A stretch of 64,000 nucleotides of DNA. Source: Lysobacterales bacterium. GTDB lineage: Bacteria; Pseudomonadota; Gammaproteobacteria; Xanthomonadales; Xanthomonadaceae. The translations under genes were made by a program, and so were the position numbers. This document shows positions 1 through 64,000 of this stretch, piece by piece. The notes under the pieces are model-generated. The model had not been told where the DNA came from and did no database searches. It saw only the letters and a program-made list of their open reading frames with translations. The DNA is taken from contig JBBRZH010000003.1 of NCBI GenBank assembly GCA_038236935.1, forward strand, positions 18,227 through 82,226. Direction: 5' to 3'. Numbering within the stretch: the first letter of the stretch is position 1; each line of letters starts with the position of its first letter.

Positions 1-2
1 TG

Positions 3-338
3 GCGCGGATCCAGGCCGTCCTTCGCCGGAGACGGGCGCCGGGCGATGGCCTGCAATTGATCCAGATCGACGATGCCGCCTGCACGGTGCGGATCCGCTC
101 GCGCCTGCTGGATTTGACGCCGACAGAATTCAGCCTGTTTGCTGCAATGGCAAAGCGGCCCGGGATGATCCACTCCCGGGCGCAACTGCTGGATACGGCC
201 CGTGGCGACAGTCTTGAAGTGAGCGACCGTGCGATCGACAGCCACATCAAGAACCTGCGCCGTAAAATCGCCGACGTCGCACCCGGCCTGGAGCTCATCC
301 ATTCGGTGTATGCGCTGGGCTACCGGGTCGATCTGTAG
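3..338 (+). CDS. OmpR/BaeR-family response regulator, C-terminal winged-helix part (5' truncated by the window edge)
   Basis: Frame is open from nt 3 (ARIQAVLRR...). LTPTEFSL, SRAQLLD, DRAIDSHIKNLRRK and SVYALGYR are OmpR DNA-binding motifs. Confidence 0.9.
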   Translation, partial: ARIQAVLRRRRAPGDGLQLIQIDDAACTVRIRSRLLDLTPTEFSLFAAMAKRPGMIHSRAQLLDTARGDSLEVSDRAIDSHIKNLRRKIADVAPGLELIHSVYALGYRVDL

Positions 339-425
339 CCGTCGCGACGGCTCCATGATGTCTCCACATTGTCCGACTACGTTGCGCTCGTCGAACACCG
401 ACGAATCCGATAACGAGGACATGAA

Positions 426-1526
426 ATGGACAGGCCGAGGAAAAATAAAACGTTGCGCATTGTTGCTGCAACCGGCGCAGGCGCGTTGTGTGCGGTTGGT
501 TTCGCGCTCTTCGCCATGCCGCAACACGATCAGGGGCCGCCGCAGAACGACATGACGGTCGACAAGGGCGTGAGCGAAGCCGTCATCCAGGCGGCGGTCT
601 CCAATCTCCGTCAAACCTATGTCTATCCTGACAAGGCGGCGGCACTGGATAGACAGTTGCATGCACAACTGCAGCATGGGGAATTCGATTCGGTGACCAG
701 CGCCAAGGCGCTGGCCAGCACGTTGACCGAATCGTTGCAACGCGACACGCACGACAAGCACCTGGAAGTGCAGTACTTCGAGAAGCCGCTACCGGAACAG
801 GCGCCCGGCGAGGATGACTCGCCTGCGGACAAAGCCGCGGAGCAGCTCAAGGAGCACCGATTCAACTATGGATTCGCGAACGTCGGCCGCCTGCACGGCG
901 ACATCGGCTACATCGAGATGCACCAGTTCGCGCGTCCACAGGGCTCGACCGAACGGATCGCCGCGGCGATGACGCTGCTGGCCGATACCAACGCCTTGAT
1001 CATCGACCTGCGGAAATGCGGTGGCGGCGATCCGGAAACAGTGATGTTGTTTGCCAGCTATCTCTACGACAAGCCGACGCATCTCAACGACATCTACTGG
1101 CGCGACGAGCAACGCACGGAACAACGCTGGACGACCGCTACCGTCCCGGGCAGGAGGTACGGCCAGGCGCGCCAGATATACGTGCTGACCAGCCAGGACA
1201 CTTTTTCGGCGTGCGAAGACCTCGCATATGCGTTGAAGAACAACAGTCGCGCCACGTTGGTGGGGGAGACGACCGGTGGCGGTGCGCACCCAGGCAAGCC
1301 GCACCGTCTCAGCGCGCACTTCATGATGTTCGTCCCGGATGGCCGCGCCATCAATCCGGTGACGCATACAGACTGGGAAGGTGTTGGCGTCGTCCCGAAC
1401 GTGAGCGTGCCGGCAGCCAAGGCACTCGATACCGCCCAGATCGCCATCCTGAAGCGCTTTGTCGCGACCGAAACCGACACTGAGTGGAAGGTGGGACTCG
1501 AACACACCATCGCCGACCTGGAGTGA
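426..1526 (+). CDS. S41 family peptidase (N-terminal membrane anchor)
   Basis: LIIDLRKCGGGDP, TFSACEDLAY and LVGETTGGGAHP are S41 motifs; hydrophobic N-terminus. Confidence 0.9.
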   Translation: MDRPRKNKTLRIVAATGAGALCAVGFALFAMPQHDQGPPQNDMTVDKGVSEAVIQAAVSNLRQTYVYPDKAAALDRQLHAQLQHGEFDSVTSAKALASTLTESLQRDTHDKHLEVQYFEKPLPEQAPGEDDSPADKAAEQLKEHRFNYGFANVGRLHGDIGYIEMHQFARPQGSTERIAAAMTLLADTNALIIDLRKCGGGDPETVMLFASYLYDKPTHLNDIYWRDEQRTEQRWTTATVPGRRYGQARQIYVLTSQDTFSACEDLAYALKNNSRATLVGETTGGGAHPGKPHRLSAHFMMFVPDGRAINPVTHTDWEGVGVVPNVSVPAAKALDTAQIAILKRFVATETDTEWKVGLEHTIADLE

Positions 1527-1561
1527 TGCAATAACGGGCATCCTACGTCCCCATGCTGGGC

Positions 1562-1823
1562 GCGGTTTGGCTCGAGGATGAGGCTCGGAGCCCCGACGTT
1601 GAGATGTTTTGACTCACCCGCGGGGATCGGAGCCCCGACCTTGGGATGTTTTGCCTCGACGTTGAGTCTCGAAGCCTCAACGATCAGGCGTTTTGTGTCA
1701 TCGCCCAGGCAAATTTCCCCGCAGTTCACATCGGTCAACCTCATCGATGGGTCTTCCAGTCTCATCGATGGGCCTCATGGCCTCATCGTTGAAGCGCCCA
1801 AGCTCATCGATGAGGCTTCCAGG
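1562..1823. repeat. Two oppositely oriented arrays of a degenerate 21-nt unit (6 units at 1562-1687 on minus, 4 units at 1740-1823 on plus)
   Basis: Units read directly, e.g. minus CTCAACGTCGGGGCTCCGAGC and CTGATCGTTGAGGCTTCGAGA; plus CTCATCGATGGGTCTTCCAGT and CTCATCGATGAGGCTTCCAGG. Confidence 0.8.
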
Positions 1824-1992
1824 CTGCCCGCGCAGGCCGTACGCCGCTATCCAAGCCTGGTGGACAACATGTGGGAGGCGCGCAACGTGGCGCGTGGCGA
1901 GTCGTCAGTCACCCTGGACGAGGACGAATGAGTCACGGAATCCGATCCCCGTCACCCACTCGCACCCATCGATTCGAAGACTTCGCGGCGTG

Positions 1993-3102
1993 CTAGGCGG
2001 CGACCGATTCCTCGAGGGTCGGATAGTCCGTATAGCCTTCGGCGCCACCGCCGTAGAACGTGGCCTGGTTCGGCTTGTTGAGTGACGCATCCTGGCGCAG
2101 GCGGGTCGGCAGGTCGGGATTGGCGAGGAAGGGCACGCCGAACGCCACCGCGTCCGCGCGGCCATCACGGATGACGTCGAGGGCCATCTGGCGGTCGTAG
2201 CCGTTGTTGACGATCCAAGCCCCAGAGAAGCGCGTGCGCAACGCGTCGAAGTCGAACGGTGCGATGTCGCGGTCACCGCCGGTGGCGCCTTCGATCATGT
2301 GGATGTAGGCGATGCCCAGCGCGTCCAGGCGCTCGACCGCACGTTCGAACAACGGCTGCGGATCGGAATCGGACAGGTCGCCGGCCGGGGTTACGGGGGA
2401 GAGACGCACGCCGACGCGGCCAGCGCCGATTTCTTCGACAACTTGCGCGACCACTTCGGCGAGGAAGCGTGTGCGGTTCTCGATGCTGCCGCCATACGCA
2501 TCCTGGCGATGGTTGGCGCCGTCGCGCAGGAACTGGTCGATCAGGTACCCATTGGCGCCGTGGATCTCGACACCGTCGAACCCGGCCTCGATGGCGTGGC
2601 GGGCGGCGGTGCGGAATGACGCGACCACCGTGGGAATTTCGTCCAGTCCCAGCGCGCGTGGCGGCGACACATCGACAAAACCATCGCGGGTGAAGGTTTT
2701 GCTGTTGGCGCGCAGCGCGCTGGGCGCGACTGGCTGCACGCCCTCGGGCAGCAGGCTGGTGTGCGAGATGCGCCCCACGTGCCACAACTGGGCCACGATG
2801 TGGCCGCCCTTGGCATGCACGGCGTCGGTGACTTCGCGCCAGCCGGCCACCTGCTCACGCGTGTAGAGGCCGGGCGTGTCGAGGTAGCCTTGGGCCTCCC
2901 GGCTGACCTGCGTGGCCTCGGTGATGATGAGCCCCGCACCCGCGCGCTGGCTGTAGTACTCGGCGGCCAGCGGCGAAGGGACGAGTCCGGCGCCGGCGCG
3001 ATTGCGTGTCAGCGGCGCCATCACCACGCGGTTGGTGAGCACGAGGTCGCCGAAACGGGCAGGCGAGAAGAGGGTGGTCACGCTCGGTGTTGGGGGAGAC
3101 AT
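1993..3102 (-). CDS. nemA: Old yellow enzyme / N-ethylmaleimide reductase-like alkene reductase
   Basis: VMAPLTRNRA, QLWHVGRISH, DGVEIHGANGYLIDQF and TFYGGGAEGYTDYP. Start placed at MSPPT (3102). Confidence 0.9.
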   Translation of the reverse strand: MSPPTPSVTTLFSPARFGDLVLTNRVVMAPLTRNRAGAGLVPSPLAAEYYSQRAGAGLIITEATQVSREAQGYLDTPGLYTREQVAGWREVTDAVHAKGGHIVAQLWHVGRISHTSLLPEGVQPVAPSALRANSKTFTRDGFVDVSPPRALGLDEIPTVVASFRTAARHAIEAGFDGVEIHGANGYLIDQFLRDGANHRQDAYGGSIENRTRFLAEVVAQVVEEIGAGRVGVRLSPVTPAGDLSDSDPQPLFERAVERLDALGIAYIHMIEGATGGDRDIAPFDFDALRTRFSGAWIVNNGYDRQMALDVIRDGRADAVAFGVPFLANPDLPTRLRQDASLNKPNQATFYGGGAEGYTDYPTLEESVAA

Positions 3103-3281
3103 GGGCGTCCTGGACGTCGGGGGAGAGGAGGCACGGTAGTGCGTGCACTTGCTGCACACAGTGAACTGGGGTCGCATCCGCGGGGATTGAGGCCCTCCAG
3201 CGCAACACTGCGTGCCAGCGTTGCCAGGAGGACAGAATTGGAGTCGAAAAAAGAACTTGCAGGTTGGGGAGAGCCAAAGGT

Positions 3282-3318
3282 GAAACCCATCGCTTGTGTC
3301 CAGCTTCCGATGGGTTTC
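3282..3318. terminator. Stem-loop downstream of the quinone oxidoreductase gene, possible terminator
   Basis: Perfect 11-bp arms GAAACCCATCG / CGATGGGTTTC; no strong U-tract. Confidence 0.4.
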
Positions 3319-3389
3319 GCTGCGCTCTAGCCATCCTGCTTGCGATCTGTTCCTGGCTTCCTAATCTGCCAGTCCGGCTGCGTCCCCGC

Positions 3390-4397
3390 TTACCACTCCA
3401 GCATGATCTTGCCGATGTGCTCGCTGCTTTCCATCAGCGCGTGGGCCTTGGCCGCGACGCGCGCCGGGAAGACCCGGTGGATCAGCGGTTTGACCTTGCC
3501 TGATTCCAGCAGCGGCCAGACGTGCTCATGCAGTTGCCTGGCCAGCGCGGCCTTGAACGCGATGGGGCGTGCGCGCAGCGTGGATCCGGTGAGGGTCAGC
3601 CGTCGGCGCATGATCAGCGACGCATCAATGTCGGCGAGCTTGCCGCCGAGCGTGGCGATGAATACCAGTCGGCCTTCGTCAGCCAGCAGTTCCATTTCGC
3701 GCGGGATGTAGTCGCCAGCGACCATGTCGAGGATCACGTCCACACCGCGGCCGTCGGTGTGCTGCTTCACTGCCTCGACGAAATCCTGCTCGTGGTAGTT
3801 GATGGCGTGCGCGCCCAGTTGTTCGCAGGCGGCGCATTTTTCCGCATTGCCCGCCGTGGCGAACACCGGGTGGCCGAAAGCATGCGCCAGCTGGATGGCG
3901 GTGACGCCAATCCCGCTGGAACCGCCCTGGACGAGCAGGGATTCGGGCGCGCCGCTCGCATTGGCCCCAAGTCGTCCGCGCTCGAACACGTTGCTCCACA
4001 CGGTGAAGTAGTTCTCCGGCAGCGCAGCGGCTTCGATCAGGCTCAGGGACTTGGGGGCCGGCAAGCACTGCACCAAAGGCGCAACGGCATACTCGGCATA
4101 TCCGCCGCCGGCAAGCAATGCGCAGGCCGCGTCGCCCAGCTTCAGGCCGAACGGGTTGTCGCCCGAGAAATCCCCTTCGATCAATGTACCGGCGACCTCC
4201 AGGCCGGGCAGGTCCGACGCGCCCGGCGGCGGCGCGTAATTACCCTGGCGCTGGAACACATCCGGTCGATTGACGCCGGACGCGGCGACCTTGATCAGCA
4301 CCTCTCCGGGCCCGGGTCGGGGGATGGGCCGCTCGGTCAAGTGCAGGACATCCGCTGCTCCGGGCTGGGTGATTTCAATCGCTTTCATGGTGGTCAT
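3390..4397 (-). CDS. NAD(P)H-quinone oxidoreductase, PIG3/zeta-crystallin family
   Basis: MKAIEIT, GVNRPDVFQRQGNY, PGLEVAG and QGGSSGIG. Start at 4397 or 4388. Confidence 0.92.
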   Translation of the reverse strand: MTTMKAIEITQPGAADVLHLTERPIPRPGPGEVLIKVAASGVNRPDVFQRQGNYAPPPGASDLPGLEVAGTLIEGDFSGDNPFGLKLGDAACALLAGGGYAEYAVAPLVQCLPAPKSLSLIEAAALPENYFTVWSNVFERGRLGANASGAPESLLVQGGSSGIGVTAIQLAHAFGHPVFATAGNAEKCAACEQLGAHAINYHEQDFVEAVKQHTDGRGVDVILDMVAGDYIPREMELLADEGRLVFIATLGGKLADIDASLIMRRRLTLTGSTLRARPIAFKAALARQLHEHVWPLLESGKVKPLIHRVFPARVAAKAHALMESSEHIGKIMLEW

Positions 4398-4578
4398 GCC
4401 AACTCCGTCAAGGCGTGTTTGAAGGGGTGAGGACATCTTCGTTACTACTGATTGCCTGCGCGGTTCCGCATCGCTCCTGAGGGATGCCGGCACTTGGATT
4501 TACCACCTGACGAAAATACAGTCCGGGGCAGGGCGTGGTTGTCTGTATAACGGATTGACTGTCAGAACCCGGTGACCC

Positions 4579-5580
4579 TTGGACAAGAACAGCATCATCC
4601 TGTGCGTGGACGATGATTCGACGGTGTTGAACGCGCTGCGCAGCATGCTGGCCAATCATTTCGGGTCGGAGGTGCAGGTGGAGTTCGCCGAAAGCGGACA
4701 GGAGGCCCTGGAGATCGAAGCCGAACTGCGCGCGCAGGGAAGCGAGCTGGGCCTGGTGATTTCGGACTTCATGATGCCGGGCCTGCGCGGTGATGAGCTG
4801 CTGGTGCAGCTGCATGAGCGGTCCCCGAATACCGTCAAGATCCTGCTCACCGGGCAAAGCGACATGTCCGGGGTCAAGCGCGCCATCAACGACGCCAACC
4901 TGTACCGCTTCCTGGAAAAACCATTCGTCAACGAGGATATCGTGCTGACCGTGCGCGCAGCCATCCGCGCCTATTGGCAGGAGCGCGACCTGATCCGCCA
5001 GAACGAAGAGCTGCGACGCATGAACGCCGAGCTCGAGGACGTCGTGGCCGCCCGCACAGAAGAGCTGGTGGAAAAGAACCGGCTGCTGGAAGTGTTGTCC
5101 ATCACCGACAAGCTGACCGGCCTGTACAACCGGCGCAAGCTCGACGAGTTGCTGGACGAGGAATTGATTCGCGCGCGTCGCTACAACGTGGATGTGTCGA
5201 TCATCATGCTCGACATCGACCATTTCAAACGCGTCAACGACACCCACGGGCACGGCGTTGGCGATGACGTGCTGGTCGGGATGGCGACGTTGCTCCGCGA
5301 GCACACGCGTGATGCCGACGCGCTGGGGCGACTGGGTGGCGAGGAGTTCGTGGTGGTGTGCCGGCACAGCAATGCCAGGGACTGCCTGGTCGCGGCCATG
5401 CAGCTGCGCGAGGCGATTGCCGCGCACCATTTTCCGGGCGTGGGCCAGGTGACATCGAGCCTTGGCATTGCCTCCTGCCGTCCCGACGACACGGCAGCCA
5501 CGTTGCTCGCCCGTGCCGATGCGGCGCTGTACCGGGCCAAGCATGCCGGCCGCAACCGCGTGGAGCCTGAATATGCTTGA
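4579..5580 (+). CDS. Receiver-domain diguanylate cyclase (REC-coiled coil-GGDEF)
   Basis: REC motifs LCVDDD and VISDFMMPG; GGEEF active site with RxxD I-site (RDAD) five residues upstream. Confidence 0.92.
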   Translation: MDKNSIILCVDDDSTVLNALRSMLANHFGSEVQVEFAESGQEALEIEAELRAQGSELGLVISDFMMPGLRGDELLVQLHERSPNTVKILLTGQSDMSGVKRAINDANLYRFLEKPFVNEDIVLTVRAAIRAYWQERDLIRQNEELRRMNAELEDVVAARTEELVEKNRLLEVLSITDKLTGLYNRRKLDELLDEELIRARRYNVDVSIIMLDIDHFKRVNDTHGHGVGDDVLVGMATLLREHTRDADALGRLGGEEFVVVCRHSNARDCLVAAMQLREAIAAHHFPGVGQVTSSLGIASCRPDDTAATLLARADAALYRAKHAGRNRVEPEYA

Positions 5581-7708
5581 TGAAACCGCCCGGCTCGTCG
5601 AGCGCATCAGCACGTTGGAAACAGAGTTGGCCGAACGCCGCCGCGCGGAGGAATTGCAGCGTGCGCTCTACCAGATCGCCGCGCTTTCAGTGGCCGACAG
5701 CCCGCAGCACGAACACTACGTGGAACTGCACCAGATCGTCGGCCGGCTGATGCATGCGAAAAATTTCATCATCGCGACCTACGATGCCGAGGAAGGCATG
5801 ATCCGCCAGCAATACCTGGTGGACGAAGATCCCAGCGAGGTGTTGGAAAACTTTCCCTTTGGCGAGGGTATCTCGTCGCTGGTGATCCGCAGCCGCCTGC
5901 CGTGGCTTCTCGATCATGCCTTGTTCCAATCGCTGGTGGACGCCGGGGAGATCCGTGCCCCCCGCGGCGTGGTGGATTTCAACAGCTGGATGGGCGCTCC
6001 GCTGATCGCCCAGGACACGGTGTACGGGCTGATCATCGTGCAGAGCTATAGCGCGGACGTGACGTACACGCAGGCCGACCTGGACCTGTTGAACTACGTA
6101 GCCAGCCACGTGGCCGCCATCGTCGCGCGCTGGCACTCGAACATCGTGCTCAAGCAGGCCAACGATGAGCTCGCCGCGTCGGCGGAAACGCTGCGCCTGC
6201 TGGGAGACATCGGCAAGGACTTGACCGGCAGCCTGGACGCGTTGGCCATCTGCAAGACGATGGAGCGTCATATCGCAGCGCTGCTGCCAATGGATGCCTT
6301 CGGCGTGGCGCTGCTGTCGCCTGCCGGAGATTCACTGGACTACGTCTATTACATCGAGGACGGAGTGGTGGATTCGGCCAATTCGTATCCACTGGACCAT
6401 CCCACGTCGCTCGCGGTGCTGACCTTTCGCGAGGATCGCGAGCTGACGCTGTTCAACGAATCGCAACTGGACAATGCCCCTACAGGAAACAACATTGAAG
6501 AGTCAGCGCCGATTCTCTCCGCGGTATTCCGCCCGCTGATCGCGAATGGCCGACGCATTGGCGTCGTCACGGTGCAAAGCCACCAGCCCGACGCGTACCA
6601 GGAGCGTGATCTGGAAGTATTCCGGTCGGCAACGACGTATGCGGCGATCGCGCTGGCCAACGCGGATGCTTACGCCACGGCAGAAGGGGCGCGCCAGCAG
6701 GCCGCGCAGGCGCTGCAGGATCTGCACCAGGCCGAAGCGCACCTGGTGCATTCGGAAAAGATGGCGGCGCTGGGCCAGCTGATTGCCGGCGTTGCGCATG
6801 AGATCAATACGCCGATCGGCGCAATCAAATCCAGTGGCCGGAATATTTCCGAAGCGCTCGACAGCGCCTTGCTGGATCTGCCCGGCTTGCTGGACGAACT
6901 CGACGCAGCGCATCGGCTGCACTTCAGCGAGCTGCTCAAGCGCGCCAGCCAGCCCAAGTCCGTGTTGAGCACGCGCGAGGAACGCGGCATCGTCCGCGAG
7001 GTCACCGAACGCCTGGAGGCACTTGGACTGGCGCAAGCGCGGCATCGCGCAGGCCTGCTGGTGCAATTGCAGTCCTACACCGACCTGGACGCAATGCTGC
7101 CCCTGCTGCGCCACCCGGCCATCGACCGCATCCTGGACACCGCGCACGGCATCGCCACCATCACCACCAACGCCGACAACATCACCACCGCCGTCGACCG
7201 GGTCGCCAAGATCATCTTCGCGCTGAAGTCCTTCTCGAGATTCGGCGGCGTGCAGGTATGGACGGAGTCGAACCTGCATGAAGGGCTGGAGACCGTATTG
7301 ACGATCTACCAGAACCAGATCAAGCACGGCATCGAACTGGTGCGACAGTTCGACGACCTGCCACCGGTACGTTGCCTGCCAGACGAGATCAACCAGGTAT
7401 GGACCAACCTGGTGCACAACGCGTTGCAGGCGATGGACCACAAGGGCACCCTGACGCTGGGCCTGCGCCGCGACGGCGACAATGCACTGGTGTCGGTGAC
7501 CGATACGGGCTGCGGCATGACGCCGGACGTGCGTGAGCGGATCTTCGATGCTTTCTTCACTACCAAGCCGGCAGGCGAGGGCACGGGGCTTGGCCTGGAT
7601 ATCGTGCGCAAGATCATTGAAAAACATGGCGGCGGGATTTTCGTGACGAGCGAGGTCGGCCGCGGCAGCACCTTCACCGTCAGTTTGCCAATCGCAGGAG
7701 TCGGATGA
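5573..7708 (+). CDS. Cytoplasmic GAF-GAF sensor histidine kinase
   Basis: Two GAF-like segments; H-box GVAHEINTP, N-box QVWTNLVHNALQAM, G-boxes DTGCG and GTGLGL. Start overlaps the upstream stop. Confidence 0.9.
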   Translation: MLDETARLVERISTLETELAERRRAEELQRALYQIAALSVADSPQHEHYVELHQIVGRLMHAKNFIIATYDAEEGMIRQQYLVDEDPSEVLENFPFGEGISSLVIRSRLPWLLDHALFQSLVDAGEIRAPRGVVDFNSWMGAPLIAQDTVYGLIIVQSYSADVTYTQADLDLLNYVASHVAAIVARWHSNIVLKQANDELAASAETLRLLGDIGKDLTGSLDALAICKTMERHIAALLPMDAFGVALLSPAGDSLDYVYYIEDGVVDSANSYPLDHPTSLAVLTFREDRELTLFNESQLDNAPTGNNIEESAPILSAVFRPLIANGRRIGVVTVQSHQPDAYQERDLEVFRSATTYAAIALANADAYATAEGARQQAAQALQDLHQAEAHLVHSEKMAALGQLIAGVAHEINTPIGAIKSSGRNISEALDSALLDLPGLLDELDAAHRLHFSELLKRASQPKSVLSTREERGIVREVTERLEALGLAQARHRAGLLVQLQSYTDLDAMLPLLRHPAIDRILDTAHGIATITTNADNITTAVDRVAKIIFALKSFSRFGGVQVWTESNLHEGLETVLTIYQNQIKHGIELVRQFDDLPPVRCLPDEINQVWTNLVHNALQAMDHKGTLTLGLRRDGDNALVSVTDTGCGMTPDVRERIFDAFFTTKPAGEGTGLGLDIVRKIIEKHGGGIFVTSEVGRGSTFTVSLPIAGVG

Positions 7709-8112
7709 TGGAAAAGGGCGTGTTGTTATGCGTTGACGACGAGATCATCGTGCTGACGGCCTTGAAGGACCAGTTGCGGCGCGCATTCGGCAGCGACTTC
7801 CACATCGACGTGGCCGAAAGCGCGGAAGAAGCGTTGGAGTTGCTCGACGAACTGGCGCTGGATGGCCACACGCTGCTGGTGATCGTGTCCGACTGGCTGA
7901 TGCCAGGGATGAAGGGCGACGAGTTCCTAATCAAGGCGCACGAACGCTTTCCATCGGTGGTGAAGATCATGCTGTCCGGCCAGGCCGAGACGGCGGCGGT
8001 GGACCGCGCACGACGCGAAGCGGCGCTGCATGATTTCCTGGCCAAGCCATGGAATGCCGAAGCCCTGGTGGAGTCGATCTCGCAGGGCCTGCGCAACGCG
8101 GGTGCAAAATAG
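7705..8112 (+). CDS. Single-domain response regulator
   Basis: LCVDDE, IVSDWLMPGMKG and FLAKPW; 4-nt overlap with the kinase gene. Confidence 0.9.
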   Translation: MMEKGVLLCVDDEIIVLTALKDQLRRAFGSDFHIDVAESAEEALELLDELALDGHTLLVIVSDWLMPGMKGDEFLIKAHERFPSVVKIMLSGQAETAAVDRARREAALHDFLAKPWNAEALVESISQGLRNAGAK

Positions 8113-8274
8113 AGCGTGGTCTCTCAGGCAGGCGTGCGGTCAGCGGTGCGCGTGGCTCTGGCGAAGCTGTGTTGCATCGCCGGTCGCAATGAGGCTCGCT
8201 GGCGCAAAACGGTTCGATGGGTGACCGCCGCTTCCCGGTAGCCGGCACCCATCGCATCTTTACGGAATCGCGGA

Positions 8275-8568
8275 CTACCGTCCCGGATGCTGGTCTTCCA
8301 AATCCCGTCGACTTGTGTCGTCCTGGATCCGCTTTACACGATGCCGGTACTCGCGCACGTTGTCGCCGTGGATGCGCGACTCCCGCGTGCCCTTCACTTC
8401 GTCGACCTTTTCGTCCGCATCAGAGCCTGTCACCGGCTTGGCGACAACGGAGGTTTCGTGCTCGAAGTCGTGCGATTTGTCAGTGTTTCGGTAATACCGG
8501 TACAAGGCCCAGTACAGACCGACTGCGCCGGCGGGGCCGAGCAGGAGGATGGCGCCACTGTCGCTCAT
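8275..8568 (-). CDS. Small membrane-anchored hypothetical protein (97 aa)
   Basis: MSDSGAILLLGPAGAVGLYWALYRYYRN...; ATGA overlap with the upstream Zn-ribbon gene. Confidence 0.7.
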   Translation of the reverse strand: MSDSGAILLLGPAGAVGLYWALYRYYRNTDKSHDFEHETSVVAKPVTGSDADEKVDEVKGTRESRIHGDNVREYRHRVKRIQDDTSRRDLEDQHPGR

Positions 8569-9857
8569 GACGAGTTCCCCACGATGAAGAGTGCAATGGT
8601 TTCCAGAATGGTGCCGGCGGTGAGCGCGGCCAGCAGCAACTTCCATTGCTGCACCGGCACGCTGCCCATGGTTTCGCCTGTGCGGCCGTTCACCGCGATG
8701 TAATGCAGAAGGCCTCCGTTGGGGCCGGGCTGGTGGTATGAATACAGCCATACCGGCAGGTACATCGACACCCAGCGCGTGCCGTGTACGCTCAGGCGTT
8801 CGGTCTCCCAGCGCACGCCACGGTCGTATCGGTCGACCGATTTCTGGACCTGCGCTCGGGCAATCGACAGCAGTTCGTCCTCCAAGTGAGGGCGGAGTTG
8901 CTCGACGTCCAGGTCGCGCTTCTCCGTGCTCAAGCCCGCGAGGTAGGAGGCGTTCCACTTCACCGCGTTCCTGGTGTCGAACGGCAGGATCGTGTTGATG
9001 ATGTTGTTGGTGTTGGTGCGCGTGTCCAGGTTGCCGCGGGCTTTGGAGGATTCCAGCGGCAGGTCGTCCACGGTGAAGTCGACGTGCCTTTCGACCTTGT
9101 AGACATCGGCGTCGTAGTACGTCTTCTTGTCGCTCGTGTACTGACGCGTCTCGATCTCGGCCTGGCCGGAAACGTCCGCGCTCGAGTTGCCGTCGACGAT
9201 CATGTAGGGCAGGTAGACGCCGACCACATTCTCGGGCGTGAACTGTTCCTTGAATGCTTTAAGTGCGAACAAGCGCCGCTTGTCGACGAACTGGCGAATG
9301 CGCGCAACCGCGTCATCCTTCCTGATGTGGAAGGGCAACACTGCATCGGGCACGGCGCCATTGGGGATCTGCTCGTTGACGCCGAAGACGTGCCGGCACC
9401 AGTGGCAACGCGCGGTCATCGCGTTTTCGGTATTGACCGTGACCTCGGCGCCGCAGCCGGGACACTTGAAAGTCATCATGCTGGCGGCATCGGCCGCGAT
9501 GTCCCGCGCACCGGACGCAATCACCGTACCCGTCAGCTGGTCGATGCCGATCCCAAGCCCGAATTCTTCCTCGACCCGCTCGCCTTGCCATTCGTGTCGA
9601 CAGTACTGGCACACCAGCAGGTCGCTGCCCGGTTTCTGCCGGATGTCGGTCGAGCCGCATTTCGGGCAGCGGTTGAGGCCGTCCTTCAGCTCCTCGGCCG
9701 ACGTATCGATGGCGACCGGGTCGGGCGCCAGCACTTCGTCGCGGATGGGCTTGGGCAGCGTGTCCGGGTCGATCGGGAAGCTGCCATGTGGGGGCGGCAC
9801 GTCCCGAGGCGATCCCGGGCCGGTGGGCGGCCCCGGCGGAGTATTGGCGTTCGACAT
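8565..9857 (-). CDS. Zinc-ribbon-containing membrane protein (YdjG-like)
   Basis: CPKCGS..CQYC and CPGCGA..CHWC pairs, VYLPY, YLPVW, AVNGRTGE, and a C-terminal TM helix. Confidence 0.85.
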   Translation of the reverse strand: MSNANTPPGPPTGPGSPRDVPPPHGSFPIDPDTLPKPIRDEVLAPDPVAIDTSAEELKDGLNRCPKCGSTDIRQKPGSDLLVCQYCRHEWQGERVEEEFGLGIGIDQLTGTVIASGARDIAADAASMMTFKCPGCGAEVTVNTENAMTARCHWCRHVFGVNEQIPNGAVPDAVLPFHIRKDDAVARIRQFVDKRRLFALKAFKEQFTPENVVGVYLPYMIVDGNSSADVSGQAEIETRQYTSDKKTYYDADVYKVERHVDFTVDDLPLESSKARGNLDTRTNTNNIINTILPFDTRNAVKWNASYLAGLSTEKRDLDVEQLRPHLEDELLSIARAQVQKSVDRYDRGVRWETERLSVHGTRWVSMYLPVWLYSYHQPGPNGGLLHYIAVNGRTGETMGSVPVQQWKLLLAALTAGTILETIALFIVGNSS

Positions 9858-9875
9858 GGTGGGTGCCTTCCGGGC

Positions 9876-11027
9876 TTACAAACCGAGCGCTTTGGTTTTT
9901 GCCGCGTCGTAATCGGCCTGCGTGATCAGGCCCAGGTCGAGCATCTCCTTGGCCTTCTTCAATTTGGCCAGCGGGTCGTCGGCGGCTGGCGTCGCCGGTA
10001 CAACCGGCTGCTGCAAACTGCCGACGCCGCCCATCATTCCCGACGCCATGCCCAAGCCCACGATGCCCGCCGCACCGCCGTGCTCGCCCGCTGACTGCAT
10101 GCCCGCGGCGACGCTGGCCTGCAGGTTGGAATTGCCACGCGATCCGGTCAGCGCGTCCGCGCGCTGCACGGTCTTGAGCAGTTCCCGCGTGTTCGGGTCG
10201 TATTCGATGGAAATGATCGCGGTCTTGACGATGGCCAGGCCGCGATCGGATTTCCACTGATAGGCGTTCTCCACCGCATCGGACAGGCTCTTGGCAAACC
10301 CGACCGAATCCTGTTGCAACTTGGTGATGCGATTGCCCTTGCTTGGGTCGTTCGAGTACAGGCTGAAGGCCGGCGCGAGCGAGCCCACCACTTCGTTGAA
10401 CAACTGGCTGGCAGCGGCATTGTCGATGTCGGTGAAATCGAAGACCTGGCCGGGCTGGAGGTAGGACGCCGGCACGAAGTTCTTCACGAACAGGATCGGG
10501 TCGACGATCTTCAGTGTGTAGGAGCCGCGCGTGACCGCGCCGACCTGGGTATTGAGGAAGCCGTCGTCCCAGTAGATTTCCGATTGCGTGCCGAAGCGGT
10601 TGTCCGGCAGTTCCTTCAGGGAGACGAAGAACGCCGCCTGCTGCGACCCCGGCTGGCCACCAAACTTGAAACGCTCCCAGCTCTGCTTGATGAGCGAATC
10701 GCCCAGGCCGCCGCCCGAGAATATCGACTTCGAGTTGAGGTCGTCGGAGTGCCATTCGTACCCGCCCGGCTCGGCGGCCATGCCCGTAATGGCGCCATCC
10801 TGGAACAGCAGCAACCCGTAACCTTCGGGGACGATGATCTTCGAACCATTGGTGATGATGTTCGAGGAACCCTTGGTGTTCGAGCCGCGTCCGGCATTGG
10901 TGCCGTGCGGAACTGCGGCGAACAGCGCCGCCGTGGCCGGCAAGCCGTCCGGGACCGTGTAGAAGTCCTTCCACTGGTCGGCGAGCGTGCTGCCGATTGA
11001 ACCCGACACTGCCTGAATTAGTCCCAT
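9876..11027 (-). CDS. SPFH/Band-7-like domain protein with C-terminal SHOCT (YdjI/'virion core protein'-like)
   Basis: MGLIQAVSGSIGSTLADQWKDF, IITNGSKIIVPEG; C-terminal LAKLKKAKEMLDLGLITQADYDAAKTKALGL is SHOCT-like. Confidence 0.85.
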   Translation of the reverse strand: MGLIQAVSGSIGSTLADQWKDFYTVPDGLPATAALFAAVPHGTNAGRGSNTKGSSNIITNGSKIIVPEGYGLLLFQDGAITGMAAEPGGYEWHSDDLNSKSIFSGGGLGDSLIKQSWERFKFGGQPGSQQAAFFVSLKELPDNRFGTQSEIYWDDGFLNTQVGAVTRGSYTLKIVDPILFVKNFVPASYLQPGQVFDFTDIDNAAASQLFNEVVGSLAPAFSLYSNDPSKGNRITKLQQDSVGFAKSLSDAVENAYQWKSDRGLAIVKTAIISIEYDPNTRELLKTVQRADALTGSRGNSNLQASVAAGMQSAGEHGGAAGIVGLGMASGMMGGVGSLQQPVVPATPAADDPLAKLKKAKEMLDLGLITQADYDAAKTKALGL

Positions 11028-11358
11028 GACATCTCTCCGCGATTCGTGGAAGGGCACAGTCCCCGCCATGCCCGGCGGACTATACATTCCCTAGCGACAG
11101 TCCCAGTGGAAAAAGTCAGGAGGTTTCCTTGGCCCCCGGCTTTGCTCGCCCGGCGCGCTGGCCGTGTGCCTACACCGAACGTCCGTCCGTCCATCCGTCC
11201 ATCAGGACTTCAGCAGATGCGACCCGGCGTGGCATGTCTTCCATTGGCTGCTTGAACTATCGGGGATACATTTTGCAAATGACAGGAAGCGCGCGTCAGC
11301 TTGGGGTCCGGAAAAGCGGGCCAGCGTCGTGGAACACGAACAGGATTATCGTGGCGCA

Positions 11359-12057
11359 GTGAACATTCCAGCAGAGTTCATTCCCGGGACGATCTGGCTG
11401 ATTCCATACCCGGTTGCGCTGGGTGGCGCGCGATTCGAGGCGCGCATGACGATCGTTCGCCTGGGCTCCGGCTCACTGCTCATCCACTCCCCCGGGCCGC
11501 TGGATGATGACCTGCGCGACTGGATCCGCGCGCTCGGTTGCGTGGCCGTGATCGTGGCGCCCGGCAACTTCCACCACTTGCACGTTGCGGCCTGTCAACG
11601 CGCCTTTCCTGACGCCCAAACGTGGATCTGCCCCGGCGTGCAGCGCAGGGACCGCGCGCTGCGCTTCGACGGTGTACTCGGCGAGCAGTTGCCAGCTTCG
11701 ATGCAGGCCGAGTTCGAGCAGGTGCTGGTGCGCGGACGGTTGATGGCCGAAGTTGTGCTGTTGCACCGGCCCACGCGCACGCTGCTGCTGGTTGACCTGG
11801 TCGAGCGATTCCGCGACGACACGCCGAACGTCAACTGGTTGCTTCGTGCGTGCTGGAAAGCCCTCGGCATGTGGAACCGCCCCACGCTCGCTCCCGAATA
11901 TCGCATCGCCGGGTGGAAGGATCGCGCCGCCGCGCGCTCGGCGCTCGAGCGCATCCTCACGTGGGATTTCGAGCGCGTGGTGATCGCACATGGCGAACTC
12001 ATCCAGCGCAATGCCAAGGACGTCCTGCGACGCGCCTGGCGCAACGTGCTCGCCTGA
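11359..12057 (+). CDS. DUF4336 domain protein
   Basis: ARMTIVRL, LLIHSP, IVAPGNFHHLH, EVVLLHRPTRTLLLVDL and WDFERVVIAHGE. Start uncertain (GTG at 11329 or 11359). Confidence 0.85.
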   Translation: MNIPAEFIPGTIWLIPYPVALGGARFEARMTIVRLGSGSLLIHSPGPLDDDLRDWIRALGCVAVIVAPGNFHHLHVAACQRAFPDAQTWICPGVQRRDRALRFDGVLGEQLPASMQAEFEQVLVRGRLMAEVVLLHRPTRTLLLVDLVERFRDDTPNVNWLLRACWKALGMWNRPTLAPEYRIAGWKDRAAARSALERILTWDFERVVIAHGELIQRNAKDVLRRAWRNVLA

Positions 12058-12174
12058 AACCAGTCGAAGGGGCGCGCGCAGTGACGCGGGCGAGCACAGT
12101 GGTTTCGCACTCCATACACAGCTGTCGCTGAAATATGCCTTTACGCACGACCCTGACGTAAAAAAGGAAAACAC

Positions 12175-12657
12175 ATGAACAATGCAGTGGAAGACTTGCT
12201 CCAGCAGATCTCGAATCTTGGAAATGCACCGGTGCCGTCCCAGGCACAGGATCAGTTTCACCAGATTGCAAGTACGACCCCGCCAGACGTGTTGAGCCAG
12301 GGCGTGAACGACGCGTTCAACTCCAACCAAACGCCACCATTTGCCCAGATGGTGGGTCAGTTGTTCGGCCACGCTGACAACCAGCAGAAATCCGGAATCA
12401 TCGGTACGCTGCTCGGCGGTCTCGGAGCAGCTGCCCATCCAGCGCTTGCGCAAGCCGGCATCAATGCAAGCCCCGAACAGGCATCGCAGTTGTCCACCGA
12501 CCAGGTGCAACAGATCGCCACCCACGCGCAACAGGCCAATCCCGGCGTCGTCGCGCAGATGAGCAGCTTCTACGCGCAGCATCCGGTGCTGGTGAAGTCG
12601 CTGGGTGCCGCTGCGATGGCGATCGTGCTTGGGCGCATGAGGTCACCCGGCCGCTAA
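12175..12657 (+). CDS. Hypothetical protein (160 aa, Q/A-rich, helical)
   Basis: AAGGA RBS before the ATG; SDQTPPF-like segment NSNQTPPFAQMVGQLFG; ends FYAQHPVLVKSLGAAAMAIVLGRM. Confidence 0.8.
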   Translation: MNNAVEDLLQQISNLGNAPVPSQAQDQFHQIASTTPPDVLSQGVNDAFNSNQTPPFAQMVGQLFGHADNQQKSGIIGTLLGGLGAAAHPALAQAGINASPEQASQLSTDQVQQIATHAQQANPGVVAQMSSFYAQHPVLVKSLGAAAMAIVLGRMRSPGR

Positions 12658-12824
12658 TCGGGAAGCCGCGCAAGGCAAAATTGCGGGCATTCAAAACCGA
12701 CGAAAAGGGTTTGGTTTATTCCTCTTGTGCGTGGATCGTGGCTATTGATTCGTTCGCGCCTGAATTTCTTCTTTGGTCTTCAGGCGCGGTGTTCAAGCGT
12801 TTGTGTCGAACAGGTCGTCTCCGC

Positions 12825-12846
12825 ACAATTTCACAAATGAAATTGT
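12825..12846. promoter_or_regulatory. Perfect palindrome, candidate operator for the SDR-CIA30 pair
   Basis: ACAATTTCA-CAAA-TGAAATTGT in an AT-rich intergenic stretch about 30 nt upstream of the ATG at 12875. Confidence 0.55.
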
Positions 12847-12874
12847 CCTACTGCTGTGGGTAAATTGTGTCGTG

Positions 12875-13663
12875 ATGAAGTTTGACGTTGACACCTGTCC
12901 TGTCGCCGGTCTCGAGCGTCCCGCCAACGTGCTGGTGACCGGAGCGAGCAGCGGGATTGGGCAGGCGCTGTTGCGGCAGCTGTTGCAAAACCGGCATGTC
13001 GGGCGTGCGTTTGGCGTGTCGCGATCGGCCACGAACAACGCTGCCCTGGACGAATTGCACCGCGATCACGGCACGCGGTTGCACCTCATTGATGCAGATA
13101 TCAGCAACGAAGACGATCTTGCGCAGCTGGCGGAGAAAACGCGAGCGGTCGACGCACTGCACCTTGTGATCAACGCCGCGGGTATCCTCCACGGCGCCGG
13201 ACTTGCGCCTGAAAAATCGATCGATCAGGCCAACATGGCATCGCTTGAACGCGTGTTCGCGATCAACGCCTTTGCCCCATTGCTGCTGGCGAAGGCGCTG
13301 CTGCCGCTTCTGTGCCGTGGACAACCCGCGGTCTTCGCCTCGCTGTCGGCACGCGTTGGGTCGATCGGTGACAACCGCGCTGGTGGCTGGTACGCCTATC
13401 GTGCGTCCAAGGCGGCGCAGAACCAGTTGCTGAAGACCTTCGCGATCGAATGGAAACGCCGCAATCCCCGCGGCGCCTGCCTGCTGCTGCATCCGGGTAC
13501 GGTCGACACGCCGCTCTCGGCACCGTTCCAGTCGAAGGTGCCTGCCGCCCGGCTGTTCGACCCTCAGCGCGCCGCCACCCAGCTGTTACAGATCATTGCG
13601 CAAAGTACTTCGCAGGACAGCGGTCGTTTCATCGCGTGGGATGGGCGGGACATCCCCTGGTGA
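12875..13663 (+). CDS. Short-chain dehydrogenase/reductase, CsgA (C-factor)-like
   Basis: TGASSGIG, INAAGILH, SARVGSIGDNRAGGWYAYRASKAAQN and HPGTVDTPLSAPF. Confidence 0.92.
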   Translation: MKFDVDTCPVAGLERPANVLVTGASSGIGQALLRQLLQNRHVGRAFGVSRSATNNAALDELHRDHGTRLHLIDADISNEDDLAQLAEKTRAVDALHLVINAAGILHGAGLAPEKSIDQANMASLERVFAINAFAPLLLAKALLPLLCRGQPAVFASLSARVGSIGDNRAGGWYAYRASKAAQNQLLKTFAIEWKRRNPRGACLLLHPGTVDTPLSAPFQSKVPAARLFDPQRAATQLLQIIAQSTSQDSGRFIAWDGRDIPW

Positions 13664-13668
13664 AGAAC

Positions 13669-14190
13669 ATGACCGGGTCGCCGGCGGCCTCTCCCACGGG
13701 TCGCCTGATCAACTTCGACAACCATCCGCAGGAGCCGCGCTGGGTGGCGGTCAACGATGGCGTCATGGGTGGGCGTTCGAGTGGGGGCGCGGTGGTGGAG
13801 GGCGGCCAGTTGCACTTCAACGGTGAACTGTCGCTGGAGAACAACGGCGGATTTTCCTCGGTGCGAAGCGTGGGCCGTGATTTCGACCTCAGTGGCGTCG
13901 CGGCGATGGTCCTGCATGTTCGCGGCGATGGCCGTCGATATCAGTTGCGCCTGGCCACCGACGCACGTTACGAGGGATTGCCGGTGTCGTTTGGCGGTGT
14001 GTTCGACACCTGTGCTGGTGAATGGACCGAGGTGCGCGTGCCGCTGAAGTCGCTGAAGGCCATCGTGCGTGGCTCGACGCTGCCTGGCCAGCAGCTGGAT
14101 CCGTCGCGGGTGCGGGAGATCGGCCTGCTGATCGCGGACAAGCGTGCGGGCGCCTTTTCGCTGACGGTGGACTGGGTCGCCGTGGAGTAG
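13669..14190 (+). CDS. CIA30 family protein
   Basis: WVAVNDGVMGGRS, GELSLENNGGFSSVRS and VRGDGRRYQL. Confidence 0.9.
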   Translation: MTGSPAASPTGRLINFDNHPQEPRWVAVNDGVMGGRSSGGAVVEGGQLHFNGELSLENNGGFSSVRSVGRDFDLSGVAAMVLHVRGDGRRYQLRLATDARYEGLPVSFGGVFDTCAGEWTEVRVPLKSLKAIVRGSTLPGQQLDPSRVREIGLLIADKRAGAFSLTVDWVAVE

Positions 14191-14199
14191 CAGCGGCGC

Positions 14200-14272
14200 G
14201 ATCCCCCAACAACTGGATGGGAACGACAACGCCGGCTTGCGCCCTGTCGTCCTCATCCGAAGTTTGGGGATC
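14200..14272. repeat. Imperfect ~28-bp inverted repeat between convergent genes
   Basis: GATCCCCCAACAACTGGATGGGAACGACA versus the reverse complement of TGTCGTCCTCATCCGAAGTTTGGGGATC. Confidence 0.55.
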
Positions 14273-14278
14273 CTGCGG

Positions 14279-15382
14279 TTACAGCTTCACCAACTCCACC
14301 CGACGATTCCGGGCGCGGCCGTCCTCGGTGCCATTGCTGGCAATCGGCTGGTCCTGGCCCAACCCCTTGGATTCCAACCGAGATGGGTCGATGCCCAGCC
14401 CCACCAGGGCACCCAGCACGCTACGGGCGCGCGCCGCGGAGAGCTCCTTGTTATGCGCCGCGGTGCCGGTGTTGTCGGTATGTCCCTGGATCGACAATCG
14501 CAGCGTCGGGTCGCCAGCCAGCATCTTGTTGATTTCCCCGATCACCGGTTGCGCATCCGCGCGCAACGTCGCTTTGTCGATATCGAAATTGATGTAGAGC
14601 GCCACGTGTCCGTTGGCATCGATCGCCTTCTTCATCGCCGCCGCATCGAGCAGTCCAACCGACTGCGCCATCGCCTGGCGCTCAAGCACCACCACGAAAC
14701 CGTGCAGCGGAATGTGGCCGGTACTGATCTCGATCCAGTATTCCTTGTCCGGGGTGCGGATCAGGTAACTGTCGTGCGGGTACTCCGGTACGACCGCGGC
14801 GCCGTAGGCATTCTTTTCGATCTTGTCGCGGCCCCCAGCTGCCGCGATCATCGCGTCGGTGTATTGGCTGGTGTTGATTTGCTTGCCGCCCAGCGCAGTG
14901 ATGACGTTCTCGTAATTCTTCTGGAACTCACGCTCCGAATATGTCCTGTCGCCGTTCTGCAGGGCGAAGTTGTCGTGGAAGACCTTGCCTTCCACCATGA
15001 CCGGCTTGTTGCCGGCGATGAAATACTGGCCGTCGAACGAGACGTGCTTGTCCTTTTCGTCCAGCCCGCTTTCCAACCCCTCGGGCGCCTTGAAAAACGG
15101 AAACGGCGGCAGGCTGGCGGTGGTGACCGGGACGCTGGCCGGGTCGAAATCACCAGCTCCTTGAGCGGGGCCGGGCTCCGCTGAGGTTGCGGCCAGGCTG
15201 GCCTGTGTCGCGACCGCCGTGGCGCCATCAACCGTCATTGAGCCAGCAGTACCGGCCGGTAGCGCCGGCGCGGCGGCGGGCGCAGCAGCCGATGACCCCG
15301 CTGACGCGGTAGCTTCACGGTTACATCCGGCCGCGGCCACGACTGCGGCGATGACCAGCGTTATCCATAAGTAACGTGCCAT
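14279..15382 (-). CDS. OmpA-family peptidoglycan-binding lipoprotein
   Basis: Lipobox-like AAAGC; C-terminal INFDIDKA, IQGHTDNTG, LSAARARSV and NRRVELVK. Confidence 0.88.
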   Translation of the reverse strand: MARYLWITLVIAAVVAAAGCNREATASAGSSAAAPAAAPALPAGTAGSMTVDGATAVATQASLAATSAEPGPAQGAGDFDPASVPVTTASLPPFPFFKAPEGLESGLDEKDKHVSFDGQYFIAGNKPVMVEGKVFHDNFALQNGDRTYSEREFQKNYENVITALGGKQINTSQYTDAMIAAAGGRDKIEKNAYGAAVVPEYPHDSYLIRTPDKEYWIEISTGHIPLHGFVVVLERQAMAQSVGLLDAAAMKKAIDANGHVALYINFDIDKATLRADAQPVIGEINKMLAGDPTLRLSIQGHTDNTGTAAHNKELSAARARSVLGALVGLGIDPSRLESKGLGQDQPIASNGTEDGRARNRRVELVKL

Positions 15383-15474
15383 GTCGAATCTCCCTGGGGT
15401 CCGGTCGCCATCATGCACCCACAGCGCCAGGATTCGGAGGGCAGCTTCGCCTGGCTAGGACGGGACGCGGCGGT

Positions 15475-16788
15475 TCATCGGGACGTCACCCGCCACACCG
15501 CGTTGCCCACGTCATCAGCAATCAGCAGCGCGCCGTCCTTGTCCTGCGCCAGACCGACGGGTGCGCCATACAAGTGCTTCTCGTCGGGCGAATGGAATCC
15601 GCTGACGACTGTCTGCGGCAGACCCACGGGCTTGCCCTGGTTGAAGGCCACATAGACCACCTGGTAGCCGCTGAGTGGTGAGCGGTCCCAGCTGCCGTGC
15701 TCGCTCACGAAGACGCCCCCGTGATACATCGCCGGCAGCGCGTTGGTTTCCGAGAACCACAGCGCGAGTGCCGCGACGTGCGAACCCAGCGCGTAGTCCG
15801 GCGGGATGGCCTTTTTCACCAGTGCTGGCTGTTGCGGCATCACGCGTGCATCCACGTGCTGGCCGTAGTAGCTGTAGGGCCAACCGTAAAACGCCCCCGG
15901 TTTCACCGAAGTGATGTAGTCGGGCACCAGGTTGCCGCCGATCTCGTCGCGCTCGTTGACTGTCGTCCACAGCGCGCCCGTCGCAGGGTTCCACTGCAGG
16001 CCGGTCGGGTTGCGAAGACCCGAGGCATAGATTCGGCTGCCGCCGGTAGCGACGTCGACCTCAAGCACGTCCGCACGACGGTATTCAACGTCCTGGCCGT
16101 TCTCGGTGATGTTGCTGTTGGAGCCGACGCCGACGTAAAGCTTGCTGCCATCGGGACTGGCCAGGAGTGCCTTGGTCCAGTGATGGTTGATGGTGCCCGG
16201 CAGGTCGGCGAACTCCACCGCAGGCGTGGAGATCCGCGTCTCGCCAGTCACGTAGGGAAACTTGACGATCGCATCGGTGTTGGCGACATACAGCGTATTG
16301 CCGATGAGCTGGATGCCGAACGGGGAGTTCAGGCCTTCGACGAAGACATGCTTTTCCCATTCGCCACTGGAACCCGCGGATTTGCGCAGCAGCGTGATGC
16401 GGTTGCCTCCCTTTGCGCCTTTGCCTGACTTGTCCATGATCATGCCCGCGAGCAGTTGCTTCGGCGTAGTCACAGGTTCGGTGCCTGGACCGTTGCTCTC
16501 CACCACCAGCACGTCACCGTTTGGCAACACGAGCAACTGCCGCGGGTGCATGAGTCCGCTTGCGATTTTTTCGATGCGCAGGCCGGCGGCCACCGTGGGT
16601 GACTGGCCCTGCGACCAGCCCACTCCGGTGGGCACCTTCATCGGCGGAACCAGGAAGTTGCGCGGCTGCGGCAGGGGAGGGTTGCCACCGGATTGTTGTG
16701 CTGGCGTCAACCGCGACGCGTCTCCGCAGGCAGAAAGCATGACGATGACGAGACACGCCAGCGCGTTACGGCTGAGCCGATTAATCAT
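15475..16788 (-). CDS. Sorbosone dehydrogenase family (PQQ-dependent sugar dehydrogenase-like) lipoprotein
   Basis: Lipobox LSAC; LYVGVGSNSN, GLRNPTG, VNERDEIG, GWPYSYYG and GAPVGL. Confidence 0.88.
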   Translation of the reverse strand: MINRLSRNALACLVIVMLSACGDASRLTPAQQSGGNPPLPQPRNFLVPPMKVPTGVGWSQGQSPTVAAGLRIEKIASGLMHPRQLLVLPNGDVLVVESNGPGTEPVTTPKQLLAGMIMDKSGKGAKGGNRITLLRKSAGSSGEWEKHVFVEGLNSPFGIQLIGNTLYVANTDAIVKFPYVTGETRISTPAVEFADLPGTINHHWTKALLASPDGSKLYVGVGSNSNITENGQDVEYRRADVLEVDVATGGSRIYASGLRNPTGLQWNPATGALWTTVNERDEIGGNLVPDYITSVKPGAFYGWPYSYYGQHVDARVMPQQPALVKKAIPPDYALGSHVAALALWFSETNALPAMYHGGVFVSEHGSWDRSPLSGYQVVYVAFNQGKPVGLPQTVVSGFHSPDEKHLYGAPVGLAQDKDGALLIADDVGNAVWRVTSR

Positions 16789-17222
16789 TGCCCAGCTCCC
16801 TGTGACCGGAAAACTCGAGTGGCCATGACGATGTGCGCGACGGAAATCAGGGCAACCGTGGCCATCGACAGCCAGACGCCAGCCGGCACCACCGCGTAGG
16901 CGTCGCGCGTGTGGACCAACGTGTTGAAGATGGCTGTGATGATTGCGAACAAGTTGAGCCAGAAGTCGAGGCGATCCATGCCTGACGTCGTGTTGCGTGA
17001 TGTTGTCCACACCTGGACCAGGTTGATCAGGCGCGGAATGATCGCGAAAAACAGGCCAAAGGTGATCAGCCACGCCGCGCCCTTGTCCCACGGGATGTCC
17101 GCGGTGCGCAGGTAGATGACGTCGAACACCAGCGCTGCGACGAAGCAGCCGAACGGGATCGGGTCAAGCAGGGCAAACACGGTGCTGGCAACAATGGAAC
17201 CGGATGCGGCGCGAGGCATCAT
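16785..17222 (-). CDS. DUF2231-like membrane protein
   Basis: LDPIPFGCFVAALVFD, WDKGAAWLITFGL; four hydrophobic segments; overlaps the downstream start. Confidence 0.75.
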   Translation of the reverse strand: MMPRAASGSIVASTVFALLDPIPFGCFVAALVFDVIYLRTADIPWDKGAAWLITFGLFFAIIPRLINLVQVWTTSRNTTSGMDRLDFWLNLFAIITAIFNTLVHTRDAYAVVPAGVWLSMATVALISVAHIVMATRVFRSQGAGQ

Positions 17223-17233
17223 GCTGGGAATCT

Positions 17234-17389
17234 CTACTGGGAATGAAGAAGGCAGTGTGTGGCGCCGGGGGCTGACCCGAAGCGATCCAGATCGAGTGAT
17301 GGATCACCTGGGAGGCAACGAAGCATGGCCCAGGCTGCGTCAACGTGACGTCGTTCAGCGTTCTCAGGGTCCGAATCGAGACCGTTCAT
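17234..17389 (-). CDS. Possible 51-aa small protein
   Basis: GGAG 7 nt before the ATG; MNGLDSDPENAERRHVDAAWAMLRCLPGDPSLDLDRF...; ends 11 nt before the DUF2231 start. Confidence 0.35.
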   Translation of the reverse strand: MNGLDSDPENAERRHVDAAWAMLRCLPGDPSLDLDRFGSAPGATHCLLHSQ

Positions 17390-17471
17390 TGTCCGACTCC
17401 CGCGTTGCTGATGCCCTGCAATCGCTGAACGGGTCTCCAAAAAGGAACCCAGCCCGTTTTTTTTGGGTGGA

Positions 17472-18674
17472 ATGGTCAGCATAATCGGACATCCAGCAGA
17501 CCAAGGGGATGGTTTGGACACCTTGAGAAAAGATCCGGATGACACTGCCCGGATCGCGCAGCCGTCGCGAGCGTTTTGGCATGACGTCGCCGACGTGGTG
17601 CTCAGTACCGACCCGCGTCGACGCATGCGGATCACACTATGGTCGATCTCGGCATTGGCGTATTTCAGCAGCGCCCTCATCTTGTGGTTTGGGATGAGCC
17701 AAGGCTGGATGTACGCCAATCGGCTGGTGCCATGGTGCATGTTCCTGGCGCTGGGATTGGGGGCGATCTACGCCGCGTTGCGGTCGGGATGGACCGAACG
17801 CTTCGCCGACCCGGCGATCACGGTGTCGCAAATCCTGATGGGCGTGATCGGCGTGGAATGGGGATACGTGATCTGCGGCCCGATCCGCAGCGTCGCATTG
17901 TTTCCATTGCTGCTGATCTTCACCTTCGGCGCGTTTTCGCTGAGCTGGCGCAAGATTGCGGTGTTGACCGGCGTGGCTTTGGTTTCGTTGCTCGCGACCG
18001 TGCTTGCCTTGCACTCCACTCGGGATGCAACGACGCTCTGGTCGCTGGCCAATGTCGACCTGCGCATCGACCTGACCAACTTCCTGATGATCTCGGCCAT
18101 GTTGCCCGCGCTGTCCTTTGTCGCGGCCATGTTGTCCCTGTTGCGCAGCAAGCTGCGCTCGCAGCGCGAGGCGTTGACCAACGCATTGTCGGAAGTACAA
18201 CGCCTGGCGACGCACGATGCGCTGACGGGCCTTTGCAACCGCCGCTACATGGACCAGCGGCTGCTTGAGGAGCATGCCATCTGCGAACGGCAGGATCGCA
18301 CGTTCAGCATCGCGCTCATCGACCTGGACAACTTCAAGCAGATCAACGACGTGCAAGGACATGCCGAAGGCGACAGGGTGCTGCAATGGTTCGCCGATCA
18401 ATCGCGGATGGCGTTACGAGCATCGGATCAGATCGCACGCTGGGGCGGCGAGGAATTCCTCGTCCTCATGCCCGGCACGGACGGTAAGCACGCTCAGGCA
18501 TGCATCGAGCGCATGCGGGAGAAGCTGCATGTCGGGGCGGGCTCGCCAGTCAGTTTTTCTTCCGGCGTCACCCAATACCGCGCTGGCGAAACTGTTGCCG
18601 ACATGCTCCTGCGCGCGGATGCCGGGATGTATGAGGTCAAGCATGCTGGACGAGATGCGGTGAGTCTGTGTTGA
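17472..18674 (+). CDS. Membrane-bound diguanylate cyclase (multi-TM + GGDEF)
   Basis: About six TM helices, [22 protein letters not shown], and RASD I-site followed by WGGEEF. Confidence 0.9.
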
Positions 18675-18800
18675 ATGTGCGCGCAGGTGGGCCGCATCAA
18701 GCCAATGTCTGGAGGGCGCTCCCACTTCGGCCTGGTTGCGTCGAAAAATAAAATCCCGGTGTTCAAAAAAACATCGCAGCGCGGGGACCCTTTCGACGGT

Positions 18801-18968
18801 CGCAACGTACACCTCCGATCGCGTGCGCAGCTGCGCGTTGGAGCCGAAGACCAGGTCGGCGAAGGTCGCCGTCCAGCGGACTTCGCCTGTCTTGCGGTCA
18901 TGGCCTTCGACCACGCCCGGTATGGTGTCCGACTTCTGTCATGCGGTGCGCATGTCGAGCAGGTTGAT
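18801..18968 (-). pseudogene. katG: Catalase-peroxidase C-terminal fragment with an in-frame stop
   Basis: Reads [55 protein letters not shown], matching the KatG NLLDM.T.W...EGRDRKTG..KWT.T..DLVFGSNSQLR...EVYA motif; the W codon is TGA (plus-strand tca at 18939-18941). Confidence 0.8.
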
Positions 18969-19024
18969 GCCGGAGCGGAAAGCATGAGCCGGCTTGCACG
19001 GTCGGCGGATTGCGACCGTATCAG

Positions 19025-19059
19025 CGTGCCGCCGGAACCGGCGGCATTCCGGCGGCACG
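19025..19059. terminator. Strong GC hairpin just downstream of the TIR/STAND cluster
   Basis: 13-bp perfect arms CGTGCCGCCGGAA / TTCCGGCGGCACG; no U-tract. Confidence 0.5.
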
Positions 19060-19095
19060 TCGATTTCCCGATTCCTTCAGCGAGGCAGCGTTCGT

Positions 19096-19251
19096 CTACT
19101 TGTTGATGATGATCGGGGTGGTCACCGAGCGTCCCCGGATGGAGGCCGTTTCGGCCGGTGCAGCTTCCGCCTGCTGATCGGCGTTGTCCGAGGCTTCGGT
19201 GCCCTCGTCGTCGACGATGTCCTCATCGTCATCGGGATGCATTACGTTCAT
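19096..19251 (-). CDS. Unannotated 51-aa acidic peptide
   Basis: AGGAG-cacgac-ATG; MNVMHPDDDEDIVDDEGTEASDNADQQAEAAPAETASIRGRSVTTPIIINK*; GC3-rich codons; followed by a hairpin. Confidence 0.7.
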   Translation of the reverse strand: MNVMHPDDDEDIVDDEGTEASDNADQQAEAAPAETASIRGRSVTTPIIINK

Positions 19252-19341
19252 GTCGTGCTCCTGGAAAAGTCGACGATTAGGGGAAATTTCCCTCGGGCGG
19301 AACGTCGTGGAGCCGCCGAGGGATGCAGCCTACTCCTGTGA

Positions 19342-21489
19342 TCAGGGCAGCGTCGATATGGCCCGTTGCTGTCTGGGCAGGGCCGGCGAGGGGATGTGGT
19401 GTTGGTGCACCAAGGCGATCAGGGCCGGTTCGCGGTAACCGGTATTCCACAGCTTCGGGAGCAGGAGCTGGGCCTCGTGCTCGCGTCCGAGCGCGAGCAA
19501 TGCCTCCACCTGCAATCCCAGCAGTCGAGGATCATTGGTGCCAGGAGAGTGCGCTTGCGTCGTCCGCAAGGCGTGTTCGCGCAGTGCCGTCGCGGTGTCG
19601 CCATCGCTGGTCGTTGCGGCGAGCAGCAACCGGGCGCGGACCGTCGCCAGCACAATCTCGCGATCCTCCCGTTGACCAGCCAGTTGCGGCTCGAGAATGC
19701 CCAGCGCCCGTTGCACTTGCGCACGTGCGTCCACGCTGCGACCACTCCCATGTGCCTGCTGTGCCTTCTCGATCAGGGCATCCGCCAACTCGCGTTGCCA
19801 ACTGGCATTGCCCGGATCCTGGCGGGTCAGCCGCTCCAAGACCTGCAGTCCCCGGTTGGCAAGCGCACTTGCGCCAGGCGTGGCCGATCCTGGCGCGTCA
19901 CCCGCCACTCTCACCCATCGGGCCAGTTGCGTTGAATACAGGCCGGCGTCTTCCTGGAATGCGGTGCTGCTGGCGTCGACAACCAGCAGGCGATCGACCT
20001 CGTCCAGCGCCTGGCGCAGATAGCCGATGCCAGTCACGACATCACCGGTCAACGCCAGGGTGCGCCCGAGCGCGGCGCGCGAAAGCACCAGCTTTTCAGC
20101 CTGCGCGTTGTCGCGGGGATCGCGGTTGGCAAGGTCGGCCTCGATGTCGACATCGGTGCGATATTCGGCCACCGCGGTCGCCAGGTCACCACCCATCAAG
20201 GCCATCTTCGCCAGGTTGTTGTGTGCCAGCCCGAGCAGCGCAACCCAGTCGCGGTTGCCGCGGTCGATCTGCACCAGGGCTTCGGACAGCTTGCGCATGC
20301 TGCGGTATTGAGCCAGCGCCTCATCCACGCGACCACGTCCTTCCAGCACGTGTCCCATGTTGTTGTCGATGGTCGAGAGCTGGTACAGCAATCGCGAATT
20401 CGCTGGCGCAAGTGGTCGGCTACGAAGCAGCACGCGCTGTGCCGATTCGAAACCGGCCTGGGCCTGGTCGAGCTGGCCCTGGTACCAGTGCGTAGTGCCA
20501 ATGAACGCGAGATCGTCGGCATACGCCAGTTGGCGTTCGATATTCGATGGTGCGGCCTGCGCGAGTTTCGACGCGAGGGCGGCAGCGGCCTGGTAACTCC
20601 GTAAGGCTTCCGGAAGGTGCCCCTGCTCGGTCCGGACATTGCCGATCTTCACCAATGCCTTGGCGCGTTGCTCCAGCGACTGGTCGGTGACATCGGTGGT
20701 TGGCAGCGACTGGAAGTAGCCCATCGCCTGGTCGTTGACTGCTGCAAGGATGTCCAGTCGCTCGACTTGTGCAAGCTTGTCGCTGAGATCGCCCAGCATG
20801 AAGTCGACCAGCGCTTCGGCTTGCTTCTGCCGACGCTCTGCGGCGTGTCTTGCGATCATCGCCTGCACGGCCAGGAAGCTGGTCAGCGTCATCACGAGCA
20901 GCGCGAGCGCGGTGATGACCAGCATGCGTCGGTGACGTCGCGCCGCCTCGCGTTGCCGCAAGGTGTCCAGGTTGACGCCGAGCAGCCCAGACAGCAGCTT
21001 GAGCCGCGCCAGAGATTTACCATCCTTGCCCGGGCGGAGATCCGCGGCGAGTGGTTCGGCCGGTTGCGTGCCGAGTTCACCATTGGCATCAAGATCGAAA
21101 CGCAACGCTTCGGGGAAACATTCGCGGGCATCGCCAGCATGCGGTTCGCCAGCCACGATCAGGCAATAGATGCGGTGAGCGCGACCATTGCGCTTGAACT
21201 TCAGGATCTCGCCATTGACCCATGGAGAACGTGCGGAATTGGGCGAGCAGACCACGATCAGGGCTTCGGAATCCGCCAGCGCCGCCTGGATCTTCGGACC
21301 GAGTTCACCGGCGCTGGCGAGTTCCTCGCGATCACGGAAAAATGGCGCCAGGCGATCGGGCAATACGCCGAATTCGCCACTGCTGCCGCGCAGTCGAGAC
21401 GGCACGCGATAGCCTTCCAGGTTGCGATGCAGCCAGCTGGCCCAGCGCGAATCCTTGTGGCTGTAGCTGATGAAAGCGCGGTACCGCAT
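19342..21489 (-). CDS. TIR domain - TM - TPR-like repeat protein
   Basis: AFISYSHKD, FFRDREEL, LIVVCSPNSARSPWVNGEI (catalytic-position Glu), one hydrophobic helix after RHRR, then helical repeats. Confidence 0.88.
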   Translation of the reverse strand: MRYRAFISYSHKDSRWASWLHRNLEGYRVPSRLRGSSGEFGVLPDRLAPFFRDREELASAGELGPKIQAALADSEALIVVCSPNSARSPWVNGEILKFKRNGRAHRIYCLIVAGEPHAGDARECFPEALRFDLDANGELGTQPAEPLAADLRPGKDGKSLARLKLLSGLLGVNLDTLRQREAARRHRRMLVITALALLVMTLTSFLAVQAMIARHAAERRQKQAEALVDFMLGDLSDKLAQVERLDILAAVNDQAMGYFQSLPTTDVTDQSLEQRAKALVKIGNVRTEQGHLPEALRSYQAAAALASKLAQAAPSNIERQLAYADDLAFIGTTHWYQGQLDQAQAGFESAQRVLLRSRPLAPANSRLLYQLSTIDNNMGHVLEGRGRVDEALAQYRSMRKLSEALVQIDRGNRDWVALLGLAHNNLAKMALMGGDLATAVAEYRTDVDIEADLANRDPRDNAQAEKLVLSRAALGRTLALTGDVVTGIGYLRQALDEVDRLLVVDASSTAFQEDAGLYSTQLARWVRVAGDAPGSATPGASALANRGLQVLERLTRQDPGNASWQRELADALIEKAQQAHGSGRSVDARAQVQRALGILEPQLAGQREDREIVLATVRARLLLAATTSDGDTATALREHALRTTQAHSPGTNDPRLLGLQVEALLALGREHEAQLLLPKLWNTGYREPALIALVHQHHIPSPALPRQQRAISTLP

Positions 21490-21534
21490 GTGTATTCCTT
21501 GTGGCGTGGCAGCCGGGTTCGGCCGTGAAAGGAA

Positions 21535-23265
21535 TCATCCGGACATCTGTGCATTTTCCAGCGGCCGCTCACGATGCAACAGGATCCATTCGGCATGTTC
21601 TTCCAGGCAGGCGCGTCCCAGCGCCAGCAGCAATTGCCTGGATTCGGCTTCTCCTCGCGCGCGATTCAGGCGTTCCCGGCAACTGTCGAACAGGCGCCGC
21701 ATGAAGCGGAACTGCTTGATCAATTCCTTGTCGGCTTTCTTGTACGAATACGCTTCGTGCAAACCGGCCAGCAGTGGCAGCAGGCCCATCGCCAGCACCA
21801 GCATCTGTTGCGTGATCGCGTGCAACCGATGCCCTCCGATCAGCAGAACCAGGGCGCCCGTGAGTCCAGCAAGCAATGCGAGATTGCTCAGGCGCGTGGT
21901 CGTGCGATGGGAACGTTCGCGTTGCAGGCTGCAGCGCTGGAAATAATCCAGTTGCCCACCCTTGCCTGAGCGATCGCCGATCCAGTGGTCGATGACCCAT
22001 TCCAGCCATCGCGAGTCGGGAACAAATGATTCATCGCGCAGCAAGCTGGTGTCGCGCATGGCATGGCGAATCCAGCTCAGGTCGACATCCTGTTTCTGGA
22101 GGAAACTATCGTAGCCCAGGCTGCTGTTGGGTGGGATCTCGACGCCTGCAATCCGCCAGTAGAGTTCCACGCGCAGGCCTTCGGCCAGGCCACGGTAATC
22201 GAGGTACTTGCGCTGCCATTGCCGTCGCTGGCCGATGATCGCCAGCAACAGCCCGAGCAGGAACAATCCGAGGAATGCCGCAAGGTACACCCGCAGCGGC
22301 GTGGCATCGGAATACAAAATGAAGGCCATGCCCATCAGCGCCGCGATCACGTGCGTGCACCACAGGCTCAGGCGCACGCGTCGCTGGAAATGGATGGCAA
22401 GCCAGTCGGCAGCATGGAACCGCCGCTCGATGGCAGCCGCGTTCCGTGATGGCGCACAGGGCAGTGGCGCAGTGAACAACGTCGATGCATCAATAGCGAT
22501 CTCCGGCGCGTACCGGTGCAGGTCGGCGTTGAACATTTCCAGCTGCCGGAATACATGGATGTAGTGTTCGGGCAGGCCACTGGACGCATCATGTTCGTCG
22601 GCCTGCGTCACCCATCGCGTCTTTAACGGCGGCAGCCGTGGTGGCGTACCTTGCGCGCCCAGGCGCCTGGAACAACTGATGTGGAAGATCAGGTCGCTTT
22701 CGTCATCGGCCAGCAGGTTGGGCGCGATCTCGTCGACGCTCAGGTTCGGCATCGTGTCGTGCAGGTGGAACTCGACTACCTGCGCGGTGCCACCCATCGC
22801 GCCATTCGAATTGCCGTCCCACAACGCCAGCAACAACTGGCAATGCGAGGACACGAACATTCCCAGTTGCGCGTATTGGCGATTGCGGGTTTCCCCACGC
22901 ACGGCAATCGCTTCGGAACAGATGCCCGGTGCGAGTGGCAACACCCGCACTACCGCTTGGGCAAGGATGGTCTGGAATCTCCGCAGCACGGCTGGATCGG
23001 TGAAATCACGTTCGTATTCGGCTTGCGCCATCGGTAAAGGGACCATCAGTTCGATCCCCAGTGCCAGCGCTTCCTCCGCCACCAGCTGGTCGCCGCCTTC
23101 GGCCAGCGCCGAGATCAACCGCAATGGGAGGTCCGGGAATTGCTCGCGCAGGTCAAGGAAAAATGCGCGAACAGTTGTCCGCAGCCCCGGCTCCTCTTCG
23201 GAAAGCAGGTCACGATGAGCGGTCAGGCCAATATTCAATCGCGCCCTGATGTCGGTGGGACTCAT
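21535..23265 (-). CDS. SLOG-like domain fused to two 2TM (SLATT/DUF4231-like) modules
   Basis: IGLTAHRDL, ISALAEGGDQLVAE, LLALWDG..GAMGGTAQVV (SLOG-like); TM hairpin followed by WQRKYLDYRGLAEGLR; second TM hairpin followed by ADKELIKQFRFMRRLF. Confidence 0.75.
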   Translation of the reverse strand: MSPTDIRARLNIGLTAHRDLLSEEEPGLRTTVRAFFLDLREQFPDLPLRLISALAEGGDQLVAEEALALGIELMVPLPMAQAEYERDFTDPAVLRRFQTILAQAVVRVLPLAPGICSEAIAVRGETRNRQYAQLGMFVSSHCQLLLALWDGNSNGAMGGTAQVVEFHLHDTMPNLSVDEIAPNLLADDESDLIFHISCSRRLGAQGTPPRLPPLKTRWVTQADEHDASSGLPEHYIHVFRQLEMFNADLHRYAPEIAIDASTLFTAPLPCAPSRNAAAIERRFHAADWLAIHFQRRVRLSLWCTHVIAALMGMAFILYSDATPLRVYLAAFLGLFLLGLLLAIIGQRRQWQRKYLDYRGLAEGLRVELYWRIAGVEIPPNSSLGYDSFLQKQDVDLSWIRHAMRDTSLLRDESFVPDSRWLEWVIDHWIGDRSGKGGQLDYFQRCSLQRERSHRTTTRLSNLALLAGLTGALVLLIGGHRLHAITQQMLVLAMGLLPLLAGLHEAYSYKKADKELIKQFRFMRRLFDSCRERLNRARGEAESRQLLLALGRACLEEHAEWILLHRERPLENAQMSG

Positions 23266-23392
23266 CTTCTGGCTGGTCCAGCATTGGCGTTGAAGGCGTT
23301 ATACGCCTCGGGAGGGGTGCCAGGAAAAGGGTGATCAAACGAGGGGCAGGTTCATTCTCTTTTCTGCGAGGTACATTGAACGCAGGTGTCGA

Positions 23393-26300
23393 TTACTTCA
23401 CGCGCGCTGCCGTGATCAATCCGGACAGGTCGCGCATGGATGCGAGTTGCTTTGCTTCGGTCGAACTCCCGTCGATTAACTGGACGGCAGCGTTGAGGTC
23501 GGCAGCGCGCTTGGCATGGCCGTCGACGTCAGTGTCGCGTGTAAGTGCGCTGACATACAGCGCATAGGCAAAGTCCTGCCGGAAGCTGGTTCCAGCCGCA
23601 CCCGCGTGCTGCTCTCCACTGTAGAACGCCAGTGCCGGTTGCAGGGTTGCCTGCGCTTCGTCATTGCGTGCTTGCGCGGCCAAGGCGTGGCCCAGCGCGG
23701 CAGCTGCCTGCGACGACTTGATTCGCGGATCGTCTTCCGACTTCGGATTAGGTGGAAGGGCAAGCCACCGTCGCGCCAGTGCTTCGGCTTGGGGGTAGCG
23801 GCCAAGTCGGAGTGCGGCATGACTCGCCGTGAACAGAACGCCGGAAAGAAAATTTTGTTGCATCAATTCCGCGCTGCTGCCTGGTGCGGTCTTGACCAGG
23901 TCAAGCCGGCTGACAATGGCGTTCGCGTCATTGAATGCGGCTTGGGTCTGGCCCGCGAACAGCTCCAGTCGTGCATTCATCTGCTGGGCGGGGTTCGCCA
24001 GCAATTGCCTTCGCGGGTCGTTCGCGGGTAGCGGTGCGATCAGCACGCCGGTGTCATGGACGAATCCTTTCACCGACTGCGTCGAGGCGTCGAAATCCCC
24101 GGCCTGGGCCTGCAACTGCCCGAGCTGCGCCCAGCCGAACCACATGTTGGGACCTAAATCGGACGGTCTCCGCGGGTCCTGCTCCATGGCCATCAGTGAA
24201 CGAAGACTTGCGATTGATCGACTGACTTCGCCACGTTCAAACTGCAGGTCAGCGACCTGTTGCAAGCCCGATGCCCAGCGTTGCCATGCACCCATGTCAG
24301 ATGGGTTGAAACGCACCTCGTCCTCGCCTGCCTGGGCGGCGCGTCGGGAATAGTCATCAGCGGTTGCAAGATCATGCTGGCGCCCGGCAATGGAACCGAT
24401 CAGCTCGGCGGCCCACGAACGATCGCTCAATGCATGCAGGTCGCCGGGTCGCTGCGCCAGTACTTTTTCTGCAAGGTCATACACCTGTTGTTCGAGCGCA
24501 CGTGCTTCACCGACACGGCCGAGCGAGAGCAGTTCACGCGATTCCGAGTCAGCGGTATCGGCGTACGACGCCGTCGCGTTGAGATCCGCCAGCTGCAAGG
24601 CGCCGAGCGTCACCAGCACTTTCCGCGCTTCAGCACAGCTTGCTACACCCTTGTCCGGGGTCTGCGAGTGGCTGAGGATGTTCAAGGTATCGGCATATAA
24701 CGACCGGACGCGTCGTGACGGGTTGGCGCCATAGACCAGCGGGCGCAACATATCGGCGGACTGGGTCAGCTGCGCCGCGGTGCCACGTCCGCCTCCGCTG
24801 GAACCCACGGTGCTGTAACCCTGGGTCGTGAGTGCCAGGGCCAAACCGTACGTGACGGGTTCGCCTTGGTCCCCGGCGGCGCGAAGTCGTTCGAAGATCG
24901 TTTCGGCCTCGCCGAAATTCTTGTAGGCCGCCGGGATGTTTCCACTGGATTGCAGCGCCGCGCCCTCGCGTACGAGGGCCATCGCGCGATAGATCCGCGT
25001 CTGTGGGGTCACCAGCTCCGGTGGCAGCCCATCGTAGTAACCCACCGTCATGTGTGCGAGCTTGCCCAGCGTGTCCAGGCGGCCGGTGGGTTCCAGTTCG
25101 GAATAGAAATCCTCGATCAGGAAGCTCACCAGCTTCTCGGCATTGCTGCGCGACGTTTGCGCTTCGAGTTCCGCCGAACGCGCGCGGTGCATGTTGACCC
25201 AGCCGAAGATCGCACCGGCGCCAGCGAGCAACATCAGCACGGCGCATACGGTGGCGATCATTCGCGCCCGCAGCAACGCGCGATGCGTCGTGGCTTCACG
25301 CGCTTTTTGCTCCGCAAGCCGGCGCTCGGCATCGTCGCGCGCTTCACGTTCCTGTCGCAGGTTGCGACTGGCGAGGACCACGCTGCAAAGCACGTCGTGG
25401 GTCAGCTCCACGCGGCGCATGTCCAGGCGCTCCTCGATGCGCAGCAGGCGTCGATTGACCAGGGTCGACAGCGCATCGGGGGCGGCACCCGCCGCGACGA
25501 GGGCCTTGATGACGCGTTCCTCGGCCAGGCTTTCGCGATACCCCGAATCAGTCAGCAGGTCGTCCTCGATCACGCGTCGCACGCCCGCAGGTTGATCGGC
25601 GAGGGTGCGTTCGTAGAACTCGCTGAGGATGGTGTCGCGCGAACCAGCCAGCAGGTCGGCGGAAATTTCGCTGCGTCCCTGTAGTTGCCGGACGGTGTTG
25701 AGTTCGCGGCAGACCAGGCTCAGCAATGAAGGTTCGATCTCCGCGTTGCCCAGCTCCGAACCGCCGGCGACGAAACGCACGATCGATTCCGCCACTTCCT
25801 GCGACACCAGGCGTCCGCCGGGCTTGACCACGGCACTAAGCGCCTGCGTGCCGGTCATGCGCGCCAAGCGCATCCTGTTCTGCGTGATCGACGGCATGAT
25901 GCCCTTCACGCTTTCCAGGTGCGCCAGGTAGTCTTCGCGCAATGCAATCAGGATGCGGTAGTCAGCGCGTGCGAAGTCGAAACTCTCCGCTGCCGTGTCG
26001 TCGTTCTCGATTCGTGCTTCGAGCGCGGCGGGCGGGCGGTTCTCGACCAGATCGGCGAGGTCATCCAGGAACTGGCGTGCACGCAGCCGACCGGCATCGT
26101 CCGCCTGCCCCAGGGTGAAGATCTCTTCGAACTGGTCGAAGATCAGCAAGGGCACCAGCGCGCGTCCATCGCCGTCGCGCAGCAGGTCGGAGCGATGGTG
26201 CAGGAACTCCCACAGTGATTCGCCTTCCACGGCGCTGCCAGGAAGCGTCCAGTCGCCGGCGACAGCCGATGCCTTGAAGATCTCCTGCTTGATCTGTTCA

Positions 26301-26581
26301 GAAGGCGAGGGCGATTCGGGTGCGTAGTCGATGCGCACGTAGATTGGACAAAATCCCTCGGTGCGCAGGCGCGGCACGATGCCGGCGCGCAACAGCGATG
26401 TCTTGCCCAACCCGGACTGACCGAACAACACCGTCAGCAGCTTGCGCTGCACGCGTCGCGCCAGTTCCGCGGTTTCTTCCTCGCGGCCATGGAAATACGC
26501 GAGTGTTTCCTCCGAATACGAGAACAGGCCCAGCCAAGGATTCTCTGGATCGACAGTAACCGCGTCGGCAGGCGTGCTCAT
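23393..26581 (-). CDS. nSTAND1-type NTPase - TM - TPR-like repeat protein
   Basis: NPWLGLFSY..YFHGRE, Walker A GQSGLGKT, Walker B LLIFDQFEEIF, ILIALREDYL, LVNRRLL, VELTHDVL, then a TM helix and helical repeats. Confidence 0.9.
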   Translation of the reverse strand: MSTPADAVTVDPENPWLGLFSYSEETLAYFHGREEETAELARRVQRKLLTVLFGQSGLGKTSLLRAGIVPRLRTEGFCPIYVRIDYAPESPSPSEQIKQEIFKASAVAGDWTLPGSAVEGESLWEFLHHRSDLLRDGDGRALVPLLIFDQFEEIFTLGQADDAGRLRARQFLDDLADLVENRPPAALEARIENDDTAAESFDFARADYRILIALREDYLAHLESVKGIMPSITQNRMRLARMTGTQALSAVVKPGGRLVSQEVAESIVRFVAGGSELGNAEIEPSLLSLVCRELNTVRQLQGRSEISADLLAGSRDTILSEFYERTLADQPAGVRRVIEDDLLTDSGYRESLAEERVIKALVAAGAAPDALSTLVNRRLLRIEERLDMRRVELTHDVLCSVVLASRNLRQEREARDDAERRLAEQKAREATTHRALLRARMIATVCAVLMLLAGAGAIFGWVNMHRARSAELEAQTSRSNAEKLVSFLIEDFYSELEPTGRLDTLGKLAHMTVGYYDGLPPELVTPQTRIYRAMALVREGAALQSSGNIPAAYKNFGEAETIFERLRAAGDQGEPVTYGLALALTTQGYSTVGSSGGGRGTAAQLTQSADMLRPLVYGANPSRRVRSLYADTLNILSHSQTPDKGVASCAEARKVLVTLGALQLADLNATASYADTADSESRELLSLGRVGEARALEQQVYDLAEKVLAQRPGDLHALSDRSWAAELIGSIAGRQHDLATADDYSRRAAQAGEDEVRFNPSDMGAWQRWASGLQQVADLQFERGEVSRSIASLRSLMAMEQDPRRPSDLGPNMWFGWAQLGQLQAQAGDFDASTQSVKGFVHDTGVLIAPLPANDPRRQLLANPAQQMNARLELFAGQTQAAFNDANAIVSRLDLVKTAPGSSAELMQQNFLSGVLFTASHAALRLGRYPQAEALARRWLALPPNPKSEDDPRIKSSQAAAALGHALAAQARNDEAQATLQPALAFYSGEQHAGAAGTSFRQDFAYALYVSALTRDTDVDGHAKRAADLNAAVQLIDGSSTEAKQLASMRDLSGLITAARVK

Positions 26582-27978
26582 GCGGACCTCCGCCCGGACA
26601 GGTCTTGCAGGCGGTGCAGGAATTCCGGCGACGGCTCGCCGCCGGGCAGCCGCACGATATGCAGCGCCTTGAAATTCTCGGGCACCAGCGCATCGCCCTG
26701 CGGCGTGTCATCGATGCACACCGGCAGGATGAACATGCCGCCATCGGCGATGTTGCGGGCGCGATCGACGGCGTAACTCCATTCGCGGCGGAAATACGCC
26801 TCGTGTCGTCGCTGCGTGGCGGCCGAAATCACCGGCACGAAGAAACTGCAGCGCGCGATGTTCGCTCGGATCTTGCGGTCGTAGTCGTCGCCGCCTTCCA
26901 GCCGGTCGATGTCGAACCAAGTGGTGATGCCGGCGGCATCCAGCGCGGCCTTGAGGTGTTGCACGGCCGCTAGGTCTTCGCGCGCGTAACTGATGAACAC
27001 CGCATTCTCCGGCATCTCGCGCGCTGGTGGCAGGAACCGTTGCGGCGCGCCGGTCGAGACACTGGATGCCAGGGATGGGCGCTGGCGTCGTGTCCAGCGT
27101 GCGTGCAGTTCGGCGACGAACGCCTCCGCCCCGCCATACACGCGCGTGCGCACGCTGACCTGCTGCAGGAAGGCCACCAGCCGGCTGTCCTGCATCGTGT
27201 GGTCGTCGGCGAACACTTCGGTGACATCGCGCGGATCGGACAGGCGCTTGCGCTTGGCCATGCGCAGGAACAATCGCGCCAGCCAGTTGGAGAAATCGCT
27301 GCCGATCAGCAGCAGGTGGTTGTGCTCGAGTTCGTGGAAGAGCTTCTCCGGCGTCAGGTGCTCGGACTGCAGCGCGCAGATGAACTCCAGCATGTCTTCG
27401 TCCGACAGCACATACGTCGGTGACGCCGACAGCCTCCCGAGCAGGTGGTAGATGACCGTATGTTGCAGCTGGCTGCGTTCGACCGGCAGGTCGACGACGC
27501 GATTGGGCGCATAGGCGATGACTTCGGTCGATGCCTGGCCGCCATGTCGCTCGGCGTTGATTGCGTTCTCGAGCAGTGGATCGAACGTGGTCGTCACGAA
27601 CAGGTTGAAGTCGGTGATCTGAGCCAGTTGCCGCAGGGCCAGCGGCGGCTCGAACTGCACCTCCCGCATGATCGATCGCAACCGCGTATATGCTTCCTCG
27701 CGCCGGCCGTGCTGGCCGAGGTAGCAGCACATCACGTCGTTGAGCGTGAGCGGGCGCGGCAAGCCGACGACGTCGACCGAGAGTCGGCCAGCAAGCTTTT
27801 CGGCCAGCCATTCGTACAAGGGGCGCAGTCCAGAGTCGGTCTGCACGCGGAGCAGGTCGGGCCCGATGATCGGGATGACCCGTCGCTCCTCGATGTAGTT
27901 CAACAGGTCGTCCCAGGCATCGTCGTCAAAGCCCTGCAAAGCGGGCGTGGTGGGCAGAAGTGTCGGTTCGGTTGCCAT
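26578..27978 (-). CDS. SIR2-like (SIR2_2) domain + C-terminal TIR domain protein
   Basis: VIPIIGPDLL, FVTTTFD, IYHLLG and LLLIGSDFSNWLAR form a SIR2-like Rossmann fold; VFISYAREDL, WFDIDRLEGGDDY and YFRREW are TIR motifs; ATGA overlap with the STAND gene. Confidence 0.8.
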   Translation of the reverse strand: MATEPTLLPTTPALQGFDDDAWDDLLNYIEERRVIPIIGPDLLRVQTDSGLRPLYEWLAEKLAGRLSVDVVGLPRPLTLNDVMCCYLGQHGRREEAYTRLRSIMREVQFEPPLALRQLAQITDFNLFVTTTFDPLLENAINAERHGGQASTEVIAYAPNRVVDLPVERSQLQHTVIYHLLGRLSASPTYVLSDEDMLEFICALQSEHLTPEKLFHELEHNHLLLIGSDFSNWLARLFLRMAKRKRLSDPRDVTEVFADDHTMQDSRLVAFLQQVSVRTRVYGGAEAFVAELHARWTRRQRPSLASSVSTGAPQRFLPPAREMPENAVFISYAREDLAAVQHLKAALDAAGITTWFDIDRLEGGDDYDRKIRANIARCSFFVPVISAATQRRHEAYFRREWSYAVDRARNIADGGMFILPVCIDDTPQGDALVPENFKALHIVRLPGGEPSPEFLHRLQDLSGRRSA

Positions 27979-28259
27979 TGATCAGGCCACTTGGGTAGAT
28001 GCGTCCCCGCCGCACGTGCGGGGAGTCGGACGCCGACCAGCCGTTGCAACGGCCGGGTGACCGCCCGCCGTCGCGGGAATCATGGTGCGATGGCAGTCCA
28101 GTGAAGTAACGCCATCCATCCGCTGGCCCGGACATGGCTTGTCCGGTCGACGGGCCGCGCCCCCGTGGACCGTATGGGACCTGCGCACCGGCACCGGCCC
28201 ACCACCGGGATTGGTCCAATCGTCGCCCGGACGACGAGCAGGTTCTGCATACTTCCCGG

Positions 28260-28964
28260 ATGAGCAGATTTCCTTTCGTCCTGGGTCTCCTGATTGTGGT
28301 GTCAGCGTCCATCCCCGTGCGCGCTGCCGACTCGACAGCGCCTGCGGCTCGCACGATCGTGTTGGTGCGCCACGGCAATTACGTCGAAGACCCTGCTGCA
28401 GATGAACGCATTGGCCCCGGCTTGTCGCCACTGGGCGTGGCCCAGGCGCATCTGGTCGGCGCACGATTGGCAGGCTTGCCCACGCATTTCGATGCGATGC
28501 TCGTCAGTCCCATGCAACGTGCGCGCGATACCGCAGCGGTCATCGGCAGTGATTTTCCAGGACGACATTTCGAGGTCATTGACGATCTCGCCGAGTGCAC
28601 ACCACCCACGCGCCGGACGCAGGCAATGGCCAGCGAGAAGCCCGTAGACATCGCAGCCTGCAAGGCGCGGCTCGATCGGGTGTTCGCGCGCTATTTCCGG
28701 CCGGCCATCGGGCATGAGGAGAACGATCTTCTGGTCTGCCACGGCAACGTGATCCGTTATCTGGTCACGCGTGCGCTCGGCGTCGAGACCACGGCTTGGC
28801 TGGAAATGTCGGTCGGGCATGCCAGCATCACCCGTATCCGGGTCGACGCCGACGGCAGGTTCAAGGTGCTCGCCGTCGGCGATGTCGGACATCTGCCTGG
28901 CAACCTGCAGACAGGCGCCACCGGTGACCCCGAACGGAGCCTGGCGATTCCGGCGTTGCCGTAA
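28260..28964 (+). CDS. Histidine phosphatase superfamily protein (PGAM5-like) with signal peptide
   Basis: LVRHG, SPMQRARDTA, LAECTPP and LVCHGNVIRY; N-terminal MSRFPFVLGLLIVVSASIPVRA. Confidence 0.85.
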   Translation: MSRFPFVLGLLIVVSASIPVRAADSTAPAARTIVLVRHGNYVEDPAADERIGPGLSPLGVAQAHLVGARLAGLPTHFDAMLVSPMQRARDTAAVIGSDFPGRHFEVIDDLAECTPPTRRTQAMASEKPVDIAACKARLDRVFARYFRPAIGHEENDLLVCHGNVIRYLVTRALGVETTAWLEMSVGHASITRIRVDADGRFKVLAVGDVGHLPGNLQTGATGDPERSLAIPALP

Positions 28965-29100
28965 ATGAAGGCGCCTTGCTGCAATGTTGCGCAGGTTTTT
29001 GGGTGTCGCAAGAATGACTGGGGTAATCGAAGTGCTTAACTTTCAGTTGAAGGTGGGCTTGGACCAAGCTGACGGATTGTCGATTTAACGCGGGCCCCGG

Positions 29101-29967
29101 ATGTCGACATCGCCCACGCGTACTTTCGGACTGACCCTGCTCGCGATGATTGCATTCGCGGCAAATTCGGTGCTGTGCCGGATTGCGTTACGGCACACAG
29201 CCATCGATCCGGCGAGCTTCACCGCAGTCCGTTTGATGTCAGGCGCGCTCATGCTGTGGATTGTCACGCGATTGCGCGCCGGCGCAACCCATGGTGCAGG
29301 CAATTGGCCATCAGCGCTTGCGCTGTTTGCCTACGCGGCCGCGTTCTCATATGCCTATGTCAGCCTGCCGGTTGCGACTGGCGCACTGCTGCTCTTCGGT
29401 GCAGTGCAGATCACGATGATCAGTCACGGCGTGTGGTCTGGCGAACGGATCTGCGCATGGCAGGTGGTCGGCCTGGTGTTGGCATTCGTGGGCCTGGTCG
29501 GTTTGTTTCTGCCCGGGCTTTCCGCGCCACCACTCCGCGGCGCTGCCTTGATGTTGGGGGCAGGAGTCGCGTGGGGAATTTATTCACTCGCAGGCAAGAG
29601 AGCGGGTGATCCCACTGTCGTCACCGCCGGCAATTTTTTGAGGGCTGTTCCCATTGCCCTCCTGCTGGCTGCATGGAGGCTCAAGAGTATGCCTGTCGAT
29701 GGTTTTTACAGCAGCGGTCGCGGTATCGGGTATGCGATTGCCTCGGGCGCGCTGGCTTCCGGGATCGGCTATTCGATCTGGTATTCGGCGTTGCCGAGGT
29801 TGAAGTCGACGACAGCCGCGACGGTGCAGCTGAGTGTTCCCGTCATTGCTGCGGTGGGCGGCATCCTGTTCCTCGCCGAACCTGTGACGCTGCGTCTTGC
29901 GCTGGCATCGATGGCCGTGTTGGGAGGCATCGGATTGGTCATCGCGCAGCCGGATCGACTGGCTTGA
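29101..29967 (+). CDS. DMT/EamA family transporter
   Basis: About ten TM helices; AFAANSVLCR, DPASFTAVRL and AATVQLSVPVIAA. Confidence 0.88.
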   Translation: MSTSPTRTFGLTLLAMIAFAANSVLCRIALRHTAIDPASFTAVRLMSGALMLWIVTRLRAGATHGAGNWPSALALFAYAAAFSYAYVSLPVATGALLLFGAVQITMISHGVWSGERICAWQVVGLVLAFVGLVGLFLPGLSAPPLRGAALMLGAGVAWGIYSLAGKRAGDPTVVTAGNFLRAVPIALLLAAWRLKSMPVDGFYSSGRGIGYAIASGALASGIGYSIWYSALPRLKSTTAATVQLSVPVIAAVGGILFLAEPVTLRLALASMAVLGGIGLVIAQPDRLA

Positions 29968-30133
29968 ATCCAGTGGGGCTGGTCGCTTGAGTTCAATCCG
30001 CGGCGTTTGCGAATCGTCCCTGCTGCGGTGCCAATGCTGGTGCATCCGGAGCACACGCTTCTTGGAGCATCACGGCCACTTGATTGCCTTCGTCGCATAA
30101 ATAGGCAGCGTCCATTGCCAGCAGGGAAAGCCC

Positions 30134-31162
30134 ATGTCACAGACAACATCCACCAACCGCCAATGGCTGTTGAGCGAGCGGCCCAAGGGCGAGCCCACCG
30201 AGCGGACCCTGCGTTTGGTGGAGGGCCCGATCCCGACCGCACGAGCGGGGCAGATGGTGTTGCGCACCGTGTTCCTTTCGCTGGATCCCTACATGCGCGG
30301 GCGCATGAGCGATGCGGCGTCCTACGCCGAGCCGGTCGAAATCGGTGGCGTGATGGTCGGTGGCACCGTGGCGCGGGTGGTCGAGTCCAACCTCAAGGGA
30401 TTCGCGGCGGACGATTGGGTCCTCAGCTTCAACGGCTGGCAGGATTACGCGGTTTCCGACGGCACCGGTGTCACGCCGCTGGGCTCATCGCCACGGAACC
30501 CATCGTGGGCGTTGGGCATCCTGGGCATGCCCGGTTTTACAGCGTGGGCAGGCCTCACCCAGATCGGCAAGCCCAAGCCTGGCGAGACCGTTGCCGTGGC
30601 TGCCGCCACTGGCCCCGTCGGCGCGACGGTGGGCCAGATCGGAAAGCTGCTCGGTTGCCGGGTGGTCGGCATCGCCGGTGGCCCGGACAAGTGCGCGTAC
30701 GCGGTGGATGCCTTGGGATTTGATGCGTGTATCGATCACAAGTCCGTCGACTTCACCGAGCAGCTGGCCAAGGCCAGTCCACAGGGGATCGACGTCTATT
30801 TCGAGAATGTGGGCGGCAAGGTGTTCGATGCCGTGTTGCCACTGTTAAACCCCAATGCGCGCATCCCGGTGTGCGGGCTGGTGTCGCAATACAACGCGAC
30901 AGAACTGCCCGCAGGACCGGACCGGATGAACTGGCTGCTGGGCCAGGTGCTGCGCAAGAAAATCCTCATCCAGGGCTTCATCATCTTTGACGACTTCGCC
31001 CATCTCTACCCGGAATTCGCCAAGGCAATGAGTGCGTGGATCGAGAGCGGAAAGGTGAAGTACCGCGAAGAGGTCATCGACGGACTGGAAGCGGCGCCTG
31101 CCGCTTTCATCGGCCTGCTCAAGGGAGAAAACTTCGGCAAGCGCGTGATCCGCGTCGGTTGA
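30134..31162 (+). CDS. NADP-dependent oxidoreductase, YncB/CurA (PTGR-like) family
   Basis: LSLDPYMRGRMSDAASY, LGMPGFTAW, AAATGPVG and GENFGKRVIRV. Confidence 0.92.
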   Translation: MSQTTSTNRQWLLSERPKGEPTERTLRLVEGPIPTARAGQMVLRTVFLSLDPYMRGRMSDAASYAEPVEIGGVMVGGTVARVVESNLKGFAADDWVLSFNGWQDYAVSDGTGVTPLGSSPRNPSWALGILGMPGFTAWAGLTQIGKPKPGETVAVAAATGPVGATVGQIGKLLGCRVVGIAGGPDKCAYAVDALGFDACIDHKSVDFTEQLAKASPQGIDVYFENVGGKVFDAVLPLLNPNARIPVCGLVSQYNATELPAGPDRMNWLLGQVLRKKILIQGFIIFDDFAHLYPEFAKAMSAWIESGKVKYREEVIDGLEAAPAAFIGLLKGENFGKRVIRVG

Positions 31163-31391
31163 AGCTTGGTGCCCCTTGCCGCCACACCCATGCGGCATTT
31201 TGCCTCGAAGCTGGCTAACCGCACGCGGAGGTTTTGGCGAACTTGCAACGATGCGTGCCGACGCAAGTCGACCTGGGCCTGTCGTTCCTCCTGGCCATGT
31301 GATTGCTGGTGGCTTTTCCAGCAGAGGCTATGGATTCAAGCCACGTTGACCACAGGCAGATCAGCTCCCTGCTGATCATCCGTCTTCCCCG

Positions 31392-31874
31392 TTATCTCAG
31401 GTCGACTTCGGCCACCTTGTCCTTGTAATCCTTCTTCGGATCCACGCCCAGCAGCAGCTTCACGCCAGCGAGGATGTTCGATTCGTTCAACCACACCTGG
31501 GCGTGCTCAGCGTCGAAACGCAGCAACACGAGGTTGGGATCATCCTTGCCTTCGAACCAGGCGGCGATGAAGGGATTCCACAGCCGGTCGATCACCGCGC
31601 GATCGTTGTCGACGACAAGGTTGCCGCTGATGCTGGCGAACAACGCGTGGTCCTTGGCGACGAATGCCGCGATCGCACGTCGTCCCTGTGGCAGGTGCTC
31701 GACCACGGCGTTGGGTTTGCCAGTGAAAAACCAGATCGGCCCACGCTCGCCCTCGACCACCGCCGTCATGGGGCGCGAGTGGCCATCCTCCACGCCATCC
31801 AGGCCGAGCATCAGGGTTCGATCGGATTTGAGCGCTTTCCAGAAATCCTGTTCAAGGTCTTGTGGCGTCGTCAT
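31392..31874 (-). CDS. General stress protein, pyridoxamine 5'-phosphate oxidase-like FMN-binding (YdaG-like)
   Basis: HSRPMT, IWFFT, DRLWNPFIAAWFEGKDDPNLVLLRF. Confidence 0.88.
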   Translation of the reverse strand: MTTPQDLEQDFWKALKSDRTLMLGLDGVEDGHSRPMTAVVEGERGPIWFFTGKPNAVVEHLPQGRRAIAAFVAKDHALFASISGNLVVDNDRAVIDRLWNPFIAAWFEGKDDPNLVLLRFDAEHAQVWLNESNILAGVKLLLGVDPKKDYKDKVAEVDLR

Positions 31875-32056
31875 TGCGGTGTTCTCGCAGAAGGGGAGGC
31901 GGGAATGCATGTCCTTGGTGGCGGGAGAGTCTCGTGGAAACGATCATCCCAAGCAGCATCTACGCACGTGGGATGTCGGGGTCGCGTCAATCTGGCGCGT
32001 CACTGGGGCTTCGCGGCGTGCTGCGTACCGTGGTTCTTTTACGACCGGAGACTTCC

Positions 32057-32740
32057 ATGAACATCCTGATGGTTCTGACCTCGCATGATCGCCTTGGCGA
32101 CACAGGCAAGAAGACCGGATTCTGGCTGGAAGAGTTTGCCGCGCCTTATTACGTATTCAAGGATGCGGGCGCCAACATCACCCTTGTCTCGCCCAAGGGC
32201 GGGCAGCCGCCGCTGGATCCGAAGAGCGATGAACCCGATGCGCAGACGCCGGCCACCGAGCGGTTCCGCAAGGATGCCGCAGCGCAGGCCGCACTCGCTT
32301 CCACTGGCAAGCTGGCTGATGCAAGAGGCGAGGCCTTCGATGCGGTGTTTTTCCCCGGTGGCCACGGTCCGCTGTGGGACCTTGCCGAAGATCGCGATGC
32401 CATCGCGTTGATCGAATCCATGCATGCGGCGGGCAAGCCGGTGGCGGCGGTATGTCATGCCCCGGCCGTGTTGCGGCACCCCAAGGCCCACGACGGCGCA
32501 CCGCTGGTGAAGGGAAAGTCGGTCACCGGCTTCACCAATACCGAAGAGGCGGCCGTGGGGCTGAGCGACGTGGTGCCGTTCCTCGTCGAGGACATGCTCA
32601 AGGCTAACGGCGGCCGCTATACGAAGAAGGAGGATTGGGCTTCGTACGTCGTCACCGACGGCAATCTGATCACCGGCCAGAATCCGGCCTCGTCCGAAGC
32701 CGCCGCGAAGGTGGTGTTGGAGCAACTTGGCAAGGGCTGA
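32057..32740 (+). CDS. DJ-1/PfpI (type 1 glutamine amidotransferase-like) protein
   Basis: LTSHDRLGDTGKKTGFWLEE, PGGHGPLWDL, AVCHAP and LITGQNPASS. Confidence 0.92.
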   Translation: MNILMVLTSHDRLGDTGKKTGFWLEEFAAPYYVFKDAGANITLVSPKGGQPPLDPKSDEPDAQTPATERFRKDAAAQAALASTGKLADARGEAFDAVFFPGGHGPLWDLAEDRDAIALIESMHAAGKPVAAVCHAPAVLRHPKAHDGAPLVKGKSVTGFTNTEEAAVGLSDVVPFLVEDMLKANGGRYTKKEDWASYVVTDGNLITGQNPASSEAAAKVVLEQLGKG

Positions 32741-32773
32741 CACATTGCGCCATGCACGTCGGCTCGTCCCTCG

Positions 32774-33430
32774 TTACGCGCCCAACGCGTTGATGTCTGC
32801 GTTCTCCAACACGGCGGGCGGCGGCGTTTGGCGAAGGGATGCGAGCATGGCGCGACCGACGCGTGAGGAGGTGGTCATCATCGAAGGCATGCTGCGGGTA
32901 GCCAAGCCAAGCAGCGGGCCCGCAAGGGCGTAGACGGCCGCGCGCGCAGGGTGTGGGGAGCGCACTCCGTCAACCGGTTGCACGATACCGGGACGCATCA
33001 TCACCGTTCGGATTCCGAGTCCGCGCAATGCGTCCTCCGCCTCGCCCTTGACGCGCATCGGCATCAGCGCGGCGCGTGCATCAGAGCCTGCGCCCGACAC
33101 GTAGACGAATGTGCCCTGCGGATTGGCGCGGGCAAAGGCATCGGCAACGTGCACGGTGAGGTCGACTGTCACCTGACGGTAGGCGGCTTCGGACAATCCG
33201 GGGGCCACCCCGGCGCAATACAGGCAGGCGTCGAGATCGGCCAGCATGGGTTCGGAGCCATCGATGTCGCGCAGATCGGCAACCTGCCACTGCACCACTC
33301 GCGCATCGTTGCCCATGTCCAAGCGCTGCCGCCCGAGCAGGACGATGCGTTCAACATCGGTTGCCGCACGGCAGGCGCCGAGGACGCCTTGGCCGACAAG
33401 CCCGGTGGCTCCGACGATGAGCAGTCGCAT
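32774..33430 (-). CDS. NAD(P)-binding epimerase/dehydratase-like protein
   Basis: GATGLVGQGV, YVSGAGSD and MRVKGEAE. Confidence 0.85.
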   Translation of the reverse strand: MRLLIVGATGLVGQGVLGACRAATDVERIVLLGRQRLDMGNDARVVQWQVADLRDIDGSEPMLADLDACLYCAGVAPGLSEAAYRQVTVDLTVHVADAFARANPQGTFVYVSGAGSDARAALMPMRVKGEAEDALRGLGIRTVMMRPGIVQPVDGVRSPHPARAAVYALAGPLLGLATRSMPSMMTTSSRVGRAMLASLRQTPPPAVLENADINALGA

Positions 33431-33527
33431 GTTTCGTGTCCTCATGGGCGATTGCGCTTAGGTTACGCCGCGTACGCTCCAGCCGGCGTAAAACACGGCC
33501 AACGCGACCTGACGTCTGATCGAAGCG

Positions 33528-34121
33528 TTACCGCTGGTCCAGCTCGTGGTGGATCACGACGATGCATTGCGAAGCAAACAGCATTTTCGATCCGAGCGAA
33601 ATCTTGTTCGCGCCCAGGCGTTCGAGGCTGTGGAAGGTCTTCTTCGGCATCGGGATATGGTCGGTCAGCAGGAAACAGGGATTGCCATCGAACACCTGCT
33701 GGCGGATCGACGTGCCTTTTCGATCCATCACGAACAGCTGGTGGTCTGGGGCCAGTTCCTGCACCAGCCGCTCAAAGCTCACCGTGCGGACCGTGACGCC
33801 GGTTTCCACCGATCGTGATTCGTCCTTGCCCATTCCCCTGGACGCATCAAGCGCATTGGCGATCTTGCCCAGCAGCGCGCCCTCGTCGAAGCCGCCGATC
33901 TCGTGCATGGCGTTGGCCTCGAACCGGATCGTGCGGGAGAAATCCGCCGTGCTTTCCAGCACCATGTAGACGGTCACGTCCGCGCGATGCGACTGCGCCA
34001 CGAAGACCGCGTTCATCAGCGCATGCGCCAGGATTTCGGCGTGGGCCTCCTTGCCGACGGACGCCAACAGTTTCTTGCTGTCCGTCGGTGCCGCCCGGGC
34101 TCTGAGTACAAAGGTTCGCAT
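33528..34121 (-). CDS. trmY: tRNA (pseudouridine54-N1)-methyltransferase TrmY homolog (SPOUT)
   Basis: MRTFVLRA, VAQSHRADV, FLLTDHIPMPK and ISLGSKMLFASQCIVVIHHELD. Confidence 0.85.
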   Translation of the reverse strand: MRTFVLRARAAPTDSKKLLASVGKEAHAEILAHALMNAVFVAQSHRADVTVYMVLESTADFSRTIRFEANAMHEIGGFDEGALLGKIANALDASRGMGKDESRSVETGVTVRTVSFERLVQELAPDHQLFVMDRKGTSIRQQVFDGNPCFLLTDHIPMPKKTFHSLERLGANKISLGSKMLFASQCIVVIHHELDQR

Positions 34122-34127
34122 GGTGGG

Positions 34128-34280
34128 TCAGCCGCGCCGCGCTGCCTTGATCTTTGCGATGTCCCTCGGCGCATGGCAGGCCGCCCCTACCGTCCTGTTC
34201 CTAAACGTCTTCGCGTAGAACATCGTGGCGTCCAGCGCGCTGCCGTCATACCAGAGGCAGATCGTGTTTTTGCTGATCAT
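34128..34280 (-). pseudogene. Internally deleted VOC/PhnB-like (3-demethylubiquinone-9 3-methyltransferase family) gene
   Basis: The family N-terminus (SKNTICLWYDG.A.DA..FYA.TF) is joined directly to the family C-terminus (DIAKIKAARRG*); only 50 aa. Confidence 0.65.
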
Positions 34281-34491
34281 TTGGACTTCGTCAAAGTGAG
34301 AGGATTCGATACTGTCAAAGACTGCAATAAACACAAAATGGTGTCAGGAAAAGCTGGCCATGGAATTGTCTGATCTCGGCCAGCGGGCCGAATTCTGGTC
34401 CGACCCTGTCAAAAGGCATATGTAACTAGGTGTGGTAGGTAACTACACTACCGTCACAGTTGGCGCTTGCCAACGGACATGGACACCAAGC

Positions 34492-35376
34492 ATGAGCGCC
34501 TGCACCCTGCATCTGGACGACGTCGGATTCCGATACAAGGGCGGCCACGACGCCCTTTCAAACATCACTTTGAAGCTGGAACGCGGCATCGTCGGCCTGT
34601 TGGGCCCCAACGGTGCGGGCAAGTCGACGCTGATGCGGATTCTGGCCACGTTGGCAAAACCGAGCCGCGGGCGCGTGCATTGGAATGGCGAAGACACCGC
34701 GAGCCGTCCCGACCCGTTACGACGCACCCTTGGCTATCTTCCGCAGGACTTCGGCGTGTACCCGATGCTCAGCGCGCGTGAGTTCCTTGCGTACCTCAGC
34801 GCGGTGAAGGGTATTTCGGCCAAGAGCGCGGCGGGGCGCGTGGATGCTTGCCTGGCGCAGGTGGGTCTGGCCGATGTCGCTGACAGGCGACTGGGCGAGT
34901 TTTCCGGCGGGATGCGCCAGCGCGTCGGCATCGCGCAGGCGCTGCTCAACGATCCCAAGCTGTTGATCGTCGACGAACCCACTGTCGGCCTGGATCCGGA
35001 AGAACGCCTGCGCTTCCGCCACCTGATCAGCGACCTCGCGGCCGATCGCTTGATCATCCTGTCCACCCACATCGTGTCCGACATCGAAGCCAGCGCCTCG
35101 TCGCTGGCGGTGATGGCCAAGGGGCGGCTGTTGTTTTCGGGCACGCCCGAAGCGCTGGTCGCCGGTGCCGCCGGCCATGTCTGGGAATGGACCGTGCCGG
35201 AACAGCAGGTCGCGGCAATCCGCGCTTGCCATGTCACCACCGGCTCGCAGCGACGCCCCGAGGGAGTGCGGCTGCGGCTCGTCGCCGAGACTGCACCTTC
35301 ACCGGACGCCGTTCCCGTCACGGCAGGACTCGAAGACGCGCACCTGTGGCTGGTCGCGCAATCGGAGCACCGCTGA
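34492..35376 (+). CDS. ABC transporter ATP-binding protein
   Basis: GPNGAGKST, FSGGMRQRVGIAQ, IVDEPT and LSTH. Confidence 0.95.
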   Translation: MSACTLHLDDVGFRYKGGHDALSNITLKLERGIVGLLGPNGAGKSTLMRILATLAKPSRGRVHWNGEDTASRPDPLRRTLGYLPQDFGVYPMLSAREFLAYLSAVKGISAKSAAGRVDACLAQVGLADVADRRLGEFSGGMRQRVGIAQALLNDPKLLIVDEPTVGLDPEERLRFRHLISDLAADRLIILSTHIVSDIEASASSLAVMAKGRLLFSGTPEALVAGAAGHVWEWTVPEQQVAAIRACHVTTGSQRRPEGVRLRLVAETAPSPDAVPVTAGLEDAHLWLVAQSEHR

Positions 35377-35377
35377 C

Positions 35378-36955
35378 ATGGAAACACTGCGCAGGGTTTT
35401 CGCGATCATGCTGGCCGACCTGCGCGAGCGCACCCGCACGCGCCGCTTCTGGGTGGTGCTCGGACTGGTGGGCCTCGCCACCTGGTACTGCTTTCCTGCA
35501 ATTGATTCGGGTCAGCTGGCCATATCGATCGACGATGCACGCGGCCACTATTCCAGCGCCTGGACCGGGATGACGCTCGCGCTTTTCTATTCGACGATGC
35601 TGGCTTGGCTGGGGTTTTACCTGGTGCGCGGCACCGTGCTGCGCGATTTCGATACGCGCGTCTGGCAGCTGCTGGTCGCAACGCCGATGACGCGCGCGGG
35701 TTACCTCGTGGCGAAATGGGCCAGCCACATGGTGGTCTTCTGCTGCGTGATCGCGGTTGGCCTGGCGGTGGGCGTGCTCGCTCAGGTGGTGCGCGGCGAA
35801 GATCGCGCGTTCGATCTATTCGAACTGGTCAAGCCGGTGGTGGTGATCACCCTTCCTGCGTTGTCGCTCACGGCGTTCTTCGCGATCGTCTTCGACATGG
35901 TGCCGATGCTGCGACGCACCGGCGGCAACGTGCTGTATCTGTTTGTCTGGTTGTTGGTGTTCGCCGGGCTTTCTGAGAGTTTCAACCAGGGCGTGCATGC
36001 GGCGACCGTGCAAACCATGAGCGACCCTGCGGGATTCACGCTGGCGAGCCATTCGTTCGCGCAGCAGCTTGCACACGAAGTTCCGAAACTTGATTTCACT
36101 AAGGTGAGCGTCACCGTTGGCGTGGGGGAGCTGGGCGGAATCAAGGGACGTCCGCGCTTATTCGAATGGACCACGTGGGACGTGGAATCCGCAGCGCTGA
36201 TCGGTCGCATGTTCTGGCTCTCACTGGGCGTGTTCCTCAGTGCCGCGCTGGCTCCCTTCCTGGATCGAGCAGCCGCCCGCACCGCAGCCGCCCCCGCTGT
36301 CAACCAAGCGGGCCGAAAGCTGCGCTGGCTTGATCGCGTGCTGCATCCGCTGGAACGCGGTGCGGTGGGCACGCTCCTGGCCGCCGAACTGCGTCTCGCG
36401 CTGCGCCGCAGGAGTCTGCTGTGGTGGGGAGTGCTGGTGGTGGCCGGCGTTGTGCAATGCGCCGCACCCATGTCTAACGCCGCGATCGCCGCGGTGGTGG
36501 CATGGATGTTGAGCATCGACGTCCATGCACGCGCCTTGCTGCGTGAAGCGGAAACGCGCACGGCAGGACTTGTGGTCACTGCACCGGACGCAGCGAGACG
36601 CCTGTCCATTGCACGCCTTGCGTCGGCGGTGCTGCTTTCACTGTTCGCCGTTGCCCCGCTGCTGCTGCGCTCGCTGATCACATCGACCGACATGCTCGGT
36701 CCCGTCCTCATGGTCGGCGCGGCAGTGGCCGCGCTCGGGCTCGCGTGCGGCGCTGTATTCCGTACCCCGCGGCCGTACGAACTGGCAATGGCCGTGCTGG
36801 CCTACGCCGGTCTGCAAGGGAAGGGGCCGTTGGCAATCGCCGCCATGACGCCCGCAATGATGGAAAGCCTCGCTCTCGTGTTGGCGGCGAGCATTGTGCT
36901 GGTGCTCGCAAACACACCAGGGCTGGCGGCGGCCAGTGCGCGGAGTGGGGCGTAG
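35378..36955 (+). CDS. ABC-2-type exporter permease
   Basis: Many TM helices, LLVATPMTRAGYLVAKW; 1 nt after the ATPase gene. Confidence 0.8.
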   Translation: METLRRVFAIMLADLRERTRTRRFWVVLGLVGLATWYCFPAIDSGQLAISIDDARGHYSSAWTGMTLALFYSTMLAWLGFYLVRGTVLRDFDTRVWQLLVATPMTRAGYLVAKWASHMVVFCCVIAVGLAVGVLAQVVRGEDRAFDLFELVKPVVVITLPALSLTAFFAIVFDMVPMLRRTGGNVLYLFVWLLVFAGLSESFNQGVHAATVQTMSDPAGFTLASHSFAQQLAHEVPKLDFTKVSVTVGVGELGGIKGRPRLFEWTTWDVESAALIGRMFWLSLGVFLSAALAPFLDRAAARTAAAPAVNQAGRKLRWLDRVLHPLERGAVGTLLAAELRLALRRRSLLWWGVLVVAGVVQCAAPMSNAAIAAVVAWMLSIDVHARALLREAETRTAGLVVTAPDAARRLSIARLASAVLLSLFAVAPLLLRSLITSTDMLGPVLMVGAAVAALGLACGAVFRTPRPYELAMAVLAYAGLQGKGPLAIAAMTPAMMESLALVLAASIVLVLANTPGLAAASARSGA

Positions 36956-37024
36956 GGCTTGGGCGATGGAAAACTTAAGAGGGGAATCGATAGGGTTTCA
37001 AATGTACGATCCGTTTCCCACCCT

Positions 37025-37444
37025 ATGGAATCCGAGTGGCAGCCCATGACAGCCTATCAGCAGCTCGCATTCGTCAGCTCAGTGCTCGCCGGTTTCTCAT
37101 TCGCTTTTTACGGGACGCTGCTGACGGCACCAACAACACACCGTATCGCCAGCTGGTCGGCCTTCCTGGCTGTCTGCGGCAGTATCTGTTTCCTGATCGT
37201 CACCCTGGGCTCGACCTTTGCGGAAGGGGCTTTGTCGCACTCCAAAATACTACCCACGGCGATCCAGGCGCAGCAGGAACCCATTTCGATGTTATTCCTG
37301 CTGGGCATGGTCCTGACCCTCGTCAGTTTTGGCATGGGCGGCTGGGTGCGATCGCATAAGCTTGGAGTCGCGACAACCTGCGTCGCAGTGCTCGGCATCA
37401 TCGGCGTCATCTGGATCATGCGGCCTTTCATCCACAGGAATTGA
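37025..37444 (+). CDS. Small 4-TM hypothetical protein
   Basis: QLAFVSSVLAGFS...; four hydrophobic segments. Start at 37025 or 37046. Confidence 0.7.
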   Translation: MESEWQPMTAYQQLAFVSSVLAGFSFAFYGTLLTAPTTHRIASWSAFLAVCGSICFLIVTLGSTFAEGALSHSKILPTAIQAQQEPISMLFLLGMVLTLVSFGMGGWVRSHKLGVATTCVAVLGIIGVIWIMRPFIHRN

Positions 37445-37458
37445 CCGGAGGAGCTTTC

Positions 37459-38913
37459 ATGCTGATGTCGCAGAGACCATTGCTTGGGGTTTGCACGTGT
37501 CTCCTTGCGTTGTCCATGCTCAGCCAGGCTTGGGCCGCCGGTTTGCAGGTCCATCCCATCGACATCGGTAAACCTTATCGAGCCGGCGACTATGCATTCC
37601 TGGATGCGGCAGTCGGATCGCGCACGGTGGTTGCCCTGGGCGAATCGATCCATGTGACGCAGGAAATGCCGCTGGTCCGCCAGCGGTTCGTGCGCTATCT
37701 GCACGAGCGCAAGGGATTCAACGTGCTTGCGCTTGAAGGGTCGCTGATGGATGCATGGACCGCACAGGAACATGTCTACGCAAACGGCGTTGTGGGGCCT
37801 GCAGCAGCGCAGTTGTATGCGCGTGAAGCGTTGTTCGGACTGTGGCAGACCACGCCGATGGAAGCGGTGGTTGCAGAAGCATTGAAGCCGCAATCCGGCG
37901 CTTCTGCCATCTATCTGACCAGCTTCGACCTGCAGCCGGGAATGGCGCGCGCGTATGGCGGTTCTGCGGAAATGAGCCTGGGTGCATTCCTTGCGGCGAT
38001 GCATGCGCTGGATCCAAGTGTCACCGATCAGACGCTGCACCAATGGACCACCAGCTTGAGTCCATCGCTCGAATGCAAAAGCAGTCAAACCGACCCGCAG
38101 GCGTTATCGGATCTCGAACATTGGATCGATGGCTCGGCGGCATCAGCGGTTGGTGCTCGTCGGCCGGCAATGCATGTCGCGGCACTCAAACTCGTTCCCA
38201 CGATGCTGCGCTACCGGTTGCAGCAATGCAGCGAGTGGCTGGCTGCCGGCAAGTCGATGATGGTGTACCAGCGATCCCGCGATGCGCTCAATGCAAAGCT
38301 CGCAATGGCGCTGCTGGAGCGTTTCCCGAAAATGATGTTGTGGGCGCATCACAGCCATCTCCATTACAACTCGCTGGGTCAATCGATTCCTTCGATGGGC
38401 CAGCACCTCCATCGCGCTCTGGGAGACCAGCTTTACACCATCGGCGTATTCGCGCTGGATGGTGCCGCCATGGATACCTCGAAGGTCGATGCAGCCGAGG
38501 GTTTAGACGTGGTATCGGCACTGGCCGCAAAGCCGCTGCCGGATGACGAGCGATTCAGCGTAGAGCGCGCACTCTCCGGATTATCGGAGTCCGACTTCTT
38601 CGTCGACTTGAAGACAGCACCCGTCGCTTGGGCGCAACCGGGATTCAGTCGCCTTGAGACAACCGGACGCATGCACACGTCACTATCCAATGACTTCGAC
38701 GGAGCGATTTTCCTGCACCAGGTGCATGGTGCGGAGCTGGATTTCCTTCCACGCCCGCTGAATATGGCCGTCGGCATGGTGGGATGGATTTACCAGCATA
38801 GTGTGTTCGCCGCATTGATAGCTCTGCTGCTGGCGGCGTGGCTGATAGCCGGGATTCTCCGATTTCGACGCAGGCGCAGACAAAAACGTGCTCACCTCAT
38901 AAAGCGGGTGTGA
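37459..38913 (+). CDS. Erythromycin esterase (EreA/ChaN-like) family protein, signal peptide plus C-terminal TM
   Basis: ALGESIH, GFNVLALEG, LWAHHSH and FDGAIFL; C-terminal TM followed by RFRRRRRQK. Confidence 0.8.
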   Translation: MLMSQRPLLGVCTCLLALSMLSQAWAAGLQVHPIDIGKPYRAGDYAFLDAAVGSRTVVALGESIHVTQEMPLVRQRFVRYLHERKGFNVLALEGSLMDAWTAQEHVYANGVVGPAAAQLYAREALFGLWQTTPMEAVVAEALKPQSGASAIYLTSFDLQPGMARAYGGSAEMSLGAFLAAMHALDPSVTDQTLHQWTTSLSPSLECKSSQTDPQALSDLEHWIDGSAASAVGARRPAMHVAALKLVPTMLRYRLQQCSEWLAAGKSMMVYQRSRDALNAKLAMALLERFPKMMLWAHHSHLHYNSLGQSIPSMGQHLHRALGDQLYTIGVFALDGAAMDTSKVDAAEGLDVVSALAAKPLPDDERFSVERALSGLSESDFFVDLKTAPVAWAQPGFSRLETTGRMHTSLSNDFDGAIFLHQVHGAELDFLPRPLNMAVGMVGWIYQHSVFAALIALLLAAWLIAGILRFRRRRRQKRAHLIKRV

Positions 38914-39039
38914 TCTGAGCTGGACACTCGCCCTTCCGGAACATCGCATTAGCTGCAGTCGGGCACTCCGACGCATGATTCACCAACGCGAGACGATGGC
39001 AAGTCGTCGCCGGAAAACCGTTTCGATGGAGTATCTGCA

Positions 39040-39411
39040 ATGAAGGAAGCCATCTGTCCGGCAACAGTGGCGGCAAGCCTCACCGAACATTGGTCGCCAC
39101 GTGTGGTCGCGGAACTCGACGACTCGTTTGTCAAGGTAGCCAAGGTGCGAGGCTCACTGGCATGGCATAGCCATGAAAATGAGGATGAACTTTTCTACAT
39201 CCTCAAAGGCTCGTTGACGATCGAGATGGAAGCCCGGACCGTGGTGCTTGGCGAGGGCGAAGCCTTCGTCGTGCCGAAGGGTGTGCGGCACAATCCCATC
39301 GCCGAGCAGGAGTGCCTTGTCATGCTCATCGAACGCAAGTCCACACTGCACACCGGCACGCAGATCACCGGCAAGACCCGCAGCCTGGCCGAGCAACGTC
39401 GGCCGCTATGA
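39040..39411 (+). CDS. Cupin domain protein
   Basis: WHSHENEDELF and VVPKGVRHNP. Confidence 0.9.
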   Translation: MKEAICPATVAASLTEHWSPRVVAELDDSFVKVAKVRGSLAWHSHENEDELFYILKGSLTIEMEARTVVLGEGEAFVVPKGVRHNPIAEQECLVMLIERKSTLHTGTQITGKTRSLAEQRRPL

Positions 39412-39506
39412 GGACTGGGACCCGCCGATGCGGAGACTCTTTGCTTAACGTGCCAAGCTCGAAGCCCAAGCCGGTTTCGTCGGCGGACCTACAACGAGGA
39501 ATCACG

Positions 39507-40424
39507 ATGACTGTGCCCAGCTATCCAATCGGCGAGTCCGGACGTCCCTGGGGCGCATCCGATGTTTTGGAGTGGCGATCGCGCCAGACGCCAAAGCGCA
39601 GCTACTCGACTGACGTCGTGGACGCGATTGATCGGATGCGTAGTGGGTTCGACGTTGAGGAATACGGTCGCCTCGATGATGGATCGAACCGCTATCCGCT
39701 GTTCGCGATCAGGAGCCGTGACTGGCGGGAGGATTTGCCCGTGGTGGTTGTGACCGGCGGCGTGCACGGGTACGAAACCAGCGGCGTGCATGGCGCACTG
39801 CAATTCGTCGAGCACCATGCGGCGGACTATGCCGGCCGGGTCAATCTTCTCGTCGTGCCCTGCGTCAGTCCATGGGGATATGAGCGCGTGCATCGCTGGA
39901 ATCGCGATGCCGTCGACCCGAACCGCTCGTTCCGCCACGACAGCCCGGCACCGGAGTCGGCGGCGCTCCTGCGACTGATTGCGCCGCTGCGCGATCGCGT
40001 ACTCGTTCATGTGGATCTGCACGAAACCACCGATACCGACGAGTCCGAGTTCCGGCCGGCGCTGGCCGCCCGTGATGGCGTGGCCTATGTGCCCGATGAA
40101 ATCCCGGACGGCTTCTATCTGTGCGGTGACAGCGACAATCCGCAGTCCGAATTCCAGCAGGCGGTGATCGAGGCGGTGGCGAAAGTCACCCACATCGCAC
40201 CGGCTGATTCCAACGGTGAGATCATCGGCTCGCCTGTGGTCGCGCCCGGCGTCATCCTTTACGCCTATCGTTCTCTCGGCCTCTGCGCGGGCATGACCAA
40301 CGCGCGCTATACCACCACAACCGAGGTGTATCCCGACAGCCCACGCGCCACCGCAGAACAATGCAACGCCGCGCAGGTGGCGGCCGTGTGTGCGGCAATC
40401 GAATTTGCATTGGCGCACCGGTGA
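39507..40424 (+). CDS. M14 family metallocarboxypeptidase (succinylglutamate desuccinylase-like)
   Basis: TGGVHGYETSG, DPNRSF, DLHETTDTD and TTTEVYPDSP. Confidence 0.88.
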   Translation: MTVPSYPIGESGRPWGASDVLEWRSRQTPKRSYSTDVVDAIDRMRSGFDVEEYGRLDDGSNRYPLFAIRSRDWREDLPVVVVTGGVHGYETSGVHGALQFVEHHAADYAGRVNLLVVPCVSPWGYERVHRWNRDAVDPNRSFRHDSPAPESAALLRLIAPLRDRVLVHVDLHETTDTDESEFRPALAARDGVAYVPDEIPDGFYLCGDSDNPQSEFQQAVIEAVAKVTHIAPADSNGEIIGSPVVAPGVILYAYRSLGLCAGMTNARYTTTTEVYPDSPRATAEQCNAAQVAAVCAAIEFALAHR

Positions 40425-40482
40425 CCGAACCGTTCGGTCGCCTGAAGATGTGAGCTGGAAGAGTTACTCACATTGCCGGGCA

Positions 40483-40520
40483 CAAAAAAACCGCCGGACG
40501 TTACCCGGCGGTTTTGTTTT
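40483..40520. terminator. Bidirectional intrinsic terminator
   Basis: AAAAAAA-CCGCCGG-acgttac-CCGGCGG-TTTTGTTTT between convergent genes. Confidence 0.85.
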
Positions 40521-40533
40521 TCCTGGTGCCCGG

Positions 40534-42759
40534 TCAGTGCTTGACCGGCGGCATGTTGACCGGATGGTCCGCGGGGTTCACTGAACCGTCGCTGGTCGGC
40601 GCCAGGCCACGGTTTTCCAGCATCGGTTTCACGATCGGATCACGTCCGCGCCAGTCCCGGTAGAGCTTGTCGAGCTGGACGGTATTGCCACGCGACAACA
40701 CCATGTCGCGGAAGCGTTGACCGTTCTCGCGGGTCAGGCCGCCGTGCTCGGTGAACCACGAGAACCCATCGTCGGACAGCATCTCGGTCCACAGATAGGC
40801 GTAATAACCGGCGGCGTAACCATTGCCCCAGATGTGCTGGAAATAACTGGAGCGATAGCGCGGTGGGACATAGGGCAGGTCGATCTTGTCCGACTGCAGC
40901 GCTGCGGTCTCGAACTTGTCCGCATCCTGCAAGGGCGCGTTAGCCGGCAGGCTGTGCCAGTGCATGTCGAGCAGGGCCGCGGCGATCAGTTCGGTCATGT
41001 CGTAACCCTTGTTGAAGCTGCCGGCTTTCTTGATCTTGTCGACCAGCGCCTGCGGCATCGGTTCGCCGGTTTTGTAGTTCTTGGCGTAGTTGGCGAAGAT
41101 CTTCGGATCGGTTGCCCAATGTTCGTTGAACTGCGAGGGGAACTCGACGAAGTCGCGCGCCGTCGCAGTGCCCGACAGGCTCGGATACTCCTGGTTCGCG
41201 AACATGCCATGCAGTGCGTGGCCAAACTCATGGAACATCGTGGTCACGTCGTCGAACGACAACAGTGCCGGCTGGCCCGCGGCCGGCTTGCTGAAGTTGG
41301 CGACGTTGTAGATCACCGGCTTGTTTCCCATCAACTTCGACTGATCGACGAAGTTGCTCATCCATGCGCCGCCGTTCTTGTTGTCGCGCTTGAAGTAGTC
41401 GGCATAGAACAGCGCCAGTGAGCTGCCGTCCTTGTCGAATACCTCGTAGACCTTCACGTCAGGCTGGTACACGGGAATATCCGTGCGCGGCTTGAAAGTC
41501 AGTCCATACAGCTGGTTGGCGGCGTAGAAGACGCCGTTCTGAAGCACGTTGTTGAGCTCGAAATACGGCTTGATCTGCGCTTCATCGAGGTCGTAGCGCG
41601 CCTTGCGTACTTGTTCTGCGTAATGGTTCCAATCCCATGCCTGCACCTGGAAGCCGCCTTTCTGCTGGTCGATCACGGCCTGGATATCGGCTGCTTCGCT
41701 GCGCGCCCGGCCTGTCGCGGCGGGCACGAGATCCTGCATGAACTTGATCGCCGTCTCTGGCGTTTTCGCCATCTGGTCTTCGAGTTTCCACGCGGCATAG
41801 CTGGAGAAGCCAAGAAGTTTGGCCTGCTCGGCACGAATCTGTGCGATGCGCTCGATGGTCGCGCGCGTATCGTTTGCGCCGCCTTTTTCTGCACGATCCC
41901 AGGAATGCTTGAACAACGCCTCGCGGGTGGCGCGGTCGTCCAGGCCCTGCAGGTCGGGCTGCTGTGTGGTGTTCTGCAATGTGACCACGTATTTGCCATC
42001 GAGCTTGCGGTCCTTGCCTGCCTGCCTGGCGGCTTCGACATCGGCATCCGGCAAGCCGGCCAGCTTGGTCTTGTCGTCCAGTACCAGCGCACCGTCCTTG
42101 GTCGCGGCCAGAAGCTTGTTGGTGAACTGGGTGCTGAGCGTGGACTCTTCCTTGTTCAGCGCCTTGAGCTTTGTCTTGTCGGCTTCAGACAACTTGGCGC
42201 CGCCACGCACGAAGTTCTTGTAGGTGACTTCGACCAGCCTCAGCGATTCCGGGTCCAGCTTCAATGATTCGCGCTGGTTGTAGATGGTTTCGATACGCTT
42301 GAAGAGTTTGCCGTTGAGGGTGATGGCGTCGGAATGCTCAGCGAGCTTAGGCGCTTCGATTTCCTGCACCTTCTGCAACAGGTCGCTGGTATTGGCACCG
42401 GCCACGCCGCCGAACGTGTTGAGTACGCGTGTCAGCATCTCGCCGGATTTCTCCATGGGGACGAAGGTGTTGTCGAAGGTCGGTGCGGCCGGGTTGTTGG
42501 CGATCGCCTCGATCTCCACCATGTGCTGCTTCATGCCTTCCTCGATCGCAGGCTGGTAGTCCGTTTCCTTGATCAGGTCGAAGCGTGGCGCATGGAATGC
42601 CAGCGTGCTGGGCGCAAGGAAGGGGTTGGTCGACATTATTTTCGCGGAGGTGTTCATGCTCGAATTGGCTTTGGCATGTGCGGCGGCGGGAGCCACGGCG
42701 TAGGCCGGCGCGGCGGCAGTGAGCGCGATGGACAACGCGAGGGTGAGCGGATGCTTCAT
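40534..42759 (-). CDS. dcp: Peptidyl-dipeptidase Dcp (M3 family) with signal peptide
   Basis: HEFGHALHGMF, RDFVEFPSQFNEHW, YRSSYFQHIW and GYAAGYYAYLWTEML. Confidence 0.92.
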   Translation of the reverse strand: MKHPLTLALSIALTAAAPAYAVAPAAAHAKANSSMNTSAKIMSTNPFLAPSTLAFHAPRFDLIKETDYQPAIEEGMKQHMVEIEAIANNPAAPTFDNTFVPMEKSGEMLTRVLNTFGGVAGANTSDLLQKVQEIEAPKLAEHSDAITLNGKLFKRIETIYNQRESLKLDPESLRLVEVTYKNFVRGGAKLSEADKTKLKALNKEESTLSTQFTNKLLAATKDGALVLDDKTKLAGLPDADVEAARQAGKDRKLDGKYVVTLQNTTQQPDLQGLDDRATREALFKHSWDRAEKGGANDTRATIERIAQIRAEQAKLLGFSSYAAWKLEDQMAKTPETAIKFMQDLVPAATGRARSEAADIQAVIDQQKGGFQVQAWDWNHYAEQVRKARYDLDEAQIKPYFELNNVLQNGVFYAANQLYGLTFKPRTDIPVYQPDVKVYEVFDKDGSSLALFYADYFKRDNKNGGAWMSNFVDQSKLMGNKPVIYNVANFSKPAAGQPALLSFDDVTTMFHEFGHALHGMFANQEYPSLSGTATARDFVEFPSQFNEHWATDPKIFANYAKNYKTGEPMPQALVDKIKKAGSFNKGYDMTELIAAALLDMHWHSLPANAPLQDADKFETAALQSDKIDLPYVPPRYRSSYFQHIWGNGYAAGYYAYLWTEMLSDDGFSWFTEHGGLTRENGQRFRDMVLSRGNTVQLDKLYRDWRGRDPIVKPMLENRGLAPTSDGSVNPADHPVNMPPVKH

Positions 42760-42917
42760 CTAATCGATCCTGTCGAAAGTGAATGCGCAGCCTAGCCCAT
42801 GCGGCTGTGTTTCGCCCATGACGAAAGATATGGCCTGGGACCCGCCCGGCCCGGTTCACTCTTCCCACACTTCCCTGCGGCCAGGATGAACGTCCTTTCG
42901 ACTCGCTGGAGCTCACC

Positions 42918-43337
42918 TTGGACATACGCTCGATCATGACCGCCGATCCTTCCTGCTGCAGCGCCGATACCACCTTGCGCGAGGTCGCCCAGATGATGAA
43001 AGAGCGGGATTGTGGCCAGATCCCGGTGGTCGATGCCAACCGCAAGCCGGTGGGCGTGATCACCGATCGCGACATTGTCGTGCGCGGTCTGGCTGAGGGA
43101 GACTTATCGTCCAGCGCGACCGCGGGCAAGTACATGACGTCCCCGGCGACTACCATCACCACCCAGTGCAGCCTGGACGAATGTGCCGACGTCATGGAGC
43201 AGAACCAGATCCGGCGGGTCGTGGTCGTGGATGAGCAGGGTTGCGTGAGTGGAATCGTGGCCCAAGCCGACATCGCCCTGGCGTGTCGTGATGGACGTAT
43301 TGGCGAAGTCGTCAAGCAGGTCTCACGACCCAACTGA
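42918..43337 (+). CDS. CBS domain protein
   Basis: Two CBS motifs (PVGVITDRDIVVR and VSGIVAQADIA). Confidence 0.9.
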   Translation: MDIRSIMTADPSCCSADTTLREVAQMMKERDCGQIPVVDANRKPVGVITDRDIVVRGLAEGDLSSSATAGKYMTSPATTITTQCSLDECADVMEQNQIRRVVVVDEQGCVSGIVAQADIALACRDGRIGEVVKQVSRPN

Positions 43338-43403
43338 CCACTCTACGATCTTCGTTCGCTCCCAGGGACGAGTCAGACGGCTCCGCTGGTTCATGCCCAC
43401 TGA

Positions 43404-44633
43404 TCAGGCCGGCGTCAGGAATCCTGTCCCCGGGAGATCAACATCGAATGCGCGCTGCACCAGCCAAACAGTGGCGATCGCGATGATGAGCAGCGATCCC
43501 CAGCGCACGACGCCGACCTGGTAGAACCGGGTCCGGCGCACAAGGAATGCCAGCGGCAGGAATGGCAGCACGATCGATTCCTGCCCGAGTTCTACTCCCA
43601 AGCTGAAACCGCCCAGCGACGTCGCCATCGCTCCCGGCGGCAACGACAAACCGGCCAATGCACTGGCGAAGCCCAGCCCATGGACGAAGCCGAACGCGAA
43701 CGCGACCACCCACGCGCGACGGGTGACGATTGGATGGACATTGTTGAGGGCGGCAACAATGATCGACAGCGCGATACCGGATTCGACCAGGCGGCTTGGC
43801 AGGTTGACGTAACCCAGCACGGACAAGGTCAACGTGGCCGAGTGGGAAACCGTAAAGCCAGAAACGACCTTGATCAGCTCGAGCATGGCGCTCGATAGCT
43901 TGGGCACGGGCACCCAGCCGCTGTCAGAAAATCGCAAGGGTGTCTGCAGTAGGGGTGAATCAGGTGGTAATGCCGAGCGACGAAACAAAACCGCCGGCAA
44001 CAGCAGCGACATGATGAACAGCAGGTGGTCCGGGCCGGTCCAGATGTGCCAGATGCCGTCGAGCATGAAACTCTTGAACTGGCTCCAGCGATCGGGTTCG
44101 CGCAGGTCGAGCGTGGCGGTTGGGGTCTTGGGGCCAAGCACTGCGCCGGCGACGCGATTACCAGCGTGGATCGTGATGATGCCGCGATGATATGGATCGA
44201 CGTCCTGGAACAAGGTGTACACAAGCGTCAGCCGGCTGGGGATTTCCTTGTCGCACACCGCACCGAAAAAGATGACGTCATACGCGCCGTCGTTGTGTTC
44301 GTCGATCTTCTGGTCGGTCGGGTGGGTCTGGCAGGTCAGCCCGTCACCTTTGACCGTCAACCCTTTCAATGCATAGCGCTCGATGGCATCGCGATTGGCC
44401 TTGACCTCGCCCCAGGTCACGGCGCTGTCGTGGTTGCTGTCGATGTCGAGCACGAAGCTCAGGTCGCGCAATGCAATATCGAACTGTCCATGCAGGACGC
44501 TGAGATGGGAAGGGTCCGACGTAAGCGTCAGGTAGGCGTCGCTTTCCTTATGGGCGAATGCTGTGACAGGCAGCAATGCCAACAAGATCATGCACAGGGT
44601 TGCACACCATGCCCGCATGCTGCGCGGCTTCAA
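43404..44633 (-). CDS. HupE/UreJ family protein with an N-terminal extracytoplasmic domain
   Basis: Signal peptide then AHKESDAYL; GIWHIWTGPDHLLF, FTVSHSATL, FGFVHGLGFA and GVELGQ. Confidence 0.88.
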   Translation of the reverse strand: MKPRSMRAWCATLCMILLALLPVTAFAHKESDAYLTLTSDPSHLSVLHGQFDIALRDLSFVLDIDSNHDSAVTWGEVKANRDAIERYALKGLTVKGDGLTCQTHPTDQKIDEHNDGAYDVIFFGAVCDKEIPSRLTLVYTLFQDVDPYHRGIITIHAGNRVAGAVLGPKTPTATLDLREPDRWSQFKSFMLDGIWHIWTGPDHLLFIMSLLLPAVLFRRSALPPDSPLLQTPLRFSDSGWVPVPKLSSAMLELIKVVSGFTVSHSATLTLSVLGYVNLPSRLVESGIALSIIVAALNNVHPIVTRRAWVVAFAFGFVHGLGFASALAGLSLPPGAMATSLGGFSLGVELGQESIVLPFLPLAFLVRRTRFYQVGVVRWGSLLIIAIATVWLVQRAFDVDLPGTGFLTPA

Positions 44634-45925
44634 TGGACGATTCCCTTCGATGCCGGAGACGTGTGGAGTCGGGCGCGGACTTTCTTCGCCAATTCGCGCA
44701 CTTTCTGGTCTTCAAAGCCGGTCTTCTCGAGAAGATCGAGTACCGGGCGCGCTGACTCTGGTTGGTTGGCCGCCAGTGCGGATTCAAGCAGGATGCGCAT
44801 GTCTTCGGGAGCGCGCTGGATGCTCCAGTTATCCTGCGCCAGCTTCAGCGCGCGATTCGGGTCATGCTGGAGTTCCAGCACGAATCGTGCTTCTTCGCGC
44901 CCATAAAGCCGACTGTCACCACGCTGCTCCAGGTCACGAAAGCGCGATGCCATCGTCGCGATATCCGCAGTCGCACCGGGCAATCCAAGCGCGGCCTCGG
45001 CCAGCACGAATCGCAGGAATGAAGTATCGGACTGTGAATAATTGCGAGTCAGCTCCAGCGCCTCGCGCGCGCGCCCTTGGTCAAGGAGGTAGTCGCCATA
45101 GGCGGCCAGCAGGAAGTTGTCGCCGGGCGTGAGTTGCAACGCCGACTTGTATTCGGCATCGGCGCGGGTGGTTTGGCCGAGATATCTCGCGGCATCGGCC
45201 ATGAGGCCATGCGCCCAGGATTGAATCGCGGGTGCCTCGTTGGGCTCCTGCTTGAGCAGCATGGGCAACAGGCTCAACGTGCTCCTGGCATTTCCCGTCA
45301 CGGCGGCCCGGGCACCGATGCAGCCTGCGGTGATCAATGCATCGTACCCGCCGATCAAGTGAGCGCAATCGCGCTGTGCTTCGGTCATGTCCCCTTGCAC
45401 GATCGCGACCGATGACAAGGTCAGCCATGCCTGCGCGTTGTCGCTGTCACGCTCCAGGATCGTCTGCAGGAGCTTCCGGGATTCGGCGAACTGGTGTCGG
45501 CTTTGCAGGATCGTGGCCTGCACGAGCATGACGTCAAGCGGCACGGGATGTTTCAGGGTCCACGGCGCGATTACGGCCTGCGCTCGCCCCAGATAACGCG
45601 CGTCGCCGGTATCGCGACCGTAATTGAGATAGGCACCCGAAAGTGCGACCGCGGCATGCGGATCATTCGGCTTGGCTTGGATTCGCTGCTTGAACACCTC
45701 GAACTGACGGACTCGTGGATCGCTTGTCGATGGGAGGTGCTCCAGTACCAGCGCATCGCTTGAAGGGACATACGGTTGGCCGCGATCGGCCGCACTCACC
45801 GTCGCGCTCAGCAGGCATGGCAGGGCCACCAAGCACATTGTCTTGATGGCACGAGCAATCCTCGATTTACTTGAAGCCAATCGCAAGAGCGGGAATGTCC
45901 GAGAAGTAGTGATTGGAAACGTCAT
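44630..45925 (-). CDS. Secreted or membrane-anchored TPR protein
   Basis: DARYLGRAQAV, ATILQSRHQF, AWLTLSSV and ALKLAQDNWSIQRAPED. Start placed downstream of the terminator at 45951. Confidence 0.8.
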   Translation of the reverse strand: MTFPITTSRTFPLLRLASSKSRIARAIKTMCLVALPCLLSATVSAADRGQPYVPSSDALVLEHLPSTSDPRVRQFEVFKQRIQAKPNDPHAAVALSGAYLNYGRDTGDARYLGRAQAVIAPWTLKHPVPLDVMLVQATILQSRHQFAESRKLLQTILERDSDNAQAWLTLSSVAIVQGDMTEAQRDCAHLIGGYDALITAGCIGARAAVTGNARSTLSLLPMLLKQEPNEAPAIQSWAHGLMADAARYLGQTTRADAEYKSALQLTPGDNFLLAAYGDYLLDQGRAREALELTRNYSQSDTSFLRFVLAEAALGLPGATADIATMASRFRDLEQRGDSRLYGREEARFVLELQHDPNRALKLAQDNWSIQRAPEDMRILLESALAANQPESARPVLDLLEKTGFEDQKVRELAKKVRARLHTSPASKGIVH

Positions 45926-45950
45926 CCGAATAATTCCAGAGACCGGCGCC

Positions 45951-45983
45951 AAAAAAACCGGCGACTCCCGATGGGGTCGCCGG
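45951..45983 (-). terminator. Intrinsic terminator after the DUF4331 gene
   Basis: CCGGCGACTCC-cgat-GGGGTCGCCGG with an A7 tract on plus (U-tract on minus). Confidence 0.75.
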
Positions 45984-46039
45984 CGTGGATGGCCCGATGC
46001 TGCATCAGCAGCCAGGAATCCGGAAAAAAGCTCGAGTAC

Positions 46040-47410
46040 TCAATTAACCGCGCCCGGCAGTGGTGTGTTGAGGTACGGGAACGTGTTGCGGAAATCCGTG
46101 GCATGGACAGCTGAGCCATCGGTGTAAGGCAGTTGGCCCGACGGAGCATCCGAGGGCGAAAGCAATGCACCCATGGCGACGCGCAATTCGATGTCCACGA
46201 CATCATCCCCAGGCCGGCGACCATTGGGGAAGCCCGCCGTGTCCCCCGCCAACACACCTAGCGTCTGCTGGTTGATGGCGGACTTCGGATTGATTGCCGT
46301 ATTCAAACGCAGCATTTCGGACGCGGTGACGTTGGCAGGCTGGTTCAGGCCGGCCACACCGGTAAGGAATGCAGCGACCAAATCGCTACGCGGGAACAGA
46401 GTCGGGGCATCCACGCTAGGGAACAGTGCCTGGATCAACGCCGGCAAGGTCGGATTGGTCACGTAGGTCGCAAACTGGGCGTCGTCCTTGGGCTCGGAAG
46501 CGTTGAACCGGTCCTTGTCCGGCAGGCCGATGATGACCTCATTGACCAGCGGCATGCCCAAGCGCGACACCTGCTTCATGACATTGTTGTTGTCGGGAAG
46601 GCTGGAGGTGGTCCATGCACCGATAACAGGCCCACCAATCTGCCTCAAGCAGCTGGTCGCGACTTCAAGAGCGATCGTCGTGACGTTCTTGTCGGCGAGG
46701 TCATTACGGTTGGCGTCAGGCGCGCCGAGGGGATTGAGGTTGATGAGGTCGAAAACTTTGCCAAGGGCGACCGAGAACCCTTCCTTCCGCTGGCTGACGA
46801 ACACTTTGGCCGGGCGCGGACAATTCGGAAGATACATCTGCGATATGTACGTTTCTGCATAATTGGCATATTGCGGAATCGACTTCTGGCCGATGTTGTC
46901 GAATGGCTTGATGAAGGTGAAACCGTTGGTGGCGACATTCTGTGCGCGTACCGGAGCGGCTGTCCCTTGGATCGTGTCGACGGTGTAGCTCTCGATCACA
47001 TTGAGGTTGGGATCTTGGCTGCTGGCAAAAGGCGCAATGTTGCTAAGCGGCACAGCGACATTGACGCCGTTCACTGGAATGGTGATGTTGCGGTAGTTGT
47101 TGCTGAACTTGAAGCGGAACGTAAGATCCGGGAGCGCATCGCCGTTGTTGTCGATATGGATTTCGTAATTGGCGTTCGGGTCCAGTAGGTTGAAGTTAGG
47201 GCCGCTGTAGGCGTCCTCCAAGCCAATGTAATTGGCAAGGATCGTCGTGTATGCAGTCCGGCCGGTTTCATAACTGCGGAACATATACAGGTCGGTGCCG
47301 TCAGCCTTGGGCGTCTTGGAAATGCCCGGAGCCTCTCGATGGCTTGACCCCAGAGCTGCGCCAGCAAATACAACACTTGCCGCGGCGATCGCGAGAGTGG
47401 TCTTTTTCAT
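46040..47410 (-). CDS. DUF4331 domain secreted protein
   Basis: Signal peptide then SSHREAPGI, DGTDLYMFRSYE, QVSRLGMPLVNEV, GFPNGRRPGDDVVDI and FPYLNTP. Confidence 0.9.
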   Translation of the reverse strand: MKKTTLAIAAASVVFAGAALGSSHREAPGISKTPKADGTDLYMFRSYETGRTAYTTILANYIGLEDAYSGPNFNLLDPNANYEIHIDNNGDALPDLTFRFKFSNNYRNITIPVNGVNVAVPLSNIAPFASSQDPNLNVIESYTVDTIQGTAAPVRAQNVATNGFTFIKPFDNIGQKSIPQYANYAETYISQMYLPNCPRPAKVFVSQRKEGFSVALGKVFDLINLNPLGAPDANRNDLADKNVTTIALEVATSCLRQIGGPVIGAWTTSSLPDNNNVMKQVSRLGMPLVNEVIIGLPDKDRFNASEPKDDAQFATYVTNPTLPALIQALFPSVDAPTLFPRSDLVAAFLTGVAGLNQPANVTASEMLRLNTAINPKSAINQQTLGVLAGDTAGFPNGRRPGDDVVDIELRVAMGALLSPSDAPSGQLPYTDGSAVHATDFRNTFPYLNTPLPGAVN

Positions 47411-47539
47411 GCGGATATCCCTTCGTAAGCGACGGTGTCGCGGAGTGTTGGCGTGCTTGTGATTTTCGCGAGTGTCTTTTCCGCGACTGGTCAAACATCG
47501 AGGATGTCCGAAAATCATTTTTCGTACGCCTATGGCTCA

Positions 47540-47566
47540 TACGCAGGTGCGTGCGGGAAAGATGCA
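47540..47566 (-). promoter_or_regulatory. Candidate ECF-sigma promoter of the DUF4331 gene
   Basis: Minus strand reads TGCATC-N17-CGTA, about 130 nt upstream of the ATG. Confidence 0.4.
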
Positions 47567-47714
47567 ATCGATGCCGATCGAACTTCTTGTTGCTGAATAC
47601 GCAATCACGGTGCTTTCACGCGCAAGGACCTGCTTGACGTAGCATCCAATGTTGCTATGCGTGCACGAGATGGTGCGAGGTAAACGATTCCTCATTGGGA
47701 AGGGATACTTGACT

Positions 47715-49298
47715 GTGAATTCGCCGACAGCATTACGGTTCGACAACCGCTTCGTGCGTGACCTTGCGGGGGACGTGGAGTCCAGTACCCGCATGCGGGA
47801 AGTGCGTGGTGCACTGTGGTCGTCGGTTCTCCCAACGTCCGTTGTGGAAGGCCAGCTGGTCGCCTGGTCAAACGACGCTGCGGCGCTCCTGGACATGGAT
47901 GCCCAAACGTTCGTTTCCCCAGAGTTGGTGCAAGTACTCAGCGGAAATGCGCTTCTCGAAGGAATGCAGCCGTTCGCAGCCAATTATGGCGGCCATCAGT
48001 TTGGCCACTGGGCGGGGCAGCTGGGTGATGGTCGGGCGATCTCTCTGGGCGAAATCGTCAACAAGTCCGGCGAGCGCTGGGAATTGCAGCTCAAGGGCGC
48101 TGGGCCGACACCCTATTCACGCAAAGCAGATGGCCGCGCCGTATTGCGTTCGTCGGTTCGCGAGTTCCTTTGCAGCGAGGCCATGCATCATCTCGGCATT
48201 CCGACGACTCGTGCGTTGAGCTTGGTCAATACAGGTGAGACGGTCGTACGCGACATGTTCTACGACGGCCGCGCGCGCGCGGAAACCGGCGCGATTGTTT
48301 GCCGCGTAGCACCTTCGTTCATCCGCTTTGGAAATTTCGAGCTCCCCGCTGCGCGTGGCGAAGTGGAATTGCTGCGCACCCTCGTGGACTTCTGCATCCA
48401 TCGCGACTATCCACAACTCGATTCGAGCAGCGACAATCGCCAACGCCTTTACGGCGATTGGTTTGCCCTTGTCTGCGAGCGGACGGCGATCATGATCGCG
48501 CACTGGATGCGGGTCGGATTCGTGCATGGCGTCATGAACACGGACAACATGTCAATCCTGGGGTTGACGATCGACTACGGCCCATACGGCTGGATCGACA
48601 ATTTCGATCCGGATTGGACGCCGAACACGACCGATGCCCGCGGACGGCGTTACCGCTTTGGCTGGCAACCAAAGGTGGCCTACTGGAACCTGGCCCAGCT
48701 GGCCCGGGCCTTGTCACCGGTGTTCGACGACGCCGAACCACTGCACGCCGGACTGCAGAGATACACCGATGTCCATGCTGCGGCCGATCGGGACAACATC
48801 GCGCGCAAGCTTGGCTTGCAGGATTGTGGGGATGCGGACGTTGCACTCATGGATGAGTTGCATGTGCTGCTGCAGTCCAGCGAAGCCGACATGACGATCT
48901 TCTTCCGCGCGCTGGGCGATATCGACCTGCATGCGCCCTCGATGGATCCACTGACCGAGGCCTTCTATGACGACGACCGACGAGCCGCGGCCGAGCCCGC
49001 GTTTGTCGACTGGCTTGAGCGTTACGCAGAACGCGGCCTGGAAGACCTCGATGGTGCCGGTCCGCAGGTACGTAGCGAGCGGATGCGGTTGGCCAATCCG
49101 CGATATGTGTTGCGCAACTACCTGGCCCAGCAGGCCATCGATCGCGCGGACGCAGGGGATTACGCCGGGATCGTGGAATTGCTGGATCTGCTTCGCAGGC
49201 CTTATGACGACCAGCCGGGGCATGAAGCGTATGCGCGCAAGCGCCCGGACTGGGCGCGTGACCGGGCAGGGTGTTCGATGTTGTCCTGCAGCTCGTAA
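47715..49298 (+). CDS. selO: Protein adenylyltransferase SelO (YdiU)
   Basis: YGGHQFG.WAGQLGDGRA, LQLKGAGPTPYSR, GFVHGVMNTDN, IDYGP, and C-terminal CSMLSCSS. Confidence 0.95.
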   Translation: MNSPTALRFDNRFVRDLAGDVESSTRMREVRGALWSSVLPTSVVEGQLVAWSNDAAALLDMDAQTFVSPELVQVLSGNALLEGMQPFAANYGGHQFGHWAGQLGDGRAISLGEIVNKSGERWELQLKGAGPTPYSRKADGRAVLRSSVREFLCSEAMHHLGIPTTRALSLVNTGETVVRDMFYDGRARAETGAIVCRVAPSFIRFGNFELPAARGEVELLRTLVDFCIHRDYPQLDSSSDNRQRLYGDWFALVCERTAIMIAHWMRVGFVHGVMNTDNMSILGLTIDYGPYGWIDNFDPDWTPNTTDARGRRYRFGWQPKVAYWNLAQLARALSPVFDDAEPLHAGLQRYTDVHAAADRDNIARKLGLQDCGDADVALMDELHVLLQSSEADMTIFFRALGDIDLHAPSMDPLTEAFYDDDRRAAAEPAFVDWLERYAERGLEDLDGAGPQVRSERMRLANPRYVLRNYLAQQAIDRADAGDYAGIVELLDLLRRPYDDQPGHEAYARKRPDWARDRAGCSMLSCSS

Positions 49299-49322
49299 AA
49301 CGGTGGTTAAAGTAAAGCCGGC

Positions 49323-49424
49323 TTATTTGCCGGCTTTCTTTTCCTTCTTTTCCGCGCGCTTTTCCTTCAGCGACTTCTCGGGTTTCTTCTTTTCGGTTTT
49401 CTTCTGGTCCATGCCCTTGCTCAT
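49323..49424 (-). CDS. 33-aa lysine-rich small protein
   Basis: GGAG-cgcgac-ATG; MSKGMDQKKTEKKKPEKSLKEKRAEKKEKKAGK*. Confidence 0.7.
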   Translation of the reverse strand: MSKGMDQKKTEKKKPEKSLKEKRAEKKEKKAGK

Positions 49425-49543
49425 GTCGCGCTCCGCAGTCGTGTCGTCCGGGTGATACCTGGGACTTGTCAGGCAGGGAGGAGCCTACACCGCCAGGACC
49501 TCATCTGGAATGGGCTTGGGCGCAGAAAAGTTAAACTACGCGC

Positions 49544-51418
49544 ATGCCCTTGATCACCCTCCAGAACGTCGACTTCAGCGTCGGCGGCCCCCTGCTGCTG
49601 GACCACGTTGACCTGGCGATCGAACCGGGCGAACGCATCGCCCTGATCGGCCGGAACGGCGCCGGCAAGTCGACACTACTCAAACTGTTGTCCGGGGACC
49701 TGAAACCGGATGATGGCGAACTGCGCGTGGAAGGTGGCCGGCGGATCGCGCGGCTTGAGCAGGAAGTGCCTCGCGATGCGCAAGGTGCCGTGTTCGACGT
49801 AGTGGCAGCTGGTTTGGGGGAACTGGGCGCGCAGCTCGCGCAATTCCATCATCTCAGCCATGCCGATCCAGTCGACACCGACGCGCTGGCGCAGGTCCAG
49901 TCGCTGATCGAAGCGGCCAACGGCTGGTCGCTGGACCAGCGCGTGACCGAGGTGCTGGAGCGTCTCAGCCTGGATGGGGATGGCGACTTCGCACGGCTGT
50001 CAGGCGGGATGAAGCGACGCGTGCTGCTTGCTCGGGCGCTGGTCTCCGCGCCAGATGTGTTGTTGCTGGATGAGCCGACCAACCATCTGGATATTGCCGC
50101 GATCGACTGGCTGGAAGGCTTCCTGAAAAGCTGGCAGGGCGCATTGGTGTTCGTCACGCATGACCGTCGATTCCTGCGCGCACTGGCGACGCGCATCGTC
50201 GAGATCGATCGAGGCAAGCTGACCAGTTGGCCGGGCGACTGGGCCAATTACCAACGCCGCCGCGAGGAACGCCTCAACGCCGAGGCCCAGGAAAGCGCGC
50301 GTTTCGACAAGATGCTGGCGCAGGAGGAAACCTGGATCCGTCAGGGGATCAAGGCCCGCCGGACCCGCGACGAAGGCCGCGTGCGGCGGCTGGAATCCAT
50401 GCGCAGCGAGCGCGCGTCGCGGCGAGAACAGGTCGGCAACGTGCGCATGGAAACCGCGCAGGCCGGTGCATCGGGCAAGAAGGTGATCCAGGCACGCGAT
50501 GTCTCGTTTTCCCATGGTGCATCGACCCTCGTCCGTGATTTCAACACCACCATCCTGCGCGGGGATCGAATCGGGCTGATCGGTCCCAATGGCAGCGGAA
50601 AGACGACCTTGCTGAAACTCCTGCTGGGAGAGCTGCAGCCCGATTCCGGAGAGATCAACATCGGTACCCAATTGCAGGTCGCCTATTTCGACCAATACCG
50701 GGCGACGTTGCGCGAAGACTGGAATGCGGTGGAAAACGTCGCGGAGGGACGTGACTTCATCGAGATCGGAGGCCGTCGCAAGCATGTGCTGGGCTACCTG
50801 CAGGATTTCCTGTTCACGCCCGAACGTGCACGCGCGCCGATTACGCGTTTGTCGGGGGGCGAGCGCAACCGACTGCTCCTGGCACGGCTGTTCGCGCAGC
50901 CCTCCAACCTGCTGGTGATGGATGAGCCGACCAATGACCTGGACGTGGAGACGCTGGAACTGCTGGAGGAGTTGCTGGGCGACTACTCCGGGACCTTGTT
51001 GCTGGTCAGCCACGATCGCGATTTTCTCGATAATGTCGTGACGTCAACGCTGGTCATGCAGGACGGCAGTGCAGGTCGCATTGGCGAGTATGTCGGCGGG
51101 TACAGCGACTGGCTGCGACAGCGCGCAAAGTCCGCAGTCGCCACCTCACGACTGGCTGCGTCGCCTGTACCTGCTCCGGTTGCCGCGGTCGTGGCCAAGC
51201 GCAAACCCAGCTACAAGGACGTGCGCGAACTGGAGCAGCTGCCGCTGCGGATCGACATGCTAGAAGGCAAATTGGCCGCGCTGACGGAACAGATGAACGA
51301 TCCGGCCTTTTATCAGCGCACGAGTGTTGCGATTACCGCGCACAACGATGCCGTGGCGCAGGCCCAAGCCGAACTTGACACTGCCTATGCACGCTGGGCT
51401 GAACTGGAGAGGGCCTGA
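49544..51418 (+). CDS. uup: ABC-F family ATPase Uup
   Basis: Two NBDs (GRNGAGKST/LSGGMKRR and GPNGSGKT/LSGGERNR), EETWIRQGIKARRTRDEGRVR linker, C-terminal coiled coil. Confidence 0.92.
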   Translation: MPLITLQNVDFSVGGPLLLDHVDLAIEPGERIALIGRNGAGKSTLLKLLSGDLKPDDGELRVEGGRRIARLEQEVPRDAQGAVFDVVAAGLGELGAQLAQFHHLSHADPVDTDALAQVQSLIEAANGWSLDQRVTEVLERLSLDGDGDFARLSGGMKRRVLLARALVSAPDVLLLDEPTNHLDIAAIDWLEGFLKSWQGALVFVTHDRRFLRALATRIVEIDRGKLTSWPGDWANYQRRREERLNAEAQESARFDKMLAQEETWIRQGIKARRTRDEGRVRRLESMRSERASRREQVGNVRMETAQAGASGKKVIQARDVSFSHGASTLVRDFNTTILRGDRIGLIGPNGSGKTTLLKLLLGELQPDSGEINIGTQLQVAYFDQYRATLREDWNAVENVAEGRDFIEIGGRRKHVLGYLQDFLFTPERARAPITRLSGGERNRLLLARLFAQPSNLLVMDEPTNDLDVETLELLEELLGDYSGTLLLVSHDRDFLDNVVTSTLVMQDGSAGRIGEYVGGYSDWLRQRAKSAVATSRLAASPVPAPVAAVVAKRKPSYKDVRELEQLPLRIDMLEGKLAALTEQMNDPAFYQRTSVAITAHNDAVAQAQAELDTAYARWAELERA

Positions 51419-51434
51419 TCGCCCGGTGCCTTGA

Positions 51435-51679
51435 TCAGTCGCGAATGTCGAAGCCCGGCTCCGCGTTCAGCGCGCCATCGGGTTCCAGCACGGCGTATTT
51501 CGTGCGGGTTGCGTCCGAAACAACCGGTATGGACGGCTGGAAAGGGGTCGGCGAACGAATTTCAACTCCCATCCAAAGTGCTCCAATTCGGCCAGTACCT
51601 TTCGCTGGTCTTCGTTCAGTAGCGCGCGCAGCTTGGCAAGATTTTCCTGGTCGATCGTGCGACGTTCATGCTCGGGCAT
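51435..51679 (-). pseudogene. Small conserved hypothetical gene with an apparent -1 frameshift
   Basis: ...LEHFGWELKFVRRPL continues in another frame as FQPSIPVVSDATRTKYAVLEPDGALNAEPGFDIRD*; one T is missing in the run at 51541-51543 (plus-strand aaa). Confidence 0.6.
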
Positions 51680-51846
51680 GACTCCCCCTGGTTGTCAGAC
51701 CGGTTCGAGGCCGATGGTGGGGCAGGATAGGGTGGTGCCTCCATCGGTGTCCACTGCCGCCAAGGCGGCACGTCGGGCACACGGTTTTCACGAGATCCGT
51801 GCGTCGATGGCAAATGGCACGCAATAGCAGGTCGGGTTTGTTGGAC

Positions 51847-52569
51847 ATGCGCATCGGTTGCGCAGGCTGGTCCATTCCCTCACAGCACGCGCACTTGTTC
51901 GGAGAAGGCGATAGCCACCTGGAAAGGTATGCCACCCGATTCGATGCGGTCGAGATCAATTCGTCGTTCTACAGGTCGCATTCCGCGAAGACGTATGCGC
52001 GCTGGGCCACTTCGGTCCCTCGCGGTTTCCGGTTTTCGGTCAAGGTGCCAAAAACGATCACGCACGACATGCGCTTGCAAGGCGCGGGTACTGCGCTGTC
52101 GCAGTTTGCGGAAGAAGTATCGGCGCTTGGCAGCCGGCTGGGCGGCGTGCTGGTGCAATTGCCGCCGAGCCTCGCATTCGATGCACGTGTTGCGGGCACT
52201 TTTTTTTCGATGCTGCGTCGCCGGTTTGCATCAGCAGTGGCATGTGAGCCGCGGCATGCCAGCTGGTTCGAGCCGGGCATCGATGCGTTTTGGAAGCGGC
52301 ATGACATTGCACGCGTCGCGACTGATCCGACTCGTTTTGCTGTTGCGGCGCAACCGGGAGGAAGCGGTCGGTGGAGCTATTGGCGCTGGCATGGCTCGCC
52401 ACGCATGTATTACGACAGCTACGATGAAGCCCATCTGCAATCGCTCGCGCAATCGATGATGACCCAGTCAAGCCGGGCCCGTCCGGGCTGGTGCATTTTC
52501 GACAACACAGCTGCCGGACACGCGATCGCCAATGCGGCGCGATTGCAGACGTTATTGGGGCAAGGTTAA
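51847..52569 (+). CDS. DUF72 domain protein
   Basis: IGCAGWS, AVEINSSFYR, FSVKVPKTITH, LVQLPPSL, YWRWHGSPRMYY and WCIFDNTA. Confidence 0.9.
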   Translation: MRIGCAGWSIPSQHAHLFGEGDSHLERYATRFDAVEINSSFYRSHSAKTYARWATSVPRGFRFSVKVPKTITHDMRLQGAGTALSQFAEEVSALGSRLGGVLVQLPPSLAFDARVAGTFFSMLRRRFASAVACEPRHASWFEPGIDAFWKRHDIARVATDPTRFAVAAQPGGSGRWSYWRWHGSPRMYYDSYDEAHLQSLAQSMMTQSSRARPGWCIFDNTAAGHAIANAARLQTLLGQG

Positions 52570-53357
52570 AGCTGGATCACTTGGCCCTTGGCAACCACGG
52601 GTCCGGTTGCTGACACATGCGCGTGACTGCCGGCTGGCTCCAGGCTGACCGCAAACAGGGCGCCGGTGCTTGCGCCCCGCAGCGCGGCCGGGATGCTGAC
52701 CACCATGGCCTTGCCGCGTTCGATCATGCCCAGCGAATGCGGACGATCTCCAGTGGGAATCATCCATAGTTCCGGCGAAAGCGATGGATCACCACCCAAT
52801 CCGATCGGCACCAGCACGATGGTTCCGTGGGCTGGGTCGACGGTGGCGGTGTACGCGGTACTGCCGTCGTCCTGCCGCAGTGAAACGACCATTGGAGCCG
52901 CTGTGGGCATCGCGGCCACGACCGGAACTGCCGTGGGGACCGACATGGGCAACTGACGCGTGGTCAACAGCAATGCGGCGACGCTGGCGACCGCCACGGC
53001 GAACCCGCCTGCCGCCAACCCGCGCCAGAAGCCAAGACTCTCCAGCAGCGAAGGGTGCCCGGGTTTCCGATGCTGGAGCTCGCTGGACTGCTGTCGCGAA
53101 GGGAGTTCATGCTGCCAGAGGGTGGTACGGATTCGTGGCCATAGCGAAGCCGGCACCGTGACGGGGGCAATGGACTCGAGCCACGGCGAAAAGTGGGCTT
53201 CCCACAGCGCGACATCGCTGGCGAACGCAGGATTGCTTTCAAGCCGCGCTTGCGCAACACGCCTTGCGTTGTCGTCGAGCAGGCCAAGCACATACTCGGC
53301 CGACGTGAGATCAACGTCATCCAGGGCGGCGTCATCTTTGGGGTTATGGGGGCTCAT
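52566..53357 (-). CDS. Anti-sigma factor, RskA-like
   Basis: SAEYVLGLL, LWPRI, TM after FWRGLA, ELWMIP and FAVSLEPAG. Confidence 0.9.
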   Translation of the reverse strand: MSPHNPKDDAALDDVDLTSAEYVLGLLDDNARRVAQARLESNPAFASDVALWEAHFSPWLESIAPVTVPASLWPRIRTTLWQHELPSRQQSSELQHRKPGHPSLLESLGFWRGLAAGGFAVAVASVAALLLTTRQLPMSVPTAVPVVAAMPTAAPMVVSLRQDDGSTAYTATVDPAHGTIVLVPIGLGGDPSLSPELWMIPTGDRPHSLGMIERGKAMVVSIPAALRGASTGALFAVSLEPAGSHAHVSATGPVVAKGQVIQL

Positions 53358-53935
53358 CGCTGCAGGCAATCCTTCAGCTTGAGCAGACCACGGCGGATCC
53401 AGCTCTTGATCGTGCCTAATGGCGTCTCGCTGCGCGCGGCGATTTCCTCGTAGGTGCAGCCTTCAAAAAACGCGACACGGATCGCGCTGCGCTGCTCACC
53501 GCTCAATTCGTCCAGGCAGTTGTGCAGTCGTTTGCCCTCCGCTGCTGCTTCGGCCATGGCGGGAGCGGAGATGCCTTCATCAGCCAGTTCGGCAGCCAGG
53601 TCGATAGGCAAGGCGGCACGGTCAATGCGACCTGAACGCAATCGATCGATCGATTTGTTGCGCGCGATCATCGCCAGCCAGGTGATCGGACTCGCGCGAT
53701 CGCCGTCGTACTGCGCTGCCTTGCGCCAGATGGTGAGATAGACATCCTGCAGAACCTCTTCAGCTTCGCTGCGTTCATGCAAGATACGAAGGCATACACC
53801 GAATAGTTTCGCGGACGTACGCGAATAGAGATTTTCAAACGCGCTGCGATCCCCGCCGGCGGTTCCCAGCAGCCAATGGCGAAGCTGGTCGCGCTCGGCG
53901 TCGATACTGTCGATGGTATCTGTCGGGGTCATCAT
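53354..53935 (-). CDS. ECF sigma-70 factor
   Basis: AFENLYSRTS, AEEVLQDVYLTIW, WLAMIARNKSIDRLR and LGTIKSWIRRGL; overlaps the anti-sigma start. Confidence 0.92.
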   Translation of the reverse strand: MMTPTDTIDSIDAERDQLRHWLLGTAGGDRSAFENLYSRTSAKLFGVCLRILHERSEAEEVLQDVYLTIWRKAAQYDGDRASPITWLAMIARNKSIDRLRSGRIDRAALPIDLAAELADEGISAPAMAEAAAEGKRLHNCLDELSGEQRSAIRVAFFEGCTYEEIAARSETPLGTIKSWIRRGLLKLKDCLQR

Positions 53936-54063
53936 GGGATCGGAAACGATGTTCAGGGTGCATCTTGGCACACCTGCAGCGGCAGGCCGCAACCTGCTGC
54001 CTCAGGCGCAATACGCCCGATGCTTCGCTAGACTGCCGGGCCTTGGTTCATTTTGAGGCGCGA

Positions 54064-54720
54064 ATGCAGCCGACCCATGTTTCCCCTGTCGACACCCTCT
54101 ATTACGCACCGGGCGCGGCCAGCATGCTGGTGCACTGGTTGTTGCTGGAGCTGGAAGTCCCGCACGCGCTGAATCGGGTCGATACCGCTGCGGGCGAGCA
54201 GAAACGGCCCGAATATCTGGCGCTCAATCCCAATGGGGTGGTGCCCACCTGGATCACCAACGGCAAGCCCATGGGCGAAGCCGCGGCGATTGCGATGACG
54301 CTGGCTGACCAGCATCCCGGCAAAGAGCTTGCACCAGCGGCTGGAGACCCATTGCGGGCGGCTTACAACCAATGGATGTTCCATCTGGCCAATGCCGTAC
54401 AGCCGCTGTTCCGCTTGTGGTGGTATCCGGAGGAAGCGGCGGGCCCGGAAATGATGGACGCCGTGCGCGAACACACGCATCCGCGCATCGAGGGGGCCTG
54501 GGATCGCATCGATGCGCACTTGGCCAACAATGGCCCCTATCTGCTCGGTCACACGCTTTCCGTCCCCGATTTCTACCTTACGATGTTGATGAGGTGGTCA
54601 CGCGCGATGCCGCGGCCGGCGACGGACTGGGAGCACCTGGCAGCGTTGGCGCAACGCATGAAGGCGCGTGCGTCATTCGCGTTGCTCTACCAGCGCGAAG
54701 ACCTGAGCGACTGGACTTGA
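54064..54720 (+). CDS. Glutathione S-transferase
   Basis: YLALNPNGVVP, GEAAAI and PYLLGHTLSVPDFYL. Confidence 0.9.
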   Translation: MQPTHVSPVDTLYYAPGAASMLVHWLLLELEVPHALNRVDTAAGEQKRPEYLALNPNGVVPTWITNGKPMGEAAAIAMTLADQHPGKELAPAAGDPLRAAYNQWMFHLANAVQPLFRLWWYPEEAAGPEMMDAVREHTHPRIEGAWDRIDAHLANNGPYLLGHTLSVPDFYLTMLMRWSRAMPRPATDWEHLAALAQRMKARASFALLYQREDLSDWT

Positions 54721-54731
54721 ACGGTTCGTTC

Positions 54732-55334
54732 ATGACGCTGGTGCTGATCGGCGTCACCGTTCTGGTGTCGTGGTTGGCGTTCAGCAACGTGCGATTGCTG
54801 GAGCGGTTGATCCTTTGGCCGCCGGCGATCCGGCGCAGTCATCAGTATGACCGGCTGGTCACGCACGGCTTCGTGCATGCGGATTTCCAGCATCTGCTGT
54901 TCAACATGATCACGCTGTATTTTTTCGGTCGCCTGATTGAACAGTTCTTTGCGGATTACATCGGCCATCTTGGATTTGCGCTGTTCTATCTCTCCGCGCT
55001 GCTGGTGGCGATCCTGCCCACCTACCTGCGCCATATCGACGATCCGAGCTACCGCAGCCTGGGTGCCTCGGGGGCGGTGTCGGCGATCCTGTTCGCCTTC
55101 ATCCTGCTGCAGCCCTGGGCCATGATCTATGTGTTCGTGGTGCCGGTGCCGGCGATCCTGTACGGCGTGTTGTACGTGGGGTATTCGATCTGGATGGACA
55201 GGCAGGGGCGCGGCAACATCAATCACAGCGCGCATCTCTGGGGCGCGGGCTATGGCGTGTTGTTCACGCTGCTGATGGAGCCGCGGGTGGGCCCGATTTT
55301 TCTTCAACGCGTGCTGCATCCCGCGCTTGGTTGA
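54732..55334 (+). CDS. Rhomboid intramembrane serine protease
   Basis: HGFVHAD..HLLFNM, GASGAVSA and HSAHLWG. Confidence 0.92.
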   Translation: MTLVLIGVTVLVSWLAFSNVRLLERLILWPPAIRRSHQYDRLVTHGFVHADFQHLLFNMITLYFFGRLIEQFFADYIGHLGFALFYLSALLVAILPTYLRHIDDPSYRSLGASGAVSAILFAFILLQPWAMIYVFVVPVPAILYGVLYVGYSIWMDRQGRGNINHSAHLWGAGYGVLFTLLMEPRVGPIFLQRVLHPALG

Positions 55335-55424
55335 TCCTTGCGGGTCGCAGCCCGGCGGCGCCTCCACACGCCCGGTGTCCCAGGTTTGCGATGATGCGGA
55401 CGAACTCACCACGAGGACATCAAC

Positions 55425-55709
55425 ATGTCGGCTCCCTTGCAGGTGCAACACGATCCCCACACGCAACGTTTCCTGGCATTCATGGATGGGGTCCAGGCCG
55501 AACTGGATTACGAGCGCAGCGCAGGCATCCTGCGCCTGACGCATACGGGCGTGCCATCGGCGATCGGCGGGCGTGGCGTGGCCGCCGAACTTGTGCGCAC
55601 CGCGCTGGAGCATGCGCGCGCGGAGGGCCTGAAGGTGGTCCCCGCATGTTCCTACGTCGCGGGCTACATCACGCGCCACCCGGAATACGAAGATCTGCTG
55701 GCCAGCTGA
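55425..55709 (+). CDS. GNAT family N-acetyltransferase (YjdJ-like)
   Basis: LTHTGVP..IGGRGVA and VVPACSYV. Confidence 0.9.
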   Translation: MSAPLQVQHDPHTQRFLAFMDGVQAELDYERSAGILRLTHTGVPSAIGGRGVAAELVRTALEHARAEGLKVVPACSYVAGYITRHPEYEDLLAS

Positions 55710-55794
55710 ACCCTGTTCAATGACAGGCACTCACCTGTGGCAGCATGCGCGCCTTCGTCGTCGATCATGAAGGCGCACCCAACCATGTCACGCC

Positions 55795-56508
55795 ATGCGG
55801 CTTAATAAACACATCTGTGATAGCGGCTTCTGTTCGCGGCGCGAGGCGGATGGCCTGATCGCCGAAGGGCGGGTCACCGTCAACGCCATGCGCGCACGGA
55901 TTGGCGCGGAGGTCGGGGAGGGTGATGAGGTCAAGGTCGACGGGCAGGCGTTGCGCGCGCGTACCGCAGCCAAAGGGCAACGCAAGCACGTCTATATCGC
56001 ACTCAACAAGCCGGCCGGCATCACCAGCACCACCGAGTCATCGGACAAGGACAACATCATCGATTTCATCGGGCACCAGCAGCGGATCTTTCCCATTGGA
56101 CGTCTCGACAAGGAGTCCGAAGGCCTGATCCTGCTGACCAGCAACGGTGACATCGTCAATGCCATCCTGCGCGCGGAGCACAAACTGGAGAAGGAGTACC
56201 TGGTTGCGGTCAACCACCGGGTCACCGATGAGTTCCTGCGGGCCATGAGCCGTGGGGTGCCTGTGCATGGGGAAATGACCCTGCCCTCCCGTGTGGGGAA
56301 GCTTGGGCCTTTCGGATTCCGGATCGTGCTGGTCCAGGGGTTGAACCGCCAGATCCGGCTCATGGCGGCGCATTTCAAATATCGGGTCAAGCAGCTGGTG
56401 AGGGTCCGGATCGGCAACGTGAAGATTGGCCACCTGAAGCCCGGGAAATGGCGGAATCTCACCGACGCCGAGCTGCGCGGCCTGTTGCCCCAGCGCGAGG
56501 ACTGGTAA
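55795..56508 (+). CDS. rluF: 23S rRNA pseudouridine synthase F-like (S4 + RsuA catalytic domain)
   Basis: MRLNKHICDSGFCSRREAD, GRLDKESEGL and QGLNRQIRLM. Confidence 0.85.
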   Translation: MRLNKHICDSGFCSRREADGLIAEGRVTVNAMRARIGAEVGEGDEVKVDGQALRARTAAKGQRKHVYIALNKPAGITSTTESSDKDNIIDFIGHQQRIFPIGRLDKESEGLILLTSNGDIVNAILRAEHKLEKEYLVAVNHRVTDEFLRAMSRGVPVHGEMTLPSRVGKLGPFGFRIVLVQGLNRQIRLMAAHFKYRVKQLVRVRIGNVKIGHLKPGKWRNLTDAELRGLLPQREDW

Positions 56509-56735
56509 GGCCGGGAGGGCATATTGCCGTGTTCACACTTGTCACCAAAAGTAGGGTATGGTGCGCGCACTGTTCAAAGCCGGGATCACGGTACACCGTG
56601 GCTCCGATGCGGTAGATCACCAGCTTTACGCCGATCCGCTACATCGCTCTCGCGTTACCCCTTGCTCGACAGTCCGGTATGCATCGTTTGGATGTGACCG
56701 TGTACATCAAAACCTAGTTTCAAGGAGTAACAAAA

Positions 56736-56945
56736 ATGTCGGATCGTCAGACCGGAACCGTCAAGTGGTTCAACGACGCCAAAGGCTTCGGCTTCATCAC
56801 CCCGGAAAGCGGCGCGGACCTGTTCGTCCACTTCCGTTCCATCCAGGGCAGCGGCTTCAAGTCGTTGCAGGAAGGCCAGAAGGTCTCGTTCAAGGTTGTG
56901 CAGGGCCAGAAAGGCCTGCAGGCCGACGAAGTTCAGGCCATGTAA
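56736..56945 (+). CDS. Cold-shock protein
   Basis: [15 protein letters not shown] and LFVHFRSI; strong RBS AAGGAG; long 5' leader. Confidence 0.97.
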
Positions 56946-56949
56946 TCCA

Positions 56950-57008
56950 GTCCGGCCTTCGGGCCGGACTTGCAGTACCAGAAACCCGGCTTCGGCCGGG
57001 TTTTTTTA
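56950..57008 (+). terminator. Tandem UUCG hairpins; the second is an intrinsic terminator
   Basis: AGTCCGGCC-TTCG-GGCCGGACT followed by AAACCCGGC-TTCG-GCCGGGTTTTTTT. Confidence 0.85.
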
Positions 57009-57110
57009 TTGCTTCACAAGAGTGCCGAGTTGCTGAAAATTCCCGTGCGTATATCCGAACATCACGCCACGCTCGATATCCTGATTGCGAACGTTCTAAG
57101 GAGTTTTACC

Positions 57111-57944
57111 GTGCTGCAGCGTCGCTGCCATTCCGTTTTGTGTCTCCTGCTGTGCCCGCTGCTCTTCGCCGCCTGCCAGCGTGAAGCACCGCCCGCCAAA
57201 CCCTTGGCCGCCCCGGCGGCGGCATCCGCGGCGACTGCTGTTGTTACCCCCGCGACGGCCGTTTTGCAGGACGTGTCCGAGCGCGATCCGCGGTACATGA
57301 TCGGCATCAGCTACCCACCGGTCGCCAATCAATATCCTGGCCTGGCGGGTGAGCTGAAGCGTTATGCCGATGCCGCGCGCAACGACTTGCTGCAGGCAGT
57401 GGCCGGGCTCGGCGGAGGGAAACCGACCGCTCCCTACGAATTGACCTTGAGCTTTACCCAGGTCGCGTCCACGCCGCAGCTCGTCGCGATCGCCGCTGAT
57501 GGCAGCAGTTATACCGGCGGCGCGCACGGCAATCCGCTGCTCGCCCGCTTCGTCTGGTTGCCGCAGCAGGACAAACTGCTGACGGCCGCTGAACTCATCC
57601 CCGATCCCAAATCCTGGCGCGACATCTCCGACCGAGTGCGTGAGCAGCTACAGGCAGCGCTGTCGCAACGTGTCGACGCCGATGACCTGCCGCCAGCGGA
57701 CCGTGCCGAAGTGGTCAAGAATGCGGCCCACATGATTGACGAGGGCACAGGTCCCCAGGTCGCCAACTTCAGCCAGTTCGAGCCGGTGCTGTCCGCCGAC
57801 GGCCACATCGCGGCGCTGCGGTTCGTCTTCGCACCGTACCAGGTCGGCCCGTATGCGGATGGTACCCAGACGGTCGACGTCCCGGCCGACGTCCTGCTGG
57901 CGAAGATCGCCCCTGCCTACAGGCCGTTATTTGTCGGGGGCTGA
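57111..57944 (+). CDS. DUF3298/DUF4163 (RsiV/PdaC-like) lipoprotein
   Basis: AGGAG RBS with GTG start, lipobox FAAC, YTGGAHG and FAPYQVGPYADG. Confidence 0.85.
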   Translation: MLQRRCHSVLCLLLCPLLFAACQREAPPAKPLAAPAAASAATAVVTPATAVLQDVSERDPRYMIGISYPPVANQYPGLAGELKRYADAARNDLLQAVAGLGGGKPTAPYELTLSFTQVASTPQLVAIAADGSSYTGGAHGNPLLARFVWLPQQDKLLTAAELIPDPKSWRDISDRVREQLQAALSQRVDADDLPPADRAEVVKNAAHMIDEGTGPQVANFSQFEPVLSADGHIAALRFVFAPYQVGPYADGTQTVDVPADVLLAKIAPAYRPLFVGG

Positions 57945-58117
57945 CTGAGTGGATTTGAAGGGACAAAACCCTGCTTGGCAAGGCTGATGCGTAGCTGTGA
58001 GTTCTGTCATTGAATTGATCCAGGCATGGCTGATTTCACCATCCGAAAACGGCTGTGCTGGCTTAATGACACAAGGCACTTCCCTGAACATCCCGGGCCA
58101 TCAACCAGAGAGCCGCC

Positions 58118-58393
58118 ATGGTGATCCACCTTCAACAATCGCCTGTCAGTCCCGAATTTGACGAAGGCCGCACGCGAGCCCGCATTTTCGGCGAAGTCGC
58201 CATGGGGATGTATCCTGGCGCGACCTGGTGCACTGTCGAGCCACACATGGCTGGCGACTGGCAAGCCGTGCGCGGTAATTCCCCGCTGACATGGGCAGAT
58301 GTCCGCGGCGCAGCGCATTCCTCCTGGCAGGTCGCCAAACTGCAGGCAGAGGGCCGTCTGTGCGACGACGCTCCGGTGTTCAAAACCGCCTGA
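58118..58393 (+). CDS. Hypothetical 91-aa protein
   Basis: Purine-rich RBS; YPGATWCTVEPHMAGDWQAVRGNSPLTWADVRGAAHSSW has a regular Trp pattern. Confidence 0.6.
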   Translation: MVIHLQQSPVSPEFDEGRTRARIFGEVAMGMYPGATWCTVEPHMAGDWQAVRGNSPLTWADVRGAAHSSWQVAKLQAEGRLCDDAPVFKTA

Positions 58394-58530
58394 TCGCCCG
58401 TCGATTGGCGTTGGCGCATCGTGCGGCGCAGTCCACAGGCGCATCACAGGCGGTCCGGATACTCCAGAGATTCGTCGACGAATCGTCGATCCGCGGCCTA
58501 GTCGGCCGAAATCCACCAGGAGAGAAAGTG

Positions 58531-59454
58531 ATGGCACGTCCTGTCTGGTCCGGAACACTTTCGTTCGGGCTGCTCAATATCCCGGTGTCGCTGATGTCGG
58601 GCGAGCGACGTACCGATATCTCTTTCCGCATGCTGGATGCGCGCAACAACGCGCCGATCAAATACGAGCGCACCAATGCCGAAACCGGCGAGGAAGTGCC
58701 GTGGAAGGAGATCGTCAAGGCATTCGAATACGACAAGGGGAGCTATGTCGTGCTGGAACCCGAAGACATCAAGTCCGCCGCACCCGAAAGCCATGACGCG
58801 ATCGAGGTCGAAGGATTCGTCGACGTGAGTGCCATCGGGCCACAGTATTTCGAGAAACCGTACGTGCTGGTGCCAGCCAAAAAGGCGGAGAAGGGGTATG
58901 TGCTGTTGCGCGAGGCGCTGCAGAAGACGGGAAAGATCGGCATCGCCCGCGTGGTGATCCGCACGCGTGAAAGCCTGTGTGCCGTCATGCCCCAGGGCAA
59001 CGCGTTATTGTTGCTGATGATGCGTTATCCCCAGGAACTGGTGGATATCGAGGAATACAACATTCCAGAAGGCGACCGGAGCGACTATCGAATCAGCGCG
59101 AAGGAGCTCGCGTTTTCGGAGCAACTGATCGACACCATGTCCACCGAGTGGAAACCCACCGATTATCAGGACGAATTCCGCGAACGCCTGCACAGCGTGA
59201 TCAAGGAACGCATGGAATCCAACGGGGTCGTCAAGCATACCGAGGACGAACATGAGGCGACCGACGGTGCTGCGACGAATGTCGTGGACTTCATGTCGTT
59301 GCTGCAGCAGAGCATCGACCGCAACAAGCGCACGCCGGCCAGGAAAAACGTCAACGCCGACGCCAAGCCTCCAGGCAGGAAACGCGTCGCGAAAAAACCG
59401 GTGAAGGCCGCCAAGAAAGCGCCGTTGAAAAAAAGCGCGCGCAAGTCGGCATAA
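58531..59454 (+). CDS. ku: Non-homologous end joining protein Ku
   Basis: ARPVWSGTLSFGLLNIPV, EIVKAFEYDKG, YFEKPY and NVVDFMSLLQQS; basic C-terminal tail. Confidence 0.95.
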   Translation: MARPVWSGTLSFGLLNIPVSLMSGERRTDISFRMLDARNNAPIKYERTNAETGEEVPWKEIVKAFEYDKGSYVVLEPEDIKSAAPESHDAIEVEGFVDVSAIGPQYFEKPYVLVPAKKAEKGYVLLREALQKTGKIGIARVVIRTRESLCAVMPQGNALLLLMMRYPQELVDIEEYNIPEGDRSDYRISAKELAFSEQLIDTMSTEWKPTDYQDEFRERLHSVIKERMESNGVVKHTEDEHEATDGAATNVVDFMSLLQQSIDRNKRTPARKNVNADAKPPGRKRVAKKPVKAAKKAPLKKSARKSA

Positions 59455-59675
59455 GCGGGGGAAATGACTGGCTGCCTGGGAGGCACGCGCTCGGCGATTC
59501 GCCTGTCCGTGGAAGCTCACTTACCCAAAATTGACTATCAGGCAGTGCTCAGGACTTGGCTGGCACTGGCCAGTGCATGCGAGATCTGGGGGAATGCTTG
59601 GAAAGGGTCGCGGGTTGATCAGCTTGAAAAAATCGCCGGCACTTCCGGCGATTTCTGCGTAGCTGGAGCGAAGGC

Positions 59676-60221
59676 CTATTTCTTCAGCGATTTCAGCGCC
59701 GTCAGCGATTCGTTGACGTGTTCTTTCGGATCTAGGTCTGAGTACGCGTGCACGATCATGCCGGATGGTGCAATCACATAGGAGGTACGGTTCGACCAGC
59801 TCGGCTTCAACGCCAGCCGCGCATCGTATTGTTTGGCGATCTTCGCGCCAGGATCGGATGCGACCGGGAATTTCCCGCTGCAGTGTTCGGTTTCCTTGGA
59901 AAAATCGGCGAGCTCGTCGGTATGGCCGGCCGTGACACCGATCACGGTGGCATTCTGCGCCTTGAACTGGTCGATGGCCGCTGAGAAAAGGTGGGCTTCG
60001 ATATTGCACCCCGAGGTATGCGCGGCGGGGAAGAAGTACACCACCACCGGGCCTTTCTTCAAAGCCTCGGCAAGCTTGAACGTGAAAGGCTTGCCCGCCA
60101 GGAAGGCCGGCGCGCTGAAATCCGGCGCCCGCGTGCCAACCTTCAACGCGGCGAACGATGGCGAAGCAAACGCAAATGCGGCTGTGATGCCGATGGCGGC
60201 AAATTTGATCAGATGCTTCAT
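59676..60221 (-). CDS. Peroxiredoxin (BCP/AhpC-TSA) with signal peptide
   Basis: YFFPAAHTSGC (PxxxTxxC) and NRTSYVI; N-terminal signal ending SFA. Confidence 0.9.
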   Translation of the reverse strand: MKHLIKFAAIGITAAFAFASPSFAALKVGTRAPDFSAPAFLAGKPFTFKLAEALKKGPVVVYFFPAAHTSGCNIEAHLFSAAIDQFKAQNATVIGVTAGHTDELADFSKETEHCSGKFPVASDPGAKIAKQYDARLALKPSWSNRTSYVIAPSGMIVHAYSDLDPKEHVNESLTALKSLKK

Positions 60222-60326
60222 GGGTACTGCTCCTGGGGACTGATTGTCTTATACACCGTTGGATTGGAGCCCTGATGAAAGGCGTAGCAGTCGCGGCTGC
60301 GCAGGCAACACCGTCCCGATTGCGCT

Positions 60327-62027
60327 TCAGCGCGGCCCGCGTTCCTCATGCGCCTTGGCCTTGTGGTCGCCAAACATGGCGCTGATCACGATTGTGAGTC
60401 CGAGTGCGACACCAACCAGGAACAACACCAAGGCGATGGCCGGGTATCCGAGTAGGCGGTTGGTGGTATCGATTCGCATCATCATCGCCGAAGCCAGGAT
60501 CAGAGAAGCGGTGATCACCCCGGCGCTGATGCGGTTGCCGATCTTGTGCAGGCTTTCCATCAGGTGCGATTCCTCCAGCCCGGTAATGCGCATCTGCAAT
60601 TTGTTTTCCGCCAGCAACGACAGGATGTCGGACACCTTGCGTGGAGATTCGCGCAGCAGCGCTTGCACCTCGATCAATTCGCTGGCGATGTTGGAAGGCG
60701 AGAGGGATTTTTTCAGGCGCTCGCGCATGACGTGTTCAAGGTGCCGCTCGACGACCTTCTTGACATCAAGTTTCGGGTCCAGCGCATTAGAGACCTGTTC
60801 CAGGTTCAACAAGGTCTTGCCCAGCAGGCTCAATTCAGGCGGTGTGCGCAAGCCGCATGCGGTCGCCAGCCGCACGAGCTCCAGCATCATCCGGCCTTCG
60901 GACAGCATCTGCGATCCACCGTGCGCGGCGTAGCGGGCGACCAGCTGACCGACTTCCCGCATGAGGCGTTCTTCGTCGAAATCCTCAAGTCGCGTGCCCA
61001 TCGAGATGGCTTCGTTGACGACCTCTTCGCCGCGCCCATCAACCGCGGCGAACAACAGTTTCAGCAGGCGCTCGCGTTGTTTCGGCGGGACATGCGCGAC
61101 CATGCCAAGATCGAACAAGGCCAAGCGCCCGTCATCGGTCACGAGCAGGTTGCCGGGGTGCGGGTCGGCATGGATTTCGCCATGCACGAACACCTGGTCC
61201 AGATAGCCACGCATGAGCGCCGATGCCAGTGCATCGAGCGGCTGCTCAGTGCGCCGCAGGCCGGACAATTCCGTGACTTTTACGCCGCTGACCAGCTCCA
61301 TCGTCAGCACGCGCTGTTTCGTCAGGTCCCACACCGGCTGTGGAACGTAAAGCTCCGGGTACTCCTTGAAGTGTTCGCCAAAGCGTTCGAGGTTTTCGGC
61401 TTCGGCGCGATAGTCGAGTTCCCCCAGCAGGGCCTTGCGGAATTCAGCCACCCAGTCGGAGAACCGCAGGCGCCTGCCGATGTCGGTCATGCGGTCGGCA
61501 TGCCCGGCAAGGCGCACCAGCGCATCGAGATCTGTGCGCACGGCCTGGTCCACGCCCGGCCGCTGCACCTTGACCGCCACTGCGCGTCCATCGCGCAGGG
61601 TTGCCCGGTGGACCTGCGCCAGCGATGCGCTGCCAAGCGGGGCTTCGTCGAACGTCGCGAACACTTTGTTGATGCGCACGCCGAGTTCGTCCTCGACCAC
61701 CGTGCGAATGGCATCGAACGGGATCGGCGCCACATCGTCCTGCATGCGTTCCAGTGCGGCGAGATAAGGCGCCGGGACCATGTCCGGGCGCGTCGACAAG
61801 GCTTGCCCGATCTTGACGAAGGTTGGGCCCAGTGCTTCCAGGTCGTCGACGAATTCCTCAGGCTTGCCTTCAGTGTCGTCCGGGGTGATGTCCTGGGTCA
61901 CCGCGTCCAGGTCGATTCCCGTAAACACCCCAGCGGAACGATATTTGAAAAAAAACCGCACGATCTGCGTGGTGCGTGCAAGTCCGCTGCTCTGGTCGGT
62001 CATGGCGGCTCCGGGTGCGCTGGTCAT
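60327..62027 (-). CDS. AarF/ABC1/UbiB family atypical kinase
   Basis: LGPTFVKIGQ, ASLAQVHRA, VAVKVQRP, IHADPHPGN and LFDLGMV; C-terminal TMs. Start at 62027 or 62003. Confidence 0.92.
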   Translation of the reverse strand: MTSAPGAAMTDQSSGLARTTQIVRFFFKYRSAGVFTGIDLDAVTQDITPDDTEGKPEEFVDDLEALGPTFVKIGQALSTRPDMVPAPYLAALERMQDDVAPIPFDAIRTVVEDELGVRINKVFATFDEAPLGSASLAQVHRATLRDGRAVAVKVQRPGVDQAVRTDLDALVRLAGHADRMTDIGRRLRFSDWVAEFRKALLGELDYRAEAENLERFGEHFKEYPELYVPQPVWDLTKQRVLTMELVSGVKVTELSGLRRTEQPLDALASALMRGYLDQVFVHGEIHADPHPGNLLVTDDGRLALFDLGMVAHVPPKQRERLLKLLFAAVDGRGEEVVNEAISMGTRLEDFDEERLMREVGQLVARYAAHGGSQMLSEGRMMLELVRLATACGLRTPPELSLLGKTLLNLEQVSNALDPKLDVKKVVERHLEHVMRERLKKSLSPSNIASELIEVQALLRESPRKVSDILSLLAENKLQMRITGLEESHLMESLHKIGNRISAGVITASLILASAMMMRIDTTNRLLGYPAIALVLFLVGVALGLTIVISAMFGDHKAKAHEERGPR

Positions 62028-62095
62028 GTATGAATACGCAGCCTAGCCGGTCGGGTGTCAAGGTCGCTTCACCGTGGAGCAGGCACGATATCGCC

Positions 62096-62647
62096 ATGGA
62101 CGCACCGCGCTGTTTGTGGACGATCGGTCATTCGACACGCGAGTGGGATGAATTCGCTGGCATGTTGCTGTGGGCAGGGATCACGACGCTGGTGGATGTG
62201 CGACGGTTCGCGGGTTCCCGGCGAAACCCTCAATATTCCCCGTCTGCAATGCTGCCGGCGTTGCGCGACGTTGGCATCACCTACCTGCCGATGCCCGAGT
62301 TCGGTGGTCGTCGTCTGCCGCACCCGGATTCACCAAATGGTGCCTGGCGCGTGGCAGCCTTCCGCGGGTATGCCGATTACATGGCAACACCGGAATTTGC
62401 GTCGGCGCGCACACGTTTGATGGGGCATGCAGCTGCCGCGTGCACGGCGGTGATGTGCGCCGAAGCCCTCTGGTGGCGATGTCATCGCCGTTTGATCGCG
62501 GACGACTTCGTGATGCGCGGCTGGGGCGTGCAGCACTTGATGGCGCCGGCGAAGATGCAACCGCATTTCTTGAATCCAGCGGCACGAATGGTGGATGGCG
62601 TCCTCATCTATCCCCCGGAAACTGATCCGCAAGAGCCTCTGCTTTGA
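62096..62647 (+). CDS. DUF488 family protein
   Basis: WTIGHST, LVDVRRF, FGGRR, FRGYADYM and MCAEALWWRCHRRLIAD. Confidence 0.9.
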   Translation: MDAPRCLWTIGHSTREWDEFAGMLLWAGITTLVDVRRFAGSRRNPQYSPSAMLPALRDVGITYLPMPEFGGRRLPHPDSPNGAWRVAAFRGYADYMATPEFASARTRLMGHAAAACTAVMCAEALWWRCHRRLIADDFVMRGWGVQHLMAPAKMQPHFLNPAARMVDGVLIYPPETDPQEPLL

Positions 62648-62735
62648 TTGCGCGGTAAAATCGCGTTCTTCGCCCGATCGATGCAAGCGCGTGAGCCTGT
62701 CAACGTCCCCCCAGAAACCGCCCAGCCGGACCGAG

Positions 62736-64000
62736 GTGTCCATTCGACAGGAAGACCTGATCCAGTCGATCGCCGATGCGTTGCAATACATCAGCTATTA
62801 CCACCCGGTGGATTACATCCGCAGCCTGTCGGCCGCGCATGATCGCGAGCAGTCGCCAGCGGCGAAGGATGCCATCGCCCAGATCCTGATCAATTCGCGC
62901 ATGTGCGCCGAAGGCCATCGCCCGATCTGCCAGGACACCGGCATTGTCACGGTCTTTCTCAGCATCGGCATGGATGTGCGCTGGGATGACGCCACGATTG
63001 GCGTGGAGGACATGGTGCATGAGGGCGTGCGCCGGGCCTACAACCATCCGGACAACAAGCTGCGCGCAAGTGTGCTTGCCGATCCTGCAGGCAAGCGCAT
63101 CAATACCGGCGACAACGCGCCGGGCGTGGTCAACGTCAAGGTCGTGCCTGGCAATACGGTGGATGTGATCGTCGCCGCGAAAGGCGGCGGCTCGGAGGCG
63201 AAATCGAAATTCGTCATGCTCAACCCGTCGGACTCGATCGTCGACTGGGTCTTGAAAACGGTACCGACGATGGGCGCCGGCTGGTGCCCGCCGGGCATGT
63301 TGGGCATCGGCATCGGCGGCACCGCCGAGAAAGCGATGCTGCTGGCCAAGGAAGCGTTGATGGAGCCGATCGACATCACCGGGTTGCAGGCGCGCGGTGC
63401 ATCCAATCGCAGCGAGGAATTGCGGCTGGAGCTGTTCGACAAGGTCAACGCGCTCGGCATCGGCGCGCAGGGGTTGGGTGGTTTGACGACGGTGCTCGAC
63501 GTCAAGGTCAAGGATTACCCGACGCATGCGGCCAATCTTCCGGTGGCGTTGATCCCCAATTGCGCGGCGACGCGCCACGCGCATTTCACGCTGGATGGCA
63601 GCGGCCCGGTGATGCTCGATCCGCCTTCGCTTGCAGACTGGCCGCAGCTCACCTACGACGCATCAAAGGGCAGGCGTGTCTACCTCGATACGATCACCCG
63701 GGCAGATGTCGCCAGCTGGAAACCGGGTGAAACCCTGCTGCTCAACGGCAAATTGCTGACCGGACGCGACGCGGCGCACAAGCGCATCGTCGGGATGCTG
63801 GATCGCGGCGAGCCACTTCCCGTCGACCTGCGCGGGCGTTTCATCTATTACGTTGGCCCGGTCGATCCGGTGCGCGATGAAGTGGTTGGCCCTGCCGGCC
63901 CGACGACGGCCACCCGCATGGATAAATTCACTGAACAGTTATTGCGCGACACCGGTCTGCTCGGCACGGTCGGCAAGGCGGAGCGGGGCCCCGTGGCGAT
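62736..64000 (+). CDS. Class I fumarate hydratase (3' truncated by the window edge; absent from the ORF track)
   Basis: GTG start then SIRQEDLIQSIADALQYISYYHP, RPICQDTG, KGGGSE, GWCPPG, GRDAAHKR and GPTTATRMD. Confidence 0.93.
   Translation, partial: MSIRQEDLIQSIADALQYISYYHPVDYIRSLSAAHDREQSPAAKDAIAQILINSRMCAEGHRPICQDTGIVTVFLSIGMDVRWDDATIGVEDMVHEGVRRAYNHPDNKLRASVLADPAGKRINTGDNAPGVVNVKVVPGNTVDVIVAAKGGGSEAKSKFVMLNPSDSIVDWVLKTVPTMGAGWCPPGMLGIGIGGTAEKAMLLAKEALMEPIDITGLQARGASNRSEELRLELFDKVNALGIGAQGLGGLTTVLDVKVKDYPTHAANLPVALIPNCAATRHAHFTLDGSGPVMLDPPSLADWPQLTYDASKGRRVYLDTITRADVASWKPGETLLLNGKLLTGRDAAHKRIVGMLDRGEPLPVDLRGRFIYYVGPVDPVRDEVVGPAGPTTATRMDKFTEQLLRDTGLLGTVGKAERGPVA

What the first reader, a model, noticed from the sequence alone, without database searches (positions are those of the whole stretch)
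19096..27978. Candidate undescribed conflict/defence system: SIR2-like-TIR + nSTAND1-TM-TPR + SLOG-2xSLATT + TIR-TM-TPR + acidic peptide
Seen: five co-oriented genes. The first two overlap by ATGA, the later gaps are about 127, 45 and 90 nt, and a 13-bp hairpin closes the unit. Both TIR domains keep the catalytic-position Glu (PWVNGEI, YFRREW) and the NTPase has intact Walker A and B. Known: TIR NADases make ADPR-derived signals; in type I Thoeris such a signal binds a SLOG domain; SLATT 2TM domains are predicted membrane effectors linked to SLOG/SMODS; STAND-TPR proteins are pattern sensors in Avs systems. Inference: membrane-anchored sensors activate TIR signalling, which is read by the SLOG domain and opens or activates the 4-TM effector, giving abortive death or dormancy. 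I do not recognise this combination as any named system, but I could not run a search.
Basis: partly seen in the sequence, partly recalled or inferred. Interest (0 to 1): 0.92.

Follow-up and report, generated by a model that had tools for sequence, protein, structure and literature searches.

The report
Two membrane TIR sensors, one pore
A Luteimonas-like soil bacterium carries a five-gene cluster in which two membrane-anchored alarm modules built on TIR enzymes flank one shared nucleotide-sensing pore protein; it is an untested, more elaborate relative of the Thoeris anti-phage systems, not a wholly new kind of system.

Summary
The five co-oriented genes exist as described, and the domain calls hold. 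A is SIR2-like plus TIR. B is nSTAND1, one TM helix and a helical C-terminal region. C is a SLOG domain plus two SLATT hairpins. D is TIR, one TM helix and TPR. E is a 51-aa acidic peptide.

The locus is a composite of two modules, not one indivisible system. A-B occurs alone in other families. C-D-E occurs alone in about 20 Lysobacteraceae loci, including the syntenic closest relative. A-B-C occurs in 7-9 loci. The full five-gene order recurs once, in an unrelated context.

C and D co-occur across relatives (13 of 14 genomes; Fisher p = 1e-8). Distant C homologues sit beside TIR or TIR-STAND genes far more often than chance predicts.

E belongs to an undescribed class of small proteins that follow D and end in P-[IV]-I-I-N-[KR].

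The C-terminal halves of B and D lie beyond a single TM helix, so they are probably periplasmic. They diverge fast, and in D the pattern looks recombined, whereas TIR, NTPase and A are strongly conserved.

The closest known systems are type VII Thoeris (TIR + SLATT) and a predicted "SLOG and 4TM" Thoeris effector class. Two members of that class gave no defence in E. coli.

Verdict: a new variant of a known kind. The mechanism is inferred and nothing has been tested.

The parts
26578..27978 (-). Gene A: soluble 466-aa protein with an N-terminal SIR2-like domain (Pfam SIR2_2 on residues 126-251, window 27226-27603) and a C-terminal TIR domain (residues 327-445, window 26644-27000). The candidate catalytic Glu is E399.
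   Evidence: Pfam. E399 is invariant and T131 replaces the canonical SIR2 Asn. The TIR aligns to SPARTA, PdTIR and SARM1 TIR domains. dN/dS is 0.08. No TM segment was found.
23393..26581 (-). Gene B: nSTAND1 NTPase (residues 15-427; Walker A G54-S62 at window 26396-26422), a single TM helix (residues 435-453, window 25223-25279), and a roughly 600-aa helical C-terminal region that is probably extracytoplasmic. Its start overlaps the stop of A (ATGA).
   Evidence: Pfam nSTAND1 E 7e-32. ATGA overlap. TM helix and K/R bias. The juxtamembrane region is homologous to D. The NTPase is 86% and the C-terminus 53% identical to L064.
21535..23265 (-). Gene C: SLOG domain (about residues 1-230, window 22576-23265) followed by two SLATT-type 2-TM hairpins, each with an amphipathic helix (about residues 280-375, window 22141-22428; about residues 437-565, window 21571-21957). 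This is the predicted nucleotide-gated membrane effector.
   Evidence: DUF4231/SLATT hits. AF2 model with pLDDT 83. Foldseek matches to YpsA, DprA, ShosA and TRPM2. Second SLATT. Four TM helices with alternating K/R flanks. Invariant GxTxHR, AEGGD and WDG..GGT motifs.
19342..21489 (-). Gene D: TIR domain (residues 1-135, window 21085-21489; catalytic-position Glu E94 in SPWVNGEI), a single TM helix (residues 190-208, window 20866-20922), and a TPR/helical-repeat region (213-715) that is probably extracytoplasmic.
   Evidence: Pfam TIR_2, ThsB_TIR and TPR_2. E94 conserved. TM helix. Against the syntenic relative L062 the TIR is 93% identical (dS 0.48) and the C-terminal third 56% identical (dS 1.27).
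19096..19251 (-). Gene E: 51-aa acidic, probably disordered peptide with an AGGAG ribosome-binding site 7 nt upstream and an invariant C-terminal tail PIIINK. It belongs to a class of small proteins found after D-type genes.
   Evidence: Sequence. 52-aa orthologues in L062, L063 and L064 have a diverged body and an identical tail. Tail-bearing ORFs occur in 15 of about 20 evaluable D loci.
19021..19064 (-). GC-rich hairpin (13-14 bp stem) 36 nt after the E stop codon. It is a possible terminator that closes the unit, but no U-tract follows it.
   Evidence: strand folding gave -36.5 kcal/mol with z = -2.5. The consensus terminator scan did not call it.

Best explanation
The locus is a chromosomal, horizontally mobile, immune-type (Thoeris-like) signalling system. 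It was built by joining two sensor modules around one shared effector.

Module 2 (C-D-E) is the older core.
- D is a bitopic membrane receptor with a cytoplasmic TIR domain and a variable TPR domain beyond a single TM helix, so that domain is probably in the periplasm.
- When triggered, D's TIR converts NAD+ into an ADP-ribose-derived messenger.
- The cytoplasmic SLOG domain of C binds the messenger.
- C's two SLATT hairpins then oligomerise or open and depolarise the membrane, giving growth arrest or death.
- E is a fast-evolving acidic peptide with a fixed PIIINK tail. It is a regulator or partner of D or C. My guess is a brake or adaptor docking through its tail.

Module 1 (A-B) was inserted upstream of C.
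- B is an nSTAND1 NTPase with the same TM-proximal module as D and its own variable outer domain.
- On sensing, B oligomerises and activates the soluble SIR2-like-TIR protein A. The two genes are translationally coupled.
- A's TIR cleaves NAD+. Where A-B stands alone, this depletes NAD+ directly. In this locus its product probably also feeds C.

Shown: gene and domain identities, the linkages, the conservation patterns, the topology-relevant TM helices and purifying selection.
Inferred: every biochemical step, the trigger, the periplasmic orientation, the A-to-C cross-talk and the role of E.
For: 1. Domains. The catalytic-position Glu is conserved in both TIR domains.
2. A and D are the only TIR_2 genes in the 2.34-Mb genome, and they flank C.
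3. C-D linkage. In 41 related genomes both are present in 13, C only in 1 (a pseudogene) and D only in 1 (Fisher p = 1.1e-8, not corrected for phylogeny). They are adjacent in both C-D and D-C orders. 18 or more species-representative loci have C-D.
4. Distant C homologues (30-43% identity) have a TIR gene within two genes in 3 of 7 informative contexts (binomial p about 1e-6). A Caballeronia plasmid carries a C homologue, a TIR protein and an nSTAND1-like WD40 protein in a row.
5. The A-B pairing holds down to 30% identity with different sensor arrays (WD40, Sel1), which is the classic STAND pattern. A-B alone occurs in Rudaea and Rhodanobacteraceae.
6. History. The C tree places all A-B-bearing loci in one derived clade inside C-D loci. 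A-B is a clean 4.9-kb indel relative to syntenic L062. A-B-C persists intact after loss of D in at least 7 loci. The full order recurs in L064 with different flanks.
7. Immune-like evolution. Distribution is patchy: C in 9 of 29 good genomes of the genus, A in 4 of 150 genomes of the order. A is 83-97% identical across families, which indicates horizontal transfer. A close relative carries a decayed copy (L030). Signalling domains are conserved while sensor halves diverge fast and look mosaic.
8. Precedent. TIR + SLATT is validated type VII Thoeris using cADPR, and SLOG binds gcADPR in type I Thoeris (bioRxiv 10.64898/2025.12.03.692087).
Against: - There is no experiment on any member of this family.
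- The two 'SLOG and 4TM' operons tested by Yirmiya et al. gave no defence in E. coli. I could not confirm by sequence that those effectors are C homologues.
- The locus is not in a defence island. Its neighbours are housekeeping genes, as they are in most related loci.
- Many C homologues have no adjacent TIR: Arenimonas, Halieaceae and 4 of 7 distant samples. C may therefore respond to something else, or to a TIR encoded elsewhere.
- A-B is self-sufficient elsewhere, and its adjacency to C in Lysobacteraceae traces to a single insertion event, so A-to-C cross-talk is weakly supported.
- The SIR2-like domain lacks canonical catalytic residues, and my model of A was too poor to use (pLDDT 56).
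- Periplasmic orientation is deduced from one TM helix and a modest K/R bias.
- E has no signal peptide, so it cannot reach a periplasmic TPR domain. That undercuts the tail-binds-TPR idea.
Confidence: 0.6

Rival explanations
1. Two independent conflict systems lie side by side without cross-talk. A-B is a self-contained STAND system whose effector A depletes NAD+. C-D-E is a separate Thoeris-like system.
For: A-B occurs alone in other families, and at 30% identity, with no C nearby. C-D-E occurs alone in about 20 loci, including the syntenic closest relative. The A-B/C adjacency in Lysobacteraceae derives from one insertion.
Against: A-B-C is kept intact after D is lost in at least 7 loci. 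Independent C + TIR + STAND neighbourhoods exist in a Caballeronia plasmid and in a metagenomic contig. B and D share a homologous TM-proximal module, which suggests a common membrane complex or a common origin.
Confidence: 0.2
2. The locus is a non-immune physiological pathway. Envelope or periplasmic cues are sensed by B and D and converted to an NAD-derived second messenger that gates C as an ion channel, for stress adaptation and not for abortive infection.
For: The genes sit among housekeeping neighbours with no defence island. All four large genes are under strong purifying selection (dN/dS 0.08-0.18). Many C homologues are stand-alone or lie next to RyR/TrkA-type channel-related genes. 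The fold resembles the ADPR-gated channel TRPM2. The heterologous defence tests of the 'SLOG and 4TM' class were negative.
Against: Distribution is patchy with decay in close relatives. A shows cross-family horizontal transfer. The sensor halves are fast-evolving and mosaic. TIR, STAND and SLATT are all domains with repeated immune roles.
Confidence: 0.15
3. The locus is a decaying or non-functional remnant, and the small ORF E is a chance reading frame.
For: A close relative (L030/G015) carries a truncated C with A, B and D deleted. E has a high dN/dS over its body.
Against: All five frames are intact. The large genes have dN/dS of 0.18 or less. E keeps its length (51-52 aa), its ribosome-binding site and an invariant tail across 41%-identical orthologues, and it belongs to a wider tail-bearing family.
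Confidence: 0.03

Closest known systems
Type VII Thoeris (ThsB TIR + ThsH SLATT effector; signal is canonical cADPR). Yirmiya et al., bioRxiv 10.64898/2025.12.03.692087
   Same: A TIR gene lies next to a SLATT-domain membrane effector. The expected logic is a TIR-made ADPR-derived signal that drives membrane disruption.
   Different: As described, ThsH is a SLATT protein whose own cytoplasmic pockets are proposed to bind cADPR. C has a separate N-terminal SLOG sensor and two SLATT modules. The TIR proteins here are membrane-anchored (D) or STAND-controlled (A-B). PADLOC and NCBIfam models give no system-level match.
Putative 'SLOG and 4TM' Thoeris effector class (Table S1/S2 of the same preprint; Streptomyces sp. 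GKU 895 and Ca. Nitrospira nitrosa operons)
   Same: The description matches C: SLOG plus four TM helices next to a TIR gene. The class was predicted from defence-island enrichment.
   Different: Both tested operons gave no defence in E. coli. Homology of those effectors to C was not tested because only their TIR sequences are available. The Streptomyces TIR aligns only weakly to A's TIR (E 0.011) and not to D's. No STAND partner, TM-TPR sensor or tail peptide is described for them.
Type I and type III Thoeris (SIR2-SLOG ThsA binding 3'cADPR; several TIRs + SLOG effector ThsD)
   Same: A SLOG domain acts as the receiver of a TIR-made signal, and several TIR genes can serve one effector.
   Different: The output domain here is 2x SLATT and not SIR2. 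The SIR2-like domain here sits on the TIR protein A and lacks the canonical catalytic Asn.
STAND NTPase defence systems (Avs, bNACHT) and Aravind-type nSTAND1 conflict systems
   Same: B carries the nSTAND1 NTPase with a variable C-terminal repeat sensor. Relatives of the A-B pair swap in WD40 or Sel1 sensors.
   Different: The effector (A) is a separate, translationally coupled protein and is not fused at the N-terminus. B has a TM helix that places its sensor outside the cytoplasm. No PADLOC Avs or NLR model hits B.
PCTM systems (ParA-like NTPase with C-terminal TM and periplasmic TPR, pentapeptide or SPOR domains, coupled to an upstream effector such as SLATT). bioRxiv 10.64898/2026.10.19.760177
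   Same: The design is an NTPase, a single TM helix, periplasmic repeats and an upstream effector gene. The proposed function is sensing of periplasmic or membrane perturbation during invasion.
   Different: The NTPase here is nSTAND1 and not ParA. The upstream effector is SIR2-like-TIR. The PCTM system is itself only a computational prediction.
TRPM2 (animal ADP-ribose-gated cation channel)
   Same: Foldseek matches C to TRPM2 chains (E 0.03-0.1), but with low probability (0.12-0.33), low TM-score and rmsd above 30 Å. Like C, TRPM2 pairs an N-terminal nucleotide-binding domain with a membrane domain. That this TRPM2 region is SLOG-like and binds ADPR is from my own knowledge.
   Different: The membrane domains are unrelated (2x SLATT against a six-TM channel). 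This is a functional analogy only.

Membership tests
Thoeris (general) | A TIR-domain gene (ThsB) is encoded next to an effector gene | tested here: met
   D (TIR_2, ThsB_TIR) lies 45 nt after C, and A (TIR_2) lies upstream. The C-D adjacency is conserved.
Thoeris (general) | The TIR domain keeps the catalytic Glu needed for NAD+ processing | tested here: met
   D E94 sits in the S-x-W-x-x-x-E motif and is conserved. A E399 is invariant and aligns to SPARTA E77.
Thoeris (general) | The effector carries a domain that binds the TIR-made signal | tested here: inconclusive
   The SLOG fold is supported and its glycine-rich motifs are invariant. Ligand binding cannot be tested here.
Thoeris (general) | Phage defence and a TIR-derived signal molecule are demonstrated | not testable with these tools
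   No experiment exists. The only related tests ('SLOG and 4TM') were negative in E. coli.
Thoeris (general) | The genes are enriched in defence islands | tested here: not met
   The window and its related loci have housekeeping flanks. PADLOC hits in the window are generic ABC-F and OmpA only.
Type VII Thoeris | The effector is ThsH, a SLATT-only protein homologous to the validated examples | not tested
The architecture differs: C adds a SLOG domain and a second SLATT.
Known defence systems in PADLOC-DB v2 | Full-length matches of the component proteins to system models | tested here: not met
   Only partial TIR-domain hits for A and a weak TPR hit for D. There were no hits for B, C or E.
SIR2 NADases (ThsA, DSR, SIR2-HerA type) | Canonical catalytic Asn (TTNYD-like motif), His, and the GAGxS NAD loop | tested here: not met
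   The motifs in A are GPDLL, TTTFD (T131 invariant) and YHLLG, and the His is Gln in one deep homologue. There is no sequence match to solved SIR2 structures. Which residues are canonical comes from my own knowledge.
STAND NTPase (nSTAND1) | An nSTAND1 profile match with intact Walker A and B motifs and a C-terminal repeat sensor | tested here: met
   Pfam PF20703 at 111.9 bits against a 27.1 cut-off. GQSGLGKTS and LLIFDQFEE are present in the sequence. The C-terminus is variable and helical.
SLATT | A 2-TM hairpin matching the SLATT/DUF4231 profiles | tested here: met
   The first hairpin hits DUF4231 at 29.9 bits against a 24.7 cut-off. For the second hairpin the window's own sequence is sub-threshold (SLATT_1 E 0.17), but homologues reach 29.4 bits against 26.3. 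Direct BLASTP between the two halves finds nothing.
SLOG superfamily | A Rossmann-like fold matching LOG/DprA/YpsA, with a glycine-rich phosphate-binding loop | tested here: met
   Foldseek: YpsA 2nx2 (E 6e-4, target TM-score 0.63), DprA, ShosA, Moco carrier protein, TM1055. The WDG..GGT motif is invariant. No Pfam SLOG-family hit was found.

The most novel reading that the evidence does not exclude
B and D are bacterial counterparts of Toll-like receptors in topology. A rapidly diversifying helical-repeat ectodomain in the periplasm detects an envelope-level event such as phage adsorption or injection, peptidoglycan damage or a contact-dependent attack. It signals across one TM helix to a cytoplasmic TIR, either directly (D) or through a STAND NTPase that recruits a TIR protein (B with A). 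The product opens a SLOG-gated pore. A previously undescribed family of small proteins, defined only by a C-terminal [DNQGT]-P-[IV]-I-I-N-[KR] tail and here represented by the 51-aa acidic peptide E, acts as the system's brake, adaptor or decoy.
Probability: 0.3. Interest if true: 0.8.

Novelty: new variant of a known kind. Interest (0 to 1): 0.6.

Why it matters
If the model is right, it extends TIR/Thoeris signalling in three directions.
- Sensing would take place outside the cytoplasm, through single-pass TIR and STAND receptors.
- Two different sensor modules would feed one effector.
- The effector would join a SLOG nucleotide sensor to two SLATT pore modules, a bacterial analogue of ADPR-gated channels.

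It also gives concrete entry points:
- the catalytic residues D-E94, A-E399 and B-K60;
- natural subsets of the system (A-B, C-D-E, A-B-C and the full locus) that amount to ready-made deletion series;
- a new tail-defined small-protein family whose role can be tested.

The same effector class has already been predicted but failed in heterologous tests. A proteobacterial version with its native partners (E, c2, TM sensors) may explain why.

Tried and rejected
- AlphaFold2 model of A from 13 sequences: mean pLDDT 56. It was too poor for a fold search and was not used.
- Sequence search of A's SIR2-like half against PDB: no relevant hit.
- BLASTP between the two SLATT halves of C: no alignment. 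The duplication rests on profile hits and the model.
- Pfam and NCBIfam on the SLOG region of C, on E and on the c2 proteins: nothing.
- PADLOC on all 44 other window proteins. The apparent mad3, AriA and PtuA hits all come from one ABC-F-type ATPase (49544-51418), and the ZorB hit comes from one other window protein that I did not identify but take to be the OmpA protein at 14279-15418. I rejected these as evidence of a defence island.
- Hairpin between D and E: not more stable than shuffled sequence (z = -0.8). The sigma-70 promoter scan found none in the region.
- The listing of cluster members for the taxonomy of distant C homologues: almost no names.
- Comparison of published '4TM SLOG' TIR sequences with A and D: only a weak match to A, so equivalence of the classes is unproven.
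- Plasmid search: no close copies of A or C on plasmids, only distant ones.
- I considered the idea that E's tail binds D's TPR. I downgraded it because E lacks a signal peptide while the TPR domain is predicted to be periplasmic.


Full report
**1. What is there**

The window has about 62% G+C. Its closest named relative is a Luteimonas sp. MAG. It carries five co-oriented minus-strand ORFs at exactly the coordinates given.
- The stop of A overlaps the start of B as ATGA.
- The remaining gaps are 127, 45 and 90 nt.
- A GC-rich hairpin with a 13-14 bp stem follows E. It folds at -36.5 kcal/mol with z = -2.5, but it lacks a U-tract and the consensus terminator scan did not call it.

**2. Domains**

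Pfam gives SIR2_2 + TIR_2 for A, nSTAND1 for B, DUF4231 (a SLATT-type family) for C, and TIR_2, ThsB_TIR and TPR for D. It gives nothing for E. NCBIfam adds SLATT_1 and SLATT_3, below their cut-offs, for C.

The SLOG call could not be confirmed by profiles, so I tested it by structure. An AlphaFold2 model of C built on 27 homologues has mean pLDDT 83. Its best PDB matches are the SLOG-superfamily proteins YpsA, DprA, ShosA, Moco carrier protein and TM1055. Matches to TRPM2 chains also appear, but with low probability. The motifs GxTxHR, AEGGD and WDG..GGT are invariant across 27 sequences down to 43% identity.

The second 2-TM module is SLATT_1-like. Six of ten homologue C-terminal halves hit that profile, one of them above the cut-off. 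The two halves show no direct BLASTP similarity to each other.

Hydropathy finds one TM helix in B (residues 435-453), one in D (190-208), four in C with alternating K/R flanks, and none in A. The NTPase and TIR domains need cytoplasmic NTP and NAD+ and lie N-terminal to the single helix. The large C-terminal regions of B and D should therefore be extracytoplasmic. This is a deduction and has not been shown.

B and D share a homologous TM-plus-juxtamembrane module (29% identity over 127 aa, E 4e-11). That stretch includes D's best TPR. On its own, B shows only a sub-threshold TPR_12 hit.

**3. Catalytic residues**

- D has the S-x-W-x-x-x-E motif (SPWVNGEI, E94), conserved in at least 95% of 19 homologues.
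- A's E399 (FRREW) is invariant down to 30% identity. It aligns with E77 of a SPARTA TIR. That E77 is catalytic is from my own knowledge.
- A's SIR2-like domain has GPDLL, TTTFD and YHLLG in place of the canonical GAGxS, TTNYD and KLHG. T131 is invariant and the His is not. There is no sequence match to solved SIR2 structures. I read it as a non-canonical and probably non-catalytic SIR2-like module.
- My model of A was too poor to use (pLDDT 56).
- B has Walker A GQSGLGKTS and Walker B LLIFDQFEE.

**4. The locus is modular**

A scan of species-representative genomes found 48 loci with a C homologue. Mapping the five proteins onto them gave the following:
- A-B-C without D in 7 fully evaluable loci, plus 2 truncated ones.
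- C-D without A-B in 18 or more loci.
- C with neither in Arenimonas, Halieaceae and a few others.
- No locus with both A-B and D.

Look-ups of close metagenomic relatives filled the gap.
- L062 (C 90% identical) occupies the same chromosomal site between the His-phosphatase and GGDEF genes. It has only C-D-E. Relative to it, A-B is a clean 4.9-kb indel.
- L064 (C 77% identical) has the full A-B-C-D-E order in unrelated flanks.

A-B also stands alone.
- It occurs without C in Rudaea and Rhodanobacteraceae and in G116.
- A SIR2_2-TIR_2 gene followed by an nSTAND1 gene recurs at 30% identity, with WD40 or WD40+Sel1 sensors in place of TM-TPR.

A maximum-likelihood tree of C puts all A-B-bearing loci in one derived clade nested among C-D loci. 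The simplest history is this: C-D-E is ancestral, A-B inserted once upstream of C, and D-E or A-B was later lost in different lineages.

**5. Is the linkage meaningful?**

- A and D are the only TIR_2 genes in the genome.
- In the same 41 related genomes, C and a TIR-bearing D homologue are both present in 13. C alone is present in 1 (a pseudogene), D alone in 1, and neither in 26. Fisher p = 1.1e-8, uncorrected for shared ancestry.
- They are adjacent in nine of the thirteen, in C-D order in the 60-70% identity clade and in D-C order in the 42-45% clade.
- Of seven informative contexts of distant C homologues (30-43% identity), three have a TIR gene within two genes: TIR-TPR in L051 and L069, and TIR-STAND-WD40 next to P0205. 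Four have none. Against a background of about 0.35% this gives p of about 1e-6.
- A Caballeronia plasmid carries, in a row, a C homologue, a TIR protein and an nSTAND1-like WD40 protein. This is an independent instance of the C + TIR + nSTAND1 trio.

C is a large family: 919 clusters at 50% identity with E below 1e-30, mostly 560-600 aa.

**6. The small peptide**

E is not a chance ORF.
- Orthologues in L062, L063 and L064 are 52 aa long and only 41% identical. All are acidic and all end in PIIINK.
- More widely, 15 of about 20 evaluable D loci have one to three downstream ORFs ending in [DNQGT]-P-[IV]-I-I-N-[KR]. Some are beta-rich proteins of about 130 aa (the 'c2' cluster). Others are short acidic or polar peptides. 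Both kinds occur together in L014, L017, L018 and L026.
- A c2-like protein also follows C in the 35%-identical L069 system.
- Neither kind matches Pfam or NCBIfam.
- Most lack signal peptides. This argues against binding to a periplasmic TPR domain and for a cytoplasmic partner such as the TIR or linker of D, or the SLOG or SLATT helices of C. The role of E is unknown. Brake, adaptor or decoy is a guess.

**7. Evolutionary signature**

- A is rare, found in 4 of 150 genomes of the order. Yet it is 83-97% identical across Lysobacteraceae, Rhodanobacteraceae, Rudaea and Dokdonella. This indicates horizontal spread under strong constraint (dN/dS 0.08).
- B, C and D have dN/dS of 0.15-0.18.
- Between the window and syntenic L062, D's TIR is 93% identical (dS 0.48, similar to C). 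Its C-terminal third is 56% identical (dS 1.27, dN/dS 0.28). The gene is therefore a mosaic whose sensor half has been exchanged or is much older.
- B shows the same gradient: NTPase 86%, C-terminus 53%.
- A near relative (L030/G015) carries a truncated C with A, B and D gone.

Patchiness, horizontal transfer, decay and sensor diversification are typical of conflict systems. Against this, neither this locus nor its relatives lie in defence islands.

**8. Comparison with what is known**

- PADLOC-DB v2 gives only partial TIR-domain hits.
- Yirmiya et al. (bioRxiv 10.64898/2025.12.03.692087) validated TIR + SLATT as type VII Thoeris, with cADPR as the signal.
- The same preprint lists 29 putative effector types. 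One is 'SLOG and 4TM', and two operons of that type (Streptomyces, Nitrospira) gave no defence in E. coli. By description this is C's class. I could not test it by sequence.
- Type I and type III Thoeris use SLOG receivers.
- The NTPase-TM-periplasmic-repeat design with an upstream effector parallels the predicted PCTM systems (bioRxiv 10.64898/2026.10.19.760177).
- Earlier notes of this scan report similar SLOG-2xSLATT/TIR/STAND/RyR neighbourhoods in other phyla. I treated them as leads. My own L061 and P0205 contexts independently show the RyR association.

**9. Verdict**

The locus is best described as a dual-sensor, membrane-anchored, Thoeris-like system built from two separable modules around a shared SLOG-2xSLATT effector. 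It includes an undescribed class of tail-defined small proteins.

It is a new variant of a known kind.

Noticed in passing
L009, L010, L012, L014, L015, L017, L018, L020, L022, L026, L040, L043 (downstream of the D homologues); L038:21-566; L069:7914-8372: This is the 'c2' family, an unannotated beta-rich protein of about 125-180 aa that follows D-type TIR-TM-TPR genes and ends in DP[IV]IIN[RK]. One member (L038) has a signal peptide and ends DPIIDNRGGGPN. Another (L069) ends DPGFKNTY. There are no Pfam or NCBIfam matches.
   Followed up: partly
L030:10001-11065 (also G015:C12): A close relative (C fragment 92% identical) has C truncated after residue 317 and lacks A, B and D. A remnant of E's tail (…RGRSVTTPIIINK*) lies on the opposite strand right after the C fragment. 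This points to a deletion plus inversion that destroyed the locus.
   Followed up: partly
L051:7001-9511: An 836-aa C homologue has a duplicated SLOG domain (SLOG-SLOG-2xSLATT). A TIR-TPR gene and an unannotated 528-aa gene precede it.
   Followed up: no
L061:5615-5899; L071:1239-1535; context of P0205: Small RyR-domain proteins (PF02026), and once a TrkA_N-RyR protein, sit directly upstream of distant C homologues. In one case a TIR-STAND-WD40 gene lies downstream. RyR may be a second recurring partner of the SLOG-SLATT family.
   Followed up: no
L056-L058:8287-8742; L069:10878-11492: NUDIX hydrolase genes lie next to the A-B pair in Rudaea and next to the TIR-TPR gene in L069/L070. A NUDIX enzyme could degrade an ADPR-type signal. 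The window itself has none nearby.
   Followed up: no
L010, L012, L013, L022, L040 (cluster c4, about 600-720 aa, beside C or after c2): A membrane protein with N-terminal TM helices, a FlgO/TolB-like stretch and TPR repeats recurs next to C-D loci in Thermomonas-type genomes. It may be local synteny or a further component.
   Followed up: no
window 49544-51418 (+): A 624-aa protein with two ABC ATPase domains (ABC-F type) produces strong but generic PADLOC hits (mad3 8.8e-52, AriA, PtuA). It is a likely false positive for automated defence finders.
   Followed up: partly
window 19385-20050 against L062 (3' half of D): Synonymous divergence jumps from about 0.5 in the TIR-coding part of D to 1.3-1.6 in the part encoding the outer domain, while flanking genes are 86-90% identical at the DNA level. 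This is a recombination mosaic inside the sensor gene.
   Followed up: partly

Follow-up and report, generated by a model that had tools for sequence, protein, structure and literature searches.

The genes considered here lie on the minus strand of the window, by which we mean the whole 64,000-nucleotide stretch of Lysobacterales DNA that was analysed. Coordinates count from its first letter, and the features are as follows.

26578..27978, minus strand: soluble SIR2_2 and TIR_2 protein, 466 aa (Pfam SIR2_2 3e-11, TIR_2 3.3e-19)
23393..26581, minus strand: nSTAND1-TM-block-TPR protein, 1062 aa (Pfam nSTAND1, residues 15-427)
25190..25282, minus strand: single TM segment of the STAND protein, residues 434-464, placed by hydrophobicity, preceded by HRALLRAR
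24962..25165, minus strand: juxtamembrane block of the STAND protein, residues 473-540, including a 60-aa peptide (24962-25141) quoted in a preliminary description
21535..23265, minus strand: four-TM protein of SLATT type with a possibly SLOG-like N-domain, 576 aa (DUF4231; four hydrophobic segments)
19342..21489, minus strand: TIR-TM-block-TPR protein, 715 aa (Pfam TIR_2, ThsB_TIR)
20848..20928, minus strand: single TM segment of the TIR protein, residues 188-214, placed by hydrophobicity, preceded by RRHRR
20641..20844, minus strand: juxtamembrane block of the TIR protein, residues 216-283, including the second quoted 60-aa peptide (20641-20820)
19096..19251, minus strand: acidic 51-aa peptide ending TTPIIINK, downstream of the TIR-TM-TPR gene

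The STAND protein matches Pfam PF20703 (nSTAND1) at 6.9e-32 (111.9 bits against a cutoff of 27.1), and its Walker A GQSGLGKTS and DQFEE motifs are invariant in 100 homologues. Its AF2 model has helices at residues 447-496, 502-517 and 526-546 and then TPR-like helix pairs at high pLDDT, about 13 pairs from residue 526 to 1061 at around 90 or higher; the Pfam TPR_12 match is marginal only. The stop codon of the SIR2-TIR gene, whose product has no hydrophobic segment, overlaps the STAND start (ATGA, read directly in the window), and SIR2-TIR lies immediately upstream of STAND in 82/85 orthologue loci. SIR2-TIR is the constant partner of the STAND gene and probably its effector. The features of nSTAND1 conflict systems are present here: an nSTAND1 P-loop NTPase, C-terminal repeats and an adjacent effector gene. 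These STAND-NTPase systems appear to be the nearest kin, and in the parts of the literature consulted they likewise combine an nSTAND1 head and C-terminal repeats as the proposed sensor with NAD-targeting TIR or SIR2 domains, fused or adjacent (Kaur, Burroughs, Iyer & Aravind, eLife 2021, PMC8195603; eLife 2020, PMC7159879). Unlike what those parts describe, the protein here has a TM helix and a conserved juxtamembrane block between NTPase and TPR, so that the sensor would be periplasmic, and its effector is a separate, translationally coupled SIR2-TIR protein; the nSTAND1-TM-block-TPR architecture was not found in the searched passages of either paper. Avs/AVAST systems likewise combine a STAND NTPase that bears a TPR-like sensor at its C-terminus with effectors of the SIR2 or TIR type. 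Avs proteins are soluble, have fused effectors and recognise the terminase or portal protein of a phage inside the cytoplasm, whereas the STAND protein has one strong TM segment; PADLOC in addition assigned it to 0 families, with no match to an Avs model, and it does not fit Avs/AVAST.

The TIR protein matches TIR_2 (1.7e-12, 48.3 bits) and ThsB_TIR (1.5e-06, 29.0 bits, cutoff 21.2), and E94 of its SPWVNGEI motif is invariant in 101 homologues; judged from sequence, the head is of the ThsB type with a conserved catalytic Glu. In its AF2 model (mean pLDDT 89.3) one continuous helix, residues 174-242, runs through the TM segment. The neighbouring 576-aa protein matches Pfam DUF4231 over residues 289-368 (8.1e-07, 29.9 bits against a cutoff of 24.7) and, below cutoff, NCBIfam SLATT_1 and SLATT_3, and its four hydrophobic segments form two hairpins. 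DUF4231 recurs in 22/22 homologues, among which SLATT_1, SLATT_3 and SLATT_6 matches were also seen, and these matches place its membrane part in the SLATT/DUF4231 type. The N-domain may be SLOG-like, as hinted by motif resemblance and by weak Pfam matches (YAcAr in 1/22 homologues and DprA in 1/22, E=0.002-0.04); a PDB profile search with this domain returned spurious TM matches only. The SLATT gene adjoins TIR-TM-TPR in 13/22 loci and is its constant partner.

A TIR-SLATT association and an untyped "SLOG and 4TM" Thoeris candidate have been reported, and two such candidates assayed in E. coli gave no defence (preprint 10.64898/2025.12.03.692087). SLATT proteins have been predicted to be nucleotide-gated pores (PMC9503650; also PMC7159879, in the part consulted). 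The arrangement here resembles both Thoeris type VII (TIR plus the SLATT effector ThsH) and the "SLOG and 4TM" candidate in setting a ThsB-like TIR beside a SLATT-family protein, which, as in the latter, may carry a SLOG-like ligand-binding domain (preprint 10.64898/2025.12.03.692087). Unlike in Thoeris, the TIR here is part of a single-pass membrane protein that carries a TPR array of ~430 aa, and the putative effector has an N-domain of ~280 aa followed by two SLATT-like hairpins; PADLOC reported no Thoeris model for the window's TIR system, only weak TIR matches. By analogy only, the TIR protein is laid out like a Toll-like receptor, with one TM helix joining a repeat sensor outside the cytoplasm to a TIR inside it, although the repeats are TPR rather than LRR and common ancestry is not implied. 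The 51-aa peptide is conserved in two related loci (L007 and L008), and the same C-terminal tail is found on small proteins of 131-134 aa that follow TIR-TM-TPR in other genomes. Across six frames of 1.95 Mb this tail motif appears just 6 times, always next to a TIR-TM-TPR gene.

The two membrane proteins are related where they meet the membrane. Minus-strand translation of 20641-20820 and 24962-25141 gives exactly the two quoted peptides (the plus-strand translations of both intervals are unrelated to them), and the 24/60 ungapped identities counted by hand in the preliminary description were obtained again on recounting. Their BLOSUM62 score of 99 lies far above 100,000 shuffles, which gave on average 4.1 identities (maximum 14) and scores of -52±16 (maximum 25). 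BLASTP between the full proteins aligned TIR residues 183-309 with STAND residues 430-566 (137 columns, 28% identity, E=1e-11) and found no second significant segment outside them; the homology therefore spans the basic stretch before the TM, the TM helix, the block and the beginning of the TPR array, into the first TPR. These alignments show the juxtamembrane blocks to be truly homologous.

The block has no Pfam or NCBIfam model. A profile built from the two sequences matched only the TIR and STAND proteins in the window's own 2.34-Mb assembly; against cluster representatives it matched 5,354 at E<=1e-3 and 1,821 at E<=1e-10. Of the top 148 representatives, 100 carried the pre-TPR core, and in almost all of these a hydrophobic segment lies 25-45 aa upstream. 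The cassette thus defined consists of a basic stretch, one TM helix of ~22 aa, a juxtamembrane block of ~68 aa and a TPR array. Among 54 diverse carriers the cytoplasmic head was nSTAND1 in 24, Ser/Thr kinase (Pkinase) in 14 and TIR_2 in 12, with a block consensus motif common to all three; the earlier guess that kinases might be fused to the block was thereby borne out. Conservation was measured by region in orthologues chosen by whole-protein match. Mean identity in the STAND family (75 orthologues) was 80% for the head, 71% for the block and 41% for the rest of the TPR, and in the TIR family (11 orthologues) 58%, 64% and 37%, respectively.

Each protein has one strongly hydrophobic segment (peak Kyte-Doolittle 19-residue means of 2.48 at residues 188-214 of the TIR protein and 2.39 at residues 434-464 of the STAND protein, the latter's only segment above 1.6), and these look like real single spans, as had been claimed. 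The basic residues said to precede them are there too, as RRHRR and HRALLRAR. The proposed orientation, heads inside and repeats in the periplasm, is backed by a family-wide positive-inside bias: across 76 representatives (TM length 21.9±2.3 aa) K+R per 15 flanking residues averaged 5.9 on the N-side and 3.75 on the C-side (p~1e-11), and the N-side was the more basic in 66/76. nSTAND1, kinase and TIR heads use ATP or NAD+. Because the heads use these cofactors and lack signal peptides, and because the N-side flank is the more basic, we infer that they are cytoplasmic and that the TPR array is periplasmic. The C-side value of 3.75 is high for a periplasmic flank and counts against this topology. 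The helix might instead not span the membrane, or be reversed, with cytoplasmic TPR arrays that sense as Avs proteins do, possibly with the PIIINK tail of the small peptide as ligand. That flank would suit such an arrangement, as would small peptides that lack a signal peptide and carry a conserved C-terminal tail, and C-terminal tails of this kind are often bound by TPR domains. We nevertheless regard it as very improbable: an uncharged stretch of some 22 residues (KD mean 2.4-2.5) is conserved across the 76 representatives, the positive-inside bias indicates N-in, a single span with the TPR also cytoplasmic demands a helix that does not cross the membrane, and in the reversed orientation heads that depend on ATP and NAD would lie outside the cell. 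Were the tail-bearing peptide, lacking a signal peptide, a TPR ligand, it would clash with a periplasmic TPR.

A comparable layout is known from DdvA, a single-pass protein that forms a dimer across the membrane; its output is cytoplasmic, and its large sensor, which contains TPRs and lies in the periplasm, has been proposed to respond to a phage cue. The output of DdvA is ECF sigma factor release by regulated proteolysis rather than an NTPase, TIR or kinase head, and a flexible linker rather than a conserved helical block follows its TM.

The preliminary description took the two receptors for a dedicated pair that could hetero-oligomerise through related stalks, much as paired NLRs or TLR heterodimers do. 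Homology over the TM, block and first TPR speaks for this, as do genes that are co-directional and 1.9 kb apart in the window, the recurrence of all four genes in one other locus (L008) and the recurrence of three of the four in each of two more (L007 and L022). Co-occurrence across genomes speaks against it. A TIR-TM-TPR gene was near STAND in 3/85 STAND-orthologue loci, of which ~60 had enough downstream sequence to show one, and STAND was near TIR-TM-TPR in 0/22 TIR-TM-TPR loci. At the order level, 56/151 genomes have a TIR-TM-TPR relative, whereas a close orthologue of STAND (67% identity, full length) turned up in only one genome other than the window's; in that genome (G095) it lies 54 kb from the nearest TIR-TM-TPR. 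The obligate co-inheritance and adjacency of paired plant NLRs were thus not seen. Nor do the stalks single the two out: their 37% block identity is an ordinary value across different head families, the TIR block is closer to those of kinase carriers (up to 58% identity), and the STAND TM helix carries an AGAGA small-residue motif that the TIR helix lacks. The constant partners differ as well, SIR2-TIR for STAND and the SLATT four-TM protein for TIR. A dedicated pair is on these grounds improbable.

Because the partners differ, the genes rarely co-occur and the block identity is ordinary, the window is best described as holding two separable systems side by side, system A (SIR2-TIR and nSTAND1-TM-TPR) and system B (TIR-TM-TPR and the putatively SLOG-like/SLATT protein). 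The adjacency of A and B in the window, L007 and L008 belongs to one lineage; in L022 the genes are ordered differently and system B is divergent. Some functional cross-talk between the systems may exist, since A-B adjacency recurs and SLATT genes adjoin system A without TIR-TM-TPR in about 8 loci.

In another reading the four genes are one system with two inputs, in which TIR-made nucleotide signals from both arms act on a single SLOG-like/SLATT effector with no physical pairing. The SLATT gene sits between the two receptor genes in the window, and in those other loci (L012, L013, L014, L016, L020, L023, L024 and L051) a SLATT homologue immediately follows system A. The A-adjacent genes form two separate clades in the SLATT tree, nested among B-associated ones, and the association with system A therefore arose at least twice. 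By rough estimate, chance alone would bring A and B together in ~0.2 events among ~60 loci, whereas 2 independent ones were observed. Defence genes are grouped in islands anyway, however, ~85% of system A loci have no SLATT gene within 8-10 kb, and system A's own SIR2-TIR could be an NAD-depleting effector needing no SLATT. We consider two inputs to one effector a rather unlikely arrangement.

Our preferred reading, to which we give a probability of roughly 0.68, is that the block is the core of a mobile TM sensor cassette, that two separable systems lie here, and that the receptors are not an obligate heteromeric pair. Evolution would have attached the cassette to at least three cytoplasmic heads (nSTAND1 NTPase, Ser/Thr kinase and TIR), with the TPR array as its fast-evolving part and the block as its conserved core. 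The AF2 models, which have the same helix pattern in both proteins, predict the block to be a rigid extension of the TM helix by ~28 aa followed by one capping helix docked on the first TPR (pLDDT over TM and block 52-65 in the TIR protein and <50 in the STAND protein). Because the block is conserved like the catalytic heads while the TPR array diverges, its most likely role, on conservation and these models, would be that of a transmembrane relay, passing a ligand-induced change in the TPR across the membrane and driving oligomerisation of the head. System A would then be a STAND conflict system with its sensor facing the periplasm. System B, including the small tail-bearing peptide, would be a Thoeris-like pair in which the membrane TIR makes a nucleotide signal and the SLATT membrane effector is gated by it.

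To our knowledge, every anti-phage sensor of the STAND or TIR kind that has been characterised recognises its trigger in the cytoplasm. If the topology proposed here is right, thousands of protein clusters wire a periplasmic TPR sensor, by way of this one ~68-aa block, to an NTPase, TIR or kinase, detection would occur at the envelope, before or during genome entry, and the block would be a new relay element with a role like that of HAMP and other juxtamembrane linkers. A bolder version, which we hold doubtful, is that the TM-juxtamembrane-TPR cassette is an undescribed general TM signalling module and that two receptors with different TPR specificities feed TIR-made nucleotide signals into one SLOG-like/SLATT pore. 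The module would then link the sensing of periplasmic ligands to a STAND NTPase, a TIR enzyme or a Ser/Thr kinase, its carriers would be true transmembrane NLR-like and TLR-like immune receptors, and the locus would be an envelope-surveillance system with two inputs and one effector. The analysis yields an unannotated conserved block suited to becoming a family model, a locus cleanly split into two testable systems and a clear negative result for the paired-receptor idea. One kinase carrier of the block adjoins a chemotaxis-like cluster.

The genes relevant here all lie on the minus strand of the window:

26578-27978 (-): soluble SIR2-TIR protein, 466 aa, with SIR2_2 and TIR_2 domains (Pfam)
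23393-26581 (-): nSTAND1-TM-TPR protein, 1062 aa (nSTAND1, 6.9e-32), called here the STAND protein
21535-23265 (-): 576-aa protein with four hydrophobic segments and a DUF4231/SLATT match above the Pfam cutoff, called here the SLATT protein
19342-21489 (-): TIR_2/ThsB_TIR-TM-TPR protein, 715 aa (Pfam), called here the TIR protein
19096-19251 (-): ORF for an acidic peptide of 51 aa, downstream of the TIR-TM-TPR gene

The STAND start overlaps the SIR2-TIR stop codon as ATGA, and a simple terminator/promoter scan gave no clear boundaries for the transcription units of the locus. Stop-to-stop ORFs of 1,350-1,580 aa, considered as possible SIR2-TIR/STAND fusions, were dropped as open-frame artefacts of GC-rich DNA because frame arithmetic puts the two genes in different frames. 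PADLOC found no known defence system at the locus, NCBIfam likewise gave no system-level match, and the GC content was unremarkable, without an island signature. Within a few kb of the cluster, the window (17463-18674, +) and a metagenomic contig syntenic with it (L008:2920-3903) each have a GGDEF diguanylate cyclase gene (membrane or GAF-linked), probably as conserved chromosomal context only.

A preliminary description of this DNA had reported a shared domain after the TM helix of the TIR and STAND proteins. Minus-strand translation reproduced both quoted peptides exactly, while a plus-strand reading of the same positions was rejected since the genes are on the minus strand and the resulting peptides were unrelated. 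The two 60-aa peptides are identical at 24/60 positions without gaps (BLOSUM62 score 99), compared with a mean of 4.1 identities (maximum 14) and a score of -52±16 (maximum 25) in 100,000 shuffles of one of them. BLASTP of the full proteins returned a single significant segment (TIR protein 183-309 against STAND protein 430-566, 137 columns, E=1e-11), and the homology therefore spans the basic pre-TM stretch, the TM helix, the 60-aa peptide and the first TPR. The single TM helix proposed for each protein was also borne out, at residues 188-214 of the TIR protein and 434-464 of the STAND protein (peak Kyte-Doolittle 19-residue means 2.48 and 2.39, respectively), in each case the sole strongly hydrophobic segment. 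The STAND TM helix (residues 441-464) contains an AGAGA run of small residues resembling GxxxG, a type of motif typical of TM helix-helix packing, in which G460 is invariant and A457 nearly invariant among 100 homologues; the motif is absent from the TM helix of the TIR protein.

Over the 68 columns of the block, as we call the juxtamembrane segment that includes these peptides, the two window proteins are 37% identical. Over the same columns the STAND block averages 33% identity (maximum 38%) to TIR-family representatives, and the TIR block 44% (maximum 58%) to kinase-family representatives. Nothing in this comparison points to the neighbouring genes having duplicated recently, undergone gene conversion or co-evolved.

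The block occurs well beyond this gene pair. Against 1.84 billion cluster representatives, a profile made from the two sequences (block plus first TPR) matched 5,354 proteins at E<=1e-3, of which 1,821 reached E<=1e-10; some of the matches were through the TPR only. The 68-column pre-TPR core was present in 100 of the 148 best representatives, almost all of which have a hydrophobic segment 25-45 residues upstream. Among 54 diverse carriers, Pfam assigned the N-terminal head to nSTAND1 in 24, Pkinase in 14 and TIR_2 in 12, which bears out the earlier idea of kinases as carriers of the block; one kinase carrier has a cluster of chemotaxis-like rather than defence genes beside it. All three head types have in common the consensus aAerrr.qAE.Lv.FMLgDL.dkL.pvgRLDiL..V.dkam.Yf.sLP..dvtd..l..Ra.AL..iG (87 representatives), and no Pfam or NCBIfam model covers it. 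On plasmids there was no full-length TIR-TM-TPR relative, the best match having 31% identity over 79% of the protein. One metagenomic protein (P0022, 1139 aa, L003:5282-8701) is a single chain with TIR_2, nSTAND1 and TPR domains that aligns with the block region of the TIR protein, indicating that in other lineages a TIR head is fused directly to a STAND-plus-cassette protein.

The preliminary description went further and read the TIR and STAND proteins as a dedicated pair of hetero-oligomerising receptors, which comparative genomics contradicts. A scan of GTDB species-representative genomes gave at least 600 matching stretches, 560 of them listed with a STAND relative; 80 loci kept from the matches listed and five fetched individually made up a set of 85, with at least 4.5 kb of downstream sequence in 59. 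SIR2-TIR lies immediately upstream of STAND in 82/85 loci, the other three being at a contig end, and a second block-bearing gene, always TIR-TM-TPR, occurs in only three (L007, L008 and L022). From the other side, neither STAND nor SIR2-TIR was adjacent to TIR-TM-TPR in any of 22 loci (0/22), and a SLATT four-TM homologue was adjacent in 13. Within the same order, 56/151 sampled genomes had a TIR-TM-TPR relative and only four matched the STAND query, two with full-length orthologues (G000 and G095) and two through the NTPase head only, at 34-43% identity (G012 and G026); in G095, 54 kb separate STAND from the nearest TIR-TM-TPR. These neighbour counts therefore define two conserved units, SIR2-TIR plus nSTAND1-TM-TPR (system A) and TIR-TM-TPR plus the SLATT protein, in some cases joined by a small protein (system B). 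In the window, system A stands beside system B.

The juxtaposition does recur. L008 keeps the gene order of the window, the SLATT gene is missing from L007, and in L022, whose system B is divergent (58% and 44% identity), STAND is followed by TIR-TM-TPR and then SLATT. SLATT homologues also follow system A at about eight loci without any TIR-TM-TPR, and a maximum-likelihood tree places these A-adjacent SLATT genes in two distinct clades, both with good support and both nested among the B-associated ones. By a rough estimate, about 0.2 events of A-B adjacency would be expected by chance among ~60 loci, so the two systems cluster beyond chance, as they would if defence genes simply gathered in islands or if a single SLATT effector truly served both TIR-containing arms. 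The second of these readings seems unlikely to us.

Distant SLATT-like genes (27-34% identity over 160-250 aa) were seen near system A at several Verrucomicrobiota loci (L055, L056, L057, L074 and L077, in each case upstream and on the opposite strand) and one Betaproteobacteria locus (L082:13180-13725), so system A may have a SLATT-type membrane protein nearby at more loci than the count of close homologues implies. Two further candidates were rejected. The 535-aa product encoded upstream of system A in L007 shows no relationship to the SLATT protein, and a 734-aa ORF after the SLATT gene in L023, considered as a hidden receptor, was judged spurious given its lack of a Pfam match and its Arg/His/Leu-rich, antisense-like composition.

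System A was found in Xanthomonadales-type Gammaproteobacteria and also in Verrucomicrobiota (Opitutia; L052-L060, L066, L073, L074, L077) and Betaproteobacteria (Casimicrobiaceae; L062-L088), with identities of 48-51% over the whole protein and 70-79% over the NTPase head. Its neighbours in three named genomes differ (uvrB, hrpA/recQ and uvrC). The cross-phylum occurrence and differing chromosomal neighbourhoods suggest a mobile two-gene module that has spread horizontally.

The AlphaFold2 model of the TIR protein (101 sequences, mean pLDDT 89.3) has a continuous helix at 174-242 that runs from the pre-TM stretch through the TM helix into a 28-aa extension, followed by a helix at 245-261, an LP-containing loop and regular helix pairs up to residue 696. 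The STAND model (mean pLDDT 75) repeats this pattern with a 257-residue offset (helices 447-496, 502-517 and 526-546). In both models the geometry is tentative because the TM/block region has low pLDDT, 52-65 for the TIR protein and under 50 for the STAND protein. Foldseek with the TIR-TM-TPR model retrieved only generic TPR superhelices (consensus TPR, OGT, LGN), none of them block-specific.

Homologues picked by whole-protein similarity were on average 80% identical to the window protein in the head, 71% in the block and 41% in the rest of the TPR array for the STAND family (75 orthologues), and 58, 64 and 37%, respectively, for the TIR family (11 orthologues). Constraint on the block thus equals that on the enzymatic heads, whereas the repeats have drifted, which is consistent with a constant relay attached to a variable sensor.

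In 76 carriers the hydrophobic segment measures 21.9±2.3 residues, and the N-side flank is the more basic in 66 (Wilcoxon p~1e-11; K+R per 15-residue flank 5.9, against 3.75 on the C-side, which is more basic than a typical periplasmic flank and counts as a caveat on topology). Headless carriers, with short N-termini, resemble truncated gene calls and were left out of this evidence. No signal peptide was found on the heads, and nSTAND1, TIR and kinase heads need ATP or NAD+. Because of these three features the proposed arrangement of cytoplasmic heads and periplasmic repeats (N-in/C-out) is probable.

In system A, a cue would be bound by the periplasmic TPR array and the change relayed through the rigid TM-continuous helix and the block, upon which the nSTAND1 heads, whose Walker motifs are conserved, may oligomerise with ATP and recruit or activate the coupled SIR2-TIR protein, leading to NAD+ degradation or a signal. 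In system B, ligand would cluster the membrane TIR domains, whose catalytic Glu94 is invariant among homologues, and the ADPR-derived nucleotide that they may produce could be bound by the N-domain of the 576-aa protein, opening its SLATT hairpins. That N-domain is possibly SLOG-like: its GGDQ and GGTAQ glycine motifs are of a kind we take to be SLOG-like, and of 22 homologues one matched YAcAr (E=0.0018) and one DprA (E=0.037). The SLOG assignment stays weak, since a profile search of the SLATT protein against the PDB returned only spurious TM matches to melanocortin receptor.

TIR-SLATT association has been documented (PMC9503650) and corresponds to type VII Thoeris (preprint 10.64898/2025.12.03.692087), where a 'SLOG and 4TM' configuration is listed and two tested examples gave no defence in E. 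coli. The repeat-plus-effector logic of the nSTAND1 clade is treated in PMC8195603, and membrane-proximal conflict systems in PMC7159879, whose consulted text does not describe the nSTAND1-TM-TPR architecture. The Avs proteins differ in being soluble, and the Avs PADLOC models do not match the STAND protein. DdvA of Myxococcus, a single-pass protein that has been studied by experiment, offers a functional precedent for envelope-side sensing, in that an anti-phage island is under the control of its periplasmic TPR-CHAT domain (PMC11506125), although the output of DdvA differs from that of the cassette heads. Systems A and B thus appear to be variants of STAND and Thoeris-like systems, with a putative relay block that is unannotated but widespread. 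With the specific pairing claim set aside, it is the membrane-anchored STAND/TIR/kinase cassette that merits a family model.

Wherever a small gene follows TIR-TM-TPR, its product has the C-terminal tail P-[ILT]-I-[IK]-N-[KHTR], on 51-aa acidic peptides (PIIINK, PLIINK) as well as on beta-rich proteins of 131-134 aa (PIIINH, PTIKNT). The small proteins have no Pfam match and no signal peptide. A 131-aa form follows TIR-TM-TPR in Thermomonas and Rhodanobacter; the window genome has no full-length homologue of it, only the 51-aa tail-bearing peptide. Possibly the tail binds TPRs, but for a peptide that has no signal peptide this would clash with a periplasmic TPR array unless the peptide is exported. 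Besides the window ORF, tail-bearing small genes were found at:

L007:14636-14911
L008:16443-16601
L001:12206-12601
L002:12296-12700
L092, near 9939

In six frames of 1.95 Mb the tail motif occurred 6 times, every one beside a TIR-TM-TPR gene.
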